DNA from: an uncultured Candidatus Saccharibacteria bacterium
GTDB lineage: Bacteria; Patescibacteriota; Saccharimonadia; Saccharimonadales; JBBQAJ01
Reading direction: 5' to 3'
DNA: 64,000 bases
NCBI GenBank assembly: GCA_964597925.1
Contig: CAZQZT010000001.1
Span: forward strand, 119,929-183,928
In this document: in pieces, positions 1 to 64,000 of the stretch
Layout: the number at the start of each line of letters is the position of its first letter
Numbering within the stretch: position 1 is the first letter of the stretch
Translations under genes and position numbers: made by a program
The notes under the pieces: model-generated
What the model was told of the DNA's origin: nothing
Seen by the model: only the letters and a program-made list of their open reading frames with translations
Database searches by the model: none

Positions 1-397
1 CTATGGTGTTTGCTAAAGCCTGTAGCCGGCTTTTTACCTCATTTTGTGTCAGTCCGTCTGTTAGGTATTTTTCCACTTTCTTAGGCACAGTTATAGTTAC
101 CAGTTCTCGCATGCCAGTTTGATCCCAAATACGACGACGAGGTTTGAGCATAAAACCAATTTTCGCCAGTAACCAGACTTCGGACGACTGATCGTGTCCG
201 AAAGGGGCGGCGAGTAATGCAAAAAACCCCATAGGTAGAATAAACGGTATAACAAAAAATATACTGATGGATGCAAGTTTGAAGGCAACAAAACCCATAA
301 TTGCCACTATGGCAGCGTAAATAAACTGGCGCAGGGTTAATGGCCCCAGCAGCTTGTCTTCTGACTCAATATCCTGAATAACTTTATAAGTAGCCAT
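1..397 (-). CDS. PrgI-family (VirB3-like) type IV secretion membrane protein; C-terminus runs off the left window edge
   Basis: Absent from the ORF track because there is no stop in the window. ATG at 397 (minus) reads MATYKVIQDIESEDKLLGPLTLRQFIYAAIVAIMGFVAFKLASISIFFVIPFILPMGFFALLAAPFGHDQSSEVWLLAKIGFMLKPRRRIWDQTG... The N-terminal DIExEDKxxGPLTxRQ motif followed by two TM helices is the pattern I associate with PrgI-family proteins. The 97..291 track ORF is an alternative-frame shadow. Confidence 0.6.
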   Translation of the reverse strand, partial: MATYKVIQDIESEDKLLGPLTLRQFIYAAIVAIMGFVAFKLASISIFFVIPFILPMGFFALLAAPFGHDQSSEVWLLAKIGFMLKPRRRIWDQTGMRELVTITVPKKVEKYLTDGLTQNEVKSRLQALANTI

Positions 398-452
398 TGC
401 CTATCAGTGTAGCAAACCTCACGAAAAATAGTCATGCTTAAACTAAGTTTAA

Positions 453-1229
453 TTAAGGGAGCAGGTTTTGACGACGCTGACGGAGTTCCTCAGATTTATC
501 ATCATATTTACTTATCTTGTCTCGCTGTTTTTGTACACGACGTTGATTTCGTTTTTCAGAACCTCCGTCGCTTGCCATCTGCGCAGTAATAACACGACGA
601 GTTGTTTCCCGTGAAGTGCGGCGTTGGTCTTTACCGCGCACTGATACAAGCTTGGTTGAACCGGTGCGGCTGCCGGTGCCTCGGGATGCGCGTATAGCTA
701 ATTTTTCCTCATTAAGTTCACTGACTGTGAGTTCACCATTCTTATATTTCTGACCTGCTTCACGCAATCGCAATTGTTGGCTTATTGCTGGTCGCACGCC
801 GAAAGTTTGTGAGTTGGCGTATCTGTGTGTATTGTTATTCCGAGCCCGTGCCTGCGCCAATTTATCGAGCTTTCGTTCAACGCGCTTATCTTGGCGACGT
901 TCCCTGGAAGTCTTGGGGGTCACAATAGTTACTGCGTCTTCAGGGGTACCTTCAATATATGCTTTTGTCTTGCCTTGCAGGTAATCGTGAAACTCAACGT
1001 TACGATGTATTTTGGCAAGTTTTGTTTCGGCCTTTATGGCCTTTTTGTCAGCCCTTCCAGCTCTCATACCAACGAATGCTATCTGACCAATTTTGATCGC
1101 GCTGCGCGCTGCTTCACTTGTGCGTTCGGCTATTGCTGGTAAATCTAGTGCGCCAGAATCACCCTGCATGTGTTCTACTGCGAGAGAAATTGGTGCTTCT
1201 TTTTGTGTGGGTATTGATTCTAGAGACAT
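453..1229 (-). CDS. Hypothetical, very basic (K/R/E/Q-rich) soluble protein within the T4SS-like operon
   Basis: 258-aa ORF co-oriented between the VirB6-like and PrgI-like genes. No TM segment and no motif I recognise. Confidence 0.6.
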   Translation of the reverse strand: MSLESIPTQKEAPISLAVEHMQGDSGALDLPAIAERTSEAARSAIKIGQIAFVGMRAGRADKKAIKAETKLAKIHRNVEFHDYLQGKTKAYIEGTPEDAVTIVTPKTSRERRQDKRVERKLDKLAQARARNNNTHRYANSQTFGVRPAISQQLRLREAGQKYKNGELTVSELNEEKLAIRASRGTGSRTGSTKLVSVRGKDQRRTSRETTRRVITAQMASDGGSEKRNQRRVQKQRDKISKYDDKSEELRQRRQNLLP

Positions 1230-1502
1230 GCTTTAACATTAGCATAATCTTAGCTAAAAGTCAATGATATTACATGCTATAAATTATGGTTTCATCTTAC
1301 AGGCCTTGCCATTGCTCAATTGTCATCGTCTGCTTACCTAGAAGTGCGTAATTGACCATATAATATCCATTTTCATCTAATGCTAAAGCTTCTGAGCGCG
1401 AAGAAATTAAATCTTTCGCCACCCCACGCGTATTATTAGCTCCATAAATACTGGAACTGATAGAATTTTATGCTGCTATTTGTGAATTTAGTGCTTGCTC
1501 GG

Positions 1503-4274
1503 TCATGGATTATTATTCAGCCGAGCGTTCATATAAGCCAGACGTTCGGCTTCGGTTGAGTCTTTACTGTATTTACGAGCAGATTTTACTATCTGGTCTC
1601 CAGTTACTTGACCATCCCCACCTGCTGGCAGTCCTAAGGATGGCAACCGTTTATTAATCTGGTCAGCAAGTTGATCCTCAAGACCAATCTCGGCATCAGG
1701 ATCGTATCCAACAGTATTGTTTAATAAGTTGTTAATAATCGCCGCGTTAGCCTCGGTAGCACCCGGCATTCCTCCTTGTAGTTCTGCTATTCTTTGTGCT
1801 GCAGTCCCTATTCGCGATACGTCGTTACTATTCCAATCTGCATTGATTTGTTCAGCAAAGCCTTCCATTGCGCGAGTGTCTCCACCCACGATAGCACCAA
1901 CCGTTTGCCTTCCCCACGACTCATCTAAGCTATTTGCGTGATTAATGGTGCCGTCATCATTTCTGTCGAATACCCCATGGTCCGCTCGTCCATTTCCTCT
2001 GGCATGAAATGCATAACCCTGCAAAATGGCTTCCTCACGTTGTGTGTTTCCGCCAGCCAATCGTCTGGCCGAATTCGCAATAAAATCACGCCCTCCAGCA
2101 CCCTTCACTGAGCGGGATTTATTCTGTGCAAGCAAAACTCCAGCAGCTGCAGAGTTACTACTAGTTATACCTATGGCTCGTGCCGCAGATTCTGCTCTGG
2201 TAACTCTTCTATGAGCTTCAGCCTTGGCATCACGATCGTTCTCATGTCTACCACTATCAATTTCGTTTTGAGTCCATAATCTTTCCAGTTCTGCCGCGGC
2301 TTCTCGTGCTCCTTCATTTGTGCCACCCGAACCAAACAGGAAGGCGTTTCCGTCATCATCAGTTTGGGCAAAATGTTGTAAATCAGCGTTGTTCTTTATT
2401 GTATCTTGTTCTTGCACACCTTTACGTATTGTAGCTGCTTGTCTGCCACGCTCACCTAGGCCAAAATTACCTTTACGTCCCAAGCCTACTCCACCGGTAA
2501 CGGCATTATATCGTTTACTCAATGCATTATTGTTTTTAAAACGTGTACCTTGTTTCATGTCTTGCAAGTTCTTAGACAGCTTATCTCCACGAATTTTTTT
2601 GAGGCGATCAAACGCACCCCTGCTACGATCATTGACCATACCAGTAGCCGCCGCAAATATGCCTCCAGCAGACTTAAACATGGATGGTATGAGGAAATAT
2701 GGAGCTATATAGGCCGTAAGCTTTAGGATGGTTCCCAGGAAGTCATCTGGCCCAACATCTTGAACAAGAGCAGCAAAGCCCTTGCCGACACCAAGTAAAA
2801 ACATGATTAAAGGGAAAAGTAAAAGAAGTTTAGAAAAAGAACCCCACCATAGCTTCCACAACTTGTCGTTGCCCGGAAAAATCCAACCCAAAATCGCTAG
2901 CGGAGCAATTATCATAAATGCAACCAGTAGCACTTGCCGAAAAGCCAAAGCAAGTAGTGCGATAAACAGGGATAAACCAGCGGTTACCAAATAAAGCAGA
3001 ACCACAGGGATAACACCAATAGCAGCAACACCTCCGGCAACAACTCCCACCGTAAACAACCCGCTAGTAACTCCCCCTGGATTCAAAATCTTAGCCAAAG
3101 TTATATTTTCGGCTCCATTGAAGGAAGATTGTACAAGACCCAGCACTCCCTGACCAACATCATTAGTCATGATTATCAAAAACCTGGTAATTTCTAAAGA
3201 GAGCGCTATAAACACAGCTGCAATCAGCAGTCTAGGCAAAGCTTTTTTAATTGTATAAGCACTTATAAAATCAAAACCCAAAGCCGTGCTGATGACCATA
3301 ACTAGCATCAAGGGTACGAGTACCAGGTAGGCAATGTCGCGCATACGCTCCCACGCAACTTCAATGACAGGGCTATTGTAGTAATCATTTGGTATGGTTA
3401 GTAAATTAGTGAGTTTTTCGTCCACAAAACTCAAAAAACTACTAGCAGTACGAAGTGCCGGGCAAAGTATCCAGGTATTTTCGCCACCGCCCTCTTCACA
3501 TGATGGCTGATCATCTGCGGGGGGTGTCGCGTTCCCAACCCCAGCTTCGGGCACTGCCCCCGCCGGAATACCATAAATAACTCGAGCTCTGTCGCTAATA
3601 TCTGCGTAATTGATTTGTTTGTCATGTGTAACAGTGTTCACACAAGATGTGTCTACAGAAACTCTGCCTGTGTTCCCAGGAGATGTCGTAAACCTAATAA
3701 AACCATCTAAGGGAGGATCTCCAGACTGGATCCCGAAATATAGATTAGCTCGATATGATGAATCACCAGCCGGCGCGCGTCTAAATGTAGTTGGTTCATC
3801 GTCTACCCAATACCCAAGACTACACCCGGGATCTTGGAAGCCTACCGGAAAGAAAATGTTTTCTGCATCTAGTCTATGTGCGGTCGTAAAACGTCGGGAT
3901 GCACTATTTAGTAGAACGCTGTCTAATTTATCTCCTTTGCTTTCTGCGGATTCAAAACAATCACCGGTTGCGCCTTTTTCTTGTAGAATAATGCTAGCTG
4001 TCGGATTAGAATTTTTATTTTCAAAAGAAGCCTTCCCTATAGCTATTTTACTTTGACAATTGTCAGGGCCGTAAGTCCACTCATATGTTGTATCGTATGG
4101 ATCCCTGTCGTTGTATGTTTTGCCATCATAGATTAGTCTTGTGCCATCTATAACCTCTATCCCTCCGGATTGGGCAGAGGCTTTTTTAGTCAAGGCTATG
4201 GGTAATAAAAATGAGGCTACAAAAACAGCCAGCAAAACACGCGGCAAAACTGATTTAAACGTTAGCCTGATCAT
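1503..4274 (-). CDS. Large polytopic membrane protein, candidate VirB6/TrbL/PrgH-like T4SS channel component
   Basis: 931-aa track ORF with a TTG at 4298; the ATG at 4274 gives MIRLTFKSVLPRVLLAVFVASFLLPIALTKKASA, a signal peptide. It has a ~300-aa Cys-containing ectodomain, a block of about 6-8 hydrophobic helices (roughly residues 320-560), and a ~370-aa G/A/N-rich soluble tail. It occupies the position upstream of the PrgI-like gene seen in Gram-positive prgH-prgI-prgJ synteny. The function is inferred, not motif-proven. Confidence 0.6.
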   Translation of the reverse strand: MIRLTFKSVLPRVLLAVFVASFLLPIALTKKASAQSGGIEVIDGTRLIYDGKTYNDRDPYDTTYEWTYGPDNCQSKIAIGKASFENKNSNPTASIILQEKGATGDCFESAESKGDKLDSVLLNSASRRFTTAHRLDAENIFFPVGFQDPGCSLGYWVDDEPTTFRRAPAGDSSYRANLYFGIQSGDPPLDGFIRFTTSPGNTGRVSVDTSCVNTVTHDKQINYADISDRARVIYGIPAGAVPEAGVGNATPPADDQPSCEEGGGENTWILCPALRTASSFLSFVDEKLTNLLTIPNDYYNSPVIEVAWERMRDIAYLVLVPLMLVMVISTALGFDFISAYTIKKALPRLLIAAVFIALSLEITRFLIIMTNDVGQGVLGLVQSSFNGAENITLAKILNPGGVTSGLFTVGVVAGGVAAIGVIPVVLLYLVTAGLSLFIALLALAFRQVLLVAFMIIAPLAILGWIFPGNDKLWKLWWGSFSKLLLLFPLIMFLLGVGKGFAALVQDVGPDDFLGTILKLTAYIAPYFLIPSMFKSAGGIFAAATGMVNDRSRGAFDRLKKIRGDKLSKNLQDMKQGTRFKNNNALSKRYNAVTGGVGLGRKGNFGLGERGRQAATIRKGVQEQDTIKNNADLQHFAQTDDDGNAFLFGSGGTNEGAREAAAELERLWTQNEIDSGRHENDRDAKAEAHRRVTRAESAARAIGITSSNSAAAGVLLAQNKSRSVKGAGGRDFIANSARRLAGGNTQREEAILQGYAFHARGNGRADHGVFDRNDDGTINHANSLDESWGRQTVGAIVGGDTRAMEGFAEQINADWNSNDVSRIGTAAQRIAELQGGMPGATEANAAIINNLLNNTVGYDPDAEIGLEDQLADQINKRLPSLGLPAGGDGQVTGDQIVKSARKYSKDSTEAERLAYMNARLNNNP

Positions 4275-4303
4275 CTGACCTAAACTATAGAGACACAAAG
4301 GTT

Positions 4304-4341
4304 AAAAAACAAGCTAACACGTCTGAGTCGGCTTGTTTTTT
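4304..4341. other. 11-bp-stem hairpin (AAAAAACAAGC-N16-GCTTGTTTTTT) in the divergent T4SS control region
   Basis: Perfect inverted repeat 4304-4314 / 4331-4341, flanked by A and T runs (bidirectional-terminator-like). It lies between two divergently transcribed genes. Confidence 0.5.
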
Positions 4342-4369
4342 GAAAGGAGTAATACTATAGTAAAGTCAG

Positions 4370-4954
4370 ATGCTCTTCCTAAAATACAAAAAACTACTAT
4401 TCTTATTCTCTATCTTGCTTGCAATGGGCGGTGTTTTTGGCCTAACAGCACCACAAAACGAAGTTTTCGCTTATCACGTTCAGTGTTTTGGCTTATCAAC
4501 ACTAGGAACGGACACCACTGCATGCACAAACCAAAAGCAAGATGCAACAAATAGAGCTTGTCTTGCTAAATACGAAGGAAATAATGGCGCAATTACCGAC
4601 TGTGTTACCCAGGTAATGTTGCACTATACCGCGCCGCCAGATACCGCGCCGCCACTTCCCGAAGAACTAGAAAGTGATTTGGGGAAACCTAACTGCAAAG
4701 ATGTTAATCTTAGCAGTGATAATTGTGCTATAGTTCGCTACTTAAATGATGCAATCAAAATATTATCAGGACTAGTTGGTATAGTAGTTACTATTATGAT
4801 AATTGTAGGCGGTATTCAGTACTCGGTGGCTGGAGCCGATCCGAACGCCGTAGCAAAAGCAAAAAAGCAGATTTTTAACGCCATATTTGCTCTGGTGGCT
4901 TATGGTTTGATGTTTGCGTTCCTACAATATCTAATACCAGGCGGATTGCTATAG
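4370..4954 (+). CDS. T4SS pilin-like protein (TrbC/VirB2-type hairpin), paralog 1
   Basis: Signal peptide MLFLKYKKLLFLFSILLAMGGVFGLTAPQNEVFA and a 6-Cys variable region. C-terminal TM-loop-TM module IVVTIMIIVGGIQYSVAGADPNAVAKAKKQIFNAIFALVAYGLMF shares the GGxxY..S/G.GD/A...AK motif with the five downstream genes. Confidence 0.75.
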   Translation: MLFLKYKKLLFLFSILLAMGGVFGLTAPQNEVFAYHVQCFGLSTLGTDTTACTNQKQDATNRACLAKYEGNNGAITDCVTQVMLHYTAPPDTAPPLPEELESDLGKPNCKDVNLSSDNCAIVRYLNDAIKILSGLVGIVVTIMIIVGGIQYSVAGADPNAVAKAKKQIFNAIFALVAYGLMFAFLQYLIPGGLL

Positions 4955-4962
4955 GAAACACA

Positions 4963-5376
4963 ATGTTTACGTGGATATTTTTACACATACCAATTTATCT
5001 AGGGGCATCACAAGCCCAGTGTGATGAAGATAGAGCTAAAACGTTTCTAGGTATATTCCCTACTTGGTATAAATATGTAAATACTTATACTCCTAGTGAT
5101 TCATCACCAGATAAAAGTTGTGGGTTTGGAACTATAGAACCGGGCACATTTTCCGTACAGCTAGGGCTGGCAATAATAGACATACTTTTGCGCGCAGGAG
5201 CTTTGGCGGCTGTGATTTTCATAATTATAGGAGGCTACAAATATATTTCTAGCCAAGGAGAGCCCAAAAACATAGAGGCAGCTTTAGCTACAATTGTGAA
5301 TGCTGTAATTGGCCTGGCTATAGTACTGCTTGCCACAGTTTTGGTTGCATTTATTGGAAATAGTTTGGGGGGCTAA
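4963..5376 (+). CDS. T4SS pilin-like protein, paralog 2
   Basis: C-terminal module AVIFIIIGGYKYISSQGEPKNIEAALATIVNAVIGLAIVLLATVLV; one Cys pair in the N-terminal region. Confidence 0.7.
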   Translation: MFTWIFLHIPIYLGASQAQCDEDRAKTFLGIFPTWYKYVNTYTPSDSSPDKSCGFGTIEPGTFSVQLGLAIIDILLRAGALAAVIFIIIGGYKYISSQGEPKNIEAALATIVNAVIGLAIVLLATVLVAFIGNSLGG

Positions 5377-5670
5377 ATGTACGAATATATATTTAAACTA
5401 TTAGCCGCAGTAGAAGTGGACACAAGCCCTTTGCCCCGCGCTGGACTGGATAACAATGTTGTTATAGATATATTCAACATTGTTTTTGGTTTATTGGCCG
5501 GGATAGCGTTTATTAGTATAGTTTACGGTGGATTCAAGTATGTAATATCACAAGGTGAACCGGATAAGATTGGCAAAGCCAAAGACATAATCTTGTATTC
5601 AATTATTGGTCTAGTAATTTCCCTGAGCGCATTTGGTATAGTGAATGTGTTTATAAAGGCTATAACGTAA
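5377..5670 (+). CDS. T4SS pilin-like protein, paralog 3 (short, no Cys, no obvious signal peptide)
   Basis: FISIVYGGFKYVISQGEPDKIGKAKDIILYSIIGLVISLSAFGIV. The start abuts the paralog 2 stop (TAAATG). Confidence 0.7.
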   Translation: MYEYIFKLLAAVEVDTSPLPRAGLDNNVVIDIFNIVFGLLAGIAFISIVYGGFKYVISQGEPDKIGKAKDIILYSIIGLVISLSAFGIVNVFIKAIT

Positions 5671-5673
5671 ACG

Positions 5674-6078
5674 ATGAAGAAACTTTTATTAACCGCCCTC
5701 TTACCACTAACAGCTTTTCTAATTCTGTCTCCAGTGTTTTCTGTTACGGGCACGGCATTTGATCCCTTCAATGACGACCCTAATATATGTAACCAAACTA
5801 CTGTTGAGAACCAAAAATCTCTGGTTTGTGCTCCCAAGAATCCAAAACCTATAACGGGTCCTAATGGAATCATTAATAATATTGCCAACATACTTGCCTT
5901 TATAACGGGAGTTGTAGCCGTGATAATGATAATGGTTGGAGGTTTTCAATACATACAATCATCTGGCGACAGCGCAAAAATTAACAAAGCTAAGAACACC
6001 ATACTCTTTGCAGTAATAGGACTTGTGGTTGTAGTGGTTGCTAGGTCATTGATAGTATTTGTACTGACATTACTATGA
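5674..6078 (+). CDS. T4SS pilin-like protein, paralog 4
   Basis: Signal peptide MKKLLLTALLPLTAFLILSPVFS, Cys pair (ICNQ...LVCAP), and module VIMIMVGGFQYIQSSGDSAKINKAKNTILFAVIGLVVVVVARSLIVFVL. Confidence 0.8.
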   Translation: MKKLLLTALLPLTAFLILSPVFSVTGTAFDPFNDDPNICNQTTVENQKSLVCAPKNPKPITGPNGIINNIANILAFITGVVAVIMIMVGGFQYIQSSGDSAKINKAKNTILFAVIGLVVVVVARSLIVFVLTLL

Positions 6079-6104
6079 AAACTAAACTATAATAAGGAAC
6101 AGAC

Positions 6105-6503
6105 ATGATAAAAAAATTAACATATTTGACACTCAGTGGCCTAGTATTTTTATTTGGCTTGTTAAGTTTTACAGTTTTGCCGGCTTATGCGCAGATAGAC
6201 CCTACGGGTCAAGCATGTGAAGCGCTGGGTGCAGCCAGTGGCACCCCTGGTGAATGTGAAGATCCAGCCGCCGCCCCAAAGATAGACGCCACTATAAAGT
6301 TAGCTATAAACATGTTTAGTTTGATAGTGGGTTTTGTAGCCGTAATTATGATAATCGTTGGTGGACTAAAATATGTTACATCGCAAGGTGATAGTTCAAA
6401 TACAGCCAGCGCAAAAAACACCATACTATATGCAATTATTGGTTTAGTGGTGGTAGCCCTAGCACAGGTGATTGTAAAGTTTGTATTAAAGAAGTCTTCT
6501 TGA
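6105..6503 (+). CDS. T4SS pilin-like protein, paralog 5
   Basis: Signal peptide ending AYAQ, Cys pair (ACEALGAASGTPGECE), and module VIMIIVGGLKYVTSQGDSSNTASAKNTILYAIIGLVVVALAQVIVKFVL. Confidence 0.85.
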   Translation: MIKKLTYLTLSGLVFLFGLLSFTVLPAYAQIDPTGQACEALGAASGTPGECEDPAAAPKIDATIKLAINMFSLIVGFVAVIMIIVGGLKYVTSQGDSSNTASAKNTILYAIIGLVVVALAQVIVKFVLKKSS

Positions 6504-6548
6504 TGTTCGTTTATGGCATTAAGTGGAGCATACAGCTTATGTATAGTA

Positions 6549-6578
6549 TTGAATCTAATAAGGCCTTTGTGGTATAAG
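6549..6578 (+). promoter_or_regulatory. Candidate sigma-70 promoter for pilin paralog 6 (TTGAAT-18-TGgTATAAG)
   Basis: TTGAAT at 6549-6554 and an extended -10 TGgTATAAG with the hexamer at 6573-6578. An SD-like GAAAGG lies upstream of the ATG at 6612. Confidence 0.4.
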
Positions 6579-6611
6579 TAATAGAGAAATTAAGAAAGGT
6601 TAGACTAAGTA

Positions 6612-7049
6612 ATGATTAAAAAATTAAAAAAACTTATGACAACACTATCGCTAGCAACATTGCTTATATTGCCAGCTATGCCTTTAGCAGTTGTTAGTGC
6701 ACAGACTTCGGATACTAATATTTCAGCTGGTTTGGAATGTGGGTCAAGCTTTAACGCATCGGGAATCGGTAATCCAGCCGCAAATTGTCCTAATGATGAA
6801 GCAGGACAAGCAGGACAAACAATTGATGGCATTATTAAGCTAGTTATAAACGTCTTCTCGCTTATAGTCGGCGTCGTATCGGTTATCATGATTATCATTG
6901 GTGGCCTGAAATACATTACCTCAGGCGGTGACAGTGGTAACATTACAGGTGCCAAAAACACCATACTCTACGCAATAATTGGCTTAGTAGTAGTCGCACT
7001 TGCTCAAGTAGTGGTCAAGTTTGTACTAGAAAAAACCGCCAGCGTTTAG
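6612..7049 (+). CDS. T4SS pilin-like protein, paralog 6
   Basis: Signal peptide ending VVSAQ, Cys pair (LECGSS...AANCPNDE). The module VIMIIIGGLKYITSGGDSGNITGAKNTILYAIIGLVVVALAQVVVKFVL is near-identical to paralog 5. Confidence 0.85.
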   Translation: MIKKLKKLMTTLSLATLLILPAMPLAVVSAQTSDTNISAGLECGSSFNASGIGNPAANCPNDEAGQAGQTIDGIIKLVINVFSLIVGVVSVIMIIIGGLKYITSGGDSGNITGAKNTILYAIIGLVVVALAQVVVKFVLEKTASV

Positions 7050-7063
7050 TAATAAACAACAGC

Positions 7064-7096
7064 TAAAAAAATCCCCGCGTACTGCGGGGATTTTTG
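7064..7096. terminator. Bidirectional intrinsic terminator between the convergent pilin-6 and hsp20 genes
   Basis: A7 - ATCCCCGC GTACT GCGGGGAT - T5; stem 7071-7078 / 7084-7091. Confidence 0.7.
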
Positions 7097-7115
7097 TAAG
7101 TCCAATACTTTTCGC

Positions 7116-7601
7116 CTACAGGACTTGAATTTTCTTGACGCTGTCTTGTTTGACCTTAGTAAAGCTAATAGTTAGTACGCCGTCTTTTAGTACCGCTTCG
7201 ATCTCATCTTCTTTTACGGGGACTGGCAAGGCAATGCTGCGGCTAAATTCTCCCCAGTAACATTCTTGAACGAAGTAGTTTTCTACATCATCTTCATTAC
7301 CTGCGCTTAAAGTGCCACGAATACTAAGAGTATTGTCGGCAATGCTTACGTCTAGGTCACTTTTGTTTACACCGGCAACTCGGCCTTTTACTACTAAACG
7401 CTCTTTAGTTTCATATACGTCAACTGCTAGCTGACCCGGTACGGCATCTTCTTCGTCCCAATCGTCACTAACTGCAGTAGTTTCATTTGCGACAGCAGAA
7501 GCATCATCACTATTTGCAGGTCCAAAATCTTCTTCACCCAAAAAAGCAGCAGTTAGCTCATCTTCCATCAACAGATCATCGTCACGACTTCTACGAGCCA
7601 T
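7116..7601 (-). CDS. Hsp20/alpha-crystallin family small heat-shock protein
   Basis: Alpha-crystallin core LAVDVYETKERLVVKGRVAGVNKSDLDVSIADNTLSIRG...GEFSRSIALPVPVKEDEIEAVLKDGVLTISFTK. Start moved to Met17 (7601) because GGAGGG lies 8 nt upstream. Confidence 0.9.
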   Translation of the reverse strand: MARRSRDDDLLMEDELTAAFLGEEDFGPANSDDASAVANETTAVSDDWDEEDAVPGQLAVDVYETKERLVVKGRVAGVNKSDLDVSIADNTLSIRGTLSAGNEDDVENYFVQECYWGEFSRSIALPVPVKEDEIEAVLKDGVLTISFTKVKQDSVKKIQVL

Positions 7602-7853
7602 AGTTGTTACCCTCCACGAGCTATGTGATAAACCAAAGGTTTCTCTCATCGCGCTGGCAAAATGGAATACATTTTGTCAGGCTGCTCTTTTCCCTTTAAA
7701 TTGAAAGTATTTTTGCAATTTTTGTTACTAGCAAGTATAGCCCACAGGTTATCAGAGGCGCAACCTCTAACTCTTATATTTACAACATAATATATACAAC
7801 AAAGGCACAGCTATCGTTCGCAATGCGCCAATTACTAGTGTTAAACTGAAAAT

Positions 7854-8432
7854 ATGCCAGTTCTTGATAGATTGCTTGCAGTCATAGCGCCTCATAATTG
7901 TTTAACTTGTTGTAGTGAAGCAAGTTTGGTCTGTTCTGCCGGCACGCCAGACGCTTTTGCTGAACTACCAAGCCGACGCTATAGATGAAAACGAATTAAT
8001 TCGAACTTTTCTGTCTGTGATCGCTGCAAAAAACGTACACCCTTGCGTCACGTATGGATTCGCACCGAATACAGCAAAGGCATTGTTACACGAATATAAA
8101 TTTGAACGAGCACAATCAGCCGAGTTCGTCAGCGCGGATACGACCATACTGCTCTACTAGCTCGTTATATTGCTAAGACCGAACGTTTAATGTGGCTACG
8201 CGCCGTAACGCATCTTTTGCAGTCGAGACAAGACGGTGCCAGCCGCCAAAAACGCCTAACACAGCTAAATAACGACATAGTTGTTACATAGCCGGCGCTT
8301 ATAAAAGGCAACGACGTTTTAATCATAGATTATGTTGTCACTACTGCCGCAATAATTGAAACTATGGCAAACGTACTGAAAAAAGCTGGAGCCAAACCAG
8401 TAACTGCCCTAGCCTTCGCCCAAAAACAATAG
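7854..8432 (+). pseudogene. comFC: Decayed ComF-family (ComFC-like phosphoribosyltransferase-fold competence protein) gene
   Basis: The frame from ATG 7854 carries N-terminal ComF-like features (LLAVIAPHNCLTCC, CDRCKKRTPLRHVWIRTEYSKG) and C-terminal ones (RGYDHTALLARYIA, RQKRLTQLNNDIVV, KGNDVLIIDYVVTTAAIIETMANVLKKAGAKPVTALAFA). It is broken by in-frame stops at 7986 (TGA), 8097 (TAA), 8103 (TGA) and 8289 (TAG). The central KALLHEYKFERAQSAEF motif sits in the +1 frame. The region that normally holds the PRTase-loop residues appears deleted. Confidence 0.75.
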
Positions 8433-8475
8433 TTTTGATTACAGGGCTACAGATGCTATAATCACCCCTGTTATT

Positions 8476-8565
8476 GGAAGGGTGTCCGAGTGGTTGAAGG
8501 AAACGGTCTTGAAAACCGTCGTGCCGGCAACGGTACCGTGGGTTCGAATCCCACCCCTTCCGCCA
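8476..8565 (+). tRNA. tRNA-Ser (anticodon UGA), CCA encoded
   Basis: GGAAGGGTGTCCGAGTGGTTGAAGG...ACGGTCTTGAAAACCGT...GGGTTCGAATCCCACCCCTTCCGCCA. Long variable arm; close to the E. coli serT pattern. Confidence 0.95.
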
Positions 8566-8597
8566 AGTACCCAAAGTCGGCTACAATAATGTTTCGT

Positions 8598-8690
8598 GGA
8601 GGAGTACCCAAGTGGCTGAAGGGGACGGTTTGCTAAATCGTTAGTGGGGAGCAATCTCCAGCGAGAGTTCGAATCTCTCCTCCTCCGCCA
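8598..8690 (+). tRNA. tRNA-Ser (anticodon GCU), CCA encoded
   Basis: GGAGGAGTACCCAAGTGGCTGAAGG...ACGGTTTGCTAAATCGT...GAGAGTTCGAATCTCTCCTCCTCCGCCA. Confidence 0.95.
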
Positions 8691-8700
8691 GAACGAAATG

Positions 8701-8723
8701 CCCAACCCTAGGTTGGGTTTTTT
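8701..8723 (+). terminator. Intrinsic terminator after the tRNA-Ser pair
   Basis: CCCAACC CTA GGTTGGG followed by T6. Confidence 0.65.
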
Positions 8724-8777
8724 GTTCTGTGAGAGATGCGAACTCAAACAAGGTGGGTTTTCTGCTACAATACGCTT

Positions 8778-9494
8778 ATGCAACCGGGAGATACAATCAC
8801 ACCCTTAAAGCAGTCAGAGGATGCTGGGGAGCTTGTAATTCCAAGAAATACAGAAGCTGTAACCCAAGAAGTTCCTGCTACAACTCCCCTTGCCCAAACG
8901 CCAGTAGCAGAACCACCACAAAATCCCGAACCTGCACCACAACCTTCTGAAGACCAAACAGCCAACGAAATGTCACCTCCCCGGCAGTATGAGTCAGAAA
9001 ATGGTTCATACTCAGACCAACAACCACAAATAGATATAAAGCCAGTTAACTGGTCTGCTTCTGAATTTATAGATAACGCAAAAGACACAAAATGGTTTAT
9101 GGGATTGGCCGTAATAACCCTTGCAGTGGTCGTAGTCATATATTTTATGACCCAAGACACGATTACATCAGTGGTCATTATCATGGCTGCTGTGCTGTTT
9201 GGCATTACTGCCAAACGTAAACCTAGAACTCTAGAGTATCAGATTGACCATACTGGCCTAAATATAGGCGGTAAACCTTTTCCATACGAAATTTTTAAAT
9301 CATTTGCAGTCATGAAAGAGGGCGCTTTTAGTTCTATACAGCTAATGCCCCTAAAACGGTTTATGCCCCTCATCAGTCTGTACTACCCTCCGGAGTCCGA
9401 AGATCAAATTGTGACCACGCTAGGCAGTTACCTCCCCCACGAAGACCGCACCCACGACCCTATAGAGCGCCTAATGCGCCGTATCCGGTTCTAG
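8778..9494 (+). CDS. Hypothetical membrane protein (P/Q/E-rich N-terminus, two TM helices, small C-terminal domain)
   Basis: Track ORF 8736..9494. Met15 (8778) is preferred because an extended -10 TGcTACAAT (hexamer 8766-8771) lies exactly 6 nt upstream. TM pair: FMGLAVITLAVVVVIYF / SVVIIMAAVLFGI. Confidence 0.7.
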   Translation: MQPGDTITPLKQSEDAGELVIPRNTEAVTQEVPATTPLAQTPVAEPPQNPEPAPQPSEDQTANEMSPPRQYESENGSYSDQQPQIDIKPVNWSASEFIDNAKDTKWFMGLAVITLAVVVVIYFMTQDTITSVVIIMAAVLFGITAKRKPRTLEYQIDHTGLNIGGKPFPYEIFKSFAVMKEGAFSSIQLMPLKRFMPLISLYYPPESEDQIVTTLGSYLPHEDRTHDPIERLMRRIRF

Positions 9495-10090
9495 TAAGAC
9501 CGCAGATTTTTCAACATTTCAGCAGTTGAATCTAGCTGGGGGCACGCTTTTTCGGAATAAATAAAGAGCATTTTACCGTTATTCAGAACAAAACTGTGGT
9601 TTAGCTTTAAGTTACTCTCGTCAGACAGTTTTTCATATGTAATTCTTAGCCCCCTGGCACAAGCTTGGGCCTGAGGTAGTTCATCAAACAATTTAGAAAT
9701 ATTTTGCGCGGTGTAGAGTTTTGATTGTGCGTCACCTAGTACGAATCTGTTACTAATCGTAAATTCTATATCGTTCGGGTCAAAATCATTATATGAATAA
9801 ACTAAAACAAAACGGGAGTGATCATTGGCATATGGCAAATAAAGTTTTGATGGTGGGAAATATAAATCACCTGTTTTTGGGTCTTTAACCGCTGGCTGCT
9901 TGAGATTATCGATAGCTGATATTATCAGTTCTCGTGTTGTCACCATCTCTATTTGATCTCTGTTGATTTTGTATCTGATAATCTCCCAATACCCCGAGAA
10001 CCCTACAATTAAAATTATTGCCAATATCGGTATTCCTATCGAGATACGTCGATATTTAGAAACCAGTTTTTTTGATTTAGTTTTTGCCAT
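9491..10090 (-). CDS. Hypothetical N-terminally membrane-anchored protein
   Basis: 199-aa ORF with an N-terminal anchor ISIGIPILAIILIVGFSGYW. GATAAT lies 5 nt upstream of the ATG. Confidence 0.65.
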   Translation of the reverse strand: MAKTKSKKLVSKYRRISIGIPILAIILIVGFSGYWEIIRYKINRDQIEMVTTRELIISAIDNLKQPAVKDPKTGDLYFPPSKLYLPYANDHSRFVLVYSYNDFDPNDIEFTISNRFVLGDAQSKLYTAQNISKLFDELPQAQACARGLRITYEKLSDESNLKLNHSFVLNNGKMLFIYSEKACPQLDSTAEMLKNLRSY

Positions 10091-10215
10091 TTTTCATTAT
10101 CTGTTTAATAAATCTAATTATGGCATACAAAATATTAAAATGACAGTACTATTCAGTACTAATCGAAATTTACCTAGCAATCACCTCTGTTATGTGATAG
10201 TATCTAATCTGTTAA

Positions 10216-10292
10216 GCACCCGTAGCTCAGCTGGATAGAGCGTCTGTTTGCGGTACAGGAGGTCGTGCGTTCGAATCGCGCCGGGTGTACCA
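10216..10292 (+). tRNA. tRNA-Arg; hand-folded anticodon reads GCG (needs software confirmation); CCA encoded; integration target
   Basis: GCACCCGTAGCTCAGCTGGATAGAGCG TCTGT TTGCGGT ACAGG AGGTC GTGCGTTCGAATCGCGC CGGGTGT ACCA. The 5' half resembles E. coli tRNA-Arg. Confidence 0.88.
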
Positions 10293-11888
10293 TTCTAGAC
10301 GTAAAGCGTCTAATAAGTCATTTTTCATCTGTTGAGACATTGTTCTAACCTGTTCGAATTGTTCAACAAAGCGTTTTGTATTATCACGAAGTGGCAGTAG
10401 CCACTCGTTAGGTGTTATTTGTAGTTTTCCGTCTAATAACACAGGGTTCTGACCAATCGCTAACAGTATTTCCTTTTTATCAGCAATATCACCATTTATG
10501 AACTTAGCGTTAGCGTTCATGAACTTACTTATCAGGTCTGTCATATAGTCGTACCAGTTTTCGGTACTCTCATTTTTAGTAGCCTGTTGTTTATGCAGTT
10601 CTTTTAATTCAGCTTTGAGTTTTTCGGACTTCTCAATAAACGTATCTTCATCTACGAGTTTACGAGTAGACATGTCTAACAGGGTGTCTAGTTGGTCTTT
10701 TAAGCCCTTTATAGCCTGTTCTTGCATAGTTTCTACACTCTTACGCTCTGGTATGTCGGCTTGTGCCATTTGGCTTATAGCGTCCATGCTCCAATCGTAG
10801 AGTTCTGGGATTAGCTCCCATTTATTGAGTTCCTCTACGCATTCCTTGAATAATTCATCTTCCGTTTTATAGCCATACTTCTTAATCTGACCGCATGGGC
10901 GTTTACCAGTACAGTGATAATAGGCATGAATACGGGTAGTGCCATTTGCGTTCTTACGTTCTTTACTTTGAGCTGTAATCATACAATCACACTCACCACA
11001 GCGTATAAAGCCACGTAGCACGAATTGCTTACGAGTTGCGAAACGCTTACCACCATGACGACCTAATAGTAACTGGATTTTGTCGTACTCATCTTGGGTC
11101 ATTAAGGCTGGGAAATCTGCTGGATACAATTTGTCTTCATCATAAGGATCAGGCACCCAACCTGCATAACGGACGTTACGGAACATATAATAGAGTGATG
11201 AACGACCAATTGGACCACCACCTCTTTTTTTACGCTGAACCGTGCGGTAACCCCACTCATTATTCATGATGTCTAAGATTTGCTGGACACTGTATTCACC
11301 AGTAAGCATCAAGTCTACGGCTTTACGCATTAGCGGAAAGCGTTCAGGGTCTTTGTAGACCGTCTTATTTATACGGTCATTTAAGTAGCCTTCTGGTGCG
11401 GTGCCAGTTATGCCACCAATTTTACGCTTTCTTTCATTACCACGTTTTACGTCCTTACTCAGCTTGGCTGAGAAGTATTGCGACTGGCTCATAGTCATTT
11501 GTAGCATCATGATATTCTCTGGCGAGTTTTCAAAGCTAAAGCTGGCGAACTTTAGGTCTTTTATACCGCCTTTGCGTATACGCCAAGTAATAGTTGAAGC
11601 GTCTACTTCGTTACGGGACAAGCGGTCTGGGTGCCATGCAATAATGCCGTCAGCTTCGCCGTTATCTAGCATCTCTAGGAGTTCCTTAAAGACTTCACGC
11701 TTATCTGGTTCGAAAGCACTCTTGCTTTCGTCTAGAGTTTTAATGATGTTTAGGTTTTTGAACTGTTCTTCACATTTATCTATTTGTGCATCTTTAGATA
11801 GCACCTGCTTTTCTTCATCTTCTGTAGACTTACGCACGTATAACACGTAGCGTAGTTTATTAGTCTTGTCGTTTGGATATTCACTCAT
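10227..11888 (-). CDS. Large serine recombinase (integrase)
   Basis: N-terminal resolvase domain YVLYVRKSTEDEEKQVLSKDAQ (catalytic Ser context), then a recombinase domain and a Zn-ribbon (CGECDCMITAQ...YYHCTGKRPC), then a coiled-coil tail. Start probably Met18 (11888). The last 22 codons run antisense through tRNA-Arg. Confidence 0.9.
   Translation of the reverse strand: MSEYPNDKTNKLRYVLYVRKSTEDEEKQVLSKDAQIDKCEEQFKNLNIIKTLDESKSAFEPDKREVFKELLEMLDNGEADGIIAWHPDRLSRNEVDASTITWRIRKGGIKDLKFASFSFENSPENIMMLQMTMSQSQYFSAKLSKDVKRGNERKRKIGGITGTAPEGYLNDRINKTVYKDPERFPLMRKAVDLMLTGEYSVQQILDIMNNEWGYRTVQRKKRGGGPIGRSSLYYMFRNVRYAGWVPDPYDEDKLYPADFPALMTQDEYDKIQLLLGRHGGKRFATRKQFVLRGFIRCGECDCMITAQSKERKNANGTTRIHAYYHCTGKRPCGQIKKYGYKTEDELFKECVEELNKWELIPELYDWSMDAISQMAQADIPERKSVETMQEQAIKGLKDQLDTLLDMSTRKLVDEDTFIEKSEKLKAELKELHKQQATKNESTENWYDYMTDLISKFMNANAKFINGDIADKKEILLAIGQNPVLLDGKLQITPNEWLLPLRDNTKRFVEQFEQVRTMSQQMKNDLLDALRLEWYTRRDSNARPPVPQTDALSS
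10284..10295 (+). repeat. attL core (GGTGTACCATTC = last 9 nt of tRNA-Arg + TTC)
   Basis: Exact 12-mer shared with 19461-19472. Confidence 0.65.
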
Positions 11889-12101
11889 TGTTTTGTTCTT
11901 TCTCGCTGTCATCAAAAAGGACAGCACGGCTGTTTTCACATCCAGTCGCCAATGGCTACTTTCTGCACCGTGCTGCCCTTAGAGAGCAGAAACAAAAATA
12001 CCACTGGCTTTTTGCTGGAATGTGAAAACATTACTATTATATATTGTTAAAAATTGCCTGTATAGCCGCATTCTGGCTACTGGTATACCCACTAGGTCTA
12101 C

Positions 12102-13376
12102 CTATATTGTTTGCTCTGGAAACCACTTCGGGTAAATTAGTTTGGTACGCCTGTCACCAACCTCTGGCACTTGCTGGGTAATAAGGCCGCTGGCTTCAAG
12201 TTGAGGGAGTATTTCTTTGCGTAAGTAGGTTTCGGGAAGTGTGGTCTTTTCCAAGTGCAGATACTCACGAGAAAGCTGCTCACGGCTTACACCTAAGCTG
12301 TATGGGTCTATGTTCGGGTGAGCTGCCACTAAATCGTAGAAGGTAGGTAAAATATACGTCTTATAGAAGTGAATGGCTGTCGGAGGAATGCCTAAGTTCT
12401 GGCTCTGGGCTAATTGCTCCCACAGTTCAAAGGCTTGGTCAATGTCTGACTGATTAGCCACGATAGAACCGTCTGAATGTTTGCGGTGCCACAGATTAAG
12501 TAATGTAATGACCTTAATGAGCTGTTGCAGGTGCGTAAAGTCACGAGTATGACGTTGGCGGAGTTTTGGGAATGCTTTGTAGAAACGCTCTTTAATTGCC
12601 CCATTATCTGGTAGCTTGATATGCTCTACGCATTCGTCACGGACCGCTATGATACGCTCTTTAAGTGCTACACGCTCTGGTTGAGATTCCAGCCACGCTG
12701 TATAGGCTTTTTCGTCTGTACCACGCTTGTTTTGCAGCTCAATCGCTGCACGTAATTTTGCCTGACTGGGTTCGGGGCTAAGTAATATAGCTCTGGTAAC
12801 TTCTTGCTCGTCTAGGCGAAGTCCTGCTGAACAAAATACTGTTGCAGGAAATCCCTGTAAGATGATGAGTTCGGTATGGTTTTTACCTGACTTGCTCTTG
12901 TTGGTAATGCGATAGTTAATTTCCCAGCTATCGTGCGACAGAATCGGGCGTAGTTTAGTTTGTAGAACGGGATTACTCTGTTCGTAGAACAACAATATCT
13001 TACGTTCAAAAGATACAATCTTTGCACCACGCTCCTCATCTTCAACGCCCTCAGTATGGTAAAAGGACGTTGGACTCGCACCACTCGACTCAATCTTGTC
13101 TTCGTCTGGGAACAGCTCGGCTACTTCGGTGGTAATGTAGGTCTTACCTGATGCACTAGGTGCATTAAAGCTGACGTTAATCTGTGAATCGTGAGTATAT
13201 GCAGATAACATACAGTAGAAAGTAATGAGCTTGCAGACATTATCTTCTTTAATTGTTAGTTCTAGCACGTTCAATAATTGCTGTACGGATATTTCAGGGT
13301 AAATGCGTTTATCTAGTCCGCCCAGTGCTTCATGCACTTCTTCTTTAGTCGTTTGAGTTTGTGGATTCATTTTCAT
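12102..13376 (-). CDS. P-loop NTPase with C-terminal winged-helix-like region; candidate replication initiator/helicase (SF3-like) of the element
   Basis: Walker A NAPSASGKTYITT, Walker-B-like KILLFYEQSN, and a C-terminal EILPQLEASGLITQQVPEVGDRRTKLIYP. The function is inferred from architecture only. Confidence 0.7.
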   Translation of the reverse strand: MKMNPQTQTTKEEVHEALGGLDKRIYPEISVQQLLNVLELTIKEDNVCKLITFYCMLSAYTHDSQINVSFNAPSASGKTYITTEVAELFPDEDKIESSGASPTSFYHTEGVEDEERGAKIVSFERKILLFYEQSNPVLQTKLRPILSHDSWEINYRITNKSKSGKNHTELIILQGFPATVFCSAGLRLDEQEVTRAILLSPEPSQAKLRAAIELQNKRGTDEKAYTAWLESQPERVALKERIIAVRDECVEHIKLPDNGAIKERFYKAFPKLRQRHTRDFTHLQQLIKVITLLNLWHRKHSDGSIVANQSDIDQAFELWEQLAQSQNLGIPPTAIHFYKTYILPTFYDLVAAHPNIDPYSLGVSREQLSREYLHLEKTTLPETYLRKEILPQLEASGLITQQVPEVGDRRTKLIYPKWFPEQTI

Positions 13377-13542
13377 ATTCCTTGCTTAATTGTTGTTGTA
13401 GTTTCAGGCCAACTAGACGCAATATTGCACGTCCAGCAGCTTGGGCTTTTTCGTTGTCGTAGTCCAAGTTATGATGTTTCTTCAAGATTGCTTGGAGCTT
13501 ACTGATGCTGTCGTCACTAATCCTCATTGTCTGAATCTCCAT
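13345..13542 (-). CDS. Small hypothetical protein (element)
   Basis: 65-aa ORF overlapping both neighbours, suggesting translational coupling in a five-gene minus-strand operon. Confidence 0.5.
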   Translation of the reverse strand: MEIQTMRISDDSISKLQAILKKHHNLDYDNEKAQAAGRAILRLVGLKLQQQLSKEYENESTNSND

Positions 13543-13792
13543 ACACGCCGTTTAAGATGTGCTCGTATGCCATGAAGTAATGCTTGGCGTTTACCGTTAG
13601 CTTGCCACTTACGTAGGCTTCTGCGTCTTGCTCTACGGTTGATGTATCCTCGAAATGGAATACAGGGCACTTACAATCATCTGCTGTGTGCATGTCTATT
13701 AGTTCGTAGCCCAAGTGCAACAGTGCGGCCGCTAATCCGAAGTCATACACGTCAAAAGTAGTTGAGTCTTCGGTTTTAATTGGTTTATCCAT
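13517..13792 (-). CDS. Small acidic hypothetical protein (element); pattern reminiscent of small phage/plasmid proteins
   Basis: 91 aa, FDVYDFGLAAALLHLGYELIDMH...CPVFHFEDTSTVEQDAEAY. The start is 1 nt after the upstream stop. Confidence 0.55.
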   Translation of the reverse strand: MDKPIKTEDSTTFDVYDFGLAAALLHLGYELIDMHTADDCKCPVFHFEDTSTVEQDAEAYVSGKLTVNAKHYFMAYEHILNGVYGDSDNED

Positions 13793-13793
13793 T

Positions 13794-13985
13794 TTAACGA
13801 CCCTCCTTTTGCAGGAGTTTTATCTTTTTAAGAACACTTTCAATGACTTTACGTTTTTGTTTCCACTCACGCACTGTCGGAGAGTTTGCCGCAACGGCAT
13901 ACCCCCATTGGATACCAAAGCTGACGGCTTTAAGCTCCTCGCTTGTTAGATTTAGTGTATGTGTTTGGCTGTCTTTCTCGGCCAT
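13794..13985 (-). CDS. Small basic hypothetical protein (element; RDF/regulator candidate)
   Basis: 63-aa ORF, K/R-rich C-terminus, tightly packed in the operon. Confidence 0.5.
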   Translation of the reverse strand: MAEKDSQTHTLNLTSEELKAVSFGIQWGYAVAANSPTVREWKQKRKVIESVLKKIKLLQKEGR

Positions 13986-14073
13986 GATATTTACCTCATT
14001 CTGAACATAAAAATGCTCGTAATTTATTGTTACGAGCTAAGCCTATCCTATGGTCTGGCAGAAAAGTTTTCTG

Positions 14074-15162
14074 TCAATCTTTCAGATAACGAGGGTTGAT
14101 TTCGAACCTCCAGTCATTGGAGATTATTAAGTCGTCTACTCCTATTTTTTCATCAACTTTTCTGTTAATAGCAGCAGCTAATTCACGAGATTTTTTAATA
14201 ATTTCCTGTGTATAACTCTCGCCTTTATGGGGGTATATGCTTCTGAAAGGCACTCCACGAAGAAATGTATATTCGTAGAATAACTCACGCATAAGCTTCG
14301 CTTGTTTACTTTCTTTTCTTTTGCCCAGTCTGTTTACTTGCCCAATAATATTTACTGGTTGCCCACGAACAACCAAAATACCTGACGCTGGATCATAGTT
14401 CTTGGCTTCTACGCTTATATGCCTTCTGTCTAGTGGCCGTAAGGTTTTCTTTTTATCTGAACCTATAACAAAACCGAATCTAGGGTCGATGACTGAGTAA
14501 TTCAGGTCACCAAATTCTGTAATTGCAATCTTATCTTTATCTACCAAGTCAAAGAGTGATTCAAAAAACCTCACATTGTCTGGTATATGGAATCGAGTGA
14601 TTTTTGCGGGATATTCTGAATCTTCAAGTAGGTTTGTGATAGCTACATATTGTTCCCCGTAAGGTATATAGGTAGGTGCGGTGGGTGTAAATATTTCATC
14701 ATTTCGGTATCGCTCTAAATAATCTCGAACGACCTGTCGTATCCACGACTTATCAAGCACTTTGATATGAAACTCAAGACAACCGTGTAATGTTTCTGTG
14801 AGAATATCCCGTTGCTGAAGCAATTCGCTAAAGTTTGACCTATGTACCTCTCTGTCATCAGCCTCCCAATCGGCAATATTTTGAACCTTAACAATAAGTT
14901 CATTTAGCTCGTCTGATTCTGGTTCGTTTACTTCATGAAGTTGCTGTAGGTATTTTCTGAAGTTAAGGTACACGCCTTCTGTTTTAATTTTTTGCTTACC
15001 CTCTAGTGCTGCCAAGACATAAATGCTAGTTAAGACATCATCTTCTTGATTTACGGCTAGGTTGAGCGACTTAACCACCTCTTGAGGATTAAGCGATACG
15101 AAACCACCAAGTATTCCGTAAATTAGCAATGTTTCATCGTCCCAGTAGGGTATTGTGTCCAT
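14074..15162 (-). CDS. Hypothetical 362-aa protein (element), no recognisable motif
   Basis: Long ORF with coding-like composition; first gene of the minus-strand operon. Confidence 0.7.
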   Translation of the reverse strand: MDTIPYWDDETLLIYGILGGFVSLNPQEVVKSLNLAVNQEDDVLTSIYVLAALEGKQKIKTEGVYLNFRKYLQQLHEVNEPESDELNELIVKVQNIADWEADDREVHRSNFSELLQQRDILTETLHGCLEFHIKVLDKSWIRQVVRDYLERYRNDEIFTPTAPTYIPYGEQYVAITNLLEDSEYPAKITRFHIPDNVRFFESLFDLVDKDKIAITEFGDLNYSVIDPRFGFVIGSDKKKTLRPLDRRHISVEAKNYDPASGILVVRGQPVNIIGQVNRLGKRKESKQAKLMRELFYEYTFLRGVPFRSIYPHKGESYTQEIIKKSRELAAAINRKVDEKIGVDDLIISNDWRFEINPRYLKD

Positions 15163-15243
15163 ACGTTAATTATTATGGAGCATTGTCGTGGTACAAACCA
15201 GTTGTATTGAGGATTTATTTTCGGTGCTAGTATAAGAGTTATC

Positions 15244-15387
15244 ATGTTTATCGCATTTACTCTGACAATTACAGCACTCTTGTATGCTGTTTTCAGCAAA
15301 AAGACACCGCCTAAAAGAACCCGACGACAAAAGCAAGATGACGAACTGATAACCACCATTTTGCCTACTATCAACAGCGACCAGTAA
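15244..15387 (+). CDS. Possible 47-aa single-TM peptide (element)
   Basis: MFIAFTLTITALLYAVFSKKTPPKRTRRQKQDDELITTILPTINSDQ. Below the track's size cutoff. TATAAG (15231-15236) lies 7 nt upstream of the ATG, matching the leaderless pattern seen elsewhere. Confidence 0.4.
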   Translation: MFIAFTLTITALLYAVFSKKTPPKRTRRQKQDDELITTILPTINSDQ

Positions 15388-15449
15388 AGTTCCTAAAAAG
15401 TCCAATCTGTCATAATAATAAGAGAGGGACTAATACAAAAAGGAGTTTT

Positions 15450-15683
15450 ATGACCTATACGAAAGGCGTGGGACGACCCACTAAAATGAATATTAGCATT
15501 ATGGTGAAGTTAGCAGATGCCCTAAAGAACAATTACACCGTAAGTGATGCTTGTAAATGGGCAAGGATCGGCAGAACAACTTACTACCGACACATGGACA
15601 ATAACGTAGTCTTCGCAACTAAGATGAATTATGCGATAGAGTGCCGTGACAAAGTGTCGTTTAATTTTGGTACAAGTTACTGA
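15450..15683 (+). CDS. Small helix-turn-helix DNA-binding protein (element)
   Basis: GRPTKMN...YTVSDACKWARIGRTTYYRHM resembles a resolvase/terminase-small-subunit type HTH. AAGGAG SD upstream. Confidence 0.6.
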   Translation: MTYTKGVGRPTKMNISIMVKLADALKNNYTVSDACKWARIGRTTYYRHMDNNVVFATKMNYAIECRDKVSFNFGTSY

Positions 15684-15987
15684 CTCAACTAGTTGATTTG
15701 TACACGATAATAATAAAAGTAGTGTTTCATAATTGGTAGCTGTGAATGGTGAAAAATGGCGTTAGGGTTCGGAAATCTGGCCAAAAATTATATGTAGCCA
15801 TACTGTTGCTTGGATTTAGCATTTAGGTGAACGAGATTTAATACCCTCTGTAGGCTCTCTGGAGCTTGCTGGACTAGCTTCTTGACGAAAGTTGGGTAAA
15901 GTTATATGCCGACCAAGAAACAGTGAAACATATACGGGTTCAGACGGTGGAGTAGTATACTGTGGGCAAGGAGTAAATTAAAAACAA

Positions 15988-17091
15988 ATGAACGAACAAT
16001 TTGACCAGCTAGTAAGCTATGTAAAACAACACTTGGATCAGGGTGTGCCAGAAGACCGTATTCGCCAAACCCTGCTACAACATAATTGGAACGCAGATTT
16101 AGTAAATAGGGCTTTTTTGTCAGTAAAGGCTCCACAAACATCTTATCCAGAGTCAGACGCAACCAACCAGCCAAGCAACTTAAATGCCAATAATTGGGAG
16201 CAGCCCAATACTACTCAAGCACAAGCTCCAAGTGCTTATGAACATGCGAATCAAGTCAGCCCAGAATCGAATGCTCCAAAAAAGTACAAAATTTTTCGTG
16301 CGATAGGCGACACTTTTCATGCCATAAAAAACAATGCAGGTGCCTTCTTCCTATCCGTTATTTTAAGTTATGCAGTTGCAGCCGTTTTTCTATTTGTAAT
16401 ATCGTTTATCATTAGCAAGGTTTTGTACGGCGAGTTCGGTTTATTATTTGCTTCTACGTCAAAATTACTAACCGTACTGTTAGGTAGCCTAATTCTTTAT
16501 ACTGCTTGGTACGCTTTGGCAGGAGCATTTATTTTAGCGACCACCTCTTTAGCTCTTTATGATGGCAGCGAGAACCGAAAAAGTTCGTTATCCACTATAT
16601 TATCAAATAGCTTCTCAAGATTAGGCAGAGTGGTTTTAGCCGATATATTATTCTGCCTTGTAGCATTTTGGCCTATTGTATTGATAATATTCTTACCCAT
16701 TATCTTCTTAACAAGTGGGGTCGGCGGGAGCAATTCTTCTCTAATTCTATTGCCAATCCTAATGCTTGTAGCAGTTATCTGGATTTATGTAGCATTGGTA
16801 CGATTTGCACTAGCACCATACGTAGCCCTATTTGAGCCTAATATACCGATTACTAAAACATTGGGTCGCAGTAAGCACCTACTCGTAAAAGGTGGTCAGT
16901 GGTTCTTGGTTAAAGGATTTTTGTTTCTTCTCCTAATCTTAATTTTATTAGCAGTTGCTACTGGTCAAAACCTACCAGAGCTAATGGATTCCAACAACCT
17001 AGCTATCAACATATTTTTGATAATTGTTTCCGTGGTTGTGAACGGTGCTTTAGTTATGCTTTATCACAACCGTAAAATTATAAGAGGGTAG
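15988..17091 (+). CDS. Polytopic membrane protein with a Q/N/P-rich soluble N-terminus (element cargo)
   Basis: 367 aa with about 6 hydrophobic helices after residue 120. AAGGAG lies upstream. Confidence 0.75.
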   Translation: MNEQFDQLVSYVKQHLDQGVPEDRIRQTLLQHNWNADLVNRAFLSVKAPQTSYPESDATNQPSNLNANNWEQPNTTQAQAPSAYEHANQVSPESNAPKKYKIFRAIGDTFHAIKNNAGAFFLSVILSYAVAAVFLFVISFIISKVLYGEFGLLFASTSKLLTVLLGSLILYTAWYALAGAFILATTSLALYDGSENRKSSLSTILSNSFSRLGRVVLADILFCLVAFWPIVLIIFLPIIFLTSGVGGSNSSLILLPILMLVAVIWIYVALVRFALAPYVALFEPNIPITKTLGRSKHLLVKGGQWFLVKGFLFLLLILILLAVATGQNLPELMDSNNLAINIFLIIVSVVVNGALVMLYHNRKIIRG

Positions 17092-17182
17092 TTCTATCAA
17101 TTCGCTACACGTTATAGATATAGTTGCCCGTGCTGGCGGTGGTGGCTCAGGTGGTGGTGGAGGTGGTGCAGGAATCATCATA

Positions 17183-18316
17183 TTGCCCCTTATAGTTTTT
17201 GGGATTGTTGCTTCGTGGTGGATTCGCCGTAAAAGAATAAGAAAAGCAGAAGCTCGGCAAAAGCAAGCTCAAGCAAACGATCCGACGTGGTCTGACGAAG
17301 CGATTGAGCAGAGGGTTACAGAAGTTTTCCATACTTTTCAAAAAGATTGGAGCGATTTCAATACAGAAAATATGAAGTCCTATTTAACGCCCCGTTACCA
17401 AAATCACATATCACTTATGCTCGTTGCTCTCCATCAAATGGGTAGGCGAAATGAGATGAAAAGTGTCAGTCTAAGTAAGGTTACTCTTTTTGGTGTTGAT
17501 GATAGCGAGCACGATGAACATGACAGATTTAATGTAGAGATTAAGGCTTCGGCAATAGATAATCTTGTAGATTTGAGAACAGGTAAAGTATTGCACGGCA
17601 ACTCATCTTCATTTGAGGAGCTTTGGCACTTTGAAAGAGAAGGCAGAGAATGGGATTTAGATTCAATTACCCAAATAAATAGAGATGATTTGATAGTCAA
17701 ATACGACCCTAAAGTTGACAAAAAGTACCTAGACTTTGCTGAACAAAATGGCTTTTTCTACAATGCTGACTTTGGCTGGTTACTTATGCCTCTTCACGGC
17801 GTTTTATTTAGCGAAGCCAGTTACGGAAGGTCGGATATTAACCATCACGTCATTGGCCTTTACAATAATGTTGTAGTGCAGTTTTTTGAATACATTCCTC
17901 TTATCCAAGAGAAAGCTAAATTAAAAGACCATTTCAGACACTTTTATAAAAAACGTAATTCGCTGGCTAAATACACGATTGCACACGCAACTCTGACAAA
18001 AGAATACAGCAACATCTTAGTAGAAAGGCGTAGCTTTCCCTCGTTCTTTAGTTTTTCACCTAGTGGAATGTTAAAAGTATCTTTGGAGTGGCCTCAATTT
18101 AATAAATTGTTTAATGTATTCGCCACAGATATTGATAAAGTAACCAGTTTAGAACTACTCCACCCTGCGTTTATGGAAAAATTGGCACACGCACCTTATC
18201 GTATTAACCTTGAAATTATTGGAAACGACCTTTATTTATATACAACCGACAAAAAAGCAGATTATCAACAAATGCTGAAAATACTAAAGGAAGCATTTGA
18301 AGAAATGAAAATGTAG
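17183..18316 (+). CDS. Membrane-anchored Tim44-like-domain protein (element cargo)
   Basis: TTG start in the track, TM helix PLIVFGIVASWWI, then WSDEAIEQRVTEVFHTFQKDWSDFNTENMKSYLTPRYQNHISLML, typical of bacterial Tim44-like domains. An in-frame Gly tract lies upstream without a canonical start. Confidence 0.7.
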   Translation: MPLIVFGIVASWWIRRKRIRKAEARQKQAQANDPTWSDEAIEQRVTEVFHTFQKDWSDFNTENMKSYLTPRYQNHISLMLVALHQMGRRNEMKSVSLSKVTLFGVDDSEHDEHDRFNVEIKASAIDNLVDLRTGKVLHGNSSSFEELWHFEREGREWDLDSITQINRDDLIVKYDPKVDKKYLDFAEQNGFFYNADFGWLLMPLHGVLFSEASYGRSDINHHVIGLYNNVVVQFFEYIPLIQEKAKLKDHFRHFYKKRNSLAKYTIAHATLTKEYSNILVERRSFPSFFSFSPSGMLKVSLEWPQFNKLFNVFATDIDKVTSLELLHPAFMEKLAHAPYRINLEIIGNDLYLYTTDKKADYQQMLKILKEAFEEMKM

Positions 18317-18482
18317 ATTTGGCTAATAACTATATAGGTTAGCGTGGTGGGTGGTGTTTTACAGGGCGTTTGAGCTATGATAAGCAAGGAATAGTGACCT
18401 AACCTGCTCTAGTATGCTGTACCAAGCATAAGCCTGATAAAATTCCTTTATAAAAAAACACAAATCTTTATTTATTATTTTG

Positions 18483-18599
18483 ATGGTCATTGTGGTGCTT
18501 TTTATTGGCGGATGGTTTCTCTACTGGCATGTTACTGAACCAAAATGTATTGAATGGACGAATCAAAGCATTAATCGCTGCGTAAAGTGGGAGAAATAG
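18483..18599 (+). CDS. Possible 38-aa TM peptide
   Basis: MVIVVLFIGGWFLYWHVTEPKCIEWTNQSINRCVKWEK; weak promoter evidence only. Confidence 0.25.
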   Translation: MVIVVLFIGGWFLYWHVTEPKCIEWTNQSINRCVKWEK

Positions 18600-18662
18600 T
18601 TAGGAAAATGGTTCTAACTCTGTACCAATTCGGTTTCAAGTAGTAGGAAATAAATTAAGTTT

Positions 18663-18926
18663 TTAGAGATTTTTATAAATTTCTCGTCTATGACCTATCC
18701 TAATTATAATAATTACGAGTACGTCCTTTTGTAGTTGGTAAATTACCCGATAATCACCGTGACGGATCCTAAATAAATCACGAGACCCTTTAAGCTTAGC
18801 GGAACCTTCTGGTGTTGGATCCTCTTTAAGCAGTTCAATTTTTTGGACAATCGTAACCCTGTCATGCTGGGTTAGTTTGCGTAATTCTTTTTTAACACTG
18901 CTTTTATACTCCAACCTAAAAGACAT
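18663..18926 (-). CDS. relE: RelE/ParE-family type II toxin
   Basis: 87 aa, KLKGSRDLFRIRHGDYRVIYQLQKDVLVIIIIRIGHRREIY. Lies 2 nt downstream of the antitoxin gene. Confidence 0.85.
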   Translation of the reverse strand: MSFRLEYKSSVKKELRKLTQHDRVTIVQKIELLKEDPTPEGSAKLKGSRDLFRIRHGDYRVIYQLQKDVLVIIIIRIGHRREIYKNL

Positions 18927-18928
18927 GA

Positions 18929-19150
18929 CTAAAGAAGGCCTTCACTCTTGAATTCGGCCACTAACTCGTCAAATGAATGAGTAGGTTCATTCTCGCGCCT
19001 TTTTGCCTCTTCAATATCTTCTAAATCCTCGAGCATCTGGTACTTAACGGCATCCTCAACGATGGCAGAGATACTCTCATTACTCTCGGCAGCTCTCAAT
19101 TTTAACGCTCTGTATAATTTATCATTTAAAGTTATGGTTGTACGCATCAT
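18929..19150 (-). CDS. Ribbon-helix-helix (CopG-like) antitoxin
   Basis: MMRTTITLNDKLYRALKLRAAESNESISAIVEDAV (RHH N-terminus) with an acidic C-terminal tail. AAGGAG SD upstream. Confidence 0.8.
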   Translation of the reverse strand: MMRTTITLNDKLYRALKLRAAESNESISAIVEDAVKYQMLEDLEDIEEAKRRENEPTHSFDELVAEFKSEGLL

Positions 19151-19205
19151 TTTGCTCCTTGCTTACGATAGTTCAAGTATAGCACAGATACATCAATGCA
19201 TCAAT

Positions 19206-19412
19206 ATGTACCTCCTCCACGTTTGCTTGAGAAAACAAAAAGTTAAAAAACCGGTGACCTTAAAAAGAGTGCTCGTCTACATTTTTTTATGTTTTTTCGC
19301 ATTAATTATTGGCTGGCTAATTTCGGTAATTATTCTGACGTTACCATTAGCAAAAGACGCATTATGCTCACCAGATTTAAATGGTGGCAAGCAAAACGTC
19401 TGCGAAGAGTAG
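19206..19412 (+). CDS. Possible small single-TM protein at the distal end of the element
   Basis: Met49 of track ORF 19062..19412: MYLLHVCLRKQKVKKPVTLKRVLVYIFLCFFALIIGWLISVIILTLPLAKDALCSPDLNGGKQNVCEE. The upstream part of the track ORF is antisense to the antitoxin. Confidence 0.3.
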   Translation: MYLLHVCLRKQKVKKPVTLKRVLVYIFLCFFALIIGWLISVIILTLPLAKDALCSPDLNGGKQNVCEE

Positions 19413-19460
19413 CTAACCTAACTGAGTGGCATAAAGTAAAGTTCTGACTTCCTCAACCAC

Positions 19461-19472
19461 GGTGTACCATTC
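19461..19472 (+). repeat. attR core (GGTGTACCATTC)
   Basis: Exact copy of 10284-10295. Confidence 0.65.
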
Positions 19473-19484
19473 GAGATTAATTAG

Positions 19485-19510
19485 TAGACGTCAGAACGGC
19501 GTCTATTTTT
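19485..19510 (+). terminator. Intrinsic terminator, probably the original tRNA-Arg terminator displaced by the insertion
   Basis: TAGACG TCAGAACGG CGTCTA T5. The stem arms are identical to the hairpin TAGACG-TAAAG-CGTCTA at 10296-10312. Confidence 0.6.
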
Positions 19511-19524
19511 GTTATCATGAAGAT

Positions 19525-20157
19525 ATGAAACTATACCTATCCTCTTATAGACTTGGTAACGACACTGAAGGCTTCAAAAAGTTGGTTAATAAGCCTGGTG
19601 CAAAAGTTGCAGTTATCGACAATGCACTGGATTTTAGTATGGACTTTGACCGAAAGGCACAAAGTCTTCAAAACGAGCTGAAAGACATGGAATCACTAGG
19701 GTTTATTCCTGAGCATGTTGATTTAAGAGAATACTTCAACGATCATGATGGTTTGTTTGAAAAAATGAAACAGTTCGACGTTGTATGGATACGGGGCGGC
19801 AATGCATTTATTTTACTCAAGGCTATGAAACAAAGTGGCTTCGATAAAGTTATCGTAGAGTTGATAAGAAAAAATAAATTAGTCTATGCCGGATATAGCG
19901 CAGCTCTTTGTGTAATTAGCCCGACAATGGACGGAGTAGAACTAGTGGATGACGTTAATGCCGCTGCCGAAGGATACAGCCAGGAAGTCATATGGGATGG
20001 TTATGGCCTTATCGACTTTTACCCAATAGTCCACTACAAATCAGATCACCCTGAATCGAAACTTGTTGATAAAGAATTAGAATATGTGAAATCAAAGAAT
20101 CGAAAGTTCAAAACCTTACGGGATGGCGACACAATCATCATTGAAACCGACGAGTAA
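19525..20157 (+). CDS. Peptidase S51 (dipeptidase E-like) family protein
   Basis: MKLYLSSYRLGN...VVWIRGGNAFILLKAMKQSGF...VYAGYSAALCV. Start at Met22 because an extended -10 TGtTATCAT (hexamer 19513-19518) lies exactly 6 nt upstream. Confidence 0.8.
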   Translation: MKLYLSSYRLGNDTEGFKKLVNKPGAKVAVIDNALDFSMDFDRKAQSLQNELKDMESLGFIPEHVDLREYFNDHDGLFEKMKQFDVVWIRGGNAFILLKAMKQSGFDKVIVELIRKNKLVYAGYSAALCVISPTMDGVELVDDVNAAAEGYSQEVIWDGYGLIDFYPIVHYKSDHPESKLVDKELEYVKSKNRKFKTLRDGDTIIIETDE

Positions 20158-20239
20158 GGTTCTAACTTCGTTAATGATGCTGTACCAATGAAAGAACCAG
20201 TCCTTGTGACTGGTTTTTTCATTGGTATACTTCAATCAT

Positions 20240-20331
20240 GGAGGGGTGGCCGAGTGGTTGAAGGCGCTGCTCTCGAAAAGCAGTATTTCGAGCAATCGGA
20301 ATCGAGAGTTCGAATCTCTCCTCCTCCGCCA
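20240..20331 (+). tRNA. tRNA-Ser (anticodon CGA), CCA encoded
   Basis: GGAGGGGTGGCCGAGTGGTTGAAGGCG CTGCT CTCGAAA AGCAG ...GAGAGTTCGAATCTCTCCTCCTCCGCCA. Confidence 0.95.
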
Positions 20332-20332
20332 G

Positions 20333-21511
20333 TTACTGTACGAGAGTATTATTTGGTTTTGTTGGTTCTTGTTCCTTCTGCTTTGCAATAATCTCTGTGT
20401 CCTTATCGGAGTTTTCAGGGTTTTCTTCATCTGTTGCTGGCGCTTGCTCTTTGGGTTGTTTGGTTTTGGTGAACTGGAGTACGAGCAAAGTTCCAGCGCC
20501 CAGTACTACATAAACTAAGCCAATTGTCAGAATTCGGTTGTTAAATGCCCTACTTAGAGAATGCAGAAAAGCTAGGAGTGGTTCTTTAATATTTGCATCT
20601 GCCTTAAGTAGTGAATCCGACTTTTCCAATTGCTTAAAACCGAAGTTTGATATGAATATTCCTAGCAAAGAAAGCCCGCCTATTGCTAGAGCAGAGATTC
20701 CAAGGCTACGTATTCCCCGGCGCTTGTCATCATAAAGCAGTACTACTAATCCTGCGGAAATAATTGCCAAGATGCCAAAAATCCACGGAGTAATCACCAC
20801 AAAACTAAATACTTCTGGTGCTTTTTCTGCATTTTCGGCAAAATTTTGTACAGCTGTTTTGCCATTTTCATCTTTTGGCAGTGTGTCAGGTGAAATTGTT
20901 GTTTGCTGGAGCAGATTATCTTTTTGCTGGCCTGCTTCGGTTTCTTGTTTGTTTAATTCTGTCTCTATCTGAGCACGCAAGTTCTCTACATTGTAGCCAG
21001 CCGGTACACAGGCTGTAGTTAATGCGTCTATAGACTGCTGAGTCAGCTGGGCAGATTGCTCTGCGGTACAGGCCGGCAATGTTTTGGCACGATTAACTGC
21101 GTAGTCGCCTACGGATGTTATGAATCGCTGCCTTACTGCACTTACGTCAATGTTAAATTCTGGTTGTGGCGTATCTCCCCGCAGCCAGCCGTAAATTCCA
21201 TTTATAATCTCTTCGCTGGTTGTTTGTAAAAATACTGGCGTAAGTGCTTTTTTAGCTGCTTCCTGAACTGCGGGCTGACTAAATGCCGATTCTTCTATAG
21301 AGCCATCCAGTTGACCGGCACTTTCTTTGGTAGCGCTGTCTATAATACTAGCTACCAGATTGTCGTACACCTTGCTGACTTTTAGAGATTCTTTGAGCTG
21401 GCCAGGAGTACTAAAAACCAAAATTACAGATCCAAGCACAACCAAAAGGACTAAACTTATCTTAAATGCCAGCGAAGATATACCGCGCAAAAAGCGCTTC
21501 ATAAACTGCAT
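20333..21511 (-). CDS. Hypothetical membrane protein (N-terminal TM, large ectodomain, C-terminal TM cluster, acidic tail)
   Basis: 392-aa ORF. An extended -10 TGtTAGAAT lies 8 nt upstream of the ATG at 21511. Confidence 0.75.
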   Translation of the reverse strand: MQFMKRFLRGISSLAFKISLVLLVVLGSVILVFSTPGQLKESLKVSKVYDNLVASIIDSATKESAGQLDGSIEESAFSQPAVQEAAKKALTPVFLQTTSEEIINGIYGWLRGDTPQPEFNIDVSAVRQRFITSVGDYAVNRAKTLPACTAEQSAQLTQQSIDALTTACVPAGYNVENLRAQIETELNKQETEAGQQKDNLLQQTTISPDTLPKDENGKTAVQNFAENAEKAPEVFSFVVITPWIFGILAIISAGLVVLLYDDKRRGIRSLGISALAIGGLSLLGIFISNFGFKQLEKSDSLLKADANIKEPLLAFLHSLSRAFNNRILTIGLVYVVLGAGTLLVLQFTKTKQPKEQAPATDEENPENSDKDTEIIAKQKEQEPTKPNNTLVQ

Positions 21512-21534
21512 ATGGTTTTATTCTAACACTATGC

Positions 21535-21723
21535 CTAAGGCTCGCCACTAATGTCGTCGCACGAATGTACGGTGGGTGGTATGCTGGCATTCAGACTTTG
21601 CCAGGCGACTACTCGACAGTCTTCGATTGTACCCGTATTTGGGTTCATTCCGGCAACTATGACAGTTGCCTCCTTGGCTTCGCGTCCAAAAGCTTGCGTA
21701 AATACCTGTTCACCCAATTCCAT
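21535..21723 (-). CDS. Possible small hypothetical protein
   Basis: The only ORF with protein-like composition in the 279-bp gap. No motif, and the start is ambiguous (GTG 21747 or ATG 21723). Confidence 0.3.
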   Translation of the reverse strand: MELGEQVFTQAFGREAKEATVIVAGMNPNTGTIEDCRVVAWQSLNASIPPTVHSCDDISGEP

Positions 21724-21790
21724 ATGGCTAATATGCCTCCATGTCACTTAGAACCGAAGCATAAGAAATACAACGCGGTACAATGTAACT

Positions 21791-22186
21791 ATGCAAGACT
21801 CAATATTTACTAAATTAGCTAAAGGTGAAATTCCTTGTGAAAAAATTTATGAAGACGACACTGTCATGGCGTTTTTGGATATACACCCCATTACTCCAGG
21901 CCACACGCTCGTGATTCCAAAGCAACAGGTTGCCCACTTCGAGGAATTAAATGATACTACCTACACTTCCCTGTTCAGTGCTGTAAAAAAGGTAGCAAAA
22001 CGAATCAAATCTGTGACTGGCGCAGAGCGAGTTTGCATACGCGTAGAAGGTTTTGACGTGCCTCATACGCACGTGCACGTGTACCCGTGTAACACCCCAG
22101 AGGATTTTTATGGCGAGCCTGGTCGTTTAAGTAAAGAGCCTGACCACCCCGCCCTAGCAGAAATGGCTAAAAAATTAGTGTTCTAG
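21791..22186 (+). CDS. HIT-family (histidine triad) nucleotide hydrolase
   Basis: GHTLVIPK...VPHTHVHVYP (HxHxHxx). TACAAT lies 6 nt upstream of the ATG. Confidence 0.9.
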   Translation: MQDSIFTKLAKGEIPCEKIYEDDTVMAFLDIHPITPGHTLVIPKQQVAHFEELNDTTYTSLFSAVKKVAKRIKSVTGAERVCIRVEGFDVPHTHVHVYPCNTPEDFYGEPGRLSKEPDHPALAEMAKKLVF

Positions 22187-22198
22187 TAAACTGAGTCT

Positions 22199-22372
22199 AT
22201 GTTTTCAAATCTCACTATTGGGCTACTCATGGGTGTTGGTTTTGGGGCTTGGGTATATAGCAAAATATATCGCTCTAGCGGCGGAAACAATAAAAACGCC
22301 CTAATTGTTGCTGGTTTTGTTGGTCTGGGCGCGCTAATAGTTGTCACTACAATTCTAAGTGTAGTTTTATAG
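22199..22372 (+). CDS. Possible 57-aa two-TM protein
   Basis: MFSNLTIGLLMGVGFGAWVYSKIYRSSGGNNKNALIVAGFVGLGALIVVTTILSVVL. Below the track cutoff; the opposite-strand track ORFs here look spurious. Confidence 0.45.
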   Translation: MFSNLTIGLLMGVGFGAWVYSKIYRSSGGNNKNALIVAGFVGLGALIVVTTILSVVL

Positions 22373-22448
22373 TACAACCCTATAACTAGCCATTTGATAC
22401 TAGTTTTTGCTTGGTTTTTATCTGTAAAACTAGTACTATAGTCCCTAT

Positions 22449-23303
22449 ATGGACGAGGTGGGTCTTGGTAAACAGCTGCAGTCTGCTCGTAAAAAAGCAG
22501 GTCTGACACAACAAGATCTTTGCTACAAAGCAAAGCTTTCTTACTCTACCCTTGCCAAAATAGAGCGCGGGGCTATAAAAGCACCGTCTATATTCACTAT
22601 TCAAGCAATTGCCGGGGCACTTGGTGTTTCTTTGAATGAACTTATGGGCAGTATCGCCCCCGCTACAGTTGTTAGCACAAAATACCGCTCTAAAAGCGGA
22701 ATTAAATTCATATATTTTGACATCAACGGCTGTTTGGTAAGTTTTTTTCATCGTGCATTCACCGAACTTGCTGCTGATACTGGTGCCTCAGCAGATGTTA
22801 TTGAGACGACTTTTTGGCACTACAACGATGCTGTATGCCGAGGCGAAATGCCGTTAAATGATTTTAATCAAGCTATGGCCAAACAGCTCAGGATGAGCAA
22901 GTTGGATTGGCAAAAATATTACATGGCGGCAGTGGAACCAATACAAGAAATGAACGAACTTGTGCTTTGGACTTCGGAATATTACCACGTAGGACTTTTG
23001 AGCAACATTATGCCTGGTTTTATAGACGAAATGCTTTCGAATAAACTTCTTCCAAATGTTAACTATTCGGCAATTATCGATTCTTCCAAAACGGGTAGTA
23101 TCAAACCAGAGCCCCAGATTTTTGAAGCCGCACAACACTATACCAACTGTGAACCAAGTGAAATTTTATTGGTGGACGACTCGCGCGCCAATATCATGGC
23201 TGCCGAAAAATTCGGTTGGCATGTGCTGTGGTTTGACGACTACCGCCCAGGAGAATCAGCTGCTCGCATCAAAGATGCCCTAGAACTTGATACTACTATT
23301 TAA
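22449..23303 (+). CDS. XRE-type HTH domain fused to a HAD-superfamily hydrolase domain
   Basis: N-terminus LGKQLQSARKKAGLTQQDLCYKAKLSYSTLAKIERG. HAD motifs FIYFDINGCLV (motif I), GLLSNIMPG, SIKPEPQIF and LLVDDSRANIMAAEKFGW. Confidence 0.85.
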   Translation: MDEVGLGKQLQSARKKAGLTQQDLCYKAKLSYSTLAKIERGAIKAPSIFTIQAIAGALGVSLNELMGSIAPATVVSTKYRSKSGIKFIYFDINGCLVSFFHRAFTELAADTGASADVIETTFWHYNDAVCRGEMPLNDFNQAMAKQLRMSKLDWQKYYMAAVEPIQEMNELVLWTSEYYHVGLLSNIMPGFIDEMLSNKLLPNVNYSAIIDSSKTGSIKPEPQIFEAAQHYTNCEPSEILLVDDSRANIMAAEKFGWHVLWFDDYRPGESAARIKDALELDTTI

Positions 23304-25875
23304 ATCTATTGTATTCTTGCTGTTGCTTGACTAGAAGTTCCTGAGCATCTTCTAGTTGTTGTTTGGTTTGTTTGACTAGGTCTTTCGGTGCTTTGTCTGT
23401 ATAAGCTTTGTTTTTAAGGCGCGCCTCTAGGTTAGTAATGGTTTTTTTGGTTTCAGTCAATTTGTCGGAAAGCTGTTTCGTAAAGCGCTCAATTGTGGCT
23501 TGGTCCAGGTCCAGCCAGCAGGAGTGGTCAGTTTGCGTCAAATGCAAACCATTGCCATCTCGCAATTCGGTTATTTCTGAGACACCTGACAGTTTTTTGA
23601 TGAGCTTTGCATGCTGGGTGATAAACGCGTCCCCTGAATGGTACAAACACGGCTTGCTAGCCCCCACAGCGGCCGTTATAAGCCGTATTTCGGTCACAAC
23701 CTCCATGATGTCCTCAAAAACTGCAGCAGCCTTTTTATTGGCACTAGGAGCCTTTGGCCAACTACTTGAGGCGAGCATACTATCTCCCTCCTCTTTTGCC
23801 ATTTCATCGGTAGGTACATTCCATTTAAGGGTTTGCCAAATAGTTTCGGTAACAAATGGCGCAAACGGATGCGCTAGTTTTAGTATTGTTTCCAGACTGA
23901 AGGCTAGCACGCCTTTGTTTAACGCTGTTTTACTAGCTTCTATATACCAGTCCGCAAAATCATCCCACAACAGATGGTATATGTTGTCATAGGCCTCGGC
24001 AAAACGAGTTTCTTCCAGTAAAGAAGTAACCTGTTTTACAGACTGCTGCAGCTTGCTCAACATCCAAGCATCTGCTGGCGTTTCGGCTTTGAGGCTCGCT
24101 TTGCTTGCAAAATTGTCGTCAATTTTGTCTTCTACATAGCGGGCTACGTTCCATAATTTGTTACAAAAATTACGAGCGGCCACTAGCTTGGCTTCATCAT
24201 ACGACTGATTGTTACCCGCACTCTGGCCGGCAATAATTCCCATTCGAAAAGCATCTGAACCATACTGGTCAATCTTATCCATTGGGTCAACAACGTTGCC
24301 TTTACTTTTGCTCATTTTGGCACCGTGTTCATCTAATACTAGGCCATGCAAGTAGACCTCTTCAAACGGAATCATGTCGGTTACATAGAGCCCGAACATA
24401 ATCATTCGGCTTACCCAGGGGTAAAGTATATCGGCGCCGGTCTCCATGACATTTAGTGGATAGAAATCTTTAGCGTCGGCGCTGTCTGGATAACCCAGCG
24501 TGGCATAGGGCCAGCTAGAACTGCTAAACCATGTATCAAAAACATCTGGATCGCGGCGGTAGGTTTTGCCGTCTTTTTGCAAAATCTCTTCACTAACACC
24601 AGTATCAAAAATCCAGTCGTCACGGTCATCTACATTTTGAAATGCTGGTATGGGTATACCCCAGGCAATTTGCCTACTTATATTCCAGTCGCGTAGGTCT
24701 TTTAGATAGGTGACCAATTGTTTCTTTTTAGTCTCTGGCCGGAATAGTATCTTGCCTGTTTCTAGAGCCTCAATTGCTCTTTTTGCAAGAGGCTTCATAT
24801 TTATGAACCACTGCTCCATGAGCATTGGTTCAATAATCGAGCCACATTTATAGCATTTGCCCATGCGGTTTTTGTAGTGTTCGTCCACTTTTACCAACAA
24901 ATCTTTTTCTTTGAGTGCTTCAACCACTGCCTTGCGGGCCTCTAACACTGTCATGCCCTCAAAACGACCGGCTTTATGATTCATAGTGCCATCGTGGTTT
25001 ATTACCCGCACCGCTGATAAATTATGCCTCTGAGCCACCTCCCAGTCGTCAAAACTATGGGCTGGAGTTATTTTCACCGCCCCTGTTCCAAAGTCAGGAT
25101 CAACAAAATCATCGGCAATAACTTGCACGTCAAATGGACCATTTACGCCCTCAACCGTTACTATTTTTCCAACCCACTCTAGGTAGCGCTTGTCGTCTGG
25201 ATGTACCGCCACAGCTGTGTCACCAAACTTTGTTTCCGGGCGAGTTGTAGCCAATGTAAAAGGCCCATATTTCATGTAATACAATGGTGTTACGGCGTCT
25301 TCATAGGTTACTTCTATATCGGCAAATCCAGTGCGGTGATACGTGCAGTAATTGACCAAGCGCTCACCTCTGTAGATAAGCTTTTCGTCCCACATCTTTT
25401 TAAACGTGGCGTATGCCTGGGCGACGATTTTTTCATCCAACGTGTAGCTGTAATGTGTCCAGTCTAAACTGGCTCCAAGTCGGCGAAACTGAGACTCGTA
25501 ATTGTCTCTGTTTTGAGCTACAAAATCCCAAATATTGCTGTACAGCTCTTCCCTGCTCAGATCAAAACGGCTTTTGCCCTGTTTAGCCAGCTCTTTTTCA
25601 TACACTACTTGGGTTTCAAAGCCGGCGTGGTCAGCTCCTGGCAAAAATAGTGTTTTGTCACCTTTCATACGATGATAACGGATCAAAATATCTTCTATTC
25701 CCAGCGTAAGTCCATGTCCTAGGTGTAAATTACCGTTAGCGTTGGGCGGCGGGATTACAATGCTATAAGTGTTCCCTGTTCCGCGGTCTTTGGGTACAAA
25801 GGCTTGACTGCGCTCCCAGAGAGCGTAAATATCGTCTTCATATTCTTTTGGTTCATAAACCTTCGGTAACTGCAT
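23296..25875 (-). CDS. valS: Valine--tRNA ligase
   Basis: HIGH (PPPNANGNLHLGHGL) and KMSKSKGN motifs with a C-terminal coiled coil. Start at Met15 (25875), supported by the promoter TTGTCA-17-TATACT-7-ATG. Confidence 0.97.
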   Translation of the reverse strand: MQLPKVYEPKEYEDDIYALWERSQAFVPKDRGTGNTYSIVIPPPNANGNLHLGHGLTLGIEDILIRYHRMKGDKTLFLPGADHAGFETQVVYEKELAKQGKSRFDLSREELYSNIWDFVAQNRDNYESQFRRLGASLDWTHYSYTLDEKIVAQAYATFKKMWDEKLIYRGERLVNYCTYHRTGFADIEVTYEDAVTPLYYMKYGPFTLATTRPETKFGDTAVAVHPDDKRYLEWVGKIVTVEGVNGPFDVQVIADDFVDPDFGTGAVKITPAHSFDDWEVAQRHNLSAVRVINHDGTMNHKAGRFEGMTVLEARKAVVEALKEKDLLVKVDEHYKNRMGKCYKCGSIIEPMLMEQWFINMKPLAKRAIEALETGKILFRPETKKKQLVTYLKDLRDWNISRQIAWGIPIPAFQNVDDRDDWIFDTGVSEEILQKDGKTYRRDPDVFDTWFSSSSWPYATLGYPDSADAKDFYPLNVMETGADILYPWVSRMIMFGLYVTDMIPFEEVYLHGLVLDEHGAKMSKSKGNVVDPMDKIDQYGSDAFRMGIIAGQSAGNNQSYDEAKLVAARNFCNKLWNVARYVEDKIDDNFASKASLKAETPADAWMLSKLQQSVKQVTSLLEETRFAEAYDNIYHLLWDDFADWYIEASKTALNKGVLAFSLETILKLAHPFAPFVTETIWQTLKWNVPTDEMAKEEGDSMLASSSWPKAPSANKKAAAVFEDIMEVVTEIRLITAAVGASKPCLYHSGDAFITQHAKLIKKLSGVSEITELRDGNGLHLTQTDHSCWLDLDQATIERFTKQLSDKLTETKKTITNLEARLKNKAYTDKAPKDLVKQTKQQLEDAQELLVKQQQEYNRFK

Positions 25876-25882
25876 GTCTAGC

Positions 25883-25933
25883 AGTATACCCGAACAGAGG
25901 TAAATTGACAAAAACATCCCAAAATGATGAAAT
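25883..25933. promoter_or_regulatory. Back-to-back promoters with overlapping -35 boxes for valS (minus) and the 25940 gene (plus)
   Basis: Minus strand: TTGTCA (25906-25911), 17 nt, TATACT (25883-25888), 7 nt, ATG. Plus strand: TTGACA (25905-25910), 17 nt, TGAAAT (25928-25933), 6 nt, ATG 25940. Confidence 0.5.
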
Positions 25934-25939
25934 AGACTT

Positions 25940-26389
25940 ATGAATGAAGCTGGAGAGCGTTATATTGTATCAAAAGGTCCCGAAGCCGAAAGAGTACTTT
26001 TGGCACAACAGGCTATAGATGATTTTTTGGCACGAGGCACAACGCCAGGAATTAAGCGAGACGCAGTACTAAGACTTATCGATACACAATTAAAAGAAAC
26101 CGAAGCAGATGCTCCAAGTCCATTTGCCCCCCTTCTCTTCCCACATAATTCTAGGATAGAAGAAATTATTGGTAAACCTCAAGCAGAAGCAAGTCTTGAT
26201 GAATTGGCATTCGTCCAGAGGTATCAATCGCTGAAATTTTTCAATAAAAAGCTTCAAGAAAGTAAGGGCGACCAATCGGCTCGGGACGCATTGCATGCTG
26301 AGCTAGTGGAACTTATGCCAAAAGAAAAGTCAGCTGGCAGGCAACGACGCGATGAAGCACGCAGATTAAGGCAAAAACAGCAAAAATAG
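25940..26389 (+). CDS. Hypothetical charged protein
   Basis: 149-aa ORF with a K/R/Q-rich C-terminus. Confidence 0.65.
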   Translation: MNEAGERYIVSKGPEAERVLLAQQAIDDFLARGTTPGIKRDAVLRLIDTQLKETEADAPSPFAPLLFPHNSRIEEIIGKPQAEASLDELAFVQRYQSLKFFNKKLQESKGDQSARDALHAELVELMPKEKSAGRQRRDEARRLRQKQQK

Positions 26390-26723
26390 TGTTGCTTTTA
26401 AGCTTTTAATTTCATGTGAAAGTTAGACAACTAAACTCAAAGGTTTCTTAAAAACCTCTCAGTATATTTCTCAACCAGATCCCGCACACCTTTTCGTTGC
26501 GTTTTGCAATATGATTGCAGATTGCTCCACCAAAAAAGATGAGGGGTTTACTTTTGTTCGCAATGTACGTGCCCACTAAGGCAAAGCAAAAGTTTTTGTT
26601 TTCATAAGCATTATAACAGATTAAAATAGATCAAACAACACCCGCTCTCCGAAGCACAATAAAAGTTAAGGGTGATTGACAAAACACTAAAGTTTCACAG
26701 TAACAAAACCAGTGTTTAGATAA

Positions 26724-27803
26724 TCACATACTTAAGTTTGGTTGGATTTCAAGCGTGTAAGGATCTGCTTGTGGTTGATTATGTAGCATCTTAAAACAAC
26801 CTAGGGTGGCTATCATGGCGCCGTTATCAGTGCACAGTTTTGGGTCTGCGTATTCTATGGGGATGGGCAAGCGTTCGGCTAACTGACGGCGAAGTTCTGG
26901 GCTGGCAGATACGCCACCGCCTATAATTACGCTTTTGGGTTGGAACTCTTCATATGCCAGCAAGGTTTTATCTACCACTGTTTCTACGGCTGTGCGCTGG
27001 AAGCTGGCAGCAATATCGGCCTTTTGAGCTTCACTGAGGCGTTCTGACAGCTTATGACTAGGGAAGTCGTATCCTTCACCTATAGCTTTTTGAGCAGCCC
27101 TTAGCACGGCAGTTTTGGGTCCAGAGAAACTGTAGTCGTATTTGCCAGGCATTTTGGCCTTTGGGAAGCTAAATGCCCGAGGGTTACCTTTAACCGAAAA
27201 TTTCTCTATACTGGGGCCGCCAGGGTAGGGCAGGCCTAAAATCTTGGCCACTTTATCAAATGCTTCTCCTATGGCATCATCTTGGGTTTGCCCCAGGAGA
27301 GTATAGTCAAAGTGGTCACGCCATAGCACCAATTGAGAGTGTCCTCCAGAAACAATCAACCCCAGCATCGGAAAACTAGGTGCAGTTTTCGGCAGTTTAT
27401 AGCTTTCATCTGTCGGCTCTGATCTGTCAGCTACTTCAGTTAGGAAGTTTGCATAGGCGTGGGCCTCTACATGGTTTATGGCGTACAAAGGCTTGTTTTT
27501 GGTAATTGCCAGCGTGCGTGCGGTCATTACGCCCACCAACAGACAGCCTCCTAGACCAGCGCCGTATGTGACTGCTATGCCGTCTATGTCATCCCAGCCA
27601 CATCCGGCTTGCTCCAGTGCTTGTTCAATAACAGGGGTGATTGCTTCTATGTGACTGCGGGCGGCAATCTCTGGCACAACACCACCGTATTGGGCATGCA
27701 AATCCATGCTAGAAAGCACCACATTTGCCAGCAGTTTTTTACCATTTTCTACAATCCCGCAAGCGGTCTCATCACAGCTAGTTTCAATACCCAATATTCG
27801 CAT
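26724..27803 (-). CDS. tsaD: tRNA N6-adenosine threonylcarbamoyltransferase TsaD
   Basis: MRILGIETSCDETACGIV...; Kae1/Gcp family throughout. Confidence 0.95.
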   Translation of the reverse strand: MRILGIETSCDETACGIVENGKKLLANVVLSSMDLHAQYGGVVPEIAARSHIEAITPVIEQALEQAGCGWDDIDGIAVTYGAGLGGCLLVGVMTARTLAITKNKPLYAINHVEAHAYANFLTEVADRSEPTDESYKLPKTAPSFPMLGLIVSGGHSQLVLWRDHFDYTLLGQTQDDAIGEAFDKVAKILGLPYPGGPSIEKFSVKGNPRAFSFPKAKMPGKYDYSFSGPKTAVLRAAQKAIGEGYDFPSHKLSERLSEAQKADIAASFQRTAVETVVDKTLLAYEEFQPKSVIIGGGVSASPELRRQLAERLPIPIEYADPKLCTDNGAMIATLGCFKMLHNQPQADPYTLEIQPNLSM

Positions 27804-27809
27804 GAGAGC

Positions 27810-27817
27810 AGTATACT
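27810..27817. promoter_or_regulatory. Palindromic shared -10 (AGTATACT) serving divergent tsaD and murE
   Basis: The intergenic gap is 21 bp. Minus-strand TATACT (27815..27810) is 6 nt from the tsaD ATG (27803). Plus-strand TATACT (27812-27817) is 7 nt from the murE ATG (27825). Confidence 0.55.
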
Positions 27818-27824
27818 AGTAGGT

Positions 27825-29105
27825 ATGGTTAACCCAAAAAAGCTTGTTCGCAAAGTTATGCCTTCAAAAGGTATTGAGTTTGCTGAAGAAAGTTACCGAA
27901 AAGGGCGGATTTACAGTTTGCAGGCGCGGTTTGGGTTTCCGGCCAAGGGACTACGCGTTGTTGCAGTCACTGGGACAAATGGTAAAACCACTACCTGTAG
28001 TTTCATAAACGAAATGCTTAAAACCGCCGGCTACAAAACGGCTATGTATACTACTGCAACCATAGAGTTAGTAGGCAAAGTTATGCCAAATACTACACAT
28101 CGCACACTGCCTCTCACAGAACAGCTTTTGAAGTTCTTGCGCTCTGCCAAAAAAGCAAAAGTTGACTTTGTTGTGCTAGAAGCCCCCAGCCAGGCGCTGC
28201 ATCAGCACAAAATGCTCGGCATCCCTGTAGAAATTGCTGTATTGACCAATCTCAGCCAAGATCATTTGGACTATCACGGAACTATGGCTAGCTACGCTGC
28301 TGCCAAAGCCCGGCTGTTTAACAACTACATGAAGCCTGATTTTTGCGTGCTAAATGCCGATGATGAAAAATACGACTATTTTATGCTCCAATCTGCGGGG
28401 CAGGTAGTTAGTTATGGTCAGGGTTCGGACAGTACGGAGCGGATAAAACAAGTTAAACAGGATCGTACGGGCATGAGCTGGAAGCTTATGAATGGTGAGC
28501 AAGCTATGGATTTGAAAATCCAGCTGGCGGGGCTATTTAACACCTACAACGCCAGTGCAGCAGCGGCTGTAGGATTGATACTGGGCATAAAACCAAAAGT
28601 TATTTCAAAGGGTTTGGCAGAGCTAAAGCTAGTGCCTGGTAGAATGGAAAACATAGACGCCGGCCAACCTTTTACAGTATGGGTTGATTACGCAGTTACA
28701 CCAGATGCGCTGGCCAAGGTATTAGAAGCGGGCAAACAAGCCGCTACGGGCAAAGTAAGCGTAGTTTTTGGTGCTACGGGAGATAGAGATAAAAGCAAAC
28801 GGCCAGTCATGGGCGAGATTGCCGCCAAACAGGCAGACAGAATATACCTAACAGATGATGAAACTTACACCGAAGACCCAGAAACAATTCGCCATGCAGT
28901 CTACGAAGGTATAAAACAAGCCAAAGCCCAGAAGAAAGCCCAGATAATCCCAGACCGTGAACTAGCCATAAAAACAGCCTTCAAAGAAGCCAAAAAAGGC
29001 GATGTAGTCATCTTGGCCGGCATAGGCCACCAAGATACTCGCAATATGGGCGGCAAATCTATCCCTTGGGACGAACGCAAAATCGCTCACAAACTTTTAA
29101 AATAA
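27825..29105 (+). CDS. murE: Mur ligase, MurE-type (UDP-MurNAc-L-Ala-D-Glu:diamino-acid ligase)
   Basis: VAVTGTNGKTTT, DHLDYHGTM, FGATGDRDKSKRP. The start is Met73 of the track ORF. The DNPR specificity motif position reads DETY. Confidence 0.9.
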   Translation: MVNPKKLVRKVMPSKGIEFAEESYRKGRIYSLQARFGFPAKGLRVVAVTGTNGKTTTCSFINEMLKTAGYKTAMYTTATIELVGKVMPNTTHRTLPLTEQLLKFLRSAKKAKVDFVVLEAPSQALHQHKMLGIPVEIAVLTNLSQDHLDYHGTMASYAAAKARLFNNYMKPDFCVLNADDEKYDYFMLQSAGQVVSYGQGSDSTERIKQVKQDRTGMSWKLMNGEQAMDLKIQLAGLFNTYNASAAAAVGLILGIKPKVISKGLAELKLVPGRMENIDAGQPFTVWVDYAVTPDALAKVLEAGKQAATGKVSVVFGATGDRDKSKRPVMGEIAAKQADRIYLTDDETYTEDPETIRHAVYEGIKQAKAQKKAQIIPDRELAIKTAFKEAKKGDVVILAGIGHQDTRNMGGKSIPWDERKIAHKLLK

Positions 29106-29112
29106 CAGATTA

Positions 29113-29142
29113 TTGACATTATAACCATAAGTGTGATATAAT
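29113..29142 (+). promoter_or_regulatory. Near-consensus sigma-70 promoter (TTGACA-18-TGaTATAAT) predicting a leaderless mRNA
   Basis: TTGACA 29113-29118 and TATAAT 29137-29142. The A of ATG 29149 lies exactly 7 nt after the hexamer. Confidence 0.65.
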
Positions 29143-29148
29143 ATTTAT

Positions 29149-29955
29149 ATGAGCAAAAAACTTAAACCTTTCACTTCGGGAATGCCTTTTCGTACTGAAA
29201 TTGGACCGACACTTGGTAAAGGACAAGATAATGCTGTATATGATATGGTTTACCCTGCAGATAAACCGCACCTTCGACCTTCGTCAGGCCAAGTTCTAAA
29301 GATAAATCATGCCACGGTAAATGATTACCGTATCAGATATGAGGATAACAGAAAAGCTGCAATGGCCGGACTGGAATACAAGAAAAATAAATACGATATC
29401 TTGAAGCTATTTTTAGGTGATTTTGTGCCACGTTCTTCGTTTGTTCTGGCGAAGGTCACAGAAGGTCAAAAGCAACGTTACGCTGAGTATACAGTACAAG
29501 ATAAGGTACCGCGCCTGTCGCTTTCTGACCTTACCGAGGCGCAGAGGCAAAGTCCAGTCTTAAAACAACAAGTAGTTGAGCTAATGTCTCGTCTACGCCG
29601 AATGTATCAAGTGCTGGGTGAGGTAAACGCCAGAACTTCAAATGGTGTAAATTTGGATGGTAAGCTAGATCTTGGCGGTGTTTCTGATTATGTGAAAGCA
29701 GAATCGCTTGACCATGAGTTTAGTCAATCTGATGCTGAAGCGATTATTGGCGGTAACAGTTCACCAAACCTGCTAGTAAATCCCAAAACCATGGCACTGT
29801 ACTGTGTAGATTTTGACCAAGGTCAATGGATGCCTGGTATGGATGAAGCTAAGAATTTGACATTTGAATTAGCCGAAAGACAAAACTCGTCCGCAGAACC
29901 GATAGGTAATGTGGCAATTGACCACCCAGAATTACCATTTTATCAGTTCAAATAA
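29149..29955 (+). CDS. Hypothetical protein with protein-kinase-like sequence features
   Basis: LGKGQDNAVYDM (Gly-loop-like), QVLKINH (VAIK-like), NLLVNPKTMALYCVDFDQG (catalytic-loop Asn plus a DFD in the DFG position). Fold assignment is inference. Confidence 0.7.
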   Translation: MSKKLKPFTSGMPFRTEIGPTLGKGQDNAVYDMVYPADKPHLRPSSGQVLKINHATVNDYRIRYEDNRKAAMAGLEYKKNKYDILKLFLGDFVPRSSFVLAKVTEGQKQRYAEYTVQDKVPRLSLSDLTEAQRQSPVLKQQVVELMSRLRRMYQVLGEVNARTSNGVNLDGKLDLGGVSDYVKAESLDHEFSQSDAEAIIGGNSSPNLLVNPKTMALYCVDFDQGQWMPGMDEAKNLTFELAERQNSSAEPIGNVAIDHPELPFYQFK

Positions 29956-29961
29956 CCCAAC

Positions 29962-29999
29962 TTGACGCAAAATTGGCAGTCTAGTATAGTGAGTGCTAA
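29962..29999 (+). promoter_or_regulatory. groESL promoter (TTGACG-17-TATAGT) overlapped by a CIRCE-like operator
   Basis: TTGGCAGTC-N9-GAGTGCTAA at 29973-29999, against the CIRCE consensus TTAGCACTC-N9-GAGTGCTAA (right half perfect, left half 7/9). The -10 lies within the spacer. Confidence 0.65.
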
Positions 30000-30058
30000 T
30001 GGCAGGTGTTCTGTGCGAGGAAACAGCTGCTCTTTATCACTTAAAAGGAGGTTCTTAT

Positions 30059-30325
30059 ATGAGTGTACCTATTCAACCGCTGGCAGACTATGTAGTTGCT
30101 CAGCAGGAAGAAGCAGAAACCAAGACGGCAAGTGGGCTGTATTTGCCCGGTGGAGCACAAGAAAAACCAAAGGTAGCTAAAGTTTTGGCAGTTGGCAAAG
30201 AAGTCAAAGACGTAAAAGTCGGCGATCGGATTATTTACGGTGGCTACAGTACAGAAGCCGTAAAACACGGCGGGGAAGACTACCTACTCATCAAACTAGA
30301 AAACATTTACGGAACAGTTAAATAA
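30059..30325 (+). CDS. groES: Co-chaperonin GroES
   Basis: MSVPIQPLADYVVAQQEEAETKTASGLYLP...; AGGAGG SD. The track N-terminal extension is rejected. Confidence 0.95.
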   Translation: MSVPIQPLADYVVAQQEEAETKTASGLYLPGGAQEKPKVAKVLAVGKEVKDVKVGDRIIYGGYSTEAVKHGGEDYLLIKLENIYGTVK

Positions 30326-30335
30326 GGAGTAAACA

Positions 30336-31982
30336 ATGGCTAAAAAAGTATTTTATGATGATGATGCCCGGCGCCGAGTCTTGGCCGGTGCGCAAATTTT
30401 GTATGACGCTGTAAAAACTACCATGGGTCCAAAAGGCCGAAACGTAATTATTAGCAAAAGCTATGGCAATCCAACTGTTACTCATGACGGTGTAACCGTT
30501 GCCAAGGGCGTAGAGCTGGCAGATGTAGATGACGAAACTCTGGGCTACAAAGTTGGCGCAGAACTTATCAAACAAGCTGCAAATAAGATGAACGACGTAG
30601 CGGGTGACGGCACAACCACCGTAACTGTACTGACCTACCATATCCTAAACGAAGCCAACAAACTGATTGCGGCTGGTCACAACCCTATGTTGCTGCGCAA
30701 AGGCCTAGAAGCAGCATCTGCAGAAGTTATTGCCAAACTTGGCACACTGAGTGAAGACATCAAAAGCAACAAAAAGCGCGTATCTGAAGTAGCTACCATT
30801 TCTGCTGGTGACGAAGAAATTGGCGAACTTATCGCAGACGTTATAGAAAAAGTCGGCAAAGACGGTGTAGTTACCGTAGAAGAAGGCCAAGGTTTGGCAC
30901 TTGAAAGTGAAGTAGTAGAAGGCTTTACTTTTGACCGTGGTTTCGTGAGCCCCTACATGGTGACCGACACATCCCGCATGGAAGCAGTCTATGACAAGCC
31001 CGCCATTGTAATTACAGATAAAAAAATCAGCTCCATACAAGAATTTTTGCCACTACTAGAAAAGCTAGCTCAAGCAGGTAAAAAAGACCTAGTACTTATT
31101 GCCGACGATGTAGACGGCGAAGCTCTGGGTACGCTCATATTAAACCGTCTCAAAGGCGTGTTTAACACCATAGCTATCAAAGCTCCTGCTTTCGGAGACC
31201 GCCGTAAAGATGTGCTGAATGACATTGCCATTTTAACTGGCGCAGAAGTTATAACCGACGACAGAGGCATGACATTTGAAAACGTAGAGCTAGACGTAGT
31301 TGGCACTGCACGTAAGGTAATTGTCACCAAAGACGAAACCACCATCATAGAAGGTAATGGCGTAGAAGCTGAGCTAAAAGCACGGATTGCACAAATAAAT
31401 ACGCAAACTAAAGCCGCTACAAGCGAATACGATAAAGAAAATCTAGAAAAGCGCCGAGCAGCTCTAGAAGGAAAAGTTGCCGTCATCAAAGTTGGTGGAG
31501 CGACAGAGACCGAGATAGAAGAAAAGAAATTCCGCGTAGACGACGCAGTCCACGCCGTGAAAGCCGCATTAGACGAAGGAATAGTAGCCGGTGGTGGAGT
31601 TACTTTCATCAACCTCAGCGACAACATTAAGATAGATTCGTCAGATGAGCTTTTTGCAGGCAAACAACTACTAAAAACAACACTACTTCGACCTTTCTAT
31701 GAGCTGATGCATAATTCTGGACTTAATCCAGACGAATGGCTACCCAAAATTCGGGAAAGTAAGGCAGGGCAGGGCGTAGACGTAAACAACCCAAGTAAAT
31801 TGGTAGACCTGAAATCTGCTGGTGTAGTTGATCCAACTCGAGTTACCAAAGAAGCATTGCAAAACGCCGTATCCATAGCCGGTACATCCATGACCATGGG
31901 TGCACTAGTAGTAGAAGTGCCAGAGCCAAAGTCTGCCGCACCAGCTGGTGGTGGCATGGACCCTGGCATGATGGGCATGTAA
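30336..31982 (+). CDS. groEL: Chaperonin GroEL
   Basis: AGDGTTTVTVL, a full-length Cpn60, and a GGM-type tail GGGMDPGMMGM. Confidence 0.98.
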   Translation: MAKKVFYDDDARRRVLAGAQILYDAVKTTMGPKGRNVIISKSYGNPTVTHDGVTVAKGVELADVDDETLGYKVGAELIKQAANKMNDVAGDGTTTVTVLTYHILNEANKLIAAGHNPMLLRKGLEAASAEVIAKLGTLSEDIKSNKKRVSEVATISAGDEEIGELIADVIEKVGKDGVVTVEEGQGLALESEVVEGFTFDRGFVSPYMVTDTSRMEAVYDKPAIVITDKKISSIQEFLPLLEKLAQAGKKDLVLIADDVDGEALGTLILNRLKGVFNTIAIKAPAFGDRRKDVLNDIAILTGAEVITDDRGMTFENVELDVVGTARKVIVTKDETTIIEGNGVEAELKARIAQINTQTKAATSEYDKENLEKRRAALEGKVAVIKVGGATETEIEEKKFRVDDAVHAVKAALDEGIVAGGGVTFINLSDNIKIDSSDELFAGKQLLKTTLLRPFYELMHNSGLNPDEWLPKIRESKAGQGVDVNNPSKLVDLKSAGVVDPTRVTKEALQNAVSIAGTSMTMGALVVEVPEPKSAAPAGGGMDPGMMGM

Positions 31983-31995
31983 ACTGTTTAGCTTT

Positions 31996-32068
31996 ATGAG
32001 GGGGGAGTAACCCCTCTCATCGCGCCAGGGCTGGGAATGAAACCGAATGTGGGCTACTTCCCCCTAAG
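31996..32068 (+). repeat. Copy A of a ~72-nt structured intergenic module (10-bp GC-rich hairpin, 30 nt, GGGCTACT, pyrimidine tract, TAAG)
   Basis: ATGAGGGGGG AGTAA CCCCTCTCAT ... GGGCTACTTCCCCCTAAG; compare copy B at 63634-63705. Confidence 0.5.
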
Positions 32069-32177
32069 ACATTAAGCAACTAAATATAAGCGTTAGCGTT
32101 TACATGCAACCAGGAATAATTGCTTAAAAAGCCATTTTGTACTATGGTAGTTAGTGAATTAGGGAGTTTGTAGCGCT

Positions 32178-32696
32178 ATGGCATTATTTCGCAAGAATAA
32201 AACAGATCAAGCAGGCATGCCTGCTGAAGTAACAGATTACTATCAAGCCGAAAAACGGGAACGTGCTTGGGTAGCTTGGTTGCTAGCTTTCGCCACACTT
32301 CTAGTTACAGTTCTTGTAGTTTGGGGCATCTTTTTTGGTGGTCGGTGGACATTCCGCAAACTAAAAGACTCTGACAAACCAGCCCCAGTTGCCATACAAA
32401 AAGACGAATCTAAAGACGTAACTCCAGAAGAGTCTGGTTCAAGTTCTCAAGCAACCAACGCACCAGCCGAATCTGGTAATACATCAAGTTCAAGCACCCA
32501 GTCTTCCTCGAGTGGCAGTACCTCACAAACTTCTAACTCTAGCGCTGGCTCAACCTCAACTAGCAGTTCCGCAACTTCTCAAACCAATGCAGCGGCAAGT
32601 GACCTGCCTCAAACAGGTCCTGGCGATACGGTAGCTATTTTTGTAGCAGTATCAGTGCTTGCATATATAACTCACCGCAAATTCCTAGCAAACTAA
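32178..32696 (+). CDS. LPXTG-motif surface protein, S/T-rich
   Basis: N-terminal TM WVAWLLAFATLLVTVLVVWGIFF, a Ser/Thr-rich spacer, and a C-terminal LPQTG followed by a hydrophobic stretch and HRK. Confidence 0.8.
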   Translation: MALFRKNKTDQAGMPAEVTDYYQAEKRERAWVAWLLAFATLLVTVLVVWGIFFGGRWTFRKLKDSDKPAPVAIQKDESKDVTPEESGSSSQATNAPAESGNTSSSSTQSSSSGSTSQTSNSSAGSTSTSSSATSQTNAAASDLPQTGPGDTVAIFVAVSVLAYITHRKFLAN

Positions 32697-32705
32697 CCAC
32701 TCAAT

Positions 32706-33251
32706 TTATTCTTGAGGTGTATGTTGAGTGAAGTAGTTTATCTCGTTTATAACGTCTAGTAACGCCTGGGCGCGAGCTTTGTCATCAGTAATCTGCTGGG
32801 CGGCTTCAAAAGCCGATTTTATAAGAGATCTGTCGTCACTAGCCTGAATCATCATCATTGTGGTCCGAAATTTTTCTTCTGGCGTTTGGTCCAGGTGGCT
32901 CACGAGTGGACTGAGATGCTGTAGTGCTTGTTGTTTTAAGTCCATTAAATCATCTTTTGGTAATGAGGGGTCTGAGTTTACAGGAGAATCATTAGTAATT
33001 GTAGTATCCATTGAATCTGAAGGTTCAGATGGCAGGCTAGGAGAAGCGCTAGATGTAATTTCTGGAGCGCTAAAATCTGGAGTCAAAGCTGGTGAAAAGC
33101 TAGGAGCACCTGAGGGGGTTCCAAATACAGGATTTTCTATCGCTGGTGCGGTTGTATCCAGTGAGCTGTCAGTAATTGGGTCAGGCATGGCCGCCTGCAT
33201 GCTGTTTGTGCTGTCCGCTGGTTGCTGCTGTGTATCGTTGTTACCAAACAT
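32706..33251 (-). CDS. Hypothetical protein (P/S/T-rich N-half, helical C-half)
   Basis: Start at Met11 (33251), preceded by GGGGGTGGA SD. Confidence 0.6.
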   Translation of the reverse strand: MFGNNDTQQQPADSTNSMQAAMPDPITDSSLDTTAPAIENPVFGTPSGAPSFSPALTPDFSAPEITSSASPSLPSEPSDSMDTTITNDSPVNSDPSLPKDDLMDLKQQALQHLSPLVSHLDQTPEEKFRTTMMMIQASDDRSLIKSAFEAAQQITDDKARAQALLDVINEINYFTQHTPQE

Positions 33252-33356
33252 TTTTTCCACCCCCTTGGCGCAAAAGCGCAATGTTCATTTATTGATTATC
33301 GATTTACAATGTATAAAGCATAACAACAAAGCAATAAAAGGGGAAGAGTTTCACCT

Positions 33357-34394
33357 ATGTTAGACGATTTAAAGTATATTCACGAACGAGACACACAGGA
33401 TGCTCTAGGAATTGCAGAGAAGCAGTGGCAACAATTAGAACACGACTTCCAGCTACAGCCAGTGGTAGGTAATTTTGAGAATATTGTTCATTCTGGCATG
33501 GGTGGCTCAGCATTGTGGGCCTTACTTAGTGCGAGTTGGCCTGGTTATACAGTTCCTTTTGAGGTTGTAAGGGGCTATGATATTCCGGCCTATGTTAGTA
33601 GTAGGACATTATTCATTGCTTCAAGTTACTCTGGTAATACCGAAGAAACACTTTCGTCACTGGCGCAAGCCGAGAAAAAAGGCGCGTACATCGTAATCAT
33701 TACTTCAGGGGGTAAACTGGCTGATATTGCTAGAAATAATAAGTATCAGCTTATTGACCTGCCAAAAATAGATAAACCGCGGTACGGTACCTTTTATGGT
33801 CTGAGAGGATTGATTTTACTTTGTGAAGGTCTTGGTTTGGTTGCTGAGAAAGAAGCCTCGAACGAAATAAAAAATTCTGCAAGCTTTTTAAAACAAGCTA
33901 TTCAGTCTTGGCTCCCGACTGTTCCTGCAAAAGAGAATGCTGCAAAAAAATTAGCTCAAGAATTAATGGGCAAATCGCCAGTCATGTATGCGGGTCCGTT
34001 GCTCGCACCTGCTGCGCATAAATGGAAAATTAGTTTTAATGAAAATTCTAAAAACGTCGCATGGGAGTATGAATTTCCCGAATTTAATCACAATGAATTT
34101 ACGGGCTGGACATCTCAGCCAGAAAACAAACCATACTCGGTAGTTTATCTCACTTCTTCCTTTGATCACGAGCGAATAAAAAAACGCTTTGAATTGAGTG
34201 AAAAGCTACTCAGCGGGCGCTGGCCTTCTCCACATTATATTGAGGCGCAAGGGGAGTCTAAGCTTCACCAATTATTATGGACTGTTGCCATGGGGGACTT
34301 CGTAAGTCTATATTTGGCACTTTTGAACGGAGTTAATCCCATAGACACAGGCGACAAAGACATAATCGAAAAATTCAAAAAGGAACTAGCATGA
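33357..34394 (+). CDS. Bifunctional phosphoglucose/phosphomannose isomerase family (SIS domains)
   Basis: HSGMGGSALWALL...FIASSYSGNTEETLS...; length and motifs match the archaeal/CPR-type PGI/PMI family. Confidence 0.8.
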   Translation: MLDDLKYIHERDTQDALGIAEKQWQQLEHDFQLQPVVGNFENIVHSGMGGSALWALLSASWPGYTVPFEVVRGYDIPAYVSSRTLFIASSYSGNTEETLSSLAQAEKKGAYIVIITSGGKLADIARNNKYQLIDLPKIDKPRYGTFYGLRGLILLCEGLGLVAEKEASNEIKNSASFLKQAIQSWLPTVPAKENAAKKLAQELMGKSPVMYAGPLLAPAAHKWKISFNENSKNVAWEYEFPEFNHNEFTGWTSQPENKPYSVVYLTSSFDHERIKKRFELSEKLLSGRWPSPHYIEAQGESKLHQLLWTVAMGDFVSLYLALLNGVNPIDTGDKDIIEKFKKELA

Positions 34395-34837
34395 GTGATA
34401 ATAAATCAATTCCAAAATTTGATCCAAGTGAATTTAGTAATGAGTCTTATGTTAAGCGTGTCGAAAAACCTTGGGGCTATGAAATGCATTGGGTGCCAGC
34501 CGACAAGCCGTATATGGGTAAGATAGAGCATGTGAATGCGGGAATGCGCATGTCACTGCAGGTTCATGACCAAAAAGAAGAAAGCTGGTTTCTTATGACT
34601 GGAAGAGCAAAAGTTATTTGGGAAAACAATCATGGTCAAATGATAGAAACAGAACTTGTAGCAGGTCAGGGATATTCAACTCAAGTAGGTCAAAAACATC
34701 GCTTAGTAGGCATAACCGATTGTGACATTATCGAAGTTTCAACACCAGAGCTAGGTACAACATGGCGCCTGGAAGATGACTTTACACGTCCTAACGAAAC
34801 GGAGGAACAGCGAGCCAAAGAGCGAGACGAAAACTAA
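34391..34837 (+). CDS. Cupin-domain protein (mannose-6-phosphate isomerase type II-like)
   Basis: KPWGYEMHW...MSLQVHDQKEESWFLMTGRAKV...HRL; 4-nt overlap with the upstream gene. Confidence 0.75.
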   Translation: MSDNKSIPKFDPSEFSNESYVKRVEKPWGYEMHWVPADKPYMGKIEHVNAGMRMSLQVHDQKEESWFLMTGRAKVIWENNHGQMIETELVAGQGYSTQVGQKHRLVGITDCDIIEVSTPELGTTWRLEDDFTRPNETEEQRAKERDEN

Positions 34838-35355
34838 ATAGGGTGGTCTTTTAATCCTAGTAAATATGCTAAATAGGCCACTACTAGGTGTAGTCCAAAG
34901 TAAACTACTATTATGGTAGTTATAACCCATACAGGCAACTGTACAAAGGGGTAGATTAAGACTAATCCACCGACTATGTAGTCCGTCTGGTCAAAAGGGA
35001 ACCAACTTTGCCCTGGTGCAATATTGCGGCGTCGTTTAAAGAAGCTTTCTGCGGCGTCTCCCATTAGTGCCCCAAAACCAAGTAGACAACCAGCCCAAAA
35101 CGGATCAATAGTAACGACCGTATTTGAGTTTAGTTTACTTACAATAACAGCGGTAATTCCTCCCATGAGTGTTCCAAACAACAATCCACGAAGTCGTTTG
35201 TTATCGCCCAACACCCGTTTGCCATCCCATGTTTTACCAAAATCCATAGGGGTATTCCAATCTTTTATGACAGGTAATCGATTTGCAATCATCGGACTCA
35301 TGTTTGCCACACCAGCCGGCAAAAAAAACAAAATGGCTGCCACGTAATCATTCAT
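34834..35355 (-). CDS. CarS-family (CDP-archaeol synthase-like, DUF46) membrane cytidylyltransferase
   Basis: PMDFGKTWDGKRVLGDNKRLRG, FGALMGDAAESFFKRRRN and FDQTDYIVG align by eye with archaeal CarS ([23 protein letters not shown] / FGDLCGSFIKRR / DQL). Confidence 0.8.
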   Translation of the reverse strand: MNDYVAAILFFLPAGVANMSPMIANRLPVIKDWNTPMDFGKTWDGKRVLGDNKRLRGLLFGTLMGGITAVIVSKLNSNTVVTIDPFWAGCLLGFGALMGDAAESFFKRRRNIAPGQSWFPFDQTDYIVGGLVLIYPFVQLPVWVITTIIVVYFGLHLVVAYLAYLLGLKDHPI

Positions 35356-36008
35356 GATTTGTGAATTTTCTTTCTGATTCGGTGATACTTCGGATACAGC
35401 AATGAGCGTACACCTGGTCTTTCCGTGACTGGGGTGCCACCGGCAATCACTTCCACCAAATCACCTGGGCTTGGTAATTTTTTTACTCTAGTGTAGGTTT
35501 TGCCTAGGCCCTTCAAGCCGTGAGCATCACTGCTGGCTGCCCCAATCACGTGGTTTAACTTTGCCCAAATGACTGTCTGAGAATGACGATTTTGCAAAAA
35601 AGCTCGTCCATTACAAACTTCTACTATGTCTATATAATCTACTAGTTCTTCTAAAGTTCCAGGGTGCAAACCTTTACGTATGTTTTCAAACGGATGTGGT
35701 ATATAAACTAAGCCACCTTGTTCTTTGATCAGCCTAATTGTTTCCAAGGGCGAAAGTCCCGGCTTAATCCTTTCAGTCAGATACAAACCAACTATTTCAC
35801 CACCGGTTGTCATTATCTCTTCGCCGACAATTATCTTGTCTCCTAGTTGGTTTTGCAGTCCTATAGCGAAATCTATGTGATTGTGGTCAGTTACAGCTAT
35901 TACGTCCAGAAGATTATTGCTGATAGCCCGTGCATACTGAACTGCCGTTATACCACCATCTGGAGAAGCTACGGAATGTGTGTGCAAATCAATCTTGTAC
36001 ATGATCAA
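35352..36008 (-). CDS. PHP-domain metal-dependent phosphoesterase
   Basis: IDLHTHSVASPDG...VIAVTDHN...IPHPF...SDAHG. ATGA overlap with the carS-like gene. Confidence 0.85.
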   Translation of the reverse strand: MIMYKIDLHTHSVASPDGGITAVQYARAISNNLLDVIAVTDHNHIDFAIGLQNQLGDKIIVGEEIMTTGGEIVGLYLTERIKPGLSPLETIRLIKEQGGLVYIPHPFENIRKGLHPGTLEELVDYIDIVEVCNGRAFLQNRHSQTVIWAKLNHVIGAASSDAHGLKGLGKTYTRVKKLPSPGDLVEVIAGGTPVTERPGVRSLLYPKYHRIRKKIHKS

Positions 36009-36630
36009 GTCTCTTTATAACATCTTGTAAACGACTCACGGCAGTTACAAACGAAAGTACTGCGACTAGAGCAACTGCTTCAATCAGACGGTCAGATAAC
36101 AGCCCGAGGATTAGTACCACCATTCGAACCTCAAATCGCATCAAACCGCTCCTAAAAGATTGATTGATCTGGTGAGGTGCACGTTTGCCGATCAATACAA
36201 CTTCACTCCATGCATTGGTGTAGCTGACTAACAGAGAGGCTCCACAAGCAGCCACAGCCCATACAACGGCCGCGTAATGGCCAGTGTTTATGAAAGCATA
36301 GGCAATTCCGATATATAGAATAACTTCTTTCATACGATCAGTTATTGAATCTAGTAGCATACCAGCCGGTCCGTCGCGTTTTTGCAATCGTGCCAAAGCA
36401 CCATCCAAAGCATCAAATAGACCAAAAAACACCAACAGAGCTGCTGATAATACGTACTGCCCATCGGCTATCAACCAAGCAATCCCCAGATGAGCTAAAA
36501 GACCGGTAAGTGTAATCAAATTAGGAGTAATTTTACCGCCTGAAACACTATCCAACATTCGTGCAATCACGTTCATGTACTTTTGCACTATTCGTTTGCA
36601 GCTATCTAATAATGAATTCAACGGCCTCAT
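35989..36630 (-). CDS. CDP-alcohol phosphatidyltransferase
   Basis: DALDGALARLQKRDGPAGMLLDSITDRMKE matches D(x)2DG(x)2AR(x)8G(x)3D(x)3D. 20-nt overlap with the PHP gene. Confidence 0.9.
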   Translation of the reverse strand: MRPLNSLLDSCKRIVQKYMNVIARMLDSVSGGKITPNLITLTGLLAHLGIAWLIADGQYVLSAALLVFFGLFDALDGALARLQKRDGPAGMLLDSITDRMKEVILYIGIAYAFINTGHYAAVVWAVAACGASLLVSYTNAWSEVVLIGKRAPHQINQSFRSGLMRFEVRMVVLILGLLSDRLIEAVALVAVLSFVTAVSRLQDVIKRLDHVQD

Positions 36631-36646
36631 TGGCCTTAATTATACC

Positions 36647-37204
36647 TTATGAACTCTTTAGTCTATTTTGTAGGTCTTTTAATTCGGCTACAAGTTTTGT
36701 TAGTCTTTCGTCAAGATCGGGTTGGTTTGGTTTCCCGTTCTCGTCAAAAGCAGACCAAATACCGGGTATATGCACGTTTGCAAGAGCAGGGTAGAGTTTT
36801 ACGTCTAATACATTTTGCTTAAGCTGTTGAACTGCTCTCGTACCACCAGCTAGTCCGCCATAACTTATAAATCCCACCGGCTTATTTGCCCAACCATCGT
36901 AAACCCAATCTAAAGCATTTTTTAGTACTGCTGTAGGGCCATGATTGTATTCGGCTGTGATAAATATAAATGCATCTGCATCACTGACACGCTTTGCCCA
37001 AGCCGTTCCCTTTGGGTTTATGAATTGACCTTTGGCCGCATCTGGTGTTATTGCTTCATTGAAAAATGGCAAATCAACTTCTTTCAAATCGACAATATCG
37101 AGTTCTAGGCTAGGGTCATTTTGTAGTATCGGCAATGCCCAATTCTGTACGGTATCGGATTTTCGTCCTTCGCGGACACTTCCGTTTATAATCATTAGTT
37201 TCAT
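36647..37204 (-). CDS. NAD(P)H-dependent FMN reductase family protein
   Basis: MKLMIINGSVREGRKSDTV...FIFITAEYNHGPTAVLKNALDW. Confidence 0.85.
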   Translation of the reverse strand: MKLMIINGSVREGRKSDTVQNWALPILQNDPSLELDIVDLKEVDLPFFNEAITPDAAKGQFINPKGTAWAKRVSDADAFIFITAEYNHGPTAVLKNALDWVYDGWANKPVGFISYGGLAGGTRAVQQLKQNVLDVKLYPALANVHIPGIWSAFDENGKPNQPDLDERLTKLVAELKDLQNRLKSS

Positions 37205-37224
37205 CGTAGTGTTCCTTCTTAGAT

Positions 37225-37494
37225 TTATAGTAGTTCTGGGCGAATACCCTTGGCTTGTAGTAGCGCTTTATTGAGCGTATATAGTTTTTCTTTGCCTTCT
37301 TTTTCTTCCAAAATTATACCCGCCTCTACGAGTTTGCTGAAGTGATGACTCATGGCTGGCTGCGATAGAGAAGAAACTCGGCTTATTTTACTACAGCTCG
37401 TACAGCTTTCTTCGCGGACAAGTTCGCGGACTATGTCCAGACGGGTTTTGTCAGCCAGAGCTTTGAACAAATCGACTGTTATATTGTCAACCAT
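37225..37494 (-). CDS. ArsR/SmtB-family transcriptional regulator
   Basis: LFKALADKTRLDIVRELV...SLSQPAMSHHFSKLVEAGII. TATACT lies 6 nt upstream of the ATG. Confidence 0.9.
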   Translation of the reverse strand: MVDNITVDLFKALADKTRLDIVRELVREESCTSCSKISRVSSLSQPAMSHHFSKLVEAGIILEEKEGKEKLYTLNKALLQAKGIRPELL

Positions 37495-37505
37495 ACAGCA
37501 AGTAT

Positions 37506-37525
37506 ATATTTAAACATTTAAATAT
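37506..37525. promoter_or_regulatory. 9-2-9 perfect palindrome (ATATTTAAA CA TTTAAATAT), candidate ArsR operator
   Basis: Abuts the arsR -10 box (37501-37506) in the arsR/DUF1361 divergent gap. Confidence 0.45.
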
Positions 37526-37567
37526 GTCAATATGTAATTGTTTCCTTCTCTGTTATAATAGTAAATT

Positions 37568-38275
37568 ATGGCTACAACGGCCGCAAATCGCGGAATTGTG
37601 CGAGCAATAGTTATTTCAAATCTAGTAAGTGTGATACTTTTTGGTTTGCGGGTGGTGGGAACTGACAGAACGGATTATTGGTTTATGTTCTGGAATCTGT
37701 TTTTGGCCTGGACGCCATTACTTTTTGCTTGGCTTCTAGTGATAAAATTAAAAACCCGGAGCTGGAAAGAGCCCACGCCAGTTCTATTAACTGCCCTTTG
37801 GCTGGGTTTTTTGCCAAACAGCTTCTACCTCATGAGTGATTTAATTCATCTACAAGAGACGGGCGATATAGGTCTAATGTTTGACATAGTCGTTTTCCTT
37901 TCGTTCATATGGAATGGGCTACTTGCCGGATTTATTAGTTTGTTTATGGTTCACAAGCAGTTACTAAAACATAGAACGAGAGATTTTGCATCGTGGTGTA
38001 TTGCTGGCGTACTGCTACTAAACAGCTTTGCGCTGTATTTAGGGAGAAGTTTACGCTGGAACACCTGGGATTTGCTGGTTAGCCCCGCAGGGCTTTTGTT
38101 TGACGTATCAGAGCGATTGATTCATCCTCTGTCTCATCCGCAGGTTTTCGTAACCACGTTAACGTTTTTTGTTTTGTTAGGAAGCATGTACATGGTGATT
38201 TGGAACTTTGCTCAACAAGTTATGACTTTGAATCCATCTCGCCGTAGATACGCCCGCAAACCAAAACGCAAATAA
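37568..38275 (+). CDS. DUF1361-like polytopic membrane protein
   Basis: WNLFLAWTPLLFAWLL and about 6 TM helices. An extended -10 TGtTATAAT ends 8 nt before the ATG. Confidence 0.7.
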   Translation: MATTAANRGIVRAIVISNLVSVILFGLRVVGTDRTDYWFMFWNLFLAWTPLLFAWLLVIKLKTRSWKEPTPVLLTALWLGFLPNSFYLMSDLIHLQETGDIGLMFDIVVFLSFIWNGLLAGFISLFMVHKQLLKHRTRDFASWCIAGVLLLNSFALYLGRSLRWNTWDLLVSPAGLLFDVSERLIHPLSHPQVFVTTLTFFVLLGSMYMVIWNFAQQVMTLNPSRRRYARKPKRK

Positions 38276-38327
38276 CTTTTTAGGCTTGGCTGATTAACCA
38301 GAGTCGTTATCTGTTATTATGATTGTA

Positions 38328-39980
38328 ATGAGAGATGAATTAGAACAAGCAATTGCAGATGTGTGTAAAGAATTGTTCAACACGGATGTTGATATTAAAC
38401 TATCGCGTCCAGATGAACAATTTGGTGACTATGCCACAAATATAGCGCTAAGACTGAGCAAGCAAATAGGCAAAGACCCGCGAGAAGTTGCGGAGTCTAT
38501 CAGGGCCAAGCTTACGAATCCATATATTGCCGAGTCATCGATTGCTGGACCAGGATTCTTGAATCTTACTTTGACAGATGAAGCATTAGTTAAGCTCGTA
38601 GATGAAAAACCAGCACGCACTCTGGAGGGAAAAACAGTCGTAGCAGAGTATTCAGACCCAAATCCGTTTAAGGTAATGCATGCGGGGCATCTATATACCA
38701 GTATTGTTGGCGATGCTATTGCCAAATTATTAGAAGCCGCTGGCGCAAAAGTGCATAGAGTTAACTTCGGCGGAGACGTGGGTTTGCATGTTGGCAAAAC
38801 CATGTGGGCAATTTTACAAGAACTGAATGGTGATCATCCAGAAAAACTCGAAGCAGTAGAGAACCGCGCAGAATGGCTTACAAAAGCCTATGTAACAGGA
38901 ACCGCTGCGTACGAAGAAAACGAAACAGCCAAAAGCGAAATCGTTAGTCTGAACAAGCGTGTTTACCAGCTCCATGCGGACAATGATCACGATTCACCTT
39001 TTGCACACATTTATTGGACGTGTAGGCAATGGAGCTATGATTATTTCGCAGAGTTCTATGCAAGAATCGGTAGTCGTTTTGATAAGTACTATCCAGAAAG
39101 CGAAACAGTACAGTTAGGATTCCAAAAGGCCCAAGAACTCCTTAAGGATGGCGTACTCGAAGAGTCAGATGGGGCTATTGTATTCAAAGGCGAAGAGCAT
39201 GGTTTACACACCCGTGTGTTCATAAATTCTGAAGGCTTGCCCACGTACGAAGCAAAAGATCTGGGACTTACTATTGCCAAAACAAACGACTACCATCCGG
39301 ATAAATCAGTCATAATTACGGGCAATGACATAGTTGAATACATGAAGGTAGTTATGAAGGTTGTTGAACAGTTTGACCCTGAACATGCGCAAGTAACCAC
39401 ACACCTTACCCACGGTATGGTTAAGCTAGCTGGTGGTGAAAAGATGAGTAGTAGAAAGGGCAATATACTGCGGGCAGTAGATGTGATTGATGCTACTCAA
39501 AAAGCTAACAATGCAGCAAATGGCCAAAAAGATGAATCAACAGCACTTGCAGCAATCAAATATGCATTTCTAAAAAACCGTATAGGTGGAGATATAATCT
39601 ATGATCCTGCTGAGTCAGTGGCGCTAGAAGGTAACAGTGGACCGTACCTGCAGTATGCTCATGCTCGGGCACGCTCTATTTTGGCAAAAGCGCAGGCAAA
39701 CAATGTAGAGTTGGTAAATCTAGAATCAGATGAACGCACGTTGCTGCGTAAAATCAGCGAATTCACTGAGGTGGTGGACGGTGCAGTGCAAGAGCTTATG
39801 CCACACCATATTTGCACGTATTTGTATGAACTGGCTCAAAATTTTAATCGCTTTTACGAGCACAATCGAGTACTAGAAGAACCTCGCCAGTCCGTGCGAT
39901 TGCAGCTCGTAAAATCTTATGCAGACACACTTAAAATGGGCTTAGAGTTACTTAGCATCCCAGCACCGGATAGGATGTAA
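38328..39980 (+). CDS. argS: Arginine--tRNA ligase
   Basis: HAGHLYTSIVGDAI, MSSRKGN, and the anticodon-binding C-terminus ending DRM. The track start is 38319; Met4 (38328) sits 7 nt after TGtTATTAT. Confidence 0.95.
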   Translation: MRDELEQAIADVCKELFNTDVDIKLSRPDEQFGDYATNIALRLSKQIGKDPREVAESIRAKLTNPYIAESSIAGPGFLNLTLTDEALVKLVDEKPARTLEGKTVVAEYSDPNPFKVMHAGHLYTSIVGDAIAKLLEAAGAKVHRVNFGGDVGLHVGKTMWAILQELNGDHPEKLEAVENRAEWLTKAYVTGTAAYEENETAKSEIVSLNKRVYQLHADNDHDSPFAHIYWTCRQWSYDYFAEFYARIGSRFDKYYPESETVQLGFQKAQELLKDGVLEESDGAIVFKGEEHGLHTRVFINSEGLPTYEAKDLGLTIAKTNDYHPDKSVIITGNDIVEYMKVVMKVVEQFDPEHAQVTTHLTHGMVKLAGGEKMSSRKGNILRAVDVIDATQKANNAANGQKDESTALAAIKYAFLKNRIGGDIIYDPAESVALEGNSGPYLQYAHARARSILAKAQANNVELVNLESDERTLLRKISEFTEVVDGAVQELMPHHICTYLYELAQNFNRFYEHNRVLEEPRQSVRLQLVKSYADTLKMGLELLSIPAPDRM

Positions 39981-40625
39981 ATGGCAAATATAGTATTTGA
40001 TTTTGATGGAACTTTAGCAGATGTGAAAGCTTTGCTCATGGAAATAGGAAATAGCATAGCTTTAAAAAAAGGCTGGCAACCTGTTGATGAAGCATCATTT
40101 GACCAGCTGAGTCGGGGTAGTATACGCGAAGGTCTAAAACAACTGGGTATTCCGCTCAGAGATGTGCCGTATTTATTACTCACTGGTAAGCGCTTGTTGG
40201 GCGAACGAGTTGAAGAAATTAACTTATTTGTTGGCATCGATGAACTATTCATAGATTTACGCAAGGCAGGGCATGAGCTATTTGTACTCAGTACCAATAG
40301 TCGTAAACTTATTCAGATAGTTTTGGAACGGCATGGGCAAGCAGATAAAATTATAGTACTACCGTCTAGTGGTTTGTTTGGCAAAGCTTCGGCAATCAAA
40401 CGCTTTATGCGTAGCCACAAGGTTAGCAAAAAAGACGTATGGTACGTGGGCGATGAGCTCAGAGACATAGAAGCAGCGAAAAAGGCCGGAGTTCACAGCA
40501 TAGCAGTCATGTGGGGGTTACAGCACCCAGACGCTTTGCGCGCCGCCAAACCCGATTTTGTAATTGATAAGCCCTCAGACATGATTGATTGCATACCTAA
40601 CCTCAGCCAGGGAGTACTACAATAA
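39981..40625 (+). CDS. HAD-superfamily hydrolase (phosphoglycolate-phosphatase-like)
   Basis: IVFDFDGTLAD...STNS...YVGDELRDIEAAKKAG. The start abuts the argS stop. Confidence 0.85.
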   Translation: MANIVFDFDGTLADVKALLMEIGNSIALKKGWQPVDEASFDQLSRGSIREGLKQLGIPLRDVPYLLLTGKRLLGERVEEINLFVGIDELFIDLRKAGHELFVLSTNSRKLIQIVLERHGQADKIIVLPSSGLFGKASAIKRFMRSHKVSKKDVWYVGDELRDIEAAKKAGVHSIAVMWGLQHPDALRAAKPDFVIDKPSDMIDCIPNLSQGVLQ

Positions 40626-40655
40626 TCGTAAGCGGCTTTGTCTTACGACAAAAAT

Positions 40656-41031
40656 ATGAAATCAGTACTATATTTTAGCCTCACCAGCTTTACTCAGTGC
40701 ATGATCTGTAAAAGGTAGAGACAGTTCTTGCGACTGGACTACGGCTCCAAATGTATATGGAATGAACTCATTTGCTACCGATACAGTTGAGGCTTTAGCG
40801 CCCCTCGCACCAAGCGAAGACATTATGGAAGTCAGCAATTATCAAAAAGGAGTGTGGTCAGATATTTGAGACGGGCTATTCTGACGCTTTGTATAAAAAC
40901 AGCAAACGGTTTTGGCCAAAAATCCTCACACGGGCACACTAGTTCATCAGCTTAAAAAAATAGATGAAGACCACAAGCGAATTATTCACTATCGTGCCGA
41001 AGATTTCCTAGCCCAACATACTGCAGTGTAG
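40656..41031 (+). pseudogene. Possible remnant of an unidentified gene (fragmented reading frames)
   Basis: No ORF of 60 aa or more in 480 bp. Protein-like stretches (YSDALYKNSKRFWPKILTRA / GTLVHQLKKIDEDHKRIIHYRAEDFLAQHTAV*) lie in adjacent frames separated by stops. Confidence 0.3.
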
Positions 41032-41103
41032 TATAGCCGAAAGCCTGCAAGGATGTTAAAGTAACAATAATGTAATCGGTTACCTAAGTACCCAGGAGTA
41101 TCT

Positions 41104-41511
41104 ATGGCAGTTGATAAAAAAAAAGCAAGTAAAACAGTCGGCAAAGAACTAATTATTGTTCTGCCCCCAGTTCATGCGCCCAAATGGTTTCAGGGTTTCG
41201 TGGATTTTATACGTGAACAAGGCGTAGTCGGTATAGCGCTTGGTCTTACGCTTGGTCTTGCGGCCAAAGGTTTGGTTGATTCGCTTGTTGCAAATATTTT
41301 TAACCCCATTCTAGCTCTACTTGCTGGTCGCGGCAGTCTAGTCAGTCTTTCTATCTGTTTGAGGGAAATTGAAGCTAGTTGTACTGCAAAATTTGGTTAC
41401 GGGCAGTTTTTAAGTGATCTACTGAGCTTTATACTTCTACTAGTTATTTTTTACTTTGTAGTCAAAGCTCTAAAACTCGACAAATTGGCAAATAAAAAAG
41501 ACGAAGAGTAG
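41104..41511 (+). CDS. mscL: Large-conductance mechanosensitive channel
   Basis: FVDFIREQGVVGIALGLTLGLAAKGLVDSLVANIFNPIL; AGGAG SD. Confidence 0.92.
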   Translation: MAVDKKKASKTVGKELIIVLPPVHAPKWFQGFVDFIREQGVVGIALGLTLGLAAKGLVDSLVANIFNPILALLAGRGSLVSLSICLREIEASCTAKFGYGQFLSDLLSFILLLVIFYFVVKALKLDKLANKKDEE

Positions 41512-41514
41512 TCG

Positions 41515-41907
41515 GTGAAATTATCTGAAGAAGAATGGGAAGCTAAACTCACGACCGAACAATATCGGATACTGCGCCAGAAGGGCACAGAGGCACCTTT
41601 TTCGGGTGAACTGTTAGAAGAGAAGCGGGACGGCATGTTTATGTGTGTGGCCTGCGGAAATCAACTCTTTGCAAGTAACACAAAGTTTGATTCTGGTTCC
41701 GGTTGGCCAAGTTTTTATGATGTTGCTAAATCTGATGCAGTAAAGCTTTTAGAGGATAATTCTTTAGGCGTGAACAGGGTAGAAGTAGAGTGCGCCAAAT
41801 GTGGGGGCCATCTAGGTCACGTATTTGACGATGGACCAGCTGATAGAACCGGCCAGCGCTACTGCATAAACTCCGTCTGTTTAAAATTTGATTCAAAAAA
41901 ACTATAG
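41515..41907 (+). CDS. msrB: Peptide-methionine (R)-S-oxide reductase
   Basis: CVACGNQLF...GWPSF...CAKCGGHLGHVFDDGP...RYCINS; GTG start. Confidence 0.95.
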   Translation: MKLSEEEWEAKLTTEQYRILRQKGTEAPFSGELLEEKRDGMFMCVACGNQLFASNTKFDSGSGWPSFYDVAKSDAVKLLEDNSLGVNRVEVECAKCGGHLGHVFDDGPADRTGQRYCINSVCLKFDSKKL

Positions 41908-41950
41908 CCACCTATTTTGATAAACTAATCTCCTGATACAATAGAGTTCT

Positions 41951-43423
41951 ATGGATGATGATATAAGAGATCGATTTAGGGGGGTGTCCAGAAGTGATCC
42001 GACCCCAACTAGTTATGGGCGCTCTCCAACACGTCCACAAGGCGCATCCGTACCACGACAACAGGCAGCTAAGCCCATAGACGGGTCTGCTTGGCCATCC
42101 TCTGCTTTAAACCCAACAAAGGCCGAAGACTCTGCACCTAGTCCTTCCGCACCACCAAAACTACCTCAAAAGCCCAAACCAGCCAAACGTAAAAAACGCA
42201 AAGAAAAGCGCTCCAAAAAGAAAAAGTTTCTAATTTTTCTAATCTGGCTTTTGATTATTGGCGCCATAGCTGGTGGGGCATACTATGCATTTACTAAAAA
42301 AAATCAAAGCGATCAAGATTTTCAAAAAGAATTAACTACTCCCCAGGATTCAGCTCAAGCTGAAGTCAAACCCACGGGCACTATTCGCTTTATAGCCGTT
42401 GGCGACAGCTTGGCTTATGAATCTATAAACAATGCCGCAAAACAGCCAGACGGCAGTTATAATTATCTGCCGATGATGTCAGGCTTCAAGCCTTTTTTTG
42501 AAAAAACCGACATAGGCTTGTGTAACCAAACAACTCCAGGTGGAGGAGACAAAAACGGCCTAGCTATTAGTGGGTACCCCACATTTAATGCGCCATTATC
42601 TTGGTCTAGCGGTTTTGCTGGGTTGGGCTGTAACGTAATCAACCTTGCAAGTGAACACATAAACGACAGAGGCCAAGTTGCGATTGACAACACTTTAGCT
42701 ACTTGGGATGCCAATAAAGTTCTAGCTATTGATGGCGCCAACCGCACTGCCGAAGAACAGGCAAAAATCCGCTATTTCACAGTCAAAGGCTTAAAGTTTG
42801 CTTACCTAGCCTACACTACCAAAAGCGCCAATGCTCCATCCAGTGCATTTAGTGTAAACATATATAGTGATGAAACGGCAAACAAACAAATTACCGAGGC
42901 GCGCAAAAACGCTCAGCAGGTAATTGTAAGCATGAACTGGGGTGCAGAAGATAATTTAGATGTAAATGCAGACCAAGAGCGTATAGCTCAGAATCTGGCC
43001 AACCAAAATGTTGATGTGGTAGTTGGTGGTGGTCCAAGAGTTGTACAGCCAGCAAAAATTTTGAACGGAAATGATGGACATCAAACTTTAGTGTGGTTTA
43101 GTCTTGGTAATTTCCTAGGCTCAGCACTACCGATAAATAATCTTATTGGAGGTATGGCAATTATGGATTTTGACGCCGCTACCCAGCAGATTAAAGATCC
43201 AAAACTTATGCCAGTTTATATGCACTACGAATGGACGGCAGCCCAAAGGGCATCCGGTAATTTAAGCGCTCGAAATGGCTTCATGCTTTGGCCTCTAGAT
43301 TTAGCAGGTGAACCGCTAGGGCGCTCACTAAACAACACAACTGTAGAAGCGCAAACTACTCGCATTACAAATACAATCACTAAATTTTTGCCAATAAAGG
43401 TCATCAAATCTACCGAGTTCTAA
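41951..43423 (+). CDS. CapA-family (PGA_cap metallophosphatase-like) membrane-anchored protein
   Basis: Basic disordered N-terminus (KPKPAKRKKRKEKRSKKKK), a TM helix, then IRFIAVGDSLAYE...NLASEHI... Confidence 0.8.
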   Translation: MDDDIRDRFRGVSRSDPTPTSYGRSPTRPQGASVPRQQAAKPIDGSAWPSSALNPTKAEDSAPSPSAPPKLPQKPKPAKRKKRKEKRSKKKKFLIFLIWLLIIGAIAGGAYYAFTKKNQSDQDFQKELTTPQDSAQAEVKPTGTIRFIAVGDSLAYESINNAAKQPDGSYNYLPMMSGFKPFFEKTDIGLCNQTTPGGGDKNGLAISGYPTFNAPLSWSSGFAGLGCNVINLASEHINDRGQVAIDNTLATWDANKVLAIDGANRTAEEQAKIRYFTVKGLKFAYLAYTTKSANAPSSAFSVNIYSDETANKQITEARKNAQQVIVSMNWGAEDNLDVNADQERIAQNLANQNVDVVVGGGPRVVQPAKILNGNDGHQTLVWFSLGNFLGSALPINNLIGGMAIMDFDAATQQIKDPKLMPVYMHYEWTAAQRASGNLSARNGFMLWPLDLAGEPLGRSLNNTTVEAQTTRITNTITKFLPIKVIKSTEF

Positions 43424-43519
43424 TAATTTGTTTTTAAGGAAATGAACAGCCACCAAAATGTATTTCATTTTGCCGGCGTGATGATAAAAACCGTAGAATT
43501 GTCTCATAAAGCGAAGCCG

Positions 43520-44287
43520 CTAATATGGTTGGGATTCTGGGACAATTCCAAAAAATTCCTCTAGTGTATTATTGTTTTGAGTGTTCATTTCTTGGCTAAG
43601 CTCTTTTCCTACAAAACGCATGTGCCACGGTTCGTAATTATAACCCGTAATGGACTCTTTACCTTCACTGTATCGTACGATAAATCCATATTTGTGAGCG
43701 TTTGTTGCCAGCCATTTTCCTTCTGGCAAATTACCAAAGCAGGCTTCTAGTTCACAAAGCCTAGACACAGCACCTAGATCGGCCGCTAGTCCTGTCTGAT
43801 GTTCACTAGTGCCAGGACGTGCGCTGATTTTGTCTGCCCCGGACTGACCATATTTTTGTACCCAGCCATTATAGACAGATACTTGAGTCGTGTATGATCT
43901 AAAGCCGCTAACAAGCATTAAATTAATATTTTCGAGCTTGGCAGCGGCAATCATTTTTTCTAGAGCTGTCGCAGGCTGTTGTCTAAGTCTCATTTCGCTA
44001 CCACCACTACCAGAGCGCAATAAAACGTTCGGTACCACTAAGTCAGACGGGGCGTAACTAGCTGGGCTTATAGGGCGGACTTTGCTGACAATCCACCATA
44101 TACTATCAGGTTGATCTATTGGGTTAGCTTGTTTATCAAATGAAGTCGTGTTTTCTGTGGTGTCGGCAGTTTCGGGCTTAGATTCGGGTTGCTTGCTATC
44201 AGAGGGAGCGCTAGCACTCTTGGCAAACAATATTAAAAAAGCACTGAAGCCTACGATTACCAAAACGCCAAATATTGCCTTTTTCAT
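43520..44287 (-). CDS. D-alanyl-D-alanine carboxypeptidase, VanY/M15B family
   Basis: SGFRSY...RPGTSEHQTGLAADL...EPWHMRFVG. Start at Met26 (44287), supported by TATAAT 6 nt upstream. Confidence 0.9.
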   Translation of the reverse strand: MKKAIFGVLVIVGFSAFLILFAKSASAPSDSKQPESKPETADTTENTTSFDKQANPIDQPDSIWWIVSKVRPISPASYAPSDLVVPNVLLRSGSGGSEMRLRQQPATALEKMIAAAKLENINLMLVSGFRSYTTQVSVYNGWVQKYGQSGADKISARPGTSEHQTGLAADLGAVSRLCELEACFGNLPEGKWLATNAHKYGFIVRYSEGKESITGYNYEPWHMRFVGKELSQEMNTQNNNTLEEFFGIVPESQPY

Positions 44288-44349
44288 ATTTACATTATAC
44301 TCACACCATCGATAACCGCAGAATGTATACAGTGTAGGGTATAATCTCC

Positions 44350-44910
44350 ATGGTAATGACAATAGATAAAACTGCTATACCAATCAAACTCCTATGGGTT
44401 GATTTAGAGATGACTGGTCTAGACGTGGCAAAAGACGTTATTTTAGAAATTGCCGCAGAAGTAACTGATTTTACATTCAAAACATTGGAGAGCTACGAAG
44501 CCATAATCAAACAAGATCACGATATTGTGGTTGAACGTATGCAAAAAAACATCTGGTGGCGAGATTATCCGGCAAACAGAGACGACTTTATTCAAAAGCT
44601 ACCCAATGGCAAAGACTTGGTAACCGTTGAACAAGAAATGATTGCGCTGGTAGAAAAACATTTTGACGGCGAACCCGCGGTATTAGCCGGTAATTCTATA
44701 CATAACGATAGGGCTTTTATAAAGCAGTGGATGCCAGCACTAGACTTAAAACTTCACTATAGAATGTTAGACGTCACCAGCTGGAAAGTGGTAATGCAAG
44801 CCAAGCATGGTGTAAATTATGAGAAAAAAGAAGTTCACCGTGCATTTGATGATATCCAGGCTTCGATAGCTGAGCTGCAAAGTTATTTGGACTTTTTCAA
44901 TAATGCCTAA
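44350..44910 (+). CDS. orn: Oligoribonuclease
   Basis: LLWVDLEMTGLD...AGNSIHNDRAFI...HRAFDDI (DEDDh). Confidence 0.92.
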   Translation: MVMTIDKTAIPIKLLWVDLEMTGLDVAKDVILEIAAEVTDFTFKTLESYEAIIKQDHDIVVERMQKNIWWRDYPANRDDFIQKLPNGKDLVTVEQEMIALVEKHFDGEPAVLAGNSIHNDRAFIKQWMPALDLKLHYRMLDVTSWKVVMQAKHGVNYEKKEVHRAFDDIQASIAELQSYLDFFNNA

Positions 44911-44945
44911 TAGCTCTAAAGCCGAGCTTCTATTCCAAACCGAAA

Positions 44946-45299
44946 CTAGCTAGAAAAAATAGTTTGCCAATCGAATTTCTTGGCGGGTGGCTCACCATAC
45001 TTATTTTTCAGCTTTTGACCGGGCAGGACTAAGAGAACTAGCTGACCACCCGGGAGCAGCGCTAAAATGACGAACCAACCAGAAAGACCGACATCGTGCA
45101 GGCGTCGAATCAAAAGACAAATAGTAAAATAAACAGCCGAAAAAAATAACACCAAAGCCATGATTGCAATTAACGGCTTTGTTTCCAGTTGTTCAAGTTT
45201 TGCGTCATCGGCTAAGTAAAGCGGCATGATCAATCCGGATATCAATAAGTCACCAAGCAGAAATGTAGTGCGGTTTATGCGTTTTCGGACGTTAAACAT
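44946..45299 (-). CDS. DUF805-family membrane protein
   Basis: RRLHDVGLSGWFVILALLPG. TAATAT lies 6 nt upstream of the ATG. Confidence 0.8.
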   Translation of the reverse strand: MFNVRKRINRTTFLLGDLLISGLIMPLYLADDAKLEQLETKPLIAIMALVLFFSAVYFTICLLIRRLHDVGLSGWFVILALLPGGQLVLLVLPGQKLKNKYGEPPAKKFDWQTIFSS

Positions 45300-45357
45300 G
45301 TACTAATATTAATCTATATTCTAGTAACTGAGTCCTAATTTATGTATCCTTGCTTGT

Positions 45358-45705
45358 ATGAATCATAAGACAGTCGAGGAATATGTATTGAGTATGCCGT
45401 ATGCAAAGCTGGACTATCCGTTCGGTGAAGACGTTGCTGTATATAAGGTAAAAGACAAGATGTTTGCATTAATTTCTGAAAAAACAGACCCCCTCCGTAT
45501 TAGCTTAAAGTGTGATCCGCAATTATCGCTAATATTGCGTGAAAAATTTGAAACTGTACTGGAAGGCTATCATTTAAACAAAAAACACTGGAACACCGTA
45601 ATTTTGAGCGGACAGCTACCCTGGGAAGAGATCCAGGGCTTGATCGTACATTCCTATAACCTAGTTAGCGGTGAAGGTGACCAACAGGCTCCCTTAGTTG
45701 AGTGA
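45358..45705 (+). CDS. MmcQ/YjbR-family protein
   Basis: PYAKLDYPFGEDVAVYKVKDKMFALI...HLNKKHWNTV. Confidence 0.75.
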   Translation: MNHKTVEEYVLSMPYAKLDYPFGEDVAVYKVKDKMFALISEKTDPLRISLKCDPQLSLILREKFETVLEGYHLNKKHWNTVILSGQLPWEEIQGLIVHSYNLVSGEGDQQAPLVE

Positions 45706-46395
45706 TCATTGCTTAGTTTCTTTGCCCAGGAGTAAGTCTACTGAATTGTAGGCCTTAGATAAGGCATCTTTAGTAGTGTTGTTACTGCTAGAATCATATA
45801 ATTTTTTGAGTGTTAACTGGTATTTTTTTAGACCAGCCAGGAGGGTCTTTAGAAACATTTCGTCAAATTGGTTGGATTGGTCTGCGGTTTCTAGAATAGT
45901 GTCTGTTTTTGCATCTTTACCGAGAGCCAACACTTTTACATCTGTACTTGCGCCCGCTTTTTTGGCAATAGTTAAAAGGTCAGACTGCTGTGAAGTTAAG
46001 GTGTACTGGGTGGTTACTGCTAAGTTTTTTGCTTCCGACTGGCGGGCCTTTGTTCTTCCAATACCGCTAACACGAATTAGTTCCGTTTGTTGCTGAGCAA
46101 GGCTTTGATAATCTGTTTTTAGTGCAGAGCCACCACTGTTTATTAGACCAACTACTATAACGATCAACATAATTAAAATAATCGCTCCACCACCAACAAT
46201 AATCAGCCGCCTAGTTTTGGAGTTACCACTGGGGAAAAGTGATTTCTTAACAGGTGTACCTGACTTGGTAATAAAATCGTATGGATTTTGTTGGCCGCCA
46301 ATTGGCTGCATTGGTGGTGGTGCAGGTGGCGCTTGTGACTGGTCTGAGTCTTTGTGTATCAAAAGATCTGACATTTTATCGCTCGGCATAAGCAT
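45706..46395 (-). CDS. Hypothetical single-TM protein (P-rich N-terminus)
   Basis: 229-aa ORF with TM LIIVGGGAIILIMLIVIVVGLI. Confidence 0.65.
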   Translation of the reverse strand: MLMPSDKMSDLLIHKDSDQSQAPPAPPPMQPIGGQQNPYDFITKSGTPVKKSLFPSGNSKTRRLIIVGGGAIILIMLIVIVVGLINSGGSALKTDYQSLAQQQTELIRVSGIGRTKARQSEAKNLAVTTQYTLTSQQSDLLTIAKKAGASTDVKVLALGKDAKTDTILETADQSNQFDEMFLKTLLAGLKKYQLTLKKLYDSSSNNTTKDALSKAYNSVDLLLGKETKQ

Positions 46396-46482
46396 AATAA
46401 TATAGGTTTTAGCTTTCAGGTTCTAGAGCAAAGTATATAAGCATTACTATAACCTCTTACGCATAACCTATATACTAGAGTA

Positions 46483-48237
46483 ATGGATGCGGTTGAAGAG
46501 GTTAAATCTAGGCTCAGTATTGAAGACGTTATTGGCGAATACGTGGCACTTAAGCGCGCAGGACGGAACTTTAAGGGATTGAGCCCATTTGGAGATGAAA
46601 AGACACCCAGTTTTGTAGTTAGTCCAGAAAAGCAGATTTGGCATGATTTTAGCAGTGGCAAGGGTGGCAATGTGTTTAGTTTTGTCATGGAAATGGAGGG
46701 GTTAGACTTTCGTGGTGCACTTGAGTTGTTGGCTCGAAAAGCTGGTGTTGATTTGGAACAGTTTGGCAGTCGTGGCAGTGGGAATACCAAGCTAAAAGAA
46801 CGTCTATATGAAGCGCTAGAATTAGCTACTAAATTTTATCAAGTGCAGTTTAGCAAACACAAAACGGGGTTGGACTATGTACTCCAACAACGGAAATTTA
46901 CAAAAACGATAGCCTTACAGTTTAGACTGGGATACGCACCAAATAATGGAACAGCCTTGGTAGACTTTTTAAAAAAGCAGAAGTTTACAGACGTGGAAAT
47001 CCAAAAATCTGGCTTGTCAGTAAAACGTTATAACGGTGTGGGTGACATGTTTCGGGGTCGGCTTATGATACCTCTGCAAGACGTACAAGGAAAAGTCATT
47101 GGCTTTACCGCAAGGCTGATGGATGATCAGCCAGACGCCCCCAAATATATAAATACGCCTCAGACTTTACTCTATGACAAATCCCGTCATGTATATGGTC
47201 TGCATCTTGCCAAAGATGCAATTCGAAAACAGGGTTTTGCGGTTTTAGTAGAAGGCAATCTGGATGTGATTGCTAGTCATCAGGCTGGTGTTATAAACAC
47301 GGTGGCAACCGCCGGTACAGCTCTTACAGAACCACATCTAAAAACTATAGGTCGATTTGCGGGTGATGTTAGGTTGGCCTTTGATGCAGATAAAGCTGGG
47401 TTAGCTGCAACAGAGCGAGCGATACCAATTGCTAGTAAGGTCAACGTGTCACTAAGTATAATTACCCTCCAAGAAGGCAAAGACCCCGACGATCTAATCC
47501 AAAAAGATCCTAAGCTTTGGGAAGAAGCTATTACTAAGCATCAATATGCTTTGGATTGGTTGATACAAAGATATCAAAAACAACTGGACCTAAATACTGG
47601 ACAAGGTAAAAAACGCTTCAGCGACGTACTTTTGCCAACCGTTAAGGGCTTGCAAGATGCAGTTGAACAAGATCATTATTTACAGCAAATAGCTAAGATT
47701 ACTGGGGTACGAGTAGAGGCTTTAGACACAAAATTTGCAATAGATAACAACCCCAGGCGACTAAAAAAGAAGTCGGACACAAGAAGTGTTCAAACTGACC
47801 AAATGCAACTGGAATGGGCCAAAACCCAGGACCATTTGTTGTCTCTGGCATTAGTGCGTCACAATTTACGCGATCAACTTGAAATGTTAGATCCAGAAAT
47901 GTTGCCACAAGAAACGGCTAGACAACTTTTATCTTATCTTCAGGCTCATCCAGACTTTGACGGAAAGCTGGCAAATGCACCCCTGTTGCACGACATAGCA
48001 GACTATGTTAAAATAGTCGCACTACAATACGAGGCGTTATTTGTTGATCTTGATGAGCGCGAGGCCCGTTATACGGCTAATCGACTCAGGATCCGCCTCA
48101 TAGATATGTTTGTGAAAACTAAAAAAGTCCAAATAGCTCAAGCCCTGCAAGACGCCGATGAAACAACCGCACAGAAACTGCTTGCACACGCTAAGGCACT
48201 AGATAATTTACTAAACACAAGTCAGGAGACTTTTTGA
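46483..48237 (+). CDS. dnaG: DNA primase DnaG (zinc-ribbon ligands substituted)
   Basis: [31 protein letters not shown], then the TOPRIM region [14 protein letters not shown]...[14 protein letters not shown] lies 6 nt upstream of the ATG. Confidence 0.93.
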
Positions 48238-49358
48238 TGGCAGACGTAGCACCCGTAGTAGATGACACTATTGATCCAGCATTGGTTATTGCCAAAAATG
48301 AACTAGTAGAAAAAGCCAAAAAAGATGGCAAAATTGACCAACGAGATATTTTTAAGGCAATTTCAGACACCCCAGAACACGTAGATATCCTGGACCAACT
48401 ATATACAGAGTTAGCAGATGCAAGTATTGTTATTACAGGCGTAGAACCTGCAACTGGAACTGGCGATGCTTGGACTGCGGACGACGACGAAGAAATTGTT
48501 ATAGATGAAAAGATTTACATGGATGACATCGCCGATGACTCAGTGCGTTTGTATCTGCGTGAAATCGGTAAAATTCCACTTTTGACAGCTCCAGAGGAAC
48601 TAAAACTGGCAAATGAGGTTGTGGCTGGAGATAAAGGTGCCAAAGACAAGATGGCAGAAGCCAACATGCGTTTGGTAGTGAGTATTGCAAAGCGCTACGT
48701 AGGGCGTGGTTTGGATTTGTTGGATCTTATCCAAGAAGGTAACACCGGACTCTTGCGTGCTGTAGAAAAATTTGATCCAGACAAAGGCTTCAAATTTAGC
48801 ACATATGCAACATGGTGGATTCGCCAGGCCATAACTCGTGCTATTGCCGACCAGGCCCGAACTATTCGTATACCCGTGCACATGGTGGAAACCATAAACA
48901 AACTGCTTCGTACCCAGCGGCGACTCACTCAAGAACTAAACCGCGAGCCTAGTAACGAAGAAATTGCCAAAGAGATGGAAATCGACGTCGAAAAAGTCGA
49001 ACACATCATGAAAATTAAGCAAGATATCAGCTCGCTGGATGCTTCTGTGCGCGATGACGAAGAAGACAGTGTGCTGGCCGACTTTATTGAAGACGAAGAC
49101 ACCATATCTCCAGAGGAATCCGCAACGAACCAACTACTGAAAGAGCACGTCAAAGACATGCTAGGTGCCCTGACAGAACGTGAGCAAAAGATTTTGAAAC
49201 TACGCTTTGGCCTAGAAGATGGCAAAAGCCATACGCTAGAAGAAGTAGGCCAAGAATTTAGCGTTACCCGCGAGCGTATCCGCCAAATAGAAGCCAAAGC
49301 ACTGGCAAAACTTCGTAAGCACAAAGACGCCAAGAAACTCCACGACTATATCAAATAG
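48234..49358 (+). CDS. rpoD: Primary sigma-70 factor RpoD
   Basis: [66 protein letters not shown], and region 4 [28 protein letters not shown] overlap with dnaG. Confidence 0.95.
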
Positions 49359-49478
49359 TCGCTCACCATTTTCCCTTAGGTCCCCGGTCGATGCAGACGA
49401 GCAATCAATATTATGCATTGCCCTTGGCAGAAGTGACTTGAGTGACAATAGTTCACTTATTGGTACAATGGAGCATAT

Positions 49479-50039
49479 ATGAAAATTATTGGATTAGCTG
49501 GCACGCATGCTAGTGGGAAAGATACACTAGCACTTTATTTAGTAGAAAAACATGAATTTTTCCATGTCTCTACCGGAGATATTGTCCGTGACGAAGCCAT
49601 GAATCGCTATGGTTCTATAGAACGACCGGTACTCTATAAAACCGCTAATGAAATTCGTGAAGCGCACGGCCATGATGCCACTAGCAGAATGGCACTTGAA
49701 CGTTTTGAGGCTGTAAAAGACCGGTATAAAGGCTTAGTAGTAAGTGGTTTTAGAGCCGTAGCAGAGGCACAAATTATTAAAGACAATGGTGGACTGGTTT
49801 TATTTATAGACGCCCCAGAGCAAGTGCGTTACGAGCGATTACGCGACCGTGCTCGGGTAGAAGAGGGAAGTCTTAGCTTTGAAGAGTTCAAAAAACGAGA
49901 AGACGCAGAAAATGGTGGTGTCGACCCGGCCTTTGACATTAGCGCTATAAAATCTATAGCCGACTTTGTGATAGAAAATGATAATGGTAGAGAAAAGTTT
50001 CTAGAAGCAGCCGACCAGGCCCTAGGTTTGAGCCAATAG
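49479..50039 (+). CDS. P-loop NMP-kinase-fold protein (dephospho-CoA kinase/dNMP kinase-like)
   Basis: MKIIGLAGTHASGKDT Walker A. A GGAG SD lies 5 nt upstream. Confidence 0.7.
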   Translation: MKIIGLAGTHASGKDTLALYLVEKHEFFHVSTGDIVRDEAMNRYGSIERPVLYKTANEIREAHGHDATSRMALERFEAVKDRYKGLVVSGFRAVAEAQIIKDNGGLVLFIDAPEQVRYERLRDRARVEEGSLSFEEFKKREDAENGGVDPAFDISAIKSIADFVIENDNGREKFLEAADQALGLSQ

Positions 50040-52826
50040 TTTTAGAATGTGTTCACGGGTGTGGTGGGTATTAGCGTGGCGCTGTATTTCTCGGATAAGT
50101 ATAAATATGCTGGCAGCACCGACAGCAAACATCCAGTCGACTGTTGATAGTGGACCTGCACCAAAATAAGTGTTAATTAGTGGGTTGTAGATTATATTGA
50201 GTACGCAGAACATGGAAAAGGTCAGTGCTATTGCTAGCGCTCGGTTATGCAACTGGTAGCGTGTAAATAAACCGCCACGTGATCTACGCTGCAGTATGTT
50301 TAGTAATTGGCATAATACGATTGTTAGATACGTTAGCGCAGTGGCTTTAGCATAAAGGGAAGGATAGGCTGTGTCGGCGCCACTTGCCGGGACTCCATTT
50401 CTAGAAAAGAATAAAATGAAATTGGTAAATGCAAAGCCTCCAATAAGTAACCCACACCATAGCAAATCCAGAATACTATTTGGGTTAAGAATATGATCGG
50501 ATGTTTTTCTTGGTCGGTCTTTCATTAGCTCGCCATCGGCCTGATCCCAGCCAAGCGCAGCAATTGGAAAGAGCTCTGCAATCATGTCGATTGCCAGTAT
50601 CTGCATAACTGTCATAGCAAGTGGAACGTCTAGCAAAGCAAAAGCGCCGAGGCTTACAAGATTAACCACTAACTCGGCTGAATTACTAGTAAAACAGCTC
50701 AGCGTGGATTTTTTGATATTTTGAAACATCACCCGGCCTTGCTGGATAGCGCTCACCAGCGTGGAGAAGCTGTCATCCAGCAGTACTATGCCAGCAGATT
50801 GCTTGGCTACGTCAGTGCCGGTCATGCCCATAGCAACGCCTATGTCAGCACGTTTTAGGGCGGGGGCATCATTTATGCCGTCGCCGGTTACGGCAACTAC
50901 ATGATGATTCTTTTTGACGAGTCCAACTATACGTAATTTATCTTCTGGGCTAACACGGCTAAAAATTACCCCACCGCGTGTAGCGAGATGCAGAACTCGC
51001 GCATCATCTAGGTGCCTAAGTTCTTCGCCACTTACAACAATCAGGTCTTGGCCCTTTTTGGCAAGTCCTGCTTTGCGAGCAATTGCTTGAGCGGTCAGTG
51101 CAAAGTCGCCAGTAATTATAGATATCTGTATATGTGCTCCATGAGCAGCAGCCATTGCTGAAGCAACTTCTTCTCGCAAGGGGTCAACCATACCAACCAT
51201 ACCCAACCAAGTGAGGTCTTTTTCAGCATCTTCCATAGTTATTTTTTTTATGTCCGTACCCTTGGGGAGTATTTTGAATCCATAGCCTAGGTTGCGCGAA
51301 GCCTGTTTTGCCCAAGTATGACTTTGGCTATCTATCAAGTCGCGGTCCTTTTGGCTCATCTTACGGATATGACCGCCATCCCAAATATCATGACTGCGGT
51401 GCAATATACTTTCAGGCGCACCTTTTACAAATACATATAATTGGTCGTGTGGTCCGTATTTACGAACAGAGCTCATCCGCTTTCTGGCCGAGTCAAAAGT
51501 GAACTCTTTTAATTCAGGATGCTTTTGGTCTATTTTCTCATTATCAAAACCGGCTTTATTGGCCAATGTTAGCAATGCTCCTTCTGTAGGGTCGCCTACT
51601 ACGTACCAAGTGGCATGCTCCTCGTCAGGCATGCTGATATGTGCATTACTAGCAAACACGCCGCAAGCAAAAAATAGCGAATATTCTTCAAAATCCGTCT
51701 TATCAATAACTTTTCCATGTACTGAAGTAATCTGCCCTATAGGTTCGTATCCATTACCGCTTACGTTGAATACTTTGTGGCCAATCAATAACCGTTCCAC
51801 TGTCATCTGATTTTTGGTTAATGTGCCAGTTTTATCAGTACATATAACTGTGGTAGCACCTAGGGTTTCCACGGCAGAAAGTTTTTTGACCAATGCCTTA
51901 GCTTTGGCCAATTTGCTCGCTGCCTGGGCAAGTCCAGTGTTGATTTCTGCAGGCAATCCCTGCGGTATTAAGGAACTAGCAATGGCAATAGCATACAAAA
52001 AGGCTGTTTTGATACCTAGTCCCAGATAAATTGTAAACGGCAAAATAAACATACAAAGTATCACGGTGCCTTGTGTTACTCGGCCAGCAATAAAGTTTAG
52101 TTCACGCTGCAAAGGACTCAAATCGGCAGGCGTATCGGCACTTAGGGAAGCTATACGACCTAATTCAGTCTGCATGCCAGTGCCAATAACTAGTCCATAA
52201 CCATGTCCTATTGCTACGGTAGTGCCCATAAATACCAGGTTATGCCTGTTGGCTAACTCTACATCACCGCTTATGGCGTGAGTAAATTTTCTGGATGGAC
52301 TACTTTCTCCAGTTAGCGCAAAGTCGTTTGTATTTAGTTCTGACTCAGTAAGCATGCGCAGATCTGCCGGTACAGAATCGCCCTCTTCTATATAGACAAC
52401 ATCACCAGGTACGAGTTCTGCTGCTCCCACCGAACCTACGGTGCCGTTTCGTAAAACTTTCGCTTCATTTACTACAAGTTTTTCCAAACTTTCCATTAGC
52501 TTTTCGGCTTTAAATTCTTGAGTAAAACCAATAATGGTGTTGAACAAAACAAGGGCCAAAAGAACTATTGCAGTATTTGGGTCACCTAAAATAAGACTGA
52601 TTACCGAACTCGCTAGAAGCAATAAAATCATTAAATCTTTATACTGGCGCAAGTACTTCCGAAAGCCGGACTCTTTGTTTAGTTGTTCCAGTTTGTTGTA
52701 GCCGTATTGAGAAAGCCGATTGCTTGCTTCTTTGGTAGTGAGACCATGCTTGAGATCGGATCCAAGCTGAGCTAAAGCGCCTTTGCCGTCCTGCCGGTAG
52801 TAAGCCAATTGTTCGTCGCCACCCAT
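50022..52826 (-). CDS. P-type cation-transporting ATPase (P2-like, Ca2+/Mg2+ type)
   Basis: TGES, ICTDKTGTLT and VAVTGDGINDAPALKRADIGVAMG motifs, with about 10 TM helices. The 3' end overlaps the convergent gene by 18 nt. Confidence 0.95.
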   Translation of the reverse strand: MGGDEQLAYYRQDGKGALAQLGSDLKHGLTTKEASNRLSQYGYNKLEQLNKESGFRKYLRQYKDLMILLLLASSVISLILGDPNTAIVLLALVLFNTIIGFTQEFKAEKLMESLEKLVVNEAKVLRNGTVGSVGAAELVPGDVVYIEEGDSVPADLRMLTESELNTNDFALTGESSPSRKFTHAISGDVELANRHNLVFMGTTVAIGHGYGLVIGTGMQTELGRIASLSADTPADLSPLQRELNFIAGRVTQGTVILCMFILPFTIYLGLGIKTAFLYAIAIASSLIPQGLPAEINTGLAQAASKLAKAKALVKKLSAVETLGATTVICTDKTGTLTKNQMTVERLLIGHKVFNVSGNGYEPIGQITSVHGKVIDKTDFEEYSLFFACGVFASNAHISMPDEEHATWYVVGDPTEGALLTLANKAGFDNEKIDQKHPELKEFTFDSARKRMSSVRKYGPHDQLYVFVKGAPESILHRSHDIWDGGHIRKMSQKDRDLIDSQSHTWAKQASRNLGYGFKILPKGTDIKKITMEDAEKDLTWLGMVGMVDPLREEVASAMAAAHGAHIQISIITGDFALTAQAIARKAGLAKKGQDLIVVSGEELRHLDDARVLHLATRGGVIFSRVSPEDKLRIVGLVKKNHHVVAVTGDGINDAPALKRADIGVAMGMTGTDVAKQSAGIVLLDDSFSTLVSAIQQGRVMFQNIKKSTLSCFTSNSAELVVNLVSLGAFALLDVPLAMTVMQILAIDMIAELFPIAALGWDQADGELMKDRPRKTSDHILNPNSILDLLWCGLLIGGFAFTNFILFFSRNGVPASGADTAYPSLYAKATALTYLTIVLCQLLNILQRRSRGGLFTRYQLHNRALAIALTFSMFCVLNIIYNPLINTYFGAGPLSTVDWMFAVGAASIFILIREIQRHANTHHTREHILKLLAQT

Positions 52827-52944
52827 ATTTATCTAATAGTATACGCTAGACATGCATGCTTTGAGATTAGTTTAAAGTGCCCATACTTAAGGTGATGACA
52901 AGTATGCAGGATAATGCTATAGTACTGTGTCCATTAGGACGCTT

Positions 52945-54120
52945 ATGATAAATGTACCAAAACAAGAACAAGGTAATTATGGCCCCGAAACTACGGCCGA
53001 TTTTCTTGCTCCTTCCATAACTGCAGGTGAACCGCATAGTACAGAATTAATGCCTGAACACACAGACGAATCTTTAGACGTTGGCGCAACAGCAATTGCT
53101 GGATATTTAGACCCTACCGAGGAAACACCTACGCCTACGCAGCCAAGAAGGCTAAGCGATACCAACCCGTTGAATGGTGATAATAAGAGTAGTAATGAGC
53201 CTAGGCGCCGCTACATCAAAGAGCTTGGCGGGAAGCATTCATTGCTTACAAAAGACGATGAATACAGGCTTGCTAGAGCAATCAAAAGAGGCAATGTAGC
53301 CAAAGCTGAATTAGAACAATCTGATACAGAAATTTCCTTACAAATGCGTCGAGATCTACAGAGGGTTGTAACAAAAGGGGAACAGGCTAAAGAAAATTTT
53401 ATTAATTCAAATCTCAGGTTAGTCGCATCAATAGCAAAAAACTATCAGGCTGATAGTATGACATATCTTGATTTGATTCAGGAAGGAAGCTTAGGGCTTA
53501 TACGGGCAGTAGACAAATTTGATGAAGAAAAAGGGTTTAAATTTAGTACTTATGCGACCTGGTGGATAAAGCAAGCTATCACCCGGGCCATTGCTGACAA
53601 AGAACGTATGATTAGGTTACCAGTACACGTAGTAGTTGACCAAGGGGTAATTATGAAAACCAGCTATCGGTTGGAACAAGAACTATCCCGTAAGCCAACT
53701 ACTGACGAATTAATTGATGAAACAGGGCTTACTAGAGAGCGGGTTGATAACGCACTTGAAGCAAGCTTCGTTGCAATATCAACAGATGCAAAATTAGGTA
53801 ACACGGGTGAAGGGGCGGATTTATATGAATTGCTTGAAGATCCCGATGCGTTGGACGGCAACGAAAATAGACTCACTACTATTGGGAACAAAGATGAAGT
53901 TCAAAAGTATCTAGAGTATCTAAAAGACAGTAAACCCGAACTACGACAAATTCTAAAACTACGTTATGGTGTGGATGATGGAGTATGCAAAACATTTGAC
54001 GAAATTGGACGAGAGATTGGGTTGTCCAAAGAGCAAGTTAGGCAACTTGAAGCAAAGGCCATACTAGCTATTCGTAGGAAAATTAAAGCACCTGGCAACC
54101 AAAGTTTTCGATATGAATAA
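52945..54120 (+). CDS. Second sigma-70-family factor (group 1/2-like)
   Basis: [54 protein letters not shown], and region 4 [24 protein letters not shown]. The start is uncertain (GTG 52927 or ATG 52945; TGcTATAGT at 52915-52923). Confidence 0.85.
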
Positions 54121-54167
54121 TTACACAAGACTAAAGACATCAACAGATAGCGTATACTGAATATTGG

Positions 54168-56819
54168 ATGACTAAGGAAGTTGTGGCAAAAAGGAAAAAA
54201 CTTGCAATTATTGACGGTAAGTCAGTGTTTTACAGGGGCTATTACGCTATGTCGAATTTGTCTACAAAAGATGGCACACCGACTGGTGGTGTATTTGGAT
54301 TTGCGACCATGGCACTGGAGGTTATCAAGCGCTTACAGCCTGATTACGTGTGTGTAGCGTGGGATAAGCCGAAGACCAATATACGTAAACGGTTGGAATT
54401 GTATCCTGAGTACAAAGCTGGCCGCAAACCTCCGCCCCCAGATTTTTATGAGCAAATACCTATATTACAGGATTTATTAGAAGCTTTTGGTTGGCCGTTA
54501 TACGAACTGGACGATTACGAAGCCGACGACATTATGGGTGCACTTAGTACGCAGGCCGCAAAGCAAGACATAGAAAGTATGCTCATAACCAGTGACTTAG
54601 ATATGCTTCAATTAGTTGACCCGCATATACACGTATACGCACTCAAAAAAGGACTTAGCAACATAGAGCTGTTTCATCCAGAAAGTTTTGAGGCCAAATA
54701 CGGCATTAAAGCCACGCAGTTTTTGGACTTAAAAGCTTTAAAAGGGGACAGTTCAGATAATATACCTGGCGTACCTGGGATAGGCGAAAAGGGTGGAATT
54801 GAACTCATCAAACAGTTTGAAACACTAGATGGTGTTTACGATAATTTGGTACTAATCAAAGACTCGACTCGTAAAAAGCTAGAAGCGGGTAAAGAATTAG
54901 CCTACCTTAGTAAAAAACTCGCCAGTATTTGGACCGATGCACCTATAAAACTAGACCTTAAAGAAGTAGACGGAACAAAAGCAGACCCGGAACGCATACG
55001 CGATATTTTACAGAAGCTAGAGTTCCGCAGTTTAGTGCGTCAGTTACCAGAAGTGATGCAACTGACTGATCAGCACCAAGCACTTAATGTATTCGAGCAC
55101 GATGGATCAGCGAGCCTATTAATTACTAGCGATGCAGAACTTTCTAAGCTGGATTTCAAACAGGCTAAGCATGTGTACATAGATAGTCGCTCGGCCGGCA
55201 AACACGGTAGTGAACCGTTGGTATTGTTGCTAAGTAGCGACAGCAAAATTACATTTGCTATAGATGTTAAAACTGTGAATCGAAATGTACTTAGTGCCAA
55301 GTTATCAGAAATCAGCTCTTTGATTGGCTATGACTTAAAATCAACCCTAAAAGTATTGATTGGACTCGGTATAGAACTACCAAAAGTTGAACACGACGTA
55401 CTAGTCGGAGCGTTTTTAATAAATAGCTTGCGCAGAGAACAGTCACTGCAAACTTTGGCTAACGAAGATATTGGCTATGAGGGATCTATAGACGACTTAA
55501 ATACTGAAGAATACGCCGAATGCGGCGGCGAAATAATTGGCATCATAGCGGCACTACACACACAACAAGTAAAAGATTTGGCAGATATTTCCAAGGTCGC
55601 CAAACTAGCCAAGGACATAGAATTTCCAGTCATATCGGTTTTAGCACGAATGGAATACGAAGGCATTCAGCTAGATACTGGTTATCTAAGAGTGATGGCA
55701 GAACAGTTAAATGATGCCGTTTCTGACCTTGAACAACAAATTTATGGTTATGCCGACCAAGAGTTTAATATAGCTTCGCCTTCTCAATTGGCTGATATAT
55801 TGTTCAACAAACTAAAACTGCCAGCAGCTAATATAAAAAAAGGAAAAACTGGTTATTCAACAGCCGCAAGTGAGCTGGTAAAACTCCGCGAATCCCATCC
55901 AATCATAGATTTCGTAACTCAGTTTAGAGAAGTATCTAAGCTTAAAAATACCTATGTAGACACACTACCTACGCAGATAGATGAAAATTCACGAGTGCAC
56001 ACCACTTTTGCCATGACTGTGGCTCAAACCGGACGGCTGAGTTCAAATGACCCAAACCTGCAAAACATACCAGTAAAAACAGATTTAGGTAGGCAAATAC
56101 GCACTGCTTTTGTGGCCGGCAAAGGCAAAAGATTTGTAAGCGCAGATTACAGCCAGTTTGAGCTTAGAATCGCTGCTCATTTGTCTAAAGATGAGCGACT
56201 GATAGATATGTTTAATCGCGACATCGACATCCACACAGCCACAGCTGCAGAAGTTTATGATCGTAATGAAGCGGATGTTACAAAAAATATGCGGCGCGAG
56301 GCCAAAGTGATAAATTTTGGCATAATGTACGGAGTTGGTGCGCACGGGCTGGTGCAACAAACAAGTATGAATTACGACCAAGCTAAGCATTTCATAGCAA
56401 AATACTTTGAAATCCGTCCAAAGCTTAAAATATACATTGATTCGGTCAAAGAACAGGCTAACAAACAAGGCTATGTTGAGACACTTTTTGGTCGTAGACG
56501 ACCTACGCCAGACGTTCATTCAAGTAATTTTGCTGTTCGTGAAGCGGCATATAGGGCAGCTGTAAACGTGCCATTCCAGGGTACGGCAGCAGATATTATG
56601 AAGATAGCAATGGTAAAAATTCAGGAAAAATTTGACCATAAGTTCAACGGTGTGCCAAAAATGCTCCTACAGATCCATGACTCAGTAATTGTTGAATGCG
56701 ATGAAGCAAACGCAAATGAGATAGCCGAATTACTAAAGGACACTATGGAAGGTGCCTACAAACTACCAGTCAAACTGACCGTAGACACCACCTCCGGCAA
56801 AAACTGGGGCGAACTATAG
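54168..56819 (+). CDS. polA: DNA polymerase I
   Basis: 5' nuclease N-terminus, polymerase motifs RREAKVINFGIMYG and QIHDSVIVEC. The central 3'-5' exo-like region lacks the usual acidic residues. Confidence 0.97.
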   Translation: MTKEVVAKRKKLAIIDGKSVFYRGYYAMSNLSTKDGTPTGGVFGFATMALEVIKRLQPDYVCVAWDKPKTNIRKRLELYPEYKAGRKPPPPDFYEQIPILQDLLEAFGWPLYELDDYEADDIMGALSTQAAKQDIESMLITSDLDMLQLVDPHIHVYALKKGLSNIELFHPESFEAKYGIKATQFLDLKALKGDSSDNIPGVPGIGEKGGIELIKQFETLDGVYDNLVLIKDSTRKKLEAGKELAYLSKKLASIWTDAPIKLDLKEVDGTKADPERIRDILQKLEFRSLVRQLPEVMQLTDQHQALNVFEHDGSASLLITSDAELSKLDFKQAKHVYIDSRSAGKHGSEPLVLLLSSDSKITFAIDVKTVNRNVLSAKLSEISSLIGYDLKSTLKVLIGLGIELPKVEHDVLVGAFLINSLRREQSLQTLANEDIGYEGSIDDLNTEEYAECGGEIIGIIAALHTQQVKDLADISKVAKLAKDIEFPVISVLARMEYEGIQLDTGYLRVMAEQLNDAVSDLEQQIYGYADQEFNIASPSQLADILFNKLKLPAANIKKGKTGYSTAASELVKLRESHPIIDFVTQFREVSKLKNTYVDTLPTQIDENSRVHTTFAMTVAQTGRLSSNDPNLQNIPVKTDLGRQIRTAFVAGKGKRFVSADYSQFELRIAAHLSKDERLIDMFNRDIDIHTATAAEVYDRNEADVTKNMRREAKVINFGIMYGVGAHGLVQQTSMNYDQAKHFIAKYFEIRPKLKIYIDSVKEQANKQGYVETLFGRRRPTPDVHSSNFAVREAAYRAAVNVPFQGTAADIMKIAMVKIQEKFDHKFNGVPKMLLQIHDSVIVECDEANANEIAELLKDTMEGAYKLPVKLTVDTTSGKNWGEL

Positions 56820-56829
56820 ACATGAGTAG

Positions 56830-57114
56830 CGAGTACCTAGCCACGATCATCACTACAAAGCCGAGGATACTCCGATAAGGGAGTTGTACGAAGAAGTGCC
56901 GAATATCCAGAAGATACAAATAGACGAAATTCTGGACGCACACAGAGTGCACAAAGACATAGAGGCTAACAAGAGCCTAGCGTTTGTTTATTATCGTGTC
57001 GATACAGCATTTGCAGGTCAGTCGGAATTAAGCGAAGAGCATCTGGAATGGCGCTGGGCAGACAAGCAAATACGTAAAGAACTTACGCCAGATTTTCAGC
57101 AACATCTGTGGTAA
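56830..57114 (+). pseudogene. Probable N-terminally truncated NUDIX-hydrolase remnant
   Basis: Open frame RVPSHDHHYKAEDTPIRELYEEVPNI...SEEHLEWRWADKQ resembles the second half of a Nudix box (RELxEE) plus the C-terminal EhxexrW pattern. There is no room for the N-terminal third, and only a TTG start (56884). Confidence 0.35.
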
Positions 57115-57200
57115 AGCTAGACAATCGCAGGTTGGCCGCACTGCACCTGATTTAACCACAGTCCGTCGGGGATTTAGGAGAAGTTTCTTGGTTAGAAATT

Positions 57201-57422
57201 ATGGAACCGCGACCAGAAAAAGTCGGCAAATATTTTGTAGGATTGGAGCATATAGAGTTTTATTATCCGGATTTTGATGAAGTGCGAGAAGCACTTGATA
57301 AATACAAAGTTTCATACACACAGCAAAACAACCCAGGGCATGACTGGATAAGCATTGTTCTAGGTGAGGCAGGACAAGAATTTAAACTAAACAGTCGTTT
57401 GCTAAGCGACGTAGTAGAATAA
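57201..57422 (+). CDS. Small hypothetical protein, possibly a single VOC/glyoxalase-like half-domain
   Basis: 73 aa; GLEHIEFYYPDFDEVREALDKYKV. May also be a gene fragment. Confidence 0.35.
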   Translation: MEPRPEKVGKYFVGLEHIEFYYPDFDEVREALDKYKVSYTQQNNPGHDWISIVLGEAGQEFKLNSRLLSDVVE

Positions 57423-57523
57423 GAATTAGAAGAAGGCGTATCCAGCCTAGTTGAGTAAAGTACAGCTAGCCAAAAACATTGTAAACTTTGCACTATTGTG
57501 GTATTGTTTATGAGTAAATTGAG

Positions 57524-58099
57524 GTGTTTGTGAGGTACGGTCTAGGCGTTTTGTTAGTAATATTTCTGGTCATCGTTGGTGCGGTGGTTTTGTTTGATGG
57601 TGACAATTCTAGTTCTAGCAAACAGTCGAGAAACACGCAGATTGTTGATTATGAAAACAAAGATAGGGCCAGTGTGAGCTGGACCCAACAGGGTGTGTTA
57701 GTTGGTGAAGATCAGCGTAGATCTATAAGAGTTATAGTAACCAGAAACAATCGTATGGTTGAAGTCCTAGATGGTTATGAGCAAAGGGTAGAAAAAAGCC
57801 AACAGTACACCAACACCCCAGCTGCTTTTTCTGCATTCGTAAGAGCCCTAGACGATGCTAGTTTTGGTCTGGAGAGAGATGTGAGCGAACCAGATGAACG
57901 GGGTATGTGCCCCACCGGTAATATATTTATATATAGGCTAACGGATGTGGGTACAGAAATTATGCGTACTTGGTCGGGCAACTGTTCTAGGGCGGGCGGA
58001 TCGTTTGGCGGAAGTACTAAAAATGCTTCACTAATTGCCAGATTGTTTAAAGCCCAGATTACCGACTACAGTGATTTTGTTTCTGGCGTCAAGCTATAA
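57524..58099 (+). CDS. Hypothetical N-terminally anchored protein
   Basis: 191-aa ORF with TM GLGVLLVIFLVIVGAVVLF. A GAGGTG SD precedes the GTG start. Confidence 0.65.
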   Translation: MFVRYGLGVLLVIFLVIVGAVVLFDGDNSSSSKQSRNTQIVDYENKDRASVSWTQQGVLVGEDQRRSIRVIVTRNNRMVEVLDGYEQRVEKSQQYTNTPAAFSAFVRALDDASFGLERDVSEPDERGMCPTGNIFIYRLTDVGTEIMRTWSGNCSRAGGSFGGSTKNASLIARLFKAQITDYSDFVSGVKL

Positions 58100-58119
58100 T
58101 GTTCTGCTACAGTTAGCTA

Positions 58120-58692
58120 GTGATAAAGGGAATAATTTTTGATTGTTTTGGGGTATTGGTTGGGAGTGGGTTTAAGGATATATATCGCCAAGCCGGCGGA
58201 GACCTCGCAAAAGACAGTAAGTTTTTAGATGCAGTTTTAGCTACTGCAAATCAAGGACGTATGTCTAGTCGTGATATGCACCAAAAAGTTGCCGACAGAA
58301 TTGGTCTGACCTATAACGCTTGGTACGAAGAAGTCAGAATGGGCGAACTGCCAAACGAAGAACTACTGGCTTATATTAAAGAACTAAAGCTAGGTCATAA
58401 AATTGCAATATTGAGTAATGCAAATGTTGGCACACTTCAGCGTAAATTTAATCCAACTCAGCTGGCACTATTTGATGCCTTAGTAGTTTCTGCAGAAGTA
58501 GGTATGATGAAGCCAAATGCCGAAATTTATAAACTTACAGCAGAACGACTAAATGTTTTGCCAAGTGAATGTGTGTTTACCGATGATAGCGAGGAATACG
58601 TAAAGGCGGCACAAGCTATTGGCATGCAGGCCATTCATTACCGAGACTTAGTGCAATTTAAAAATGATTTAGAAGAAATTTTGTCCCCTTAG
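58120..58692 (+). CDS. HAD-superfamily hydrolase
   Basis: GIIFDCFGVLV, ILSNAN, MMKPNAEIY, VFTDDSEEYVKAAQAIGM. Confidence 0.8.
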   Translation: MIKGIIFDCFGVLVGSGFKDIYRQAGGDLAKDSKFLDAVLATANQGRMSSRDMHQKVADRIGLTYNAWYEEVRMGELPNEELLAYIKELKLGHKIAILSNANVGTLQRKFNPTQLALFDALVVSAEVGMMKPNAEIYKLTAERLNVLPSECVFTDDSEEYVKAAQAIGMQAIHYRDLVQFKNDLEEILSP

Positions 58693-58823
58693 GTCTACAT
58701 TTATATCACACATGATAATAAAAGTACCATGCTTGTGCTTTTTATCATAAAACCCTAGAAAAGTTGACGCAATCGTTTATAATGAATGTCAGTATAAGCA
58801 CTAACAAACAAAGGAACAAAAGT

Positions 58824-59054
58824 ATGGCACTTTTTGAATTAGTAAATAAGTCGGGCGACACTGGTATGTTGGTGGTTGGTGCTGGTGTGGACGCAACATT
58901 TCGTAAACAAGCAGATGAAGCAGACCGTCCAGACGAACGACTTCTTGATACATCTGCCAGAGAAGCATTAGATCCTAGTTTAATCCATGTCGCGGCCATA
59001 GGAGCTTGTGGTCAGATCGCAGTGAGAGAAGTACGAAAACACGAATCAGCCTAG
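58824..59054 (+). CDS. Small hypothetical protein
   Basis: Met21 of track ORF 58764..59054. Preferred over the opposite-strand ORF on composition; weak support. Confidence 0.4.
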   Translation: MALFELVNKSGDTGMLVVGAGVDATFRKQADEADRPDERLLDTSAREALDPSLIHVAAIGACGQIAVREVRKHESA

Positions 59055-59293
59055 CTGACTATTCGTAGTACGAGTCGCTTGTCTGTTTGGCAGAGTGTTT
59101 GCAGTTCGTGCAAACGAACCCGCACTGTGCCAGCCAAAGAAGCACCCTTGAGCGCTATAACTATTTGATTATTATTGGTAGTAATTTTGCAGTCTGCCTG
59201 GTAGTTTTCGTGCAAAAATGTGCGTATCACTAATATTTCTGCCGGTTCTCTCAGATTTTTCTGCGCCAGTAGGTCACCTAACGATTCACTCAT
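59051..59293 (-). CDS. Small protein, possibly DUF721/DciA-like
   Basis: MSESLGDLLAQKNLREPAEILVIRTFL...IVIALKGASLAGTVRVRLHELQTL. Start at Met24, supported by TACAAT 6 nt upstream. Confidence 0.55.
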   Translation of the reverse strand: MSESLGDLLAQKNLREPAEILVIRTFLHENYQADCKITTNNNQIVIALKGASLAGTVRVRLHELQTLCQTDKRLVLRIVS

Positions 59294-59299
59294 GTATGT

Positions 59300-59309
59300 A
59301 TTGTACAAT
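59300..59309. promoter_or_regulatory. Palindromic shared -10 (ATTGTACAAT) for the divergent 59293 gene and mutM
   Basis: The gap is 25 bp. Minus-strand TACAAT (59305..59300) is 6 nt from ATG 59293. Plus-strand TACAAT (59304-59309) is 9 nt from the mutM ATG at 59319. Confidence 0.5.
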
Positions 59310-59318
59310 GGATGGACT

Positions 59319-60188
59319 ATGCCAGAGTTACCAGAAGTCGAAACCGTAGTTCGTGGACTCAATCAATTCATAGTTGGCAAGACAATCAGTGCCATAGATT
59401 TTGATTGGCCCAAATCATTTCCAAATGCAAAAAGCGATGTAGATGCTTTTTTGATTCACTCCAGCATTGTTACGGTAAGGCGCCGTGCAAAAGTTTTACT
59501 CATTGACCTTTCTACCGAACACACGCTGGTCATTCACCTCAAAATGACAGGTCAATTGGTATATCGCGGGGCAAGCGAAGCATTTGGAGCGGGGCATCCA
59601 AACGACTCGTTAATCGGTGATTTACCAGATAAGTCTACGCGTCTAACAGTAGTGTTTACTGACGGGTCTAAGTTGTACTTCAACGATCAACGCAAGTTTG
59701 GCTGGGTAAAGTTGTATCCAACAGTTGAAGTTCCAAACATAGACTTTTTCAAACGAGTTGGACCAGAGCCTTTGGCTGTAGATTTTACTCAATCATCGTT
59801 TCGTCAGCGGCTTTCGCGACGTCCGAATACAAATATTAAGGCTGTGTTGTTAGACCAGACGGTCATAGCAGGAGTGGGCAACATATATGCGGACGAAAGC
59901 CTATGGGGTGCAAAGATTCACCCAACCACGCTAGTAAAGTCTATGTCCAAAGCTAAAACAGACAAACTTTTTAACGAACTACGGTTCGTATTAAATCTAG
60001 CTATAGAAAAAGGTGGCTCTACAGATAGAAACTATGTTAATGCCGAAGGCAAGCGTGGAAGCTATATGGACTTTGCCAGAGTGTTTCGCAGAGAAAACCT
60101 GCCGTGCCCCCGTTGCGGCACTTCAATAGTAAAAACCAGAGTAGCCGGCCGTGGGACTCACACTTGCCCCAAGTGCCAAAAACCCTGA
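59319..60188 (+). CDS. mutM: Formamidopyrimidine-DNA glycosylase
   Basis: MPELPEVETVVRGL N-terminus, an H2TH region, and a C-terminal zinc finger CPRCGTSIVKTRVAGRGTHTCPKCQ. Confidence 0.93.
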   Translation: MPELPEVETVVRGLNQFIVGKTISAIDFDWPKSFPNAKSDVDAFLIHSSIVTVRRRAKVLLIDLSTEHTLVIHLKMTGQLVYRGASEAFGAGHPNDSLIGDLPDKSTRLTVVFTDGSKLYFNDQRKFGWVKLYPTVEVPNIDFFKRVGPEPLAVDFTQSSFRQRLSRRPNTNIKAVLLDQTVIAGVGNIYADESLWGAKIHPTTLVKSMSKAKTDKLFNELRFVLNLAIEKGGSTDRNYVNAEGKRGSYMDFARVFRRENLPCPRCGTSIVKTRVAGRGTHTCPKCQKP

Positions 60189-60201
60189 TAATCACTACTG
60201 G

Positions 60202-61101
60202 ATGATAACTACGCTATCGGGAAGTAATGGTTTTTTGCTGAAGGCTGAGCTTCGGCGGGTTGTTGGTGGGTTTGTGGCAGAGCATACCGACATGGGATTG
60301 GATAGGATAGACGGTGAAGAGGCAGAATATGACCGGATTCGGGAGAGTTTGGAAAGTTTGCCGTTTCTAGCAAGCCGTAAACTAGTGGTTTTGCGGGCGC
60401 CGGGCGCAAACAAACAGTTTGTAGAAAACGTAGAGCAACTTTTGGGTAATTTGCCAGAAACAACAGATGTTATTATCCACGAACCAAAACTAGACAAACG
60501 CTCCAGTTACTATAAATACCTGAAAAAACATACGGAATATAAAGAGTTCAATGAGCTAGATGAATACGGACTAGCCAAATGGATTACTGACCAGGCAGAT
60601 GTAAGCCAAGCCGATGCTAAATACCTGATGGAACGAGTCGGCGCAAACCAGCAACTGCTTAGTAACGAAGTAGCAAAGTTAGTAGCCTACAGTACCAAAA
60701 TTACCCGGCAAACTATTGACTTACTGACAGAGCCAAACCCGCAAAGCACCATCTTCCAACTGCTAGATTCAGCATTTTCTGGCAATCATAGACAAACGCT
60801 AAAGCTGTACGGCGAACAGCGTGCCAGCAAGGTAGAACCACAGCAAATTATAGCCATGTTGGGGTGGCAACTGCACATACTCTCGGTTATAAAAACGGCT
60901 GGCGAAAGGAGTGATGCGCAAATCGCTAGTGGGGCAAAGATAAATCCATATGTAGTTGGCAAAAGTCGAGGGATTACGCGCGGTTTGACATTGCAGAGGC
61001 TAAAAGAGCTGGTTAACAATCTCATGAAGTTAGATTTGCAAACTAAAACCACCGCAATAGATGCTGACGATGGCGTTCAGGCATATTTACTAACTATTTA
61101 G
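60202..61101 (+). CDS. holA: DNA polymerase III delta subunit
   Basis: LSGSNGFLLKAELRRVV...ESLPFLASRKLVVLR...; start chosen at Met18 of the track ORF. Confidence 0.8.
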   Translation: MITTLSGSNGFLLKAELRRVVGGFVAEHTDMGLDRIDGEEAEYDRIRESLESLPFLASRKLVVLRAPGANKQFVENVEQLLGNLPETTDVIIHEPKLDKRSSYYKYLKKHTEYKEFNELDEYGLAKWITDQADVSQADAKYLMERVGANQQLLSNEVAKLVAYSTKITRQTIDLLTEPNPQSTIFQLLDSAFSGNHRQTLKLYGEQRASKVEPQQIIAMLGWQLHILSVIKTAGERSDAQIASGAKINPYVVGKSRGITRGLTLQRLKELVNNLMKLDLQTKTTAIDADDGVQAYLLTI

Positions 61102-61102
61102 A

Positions 61103-61456
61103 TTATTTCTTCTTTGCTGGTGCTTTTTTGGCGACTGCTTTCTTAGGTGTAGCTTTTTTGGCTATTGGCTTTTTGGCAACGGCTTTTTTGGTTTTGGCTA
61201 TTCCAGCGGTTTTTACTCCCGATTTTTTGGCAGCAGCAGCGAGTTGTCTCTTTTTGCGGGCTACTTTGTTCTTGTGTAGTAAACCCTTTTTTCCAGCTTT
61301 GTCTAAGGCGCTTTGGGCTTCGGCATGTGTTTTGCCAGTGATAGACGTCTGAAAAGACTTAATGGCAATCCTGAGTGAGCGCTTGGTTTTAGCATTACGT
61401 ACGGTTGCTTTACGAGCTACACGAACGCGCTTTTTAGCTGATTTGATAATGGGCAT
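61103..61456 (-). CDS. rpsT: Ribosomal protein bS20 with a Lys/Ala-rich C-terminal extension
   Basis: MPIIKSAKKRVRVARKATVRNAKTKRSLRIAIKSF..., followed by KKAVAKKPIAKKATPKKAVAKKAPAKKK. GAGGAA SD. Confidence 0.93.
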   Translation of the reverse strand: MPIIKSAKKRVRVARKATVRNAKTKRSLRIAIKSFQTSITGKTHAEAQSALDKAGKKGLLHKNKVARKKRQLAAAAKKSGVKTAGIAKTKKAVAKKPIAKKATPKKAVAKKAPAKKK

Positions 61457-61724
61457 GGATTAATTCCTCTTTACGCTTATATTGTCTTAGATGCACAACT
61501 ATACAGAGGTGAGGGGGAATTGTCAAAAGACAATTGAATTGATATAAGTATCTTAATTTCTAGTTATTATAAATAAATACCAACATAAAAGTCGACCAAA
61601 CACATAGCCGTAACAGTTTGGATGCATGAGATTTTGGATTTATTTAGGTTAATTAAGTCAATTAGAAGTTAGTACAATTCACTAGAGTACTTTCTACTTG
61701 TAAGACACAAGCACTTATGGTAAA

Positions 61725-63614
61725 GTGACTAACAGAGGATCAAAAAACAAAAAAATGGATTCAAAAATGGATTCCCCAAAAAACCAGATTAGTGACAGAT
61801 TGAAGCAAGCCAACAATATTTTGGTTACTGTTAGTAACAGTCCTTCTGTAGACCAACTGTCAGCCGCCATAGGCATAACACTTTTGCTAAATAAACTTGG
61901 CAAACATGCCACGGCTGTTTTTAGTGGCGATATTCCCAGTACAATTGAATTTTTACAACCAGAAAAAACTCTAGAAAAAACCACTGATAGTCTGCGCGAT
62001 TTCATAATTGCTCTAGACAAGGCAAGAGCAGACAAACTACGCTACAAAGTAGAAGACCAGATGGTCAAAATCTTTATTACGCCGTACAGGACCTCTATAA
62101 CAGATAAAGACTTAGAATTTAGTCAAGGTGATTTCAATGTAGAGGTTGTGCTGGCGCTAGGGGTAAATGAACAAAAAGATTTGGACCAAGCTATCACATC
62201 GCACGGGCGTATTCTACATGACGCAACAGTGATTAGTGTAAATACAAAAGACGGCGCAAGCCTGGGGAGCTTAGACTTGGTACAGCCAGATGCCAGCAGT
62301 CTGTGCGAGATACTACTAGATTTAGGGCTAACCCTCAAACCTGATGTCCTGGATGGACAGATGGCTACGGCCTTTTTGACAGGAATTGTGGCAGAGACAA
62401 ACAGGTTTAGTAACGAAAAAACTTCTTCTGAAACCATGCAGTTAAGTGCCAAGCTTATGGCGGCAGGCGCAAACCAGCAATTAGTTGCCACTCAACTTCA
62501 GGCCGTTGCGCCTACAGATTTATCGGCTGCGGCATTCACGGCAACACAGGTTATGGCCAAAAATGAAGATGATGCCGAACTGCCAGAAATTACAGATGGC
62601 GAGCATGCTGCGGCCCCTGCGGAAATAGCAGAAGTTGCGAACACAGAATCAAAAAACGGAGCTTTGCAGATAAATCATGAAAATCCAAAGCCTTTGATTG
62701 ACTTAACCGTCGATTTAGAAAACGAAGAGCCTGCAGAACAACGGCTAGAGCAGATACACATAGATCAAGATGGAATCATCAAAACTGCTGATCAAATTGA
62801 TTCTATGAAGCAAAAGATCGTAGAACCTATTCCAGGAGTAACCACAGAGGCTCAGGATCCATCGAGGTTAATTATGCAACCACCAGCTCTAGGCGGCACC
62901 CTAACTGCAAACAGCGTACCTGAAGGATTAGACCCCAGTATCGATCCTCTGGGGGTAAGTGGCACCAGCCCATTACTTTCACACGAAACTCCATTAGCTA
63001 GCAGTCCCCTAAACGATCTACCGCCAGCTGGTTCGGCCCCAATAGTTGACAAAATTATAAACGCTAACTCCAGCCAAATGCCAAATATTGCTCCAGATTT
63101 TTCGGCTACACCGCCCGAGCCAGCAGAGCCAGTCAAACCACAGGATACGCTAGCAGCGCTAGAAGAGGTTGTGCACAGTCAGCATATTGTCCAGCAACAG
63201 CCAAACTCAGAAGAAGAAACACCGCTGCCCGTTCAGTCCGCTGTTGATCATGTAGACGCAGCTAGAGACGCAGTTATGCAAGCAGTTAGCGGCACTACTC
63301 CTCAAGTTCTTGAACCAGTGCAGTCGCTAAACATCCAGCCCATGGATTTGAATCTAGGCGACATGCCTGCCGTAGCAACCTCACCAGCTTCATCTTTTGC
63401 TGACGCAGGAGGTATGGTTAATCCATCAATTGCTAGTCCACAAACACTAAATAATGACATTGGAATAGCTCCAGATACTAGTTTCCCCTCCGGGCTAGTA
63501 CCTCCAGCTCCCGGTTTGCCAGCAGATAACACAGCCCGTCAGCTTAGTGACCCGACAGCCCCACCTCCAGTACCACCGCCAATGATGCCACCAAGCATGC
63601 CTCCAACTCCTTGA
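61725..63614 (+). CDS. Degenerate DHH/NrnA-like N-terminal domain fused to a ~330-aa Pro/Ala/Ser-rich low-complexity tail
   Basis: ILVTVSNSPSVDQLSAAIGITLLLNKLGKHATAVFSGDIPSTIEFL follows the NrnA-like layout, but canonical Asp/His positions are substituted. The tail ends PPPVPPPMMPPSMPPTP. The start is uncertain (GTG 61725 or ATG 61755). Confidence 0.7.
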   Translation: MTNRGSKNKKMDSKMDSPKNQISDRLKQANNILVTVSNSPSVDQLSAAIGITLLLNKLGKHATAVFSGDIPSTIEFLQPEKTLEKTTDSLRDFIIALDKARADKLRYKVEDQMVKIFITPYRTSITDKDLEFSQGDFNVEVVLALGVNEQKDLDQAITSHGRILHDATVISVNTKDGASLGSLDLVQPDASSLCEILLDLGLTLKPDVLDGQMATAFLTGIVAETNRFSNEKTSSETMQLSAKLMAAGANQQLVATQLQAVAPTDLSAAAFTATQVMAKNEDDAELPEITDGEHAAAPAEIAEVANTESKNGALQINHENPKPLIDLTVDLENEEPAEQRLEQIHIDQDGIIKTADQIDSMKQKIVEPIPGVTTEAQDPSRLIMQPPALGGTLTANSVPEGLDPSIDPLGVSGTSPLLSHETPLASSPLNDLPPAGSAPIVDKIINANSSQMPNIAPDFSATPPEPAEPVKPQDTLAALEEVVHSQHIVQQQPNSEEETPLPVQSAVDHVDAARDAVMQAVSGTTPQVLEPVQSLNIQPMDLNLGDMPAVATSPASSFADAGGMVNPSIASPQTLNNDIGIAPDTSFPSGLVPPAPGLPADNTARQLSDPTAPPPVPPPMMPPSMPPTP

Positions 63615-63633
63615 CGTATAGCGGCTTCGCCTA

Positions 63634-63705
63634 ATGAGAGGGGGATATCCCCTCTCATTGCGTCGTGCTTGGGCAAAGCCCGAGTCTCGGGCTACTCTCT
63701 CTTAG
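63634..63705 (+). repeat. Copy B of the ~72-nt structured intergenic module
   Basis: ATGAGAGGGG GATAT CCCCTCTCAT, 30 nt, then GGGCTACTCTCTCTTAG. The spacing is the same as in copy A. Confidence 0.5.
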
Positions 63706-63731
63706 CTTCAGTGTCAGGTATAATCCAAACT

Positions 63732-64000
63732 GTGAATGGGATTTTACTTATAGATAAACCCTCTGGCTGGACGTCTTTTGATGTGGTGGCCAAGCTTAGG
63801 GGTATGGTAAAACAGGCAACTGGCCTAAAAAAGCCGAAAGTCGGCCATGCTGGAACATTAGACCCGCTTGCGACTGGATTGCTAGTAATTTTGGTAGGTA
63901 GTTACTGCAAACGGGCTAGTGAATTGAGCAAATTAGACAAAGTATACGAGGTTACCATGAAATTGGGCACAACAAGCACAACTGGTGATGAAGAAGGAGA
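63732..64000 (+). CDS. truB: tRNA pseudouridine(55) synthase TruB (5' part; continues beyond the window)
   Basis: The GTG start reads (M)NGILLIDKPSGWTSFDVVAKLR...KVGHAGTLDPLATGLLVILVG. TATAAT (63719-63724) ends 7 nt before the GTG. Confidence 0.9.
   Translation, partial: MNGILLIDKPSGWTSFDVVAKLRGMVKQATGLKKPKVGHAGTLDPLATGLLVILVGSYCKRASELSKLDKVYEVTMKLGTTSTTGDEEG

Follow-up and report, generated by a model that had tools for sequence, protein, structure and literature searches.

The question raised by this locus is whether an integrative element can carry its attachment site within the last codons of its own recombinase gene, such that the enzyme ends differently in the integrated and excised states, and whether that difference is of consequence to the enzyme. 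The window analyzed here is the whole 64,000-nucleotide stretch of a Saccharimonadales genome, and the features of the locus are collected in Table 1. The region from 10227 to 10312 is the attL junction of a ~9.2-kb element moved by a large serine recombinase (LSR); attP lies in the final ~20 codons of the LSR gene, and a tRNA gene provides attB at its 3' end.

RESULTS

The element and its recombinase

The minus-strand open reading frame (ORF) at the junction encodes a bona fide LSR. It is called as 553 amino acids on public contigs, the exact protein is present in NCBI and Logan, and the open frame reaches upstream to a GTG at 11939. Pfam searches identified the catalytic domain (PF00239; E = 2e-21) and the Recombinase domain, DBD1 (PF07508; 24.1 bits, above the cut-off of 21.1); the zinc-ribbon domain, DBD2 (PF13408), scored 19.6 bits, under its cut-off of 25.3, and its cysteines C297, C300, C326, and C332 are all invariant in alignments of homologs. 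Residues R19-K20-S21 of the YVRKSTEDE motif are likewise invariant, in 31 and in 46 homologs. The AF2 model contains long antiparallel coiled-coil helices (361-408 and 414-456), and Foldseek returned the SPbeta, phiC31, Bxb1, and LI integrase-DNA complexes as its best matches, with a probability of 1.0 to the SPbeta, phiC31, and Bxb1 integrases. Domains, invariant residues, and structural comparison agree with the serine recombinase identity assigned in the original prediction. The C-terminal module (last ~96 amino acids) matched only 189 representative clusters and gave no alignment to SprA.

TABLE 1 Features of the locus, in window coordinates
Feature	Coordinates	Strand	Remarks or basis
tRNA-Arg(GCG), integration target, B arm of attL	10216..10292	+	ARAGORN
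L-form (integrated) LSR gene; start ATG 11888, 553 aa	10227..11888	-	Pfam Resolvase, Recombinase, Zn_ribbon_recom
L-form tail RRDSNARPPVPQTDALSS plus stop	10227..10283	-	Antisense to tRNA T arm, anticodon arm, and part of D arm
12-bp core GGTGTACCATTC, attL copy	10284-10295	no strand	Last 9 nt of tRNA-Arg plus 3 nt; codons E-W-Y-T
Integrative element body, ~9.2 kb	10296..19460	no strand	ORFs, domain searches
Island-side hairpin TAGACG-TAAAG-CGTCTA, P' arm	10296..10312	+	In codons L-D-A-L-R-L
ORF-body copy of GTTAGAAC, codons V-R-T	10342..10349	-	At -57..-50 from TGG; direct repeat of P-arm motif
RHH-ParE toxin-antitoxin pair within element	18663-19150		
Codons of the displaced excised-form tail, VVEEVRTLLYATQLG, with their stop (19413-19415)	19413..19460	-	P arm of attR
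T-loop mimic GTCAGAAC in attR P arm	19441-19448		+ strand GTTCTGAC; at +21..+28
12-bp core GGTGTACCATTC, attR copy	19461-19472	no strand	Sequence
Probable relic of older tandem element, no integrase	19473..20178		Second scar plus scar arrays elsewhere
"Host-side" terminator-like hairpin plus T-run	19483..19507	+	Directly after attR
S51 peptidase gene in putative relic	19525-20157	+	
Second orphan scar, reads WYSIINEVRTLL...	20159..20187	-	
Strong terminator hairpin plus T-run after second scar	20195..20215	+	-19.2 kcal/mol, z -6.2

The two copies of the core, when extended, are identical at 15 of 16 positions. As predicted, the core lies inside the recombinase ORF: on the minus strand its reverse complement, GAA TGG TAC ACC, supplies the in-frame codons E-W-Y-T of ORF 10227..11939. 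The CCA end of the tRNA occupies 10290-10292, and the T-loop, GTTCGAAT (10269-10276), provides the B-arm motif. Besides the recombinase and the toxin-antitoxin pair, the element carries ORFs of unknown function and genes for a DUF5659 protein, a small HTH protein (77 aa; 15450-15683), which is a candidate directionality factor, and a Tim44-like/DUF3137 protein. The gene set is also present on 8 public contigs, and sample SRR8670870 is one of those that carry the element. A viral origin was considered and rejected, since the matches in IMG/VR were distant (~30% identity, confined to the N-terminal ~330 to 360 residues) and included no close relative, and PHROGs assigned no phage functions to the cargo.

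Integration exchanges the C-terminal tail of the recombinase

In the integrated state the ORF crosses the tRNA-Arg gene in antisense to a stop at 10227-10229, and in-silico joining of the island ends replaces the resulting tail, RRDSNARPPVPQTDALSS, with VVEEVRTLLYATQLG, the stop of which is complementary to 19413-19415; both of the tails originally proposed were thereby reproduced. The 553-residue integrated ORF retains all domains, and residues are changed only after W533+2. Sequence and AF2 models concur on two isoforms that depend on the state of integration. In the excised form (P-form), a helix spans residues 519-549 with a pLDDT of 89 to 92, dropping to 76, and in the integrated form (L-form) the helix stops at residue 535 and residues 536-553 have a pLDDT below 50. 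The last helix of the enzyme encoded by the circle is thus predicted to run ~14 residues beyond the crossover, and in the integrated form the modeled helix is cut, with an arbitrary, disordered, tRNA-antisense tail in its place. The pLDDT of the P-form tail may be due in part to an alignment enriched in P-forms. Because the recombination site lies inside the terminal codons of the LSR gene, the end of the last helix is exchanged when the element inserts and recovered when it excises. Moreover, since the circular element encodes the P-form, integration is necessarily performed by the P-form; excision would be performed by the L-form, unless a P-form copy shares the cell.

The arrangement recurs across a family of integrases

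Sixty-one related loci have a tRNA at the end of the ORF; nearly all are from Saccharibacteria/Patescibacteria, and eight tRNA isotypes are targeted. At 59 of them the CCA of the tRNA, read on the opposite strand, exactly forms an in-frame Trp codon, TGG. Homologs do not end before EWYT, an ending that would have counted against the original prediction: alignments A1 and A2 show no variation at the Trp, which was kept in all 82 representative matches that extend to its position. In-silico excision of seven further elements (L011, L023, L026, L034, L045, L063, and L065), with cores of 9 to 11 bp, yielded tails of the form W-x-x-[VI][LV]x[ED]VRT, and the P-form motif of the family is [VI][LV]x[ED]VRTxLL. 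With this motif in frame at the far end of the present element and the same architecture in seven others, the boundaries first proposed hold. Native P-type tails are present in ~17 of 120 homologs. P0128, a relative from the same 90%-identity cluster that has a P-type tail, was considered as a circular form and rejected: its neighbors are host pyr genes and DUF4411/M78 genes, a tRNA is lacking, and the site is a degenerate junction. L-form tails range from 2 to >70 residues and share no common sequence, the shortest including WCRV and WCG, each directly followed by the stop; elements with L-form tails of 2 to 3 residues presumably still excise, which speaks against a functional role of the tail. 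Judged from these sequences, the tRNA-targeting design with att inside int is common to a whole family of integrases in bacteria of the candidate phyla radiation (CPR), and a literature search turned up no earlier account of serine integrases that target tRNA genes and carry attP within int.

Layout of the attachment sites

Identity between attP and attB is confined to TGG and the next 4 to 7 nt (the discriminator and the top of the acceptor stem); the identity blocks of eight elements restrict the crossover to this stretch, and strand exchange would take place inside it. Counted from the T of TGG, NTCGAAC occupies +17..+23 in the tRNA arms of a profile of 63 attL sites; among 34 P arms, 30 have GTNAGAAC at +21..+28. 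The established rule for LSR ZD motifs places the zinc-ribbon motif of both half-sites 5 bp nearer the center in attB than in attP (PMC3783163), and one arm pair here fits this rule, with TCGAAC at +18..+23 in B versus TAGAAC at +23..+28 in P. In the tRNA arm the zinc-ribbon domain would read the universal T-loop, TTCGAAC in antisense, and in the P arm a mimic of the T-loop, GTTAGAAC, 5 bp further out. No mirrored motif of the zinc-ribbon type was found in the P' and B' arms, and a palindromic model of the att sites was rejected (best center at +4.5, with 34% complementary positions versus a background of 25%). Given the lack of a mirrored motif and the weak symmetry of the reconstructed sites, the site model is incomplete.

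Conservation of the excised-form tail

GTT accounts for 32% of Val codons and AGA for 18% of Arg codons, so the conservation of GTTAGAAC exceeds what codon bias would produce, and conservation of the excised-form tail is in part that of DNA, as an arm of attP. This invites the reading that the tail swap is real and neutral. The enzyme would then end at about W+3, the conserved tail would be the translated shadow of the P arm, and P-form and L-form would be functionally equal, with direction left to the coiled coil and a conventional directionality factor. The conservation of GTTAGAAC far past codon bias, at an offset of the attP type, suits this account, as do the L-form tails of every length without a common sequence and the extreme end of the P tail, which evolves freely. 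Against it stands, first, a three-nucleotide periodicity: in tail codons 3, 4, and 11 the second-position T is conserved and the wobble position is free, and the free wobble at codons 3, 4, 11, and 12 includes positions beyond +28, outside the standard half-site. Moreover, the Leu of codon 11, outside the motif, is retained by way of at least five different Leu codons, the length of the P tails is fairly constant (mostly 14 to 18 residues after W), and AF2 models the tail as a confident continuation of an amphipathic helix. A stop within codons 1 to 6 was found in 1 of 32 DNA-defined P arms, ~2.7 of those 32 being expected by chance. Because VRT is also conserved as DNA, selection on the protein is read from the flanking codons only, and conservation of these could also reflect contact with DNA. 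On balance we consider a neutral swap unlikely, although a serious contender, and the codon pattern together with the models suggests that the P-form tail is probably a functional part of the enzyme.

An antisense terminator within the recombinase gene

The 3' codons of the LSR gene encode, on the opposite strand, a hairpin and T-run that replace the displaced terminator of the tRNA, as indicated by statistics and covariation across the family. A terminator-like hairpin with a T-run is located 11 to 13 nt past the CCA, inside the int ORF, at 41 of 62 sites versus 6 of 806 controls (mean minimum free energy [MFE], -13.5 versus -7.4 kcal/mol). Covariation in the stem scored 0.353 versus 0.173, a value reached in none of 500 shuffles, and the T-run is invariant. 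The island-side hairpin (-7.5 kcal/mol; z, -3.1) has a T-run only at 10322-10326 and was not called by a simple terminator scan; it is the form that the antisense post-tRNA terminator of the family takes in this clade.

These observations allow an account in which the att-in-gene layout acts mainly on RNA and not on protein. After integration the int mRNA would end in sequence that runs antisense to a tRNA gene with high transcription and that is complementary to the mature tRNA, and the embedded terminator would block read-through from the tRNA into int, which would keep integrase expression low in the integrated state and preserve expression of the tRNA. The frequency and covariation of the terminator argue for such an effect, as does the convergence of the int ORF and the tRNA gene, which overlap by 57 to 66 nt. 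However, the clade to which the window belongs has a degenerate canonical hairpin and an alternative hairpin that is weak and lies apart from the T-run, and amino acid conservation of the P tail is left unexplained. As the main role of the layout, an action on RNA seems to us rather doubtful; it is compatible with the explanation that we prefer, in which the tail itself has a function.

The original prediction also noted that the island-side hairpin (TAGACG-N5-CGTCTA; 10296-10312) shares its stem arms with a "host-side" terminator hairpin (TAGACG-N9-CGTCTA; 19485-19505; -12.2 kcal/mol; z, -3.3). The identity of the arms was confirmed; their use in shared half-site recognition was rejected, the two being 12 bp out of register with respect to the core. 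The "host-side" hairpin is indeed terminator-like, but its assignment to the host is doubtful: a second scar lies ~715 bp further on, with a core-like GCTGTACCA at 20179-20187 and GTTAGAAC at +21..+28 (20159-20166), and the intervening segment, hairpin included, is probably a relic of an older tandem element. Scar arrays were found at other loci of the family as well. The strong hairpin beyond the second scar, which the terminator scan called on the opposite strand, is probably the original terminator of the tRNA-Arg gene (B' flank).

Placement of the element boundaries

A repeated 12-mer within 10 kb is expected many times by chance and is not significant on its own; its placement is. TGG-N18-GTNAGAAC occurs twice in 128 kb (both strands of the window), both times at this locus, and over all loci it occurs 32 times versus ~2.7 expected, with 0 to 6 occurrences at other spacings. 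GC content and skew of the window gave no island boundary signal. A degenerate pattern for all four att forms, run against JGI metagenomes, returned no empty site or circular junction of the element (its sole match, L102, is a tRNA-Arg(CCG) gene that shares the 3' end but is unrelated and unoccupied); an exact look-up of the flanking S51 peptidase returned occupied loci only (8 contigs) and no empty site; and the in-silico excised-form protein had no exact match in a collection of 15 billion proteins. That the repeat is coincidental, or that the boundaries lie elsewhere and the ORF enters the tRNA gene by accidental read-through, draws on the commonness of such repeats, the uniform composition, and the failure of both searches to find an empty site, but this is exceedingly improbable and effectively refuted by the coincidence of CCA with an in-frame Trp codon at nearly all related loci, the in-frame tail motif after the far core copy, the over-representation of the composite pattern at spacing 18 only, and the recurrence of the architecture in seven other elements.

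DISCUSSION

The 3' end of this LSR gene appears to carry three functions, as a protein helix, an arm of attP, and an antisense terminator. Taken whole, the explanation that combines the att-in-gene anatomy, the site model, the tail swap, the antisense terminator, and a functional tail is one that we hold with moderate confidence.

What the loss of the tail would do, including the bias in directionality or expression that was first suggested, is a more tentative matter. In the integrase SprA, the extreme C terminus has been implicated in directionality (Abe et al. 2021, as cited in PMC11722253), and in phiC31 integrase it contacts the directionality factor. It is conceivable that loss of the P-form tail helps to set directionality or the efficiency of integration in the present family, a suggestion to which we give somewhat less than even weight. 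A more far-reaching proposal, which we regard as speculative and improbable, is that the state-dependent C terminus is a built-in directionality switch throughout the CPR family, coupled to one-armed sites and re-use of attL. Under this proposal the enzyme would carry the helix extension only while its gene is on the circle and lose it upon integration, and the state-dependent tail would replace a separate directionality factor, partly or wholly. The sites would be one-armed, with the T-loop and CCA of the tRNA on one side and the 5-bp-shifted mimic on the other. The attL site could be used again as a target, which would give rise to scar arrays beside tRNA genes, and adoption of another tRNA as the target would take a change of just two codons after the Trp.

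Myxococcus phage Mx8, the attB site of which lies in a tRNA-Asp gene and in which a much longer C-terminal part of the integrase is replaced than here, is the closest precedent. In that system attP is part of the int coding sequence, and the recombinant gene formed by integration has a new 3' end and encodes an enzyme that stays active, with an altered C terminus and specificity (IntP/IntX) (PMC6070905). The present gene likewise holds attP in its coding sequence and has its 3' end renewed by integration without being destroyed. However, Mx8 Int is a tyrosine recombinase of a single phage, whereas the integrases described here are serine recombinases that form a phylum-wide family, with a CCA-antisense Trp codon, a T-loop mimic, and an antisense terminator, none of which has been described for Mx8. 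The likeness to SSV-type integrases that was first pointed out holds in that SSV1, pTN3, and pT26-2 also have the recombination site in their own integrase gene and target tRNA genes. It does not extend to the outcome, as integration of SSV-type elements splits and inactivates int, whereas here ~15 terminal codons are swapped and the catalytic and DNA-binding domains stay intact, in line with the expectation that only the tail would be affected; in addition, SSV-type enzymes are tyrosine recombinases reported to be exclusive to archaea, and the present enzyme is a serine recombinase of Patescibacteria. Work by Broussard and colleagues from 2013 is reported to have described integration-dependent immunity in mycobacteriophages, in which attP lies in a coding sequence and integration alters the C terminus and behavior of the protein; the affected gene is reportedly that of the repressor, which loses a degradation tag, and the integrase a tyrosine recombinase.

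Among serine integrases, SPbeta SprA, phiC31, Bxb1, and LI/A118 share domain architecture and fold with the enzyme described here, and canonical LSRs use short att sites with the 5-bp zinc-ribbon offset between attB and attP that one arm pair here displays. In canonical LSRs, however, attP lies outside int and the targets are protein-coding or intergenic, unlike the tRNA target and internal attP found here. The tyrosine integrases of P4/Islander elements also target tRNA 3' ends, regenerate the tRNA, and leave tandem or decayed islands at the same tRNA; they belong to a different enzyme family, and the identity between their sites usually amounts to tens of base pairs including the T arm. Here the identity is 9 to 12 bp, and instead of a copy of the T-loop there is a mimic that lies out of register.

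A survey in 2020 listed the use of tRNA genes by serine integrases as unreported (PMC7192596). The present family is a counterexample, a large and coherent group of serine integrases that target tRNA genes systematically by way of the universal CCA end and the T-loop. It also represents an extreme case of overlapping information, with a protein helix, a recombination site, and an antisense terminator in ~80 bp. Because both isoforms are made in nature, the family amounts to a natural experiment on what the extreme C terminus contributes to serine-integrase directionality, and as a possible use, such integrases might be moved between conserved tRNA sites by a two-codon change. For the Patescibacteria, which are episymbionts with reduced genomes, it provides a mechanism of mobility.

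Integration exchanges the C-terminal tail of a large serine recombinase

The ORF that crosses tRNA-Arg(GCG) in antisense encodes a large serine recombinase (LSR). Resolvase, Recombinase, and, below threshold, Zn_ribbon_recom domains were recognized with Pfam, R19/S21 and four cysteines were invariant in alignments of homologs, and the AlphaFold2 model contained long coiled-coil helices, with the SPbeta, phiC31, Bxb1, and LI integrase-DNA complexes as the top Foldseek matches. The identical protein was found in public data, and relatives with 88-96% identity came from Candidatus Saccharimonadales MAGs.

The original prediction held that the att core lies within this ORF and that integration exchanges the tail of the protein; the junctions, both coding states, and the end joined in silico were all recovered. 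The reverse complement of the 12-bp core, GAA TGG TAC ACC, encodes E-W-Y-T in the recombinase frame. In the integrated element the protein (L-form) ends in RRDSNARPPVPQTDALSS, with the stop at 10227-10229, whereas joining 19460, the core, and 10296 in silico, as in the excised circle, gives the P-form, which ends in VVEEVRTLLYATQLG at a stop complementary to 19413-19415. The 12-bp repeat by itself is not significant; its placement and context are. When both strands of the window were scanned, TGG-N18-GTNAGAAC occurred twice, both times at the integrase locus.

Features of the integrative element and its surroundings, and orphan P-arm scars at related loci (window coordinates unless a locus is named)
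Feature	Position	Strand	Remark
tRNA-Arg(GCG)	10216-10292	+	
Recombinase ORF crossing tRNA-Arg	10227..11939	minus	
12-bp core GGTGTACCATTC, two copies	10284-10295 and 19461-19472		15/16 identical on extension
77-aa HTH protein	15450-15683	+	weak PHROG matches: terminase small subunit or transposase HTH
Tim44-like/DUF3137 protein	17183-18316	+	
Likely stabilization module	18663-19150	minus	RHH-ParE toxin-antitoxin pair
Second scar, P-arm motif GTTAGAAC	20159-20166	minus	correct offset from GCTGTACCA
Second scar, core-like GCTGTACCA	20179-20187	minus	715 bp right of attR
Strong terminator after second scar	20195-20215		-19.2 kcal/mol, z -6.2; much stronger than the 19483-19507 hairpin
Orphan P-arm scars, L013	701, 2393, 3014		
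Orphan P-arm scars, L023	1973, 2896		
Orphan P-arm scars, L027	1728, 2380		
Orphan P-arm scars, L029	1070, 2753		
Orphan P-arm scars, L095	4502, 5468, 6517		arrays also in L096 and L097

The tRNA CCA and a tryptophan codon share one register throughout the family

A homolog search returned 2657 proteins at E <= 1e-10. Beyond the conserved ...EALRLxW, three kinds of C-terminus were distinguished: tRNA-antisense tails (xRDSNPRP... or xxESNxx...), tails with the conserved motif [VI][LV]x[EDQK]VRTxLL..., similar to the one obtained in silico for the window, and proteins ending 2-3 residues past the Trp. Among 80 genomic loci fetched, nearly all from Saccharibacteria/Patescibacteria, 61 had a minus-strand tRNA overlapping the end of the integrase ORF, and in 59 of the 61 the CCA of the tRNA (Arg, Tyr, Gly, Trp, Gln, Asn, Ser, or Leu) was the TGG codon in frame 0. 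The Trp was invariant in both homolog alignments and was present in 82/82 matches reaching its position when the last 96 residues were searched independently against 1.84 billion representatives; because that search gave only 189 clusters, the C-terminal module is specific to this integrase family. In seven further elements, a 9-11-bp core recurred within 10 kb, and excision of these elements in silico produced the same tail motif (WQGVLEQVRTLL in L011, WCSVLFKVRTGL in L023, WCGILSEVRTAML in L026, WQGVIEQVRTLL in L034, WLPVVMEVRTII in L045, and WRRVVDDVRTLI in both L063 and L065); only TGG and 4-7 nt were common to all identity blocks. The CCA/Trp register is thus family-wide, and with an invariant Trp and a recurring excised tail, neither boundaries elsewhere nor homologs ending before EWYT, both of which the original prediction had allowed for, were found.

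In homologs P0053, P0089, and P0140, the Trp is followed by a third tail type, x-G-x-x-F-[LC]-x-[KR]-T-F, and then by an acidic stretch of ~25 residues (EDD..D..EV..IL.ED..), which looks like a P-type variant with an acidic extension. Clear tRNA-antisense ORF ends (e.g., RWLRGWDSNPRPMD) with no ARAGORN tRNA call were seen at L054 (near 11614), L069, L027, L038, and L044; such sites may represent Patescibacteria tRNA genes that are unusual or contain introns. Group I introns are reported in tRNA-Asn and tRNA-Asp genes of Patescibacteria in a 2026 paper. In another metagenomic genome (L102, JAEEGL011068661.1), an unoccupied tRNA-Arg(CCG) at 10041-10123, a potential integration target, has the 3' end ...CCGGGTGTACCATTCTAGA, which exactly matches the core in the window and the island-side bases next to it, and therefore the G1-U72 acceptor end seems native to such tRNA-Arg genes.

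The displaced arm is conserved as DNA and apparently as protein

Att sites were aligned with the T of TGG as position 0, in the sense of the integrase gene. In the tRNA arm, the T-loop antisense NTCGAAC occupied +17 to +23, and the P arm, which holds the displaced excised-form tail codons in attR, carried GTNAGAAC at +21 to +28 in 30/34 sites, 24 of them with the exact GTTAGAAC. Since GTT and AGA make up 32% of Val and 18% of Arg codons in the integrase genes, shares too low for codon bias, this motif is conserved at the DNA level. TxGAAC, common to both arms, lies 5 bp farther from the center in the P arm, in agreement with the attP-versus-attB offset rule for the zinc-ribbon-domain motif of LSR half-sites (Rutherford et al. 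2013, PMC3783163). The P arm contains an offset T-loop mimic, and the enzyme would read the universal T-loop in attB and its mimic in attP. By LI integrase numbering, the crossover point would be near +3 to +5, a position contained in each of the eight identity blocks. The other two arms showed no mirrored motif and overall symmetry was weak; in this respect the att-site model is incomplete.

A second GTTAGAAC, in V-R-T codons of the ORF body (10342-10349, minus strand), is found 78 bp upstream of the one in the P arm and points the same way; at -57 to -50 it is conserved beyond codon bias (63 attL sites) and has no place within a standard ~50-bp LSR attP. GTCAGAAC was observed inside the terminator hairpin on the far side of attR in three independent flanks (window 19490-19497, L026, and L027), 19-28 nt from the core overall and 21-28 nt in the window, where it repeats the P-arm motif perfectly in inverted orientation; this may be coincidental, or it may mark a genuine half-site or what is left of a P' arm.

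The tail swap could be a neutral by-product of such an attP arm. Around the motif, three-nucleotide periodicity was apparent, with second-position T kept at codons 3, 4, and 11 and wobble positions free, and at codon 11, which lies beyond the motif, Leu was specified by at least five different codons. Of 32 P arms defined at the DNA level, ~2.7 of which would be chance hits, only 1 had a stop in codons 1-6, and tails mostly ended 14-18 residues past the Trp. In the AlphaFold2 model of the P-form (excised in silico), a single continuous last helix ran from 519 to 549 through W533 (pLDDT 89-92, then 76), whereas in the L-form model the helix ended at 535 and residues 536-553 had pLDDT <50. From these models and the codon periodicity, the tail region therefore appears to be dual-coded, and integration appears to truncate a predicted amphipathic terminal helix. 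The helix extension probably matters for activity; a contribution to directionality or integration efficiency is a more tentative proposal.

The integrase ORF encodes a predicted antisense terminator

The 60 nt after the CCA (tRNA sense), which lie inside the int ORF, were scanned at 62 distinct sites, with 806 windows from the same ORFs as controls. A hairpin plus T-run was present at 41/62 sites versus 6/806 control windows, and mean folding energy was -13.5 versus -7.4 kcal/mol. Stem sequence varied by clade with pairing kept (AGCCTC-TTCG-GAGGCT, CAGCCG...CGGCTG, and GCGCGG...CCGCGC), and the T-run was invariant. Stem pairing was 82%, and the covariation score of 0.353 (0.173 in shuffles, of which 0/500 reached it) exceeded all slid controls. 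This enrichment and covariation indicate a predicted antisense hairpin by which the element would give the tRNA a new terminator, written in codons such as Q-K-A-S-E-E-A; the main effect of the att-in-gene layout could then be at the RNA level. Both hairpins named in the original prediction were located. In the window's clade the canonical stem is degenerate and is replaced by TAGACG-N5-CGTCTA (-7.5 kcal/mol, z -3.1), 9 nt ahead of the T-run. This hairpin does not qualify as a canonical terminator.

Orphan scars and element cargo

An orphan, attR-like second scar, reading WYSIINEVRTLL on the minus strand, is followed rightward by a strong terminator and then tRNA-Ser. We infer that 19473-20178 is what remains of an older tandem element, whose cargo may have included the S51 peptidase gene located between the scars. 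The hairpin at 19483-19507 may have served that element as post-tRNA terminator, which would account for the match between its arms and those of the island-side hairpin. Arrays of two or three scars occur in L013, L023, L027, L029, and L095-L097; the scars are 0.6-1.7 kb apart, enclose one or two small genes each time, and lie distal to elements that carry an integrase. Their appearance suggests either that decayed elements accumulated or that cassettes lacking int were moved in trans, as in integrons. A P-type tail can be regained by an integrase from an adjacent element.

No phage hallmarks were found in the cargo with Pfam or PHROGs, and an IMG/VR search with the integrase gave no close relatives. 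The 77-aa HTH protein is a possible regulator or directionality factor. On a 38-kb contig (L099, ERZ1823576), the neighbors of a P-form integrase of this family are a T4SS coupling protein and a Replic_Relax relaxase; mer genes follow downstream, as does an IS110 transposase. This suggests that part of the family is carried by conjugative or mobilizable elements.

Precedents and implications

The phiC31 integrase C-terminus contacts its directionality factor, and Mx8 integration alters the C-terminus and properties of Int (PMC6070905). The Mx8 IntP/IntX layout works alike, but here the enzyme is a serine recombinase; unlike this recombinase, SSV-type integrases are split and inactivated upon integration. 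According to a 2020 survey, serine integrases had not been reported to use t(m)RNA genes (PMC7192596), and full-text literature searches turned up neither this family nor an att-in-int layout with a serine recombinase. Since the circle can express only the P-form, and only the L-form can be made after integration, different isoforms would integrate and excise, unless a second copy is present.

Follow-up and report, generated by a model that had tools for sequence, protein, structure and literature searches.

A conserved 21-bp gap between divergent tsaD and murE genes in Saccharibacteria as a predicted bidirectional promoter for two leaderless mRNAs

Divergent genes with a compact common control region have a classical example in phage lambda, where PRM, the promoter of the leaderless cI mRNA, and PR stand back to back as separate promoters, whose start sites are tens of bp from each other and which polymerases can occupy together, and with operators for the repressor. 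The locus described here, the gap between tsaD and murE in the genome of an uncultured Saccharibacteria (CPR) bacterium, shares with this pair the divergent genes and the compact common control region, and one of the lambda mRNAs starts at its AUG; it differs in the physical overlap of its -10 boxes and in lacking an evident regulator site. Closer in organization are the bidirectional promoters (hereafter of the Warman/Grainger type), which are common in bacteria and in which divergent transcription start sites (TSSs) lie 7–25 bp apart as a result of the symmetry of the -10 element (bioRxiv 10.1101/2020.01.31.928960; PMC10268837; PMC12825309). In Escherichia coli, the commonest separation between the two TSSs is 18 bp; separations of 10 and 23 bp are frequent as well (bioRxiv 10.1101/2020.01.31.928960). 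Steric constraints bar the simultaneous binding of two polymerases at such promoters; at basal activity one direction is without effect on the other, and the partner is repressed only when one direction is strongly activated (PMC12825309). [quoted passage not shown] We consider it likely that the tsaD-murE gap unites both features, being a minimal bidirectional σ70-type promoter of the Warman/Grainger type in which one palindromic -10 element would serve two leaderless mRNAs.

The window, i.e. the whole 64-kb stretch of DNA that was analysed, carries tsaD on the minus strand (26724–27803, 359 aa, start ATG at 27803–27801) and murE on the plus strand (27825–29105, 426 aa). The 21 nt that separate them (27804–27824) read GAGAGCAGTATACTAGTAGGT, with CAT at 27801–27803 corresponding to the tsaD ATG and ATG at 27825 opening murE, exactly as given in the initial annotation. 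TsaD matches NCBIfam TIGR03723 with 377 bits, and since position 1 of the profile aligns with residue 3 of the protein, the start of TsaD at MRILGIETSCDET, an N-terminus conserved in all relatives, is secure. MurE matches TIGR01085 with 382 bits from profile position 71 onwards and represents a short form without the N-terminal Mur ligase domain. Nearly all of its 120 homologues (59–99% identity; those bearing a name are labelled Candidatus Saccharibacteria) measure 425–430 aa and begin with M(V/N/D)(N)PKKLVRKV, an agreement in length and N-terminus that identifies ATG 27825 as the real start of murE. A longer murE ORF from TTG 27609 was rejected, as 195 nt of it would lie within tsaD and none of the homologues supports it. 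The gene order valS-tsaD<>murE-hypothetical-groES-groEL is found again on a 776-kb contig of a relative.

Within the gap, AGTATACT at 27810–27817 is a perfect palindrome, equal to its own reverse complement. These 8 bp comprise a predicted -10 hexamer TATACT on each strand, the two overlapping by 4 bp (TATA): the murE hexamer occupies 27812–27817 on the plus strand, 7 nt upstream of ATG 27825, and the tsaD hexamer 27810–27815 on the minus strand (read 27815–27810), 6 nt upstream of ATG 27803. The sequence check thus bears out the palindrome and both distances as originally noticed. RNA polymerase could bind this element in either orientation. In one of them, transcription would start at the A of the tsaD ATG (27803), which lies at the canonical distance of 7 nt from the -7T at 27810 and has C at -1 and A at +1; in the other, the same spacing from 27817 would place the start at T27824 or, more likely, at A27825, the A of the murE ATG, given the preference of the promoter set of the window for a pyrimidine at -1 and a purine at +1. 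The divergent TSSs would accordingly lie 21–22 bp apart, and both mRNAs would be leaderless and translated without an SD sequence. The overlap of the two -10 boxes is a consequence of the short distance, below about 26 nt, between the start codons, and we infer that the 4-bp overlap is the register that lets both strands carry a full TATAAT (ATTATAAT).

Other promoter determinants are scarce. Neither promoter has a good -35 box or the TG of an extended -10, so that both are probably weak, and the promoter scan called neither of them because both lack a -35. A possible weak -35-like TTGGGT for tsaD can be read from the sequence at 27832–27837 on the minus strand, with a 16-nt spacer and within murE codons 3–5, but it is of low confidence and was likewise left uncalled by the promoter scan. 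An Rfam scan of the window placed no RNA element inside the gap.

Compared with Warman/Grainger promoters, the locus has in common a near-symmetrical -10 element read on both strands, the hexamers at 27812–27817(+) and 27815–27810(-) sharing TATA within a perfect palindrome, predicted TSSs whose separation falls within 7–25 bp, products that are both mRNAs, and binding modes that exclude each other sterically. It diverges from them in register, the overlap being 4 bp here, whereas the 18-bp class relies on reciprocal -11A/-7T pairing and the 23-bp class, by our own derivation, on a 2-bp overlap. Furthermore, both transcripts are predicted to be leaderless, with start codons only 21 nt apart, the TSSs here are predicted ones, and the organism belongs to the Saccharibacteria (CPR), in contrast with the proteobacteria, actinobacteria and firmicutes considered in bioRxiv 10.1101/2020.01.31.928960. 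Several points speak against the shared promoter: the poor -35 and extended -10 determinants on both sides, a tsaD spacing that is less constant in relatives, an octamer that is not over-represented in the window, and the predicted separation of 21–22 bp, which, though inside the 7–25 bp range, is not among the spacings preferred in E. coli (18, 10 and 23 bp).

In both orientations, the contacts of σ region 2 and the transcription bubble would make use of the same 8 bp, and hence only one polymerase should be bound at a time. The mutual exclusion of polymerases put forward in the initial annotation is thus physically sound, and it has already been stated for promoters of this kind (PMC12825309); a regulatory consequence, however, is not implied by it, as competition is negligible at basal activity. 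Since the promoters are probably weak, poor in -35 determinants and of the housekeeping sort, real competition between polymerases is probably small here, and meaningful competition is doubtful. It is improbable, in our judgement, that the overlapping -10 boxes were selected as a regulator-free either/or device setting the tsaD:murE ratio, in a lineage that would moreover be an unrecognised leaderless-dominant one. Were this so, every start of transcription would assign the single site to either tsaD or murE. The proportion between a tRNA-modification enzyme and a cell-wall enzyme would thereby be fixed and the noise of both dampened, in a reduced genome whose transcription factors may be few; and the leaderless dominance of Saccharibacteria would resemble that of Actinobacteria, the hosts of cultivated members such as strain BB001.

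The translation signals were assessed by duplex energies against a generic anti-SD, a sequence that had to be assumed since the 16S rRNA lies outside the window. Pairing amounts to +0.7 kcal/mol for tsaD and to -3.9 kcal/mol for murE, where it abuts the ATG, in comparison with -5 to -9 kcal/mol for the SD-led operon-internal genes of the window, such as groEL. By this measure, neither gene possesses a usable SD at a functional distance. Of the original statement that the gap leaves no room for 5' UTRs or SD sequences, the second part therefore stands, whereas the first does not hold strictly, as a leader could come from a promoter within the opposite gene, although nothing points to one. In several relatives an SD-like AGGAG(G) is found only 1–2 nt upstream of the murE ATG (L097 at 1494–1500, L093 and L103); it is too near for a canonical SD and may be a purine-rich discriminator or a relic.

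AT-rich, unstructured starts are able to support SD-less initiation in some bacteria. Transcription of both genes could begin at promoters within the coding sequence across the gap, or the genes could belong to longer transcripts, with SD-independent internal initiation and with the TATACT boxes being incidental, and the AGGAG(G) adjoining the murE ATG in several relatives might be taken in the same sense. Nevertheless, that motif is too close to the start codon to act canonically, the promoter scan returned no candidate upstream promoter for tsaD or murE between 26400 and 29300, and this genome does use an SD where there is a leader. Moreover, incidental boxes would leave unexplained both the fixed position of the murE hexamer across lineages and the peak of -10 signals seen throughout the window, which are described below. 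We regard distant promoters as decidedly unlikely.

The window-wide pattern was derived from gene calls that take the first ATG of each long ORF, a crude procedure but one applied identically to the controls. A TAnnnT hexamer ending 6–9 nt upstream of the first ATG is present in 25/59 window genes, against about 9% for all ATGs of the window. With murE and tsaD excluded, the signal is found for 21/57 genes (37%) in the window and for 22/60 (37%) at other Saccharibacteria loci, while the same pipeline yields 26/265 (10%) at non-Saccharibacteria loci (Fisher p about 2e-6); at the control distance of 20–23 nt the respective values are 9%, 5% and 5%. The negative control set consists of the non-Saccharibacteria loci listed by a contig scan with a full-length MurE alignment. 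Among the matches listed, that scan returned mostly distant bacteria via generic Mur ligase motifs, L001–L003, L014 and L018 being the useful ones; the informative relatives come from a metagenome scan with the clade-specific MurE N-terminus and from exact-protein look-ups. The signal also depends on gene position, being present at 32/48 genes that are first in their unit (divergent, or preceded by a gap of at least 40 nt) versus 3/12 closely following, operon-internal genes, 6/12 of which have an SD only. In the promoter set of the window, the -35 is barely conserved, TG shows a mild enrichment at -15/-14, and the base at -1 is in most cases a pyrimidine. The best explanation is that a leaderless start is the usual mode of expression for the first gene of a transcription unit in this Saccharibacteria genome, with operon-internal genes using an SD.

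In these respects the genome resembles group C. Like leaderless genes there, tsaD and murE have a -10 box at 6 and 7 nt, respectively, begin with ATG, are devoid of a functional SD and are first in their units, and the Pribnow box at 6–8 nt from first-gene starts, together with SD sequences at operon-internal genes, is a signal seen across the window; the 37% of window genes that show it is comparable with the 25–50% of transcripts given for group C. The differences are that two predicted leaderless promoters are here fused in one palindrome, and that the main text of PMC6028130 makes no mention of Saccharibacteria.

Several other sites of the window illustrate the same architecture or deviate from it. 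A textbook case lies near murE, TTGACA-18-TATAAT-6-ATG at 29113–29149, a perfect consensus with TG before the -10, located 43 nt past the murE stop and preceding a 268-aa protein; from its sequence, it looks like a strong leaderless promoter of that gene. The protein itself matched no NCBIfam family, and a gene at the matching position in L097, L099 and L100 makes it clade-conserved, though uncharacterised. For valS, on the minus strand, the longest ORF starts at 25917, whereas a protein of 859 aa, as long as the one called in L097, results from TATACT-7-ATG at 25875; this second position is probably the real start, and its transcript would then also be leaderless. Four further divergent pairs, 44287(-)/44350(+), 45299(-)/45358(+), 46389(-)/46483(+) and 4274(-)/4370(+), with gaps of 58–95 nt, have separate -10 boxes some 6–9 nt upstream of their ATGs (44350 being less secure) and are, as read from these elements, predicted back-to-back leaderless promoters with non-overlapping boxes. 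The second copy of AGTATACT in the window, at 15954–15961, is situated 26 nt upstream of the ATG at 15988 with AAGGAG in between, and looks like a leadered, SD-using promoter. The same layout recurs in L014 (2920–3001), where AGTATACT is followed by GAGAGGAG, 8 nt and ATG; the gene downstream encodes a Mur ligase with only 35% identity to MurE and diverges from a tsaD with 76% identity. Finally, the Rfam scan found four tRNAs (8476–8562, 8598–8687, 10216–10289 and 20240–20328) and no rRNA in the window, and a 114-aa ORF at 8439–8783 on the minus strand, which overlaps the first two of these tRNAs, is almost certainly spurious.

Conservation at the locus itself is informative for both genes. 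The octamer AGTATACT is kept, in gaps of 21–27 nt, in seven lineages, in all of which the murE spacing is 7 nt. The first comprises the window and L106, whose MurE is 99% identical and whose 21-nt intergenic region is the same as that of the window. The others are L102 (MurE 83% identical, gap 21 nt, gagggcAGTATACTagtaggt), L105 (78%, 22 nt, gtgagcaAGTATACTagtaggt), L097 (81%, 22 nt, gagagcaAGTATACTaggaggg), L086 (22 nt, cagaacaAGTATACTaggacat), L088/L089 (24 nt, ttccaagtaAGTATACTaggtgga) and L090 (27 nt, attcggttaccaAGTATACTactaggc). When the pairs with 21–22 nt are aligned, the core CAGTATACTAG is invariant and the flanks drift. L093 and L096, with 23-nt gaps, have the hexamer pairs TATAAT/TACAGT and TATCAT/TACATT, respectively, which overlap by 2 bp and lie 6–7 nt from each start. 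On a broader scale, a murE -10 hexamer (TAnnnT) is found 6–8 nt upstream of the ATG in about 21/23 Saccharibacteria lineages, irrespective of whether tsaD is adjacent; those in which murE has another upstream neighbour and keeps the hexamer at this distance include L003, L081, L083–L085, L087, L092, L098, L100 and L104. Of five lineages without an adjacent tsaD, three have lost the AG needed for the complete palindrome (L104 cgTATACT, L100 tgTATACT, L098 gcTATAAT), a loss that may serve as an evolutionary proxy for mutation of the shared element, while the murE TAnnnT stays at 7 nt. The unit conserved for murE is therefore the hexamer and not the palindrome.

A perfect 8-bp dyad placed centrally between divergent genes could, in principle, also be the operator of a dimeric transcription factor co-regulating tsaD and murE, or a product of chance. 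In the window as in the relatives, however, the dyad symmetry spans no more than 8 bp, whereas an operator would be expected to extend over about 12–20 bp and to recur at other regulated genes, and the 2 copies of the octamer in the 64-kb window, against 1.2 expected, are no over-representation. The significance of the octamer thus has no support from frequency and is a matter of its position and of its conservation in relatives. Conservation in seven lineages rules out pure chance, and the palindrome is dispensable once tsaD is absent, with hexamer and spacing persisting. On these grounds, the operator and chance readings were rejected as very improbable; the pattern across the compared loci is, at the level of sequence, the one predicted by a -10 element for each gene and not the one predicted by an operator.

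The tsaD side is less constant. Its spacing is 6–7 nt in L106, L102, L105, L097 and L086, but longer elsewhere (9 nt in L088 and L014, 11 nt in L001, 12 nt in L090 and 14 nt in L082). This variation, together with the missing box in L103, is the reason for supposing that tsaD may have a short leader in some lineages. It also lends itself to the reading that only the murE-facing hexamer works as a leaderless promoter, tsaD being leadered from another start and the palindrome arising as a by-product of TATACT following AG. Such a reading would fit the murE spacing fixed at 6–8 nt in nearly all lineages, the tsaD spacing ranging over 6–14 nt, the lack of a box before tsaD in L103, and the retention of AGTATACT upstream of murE in L099 and L103 although tsaD is 184–228 nt away. 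It is at odds with the 6–7 nt tsaD spacing of the tight pairs in five lineages, with the disappearance of AG from three of the five lineages in which tsaD is not adjacent, with the independent TAnnnT box exactly 7 nt from the tsaD start in L091, L093, L096 and L099, and with the lack of an SD at tsaD, and we hold it to be unlikely.

The two lineages with distant genes differ from each other. In L099, an insertion parts tsaD, which here starts with GTG, from murE, and each of the two genes has a copy of the box to itself, 7 nt from its start. The copies are carried, one on each arm, by a 25-nt inverted repeat (1320–1344 and 1473–1497; 88% complementary) with 128 nt between the arms, an arrangement suggesting that the shared box underwent an inverted duplication or was broken up by an insertion whose ends are inverted. 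In L103 (MurE 80% identical), 228 nt (373–600) lie between tsaD and murE, with an A-rich stretch upstream of tsaD and no -10 box at a leaderless distance before it; this lineage may have changed to leadered expression of tsaD.

Taken together, canonical spacing, the lack of SD pairing, the window-wide enrichment of -10 signals and conservation agree in supporting the original proposal of one palindromic -10 for both genes as leaderless or near-leaderless mRNAs, which is still a prediction. Leaderless mRNAs and bidirectional promoters with a shared -10 are both established, and the locus is a conserved example and not a new mechanism. Their predicted combination is a neat extreme case, in which two essential genes would both be leaderless, with 21 bp separating their start codons and with conservation across species. 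Within the literature that was searchable, queries on leaderless mRNAs covering Saccharibacteria, TM7, Patescibacteria and CPR brought up no paper on the subject, only hits in reference lists. The only TSS set that we know of for the phylum comprises 188 TSSs from RNA-seq of Nanosynbacter lyticus TM7x (PMID 35975994, as cited in PMC12641261), and because of it the observation at the level of the clade may already be partly known.

If confirmed, the gap would be approximately the smallest complete control region for two essential genes, consisting of 21 bp without leaders, ribosome-binding sites or evident regulator sites, and it would offer a clean natural substrate for studying RNA polymerase competition at bidirectional promoters. 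More generally, the recurrence of -10 signals at leaderless distance indicates that in Saccharibacteria a large proportion of the transcription units is probably expressed in leaderless form, which would bear on the calling of gene starts in CPR genomes, on how expression constructs are designed for the genetic systems newly available in these bacteria, and on views of the spread and age of leaderless translation.
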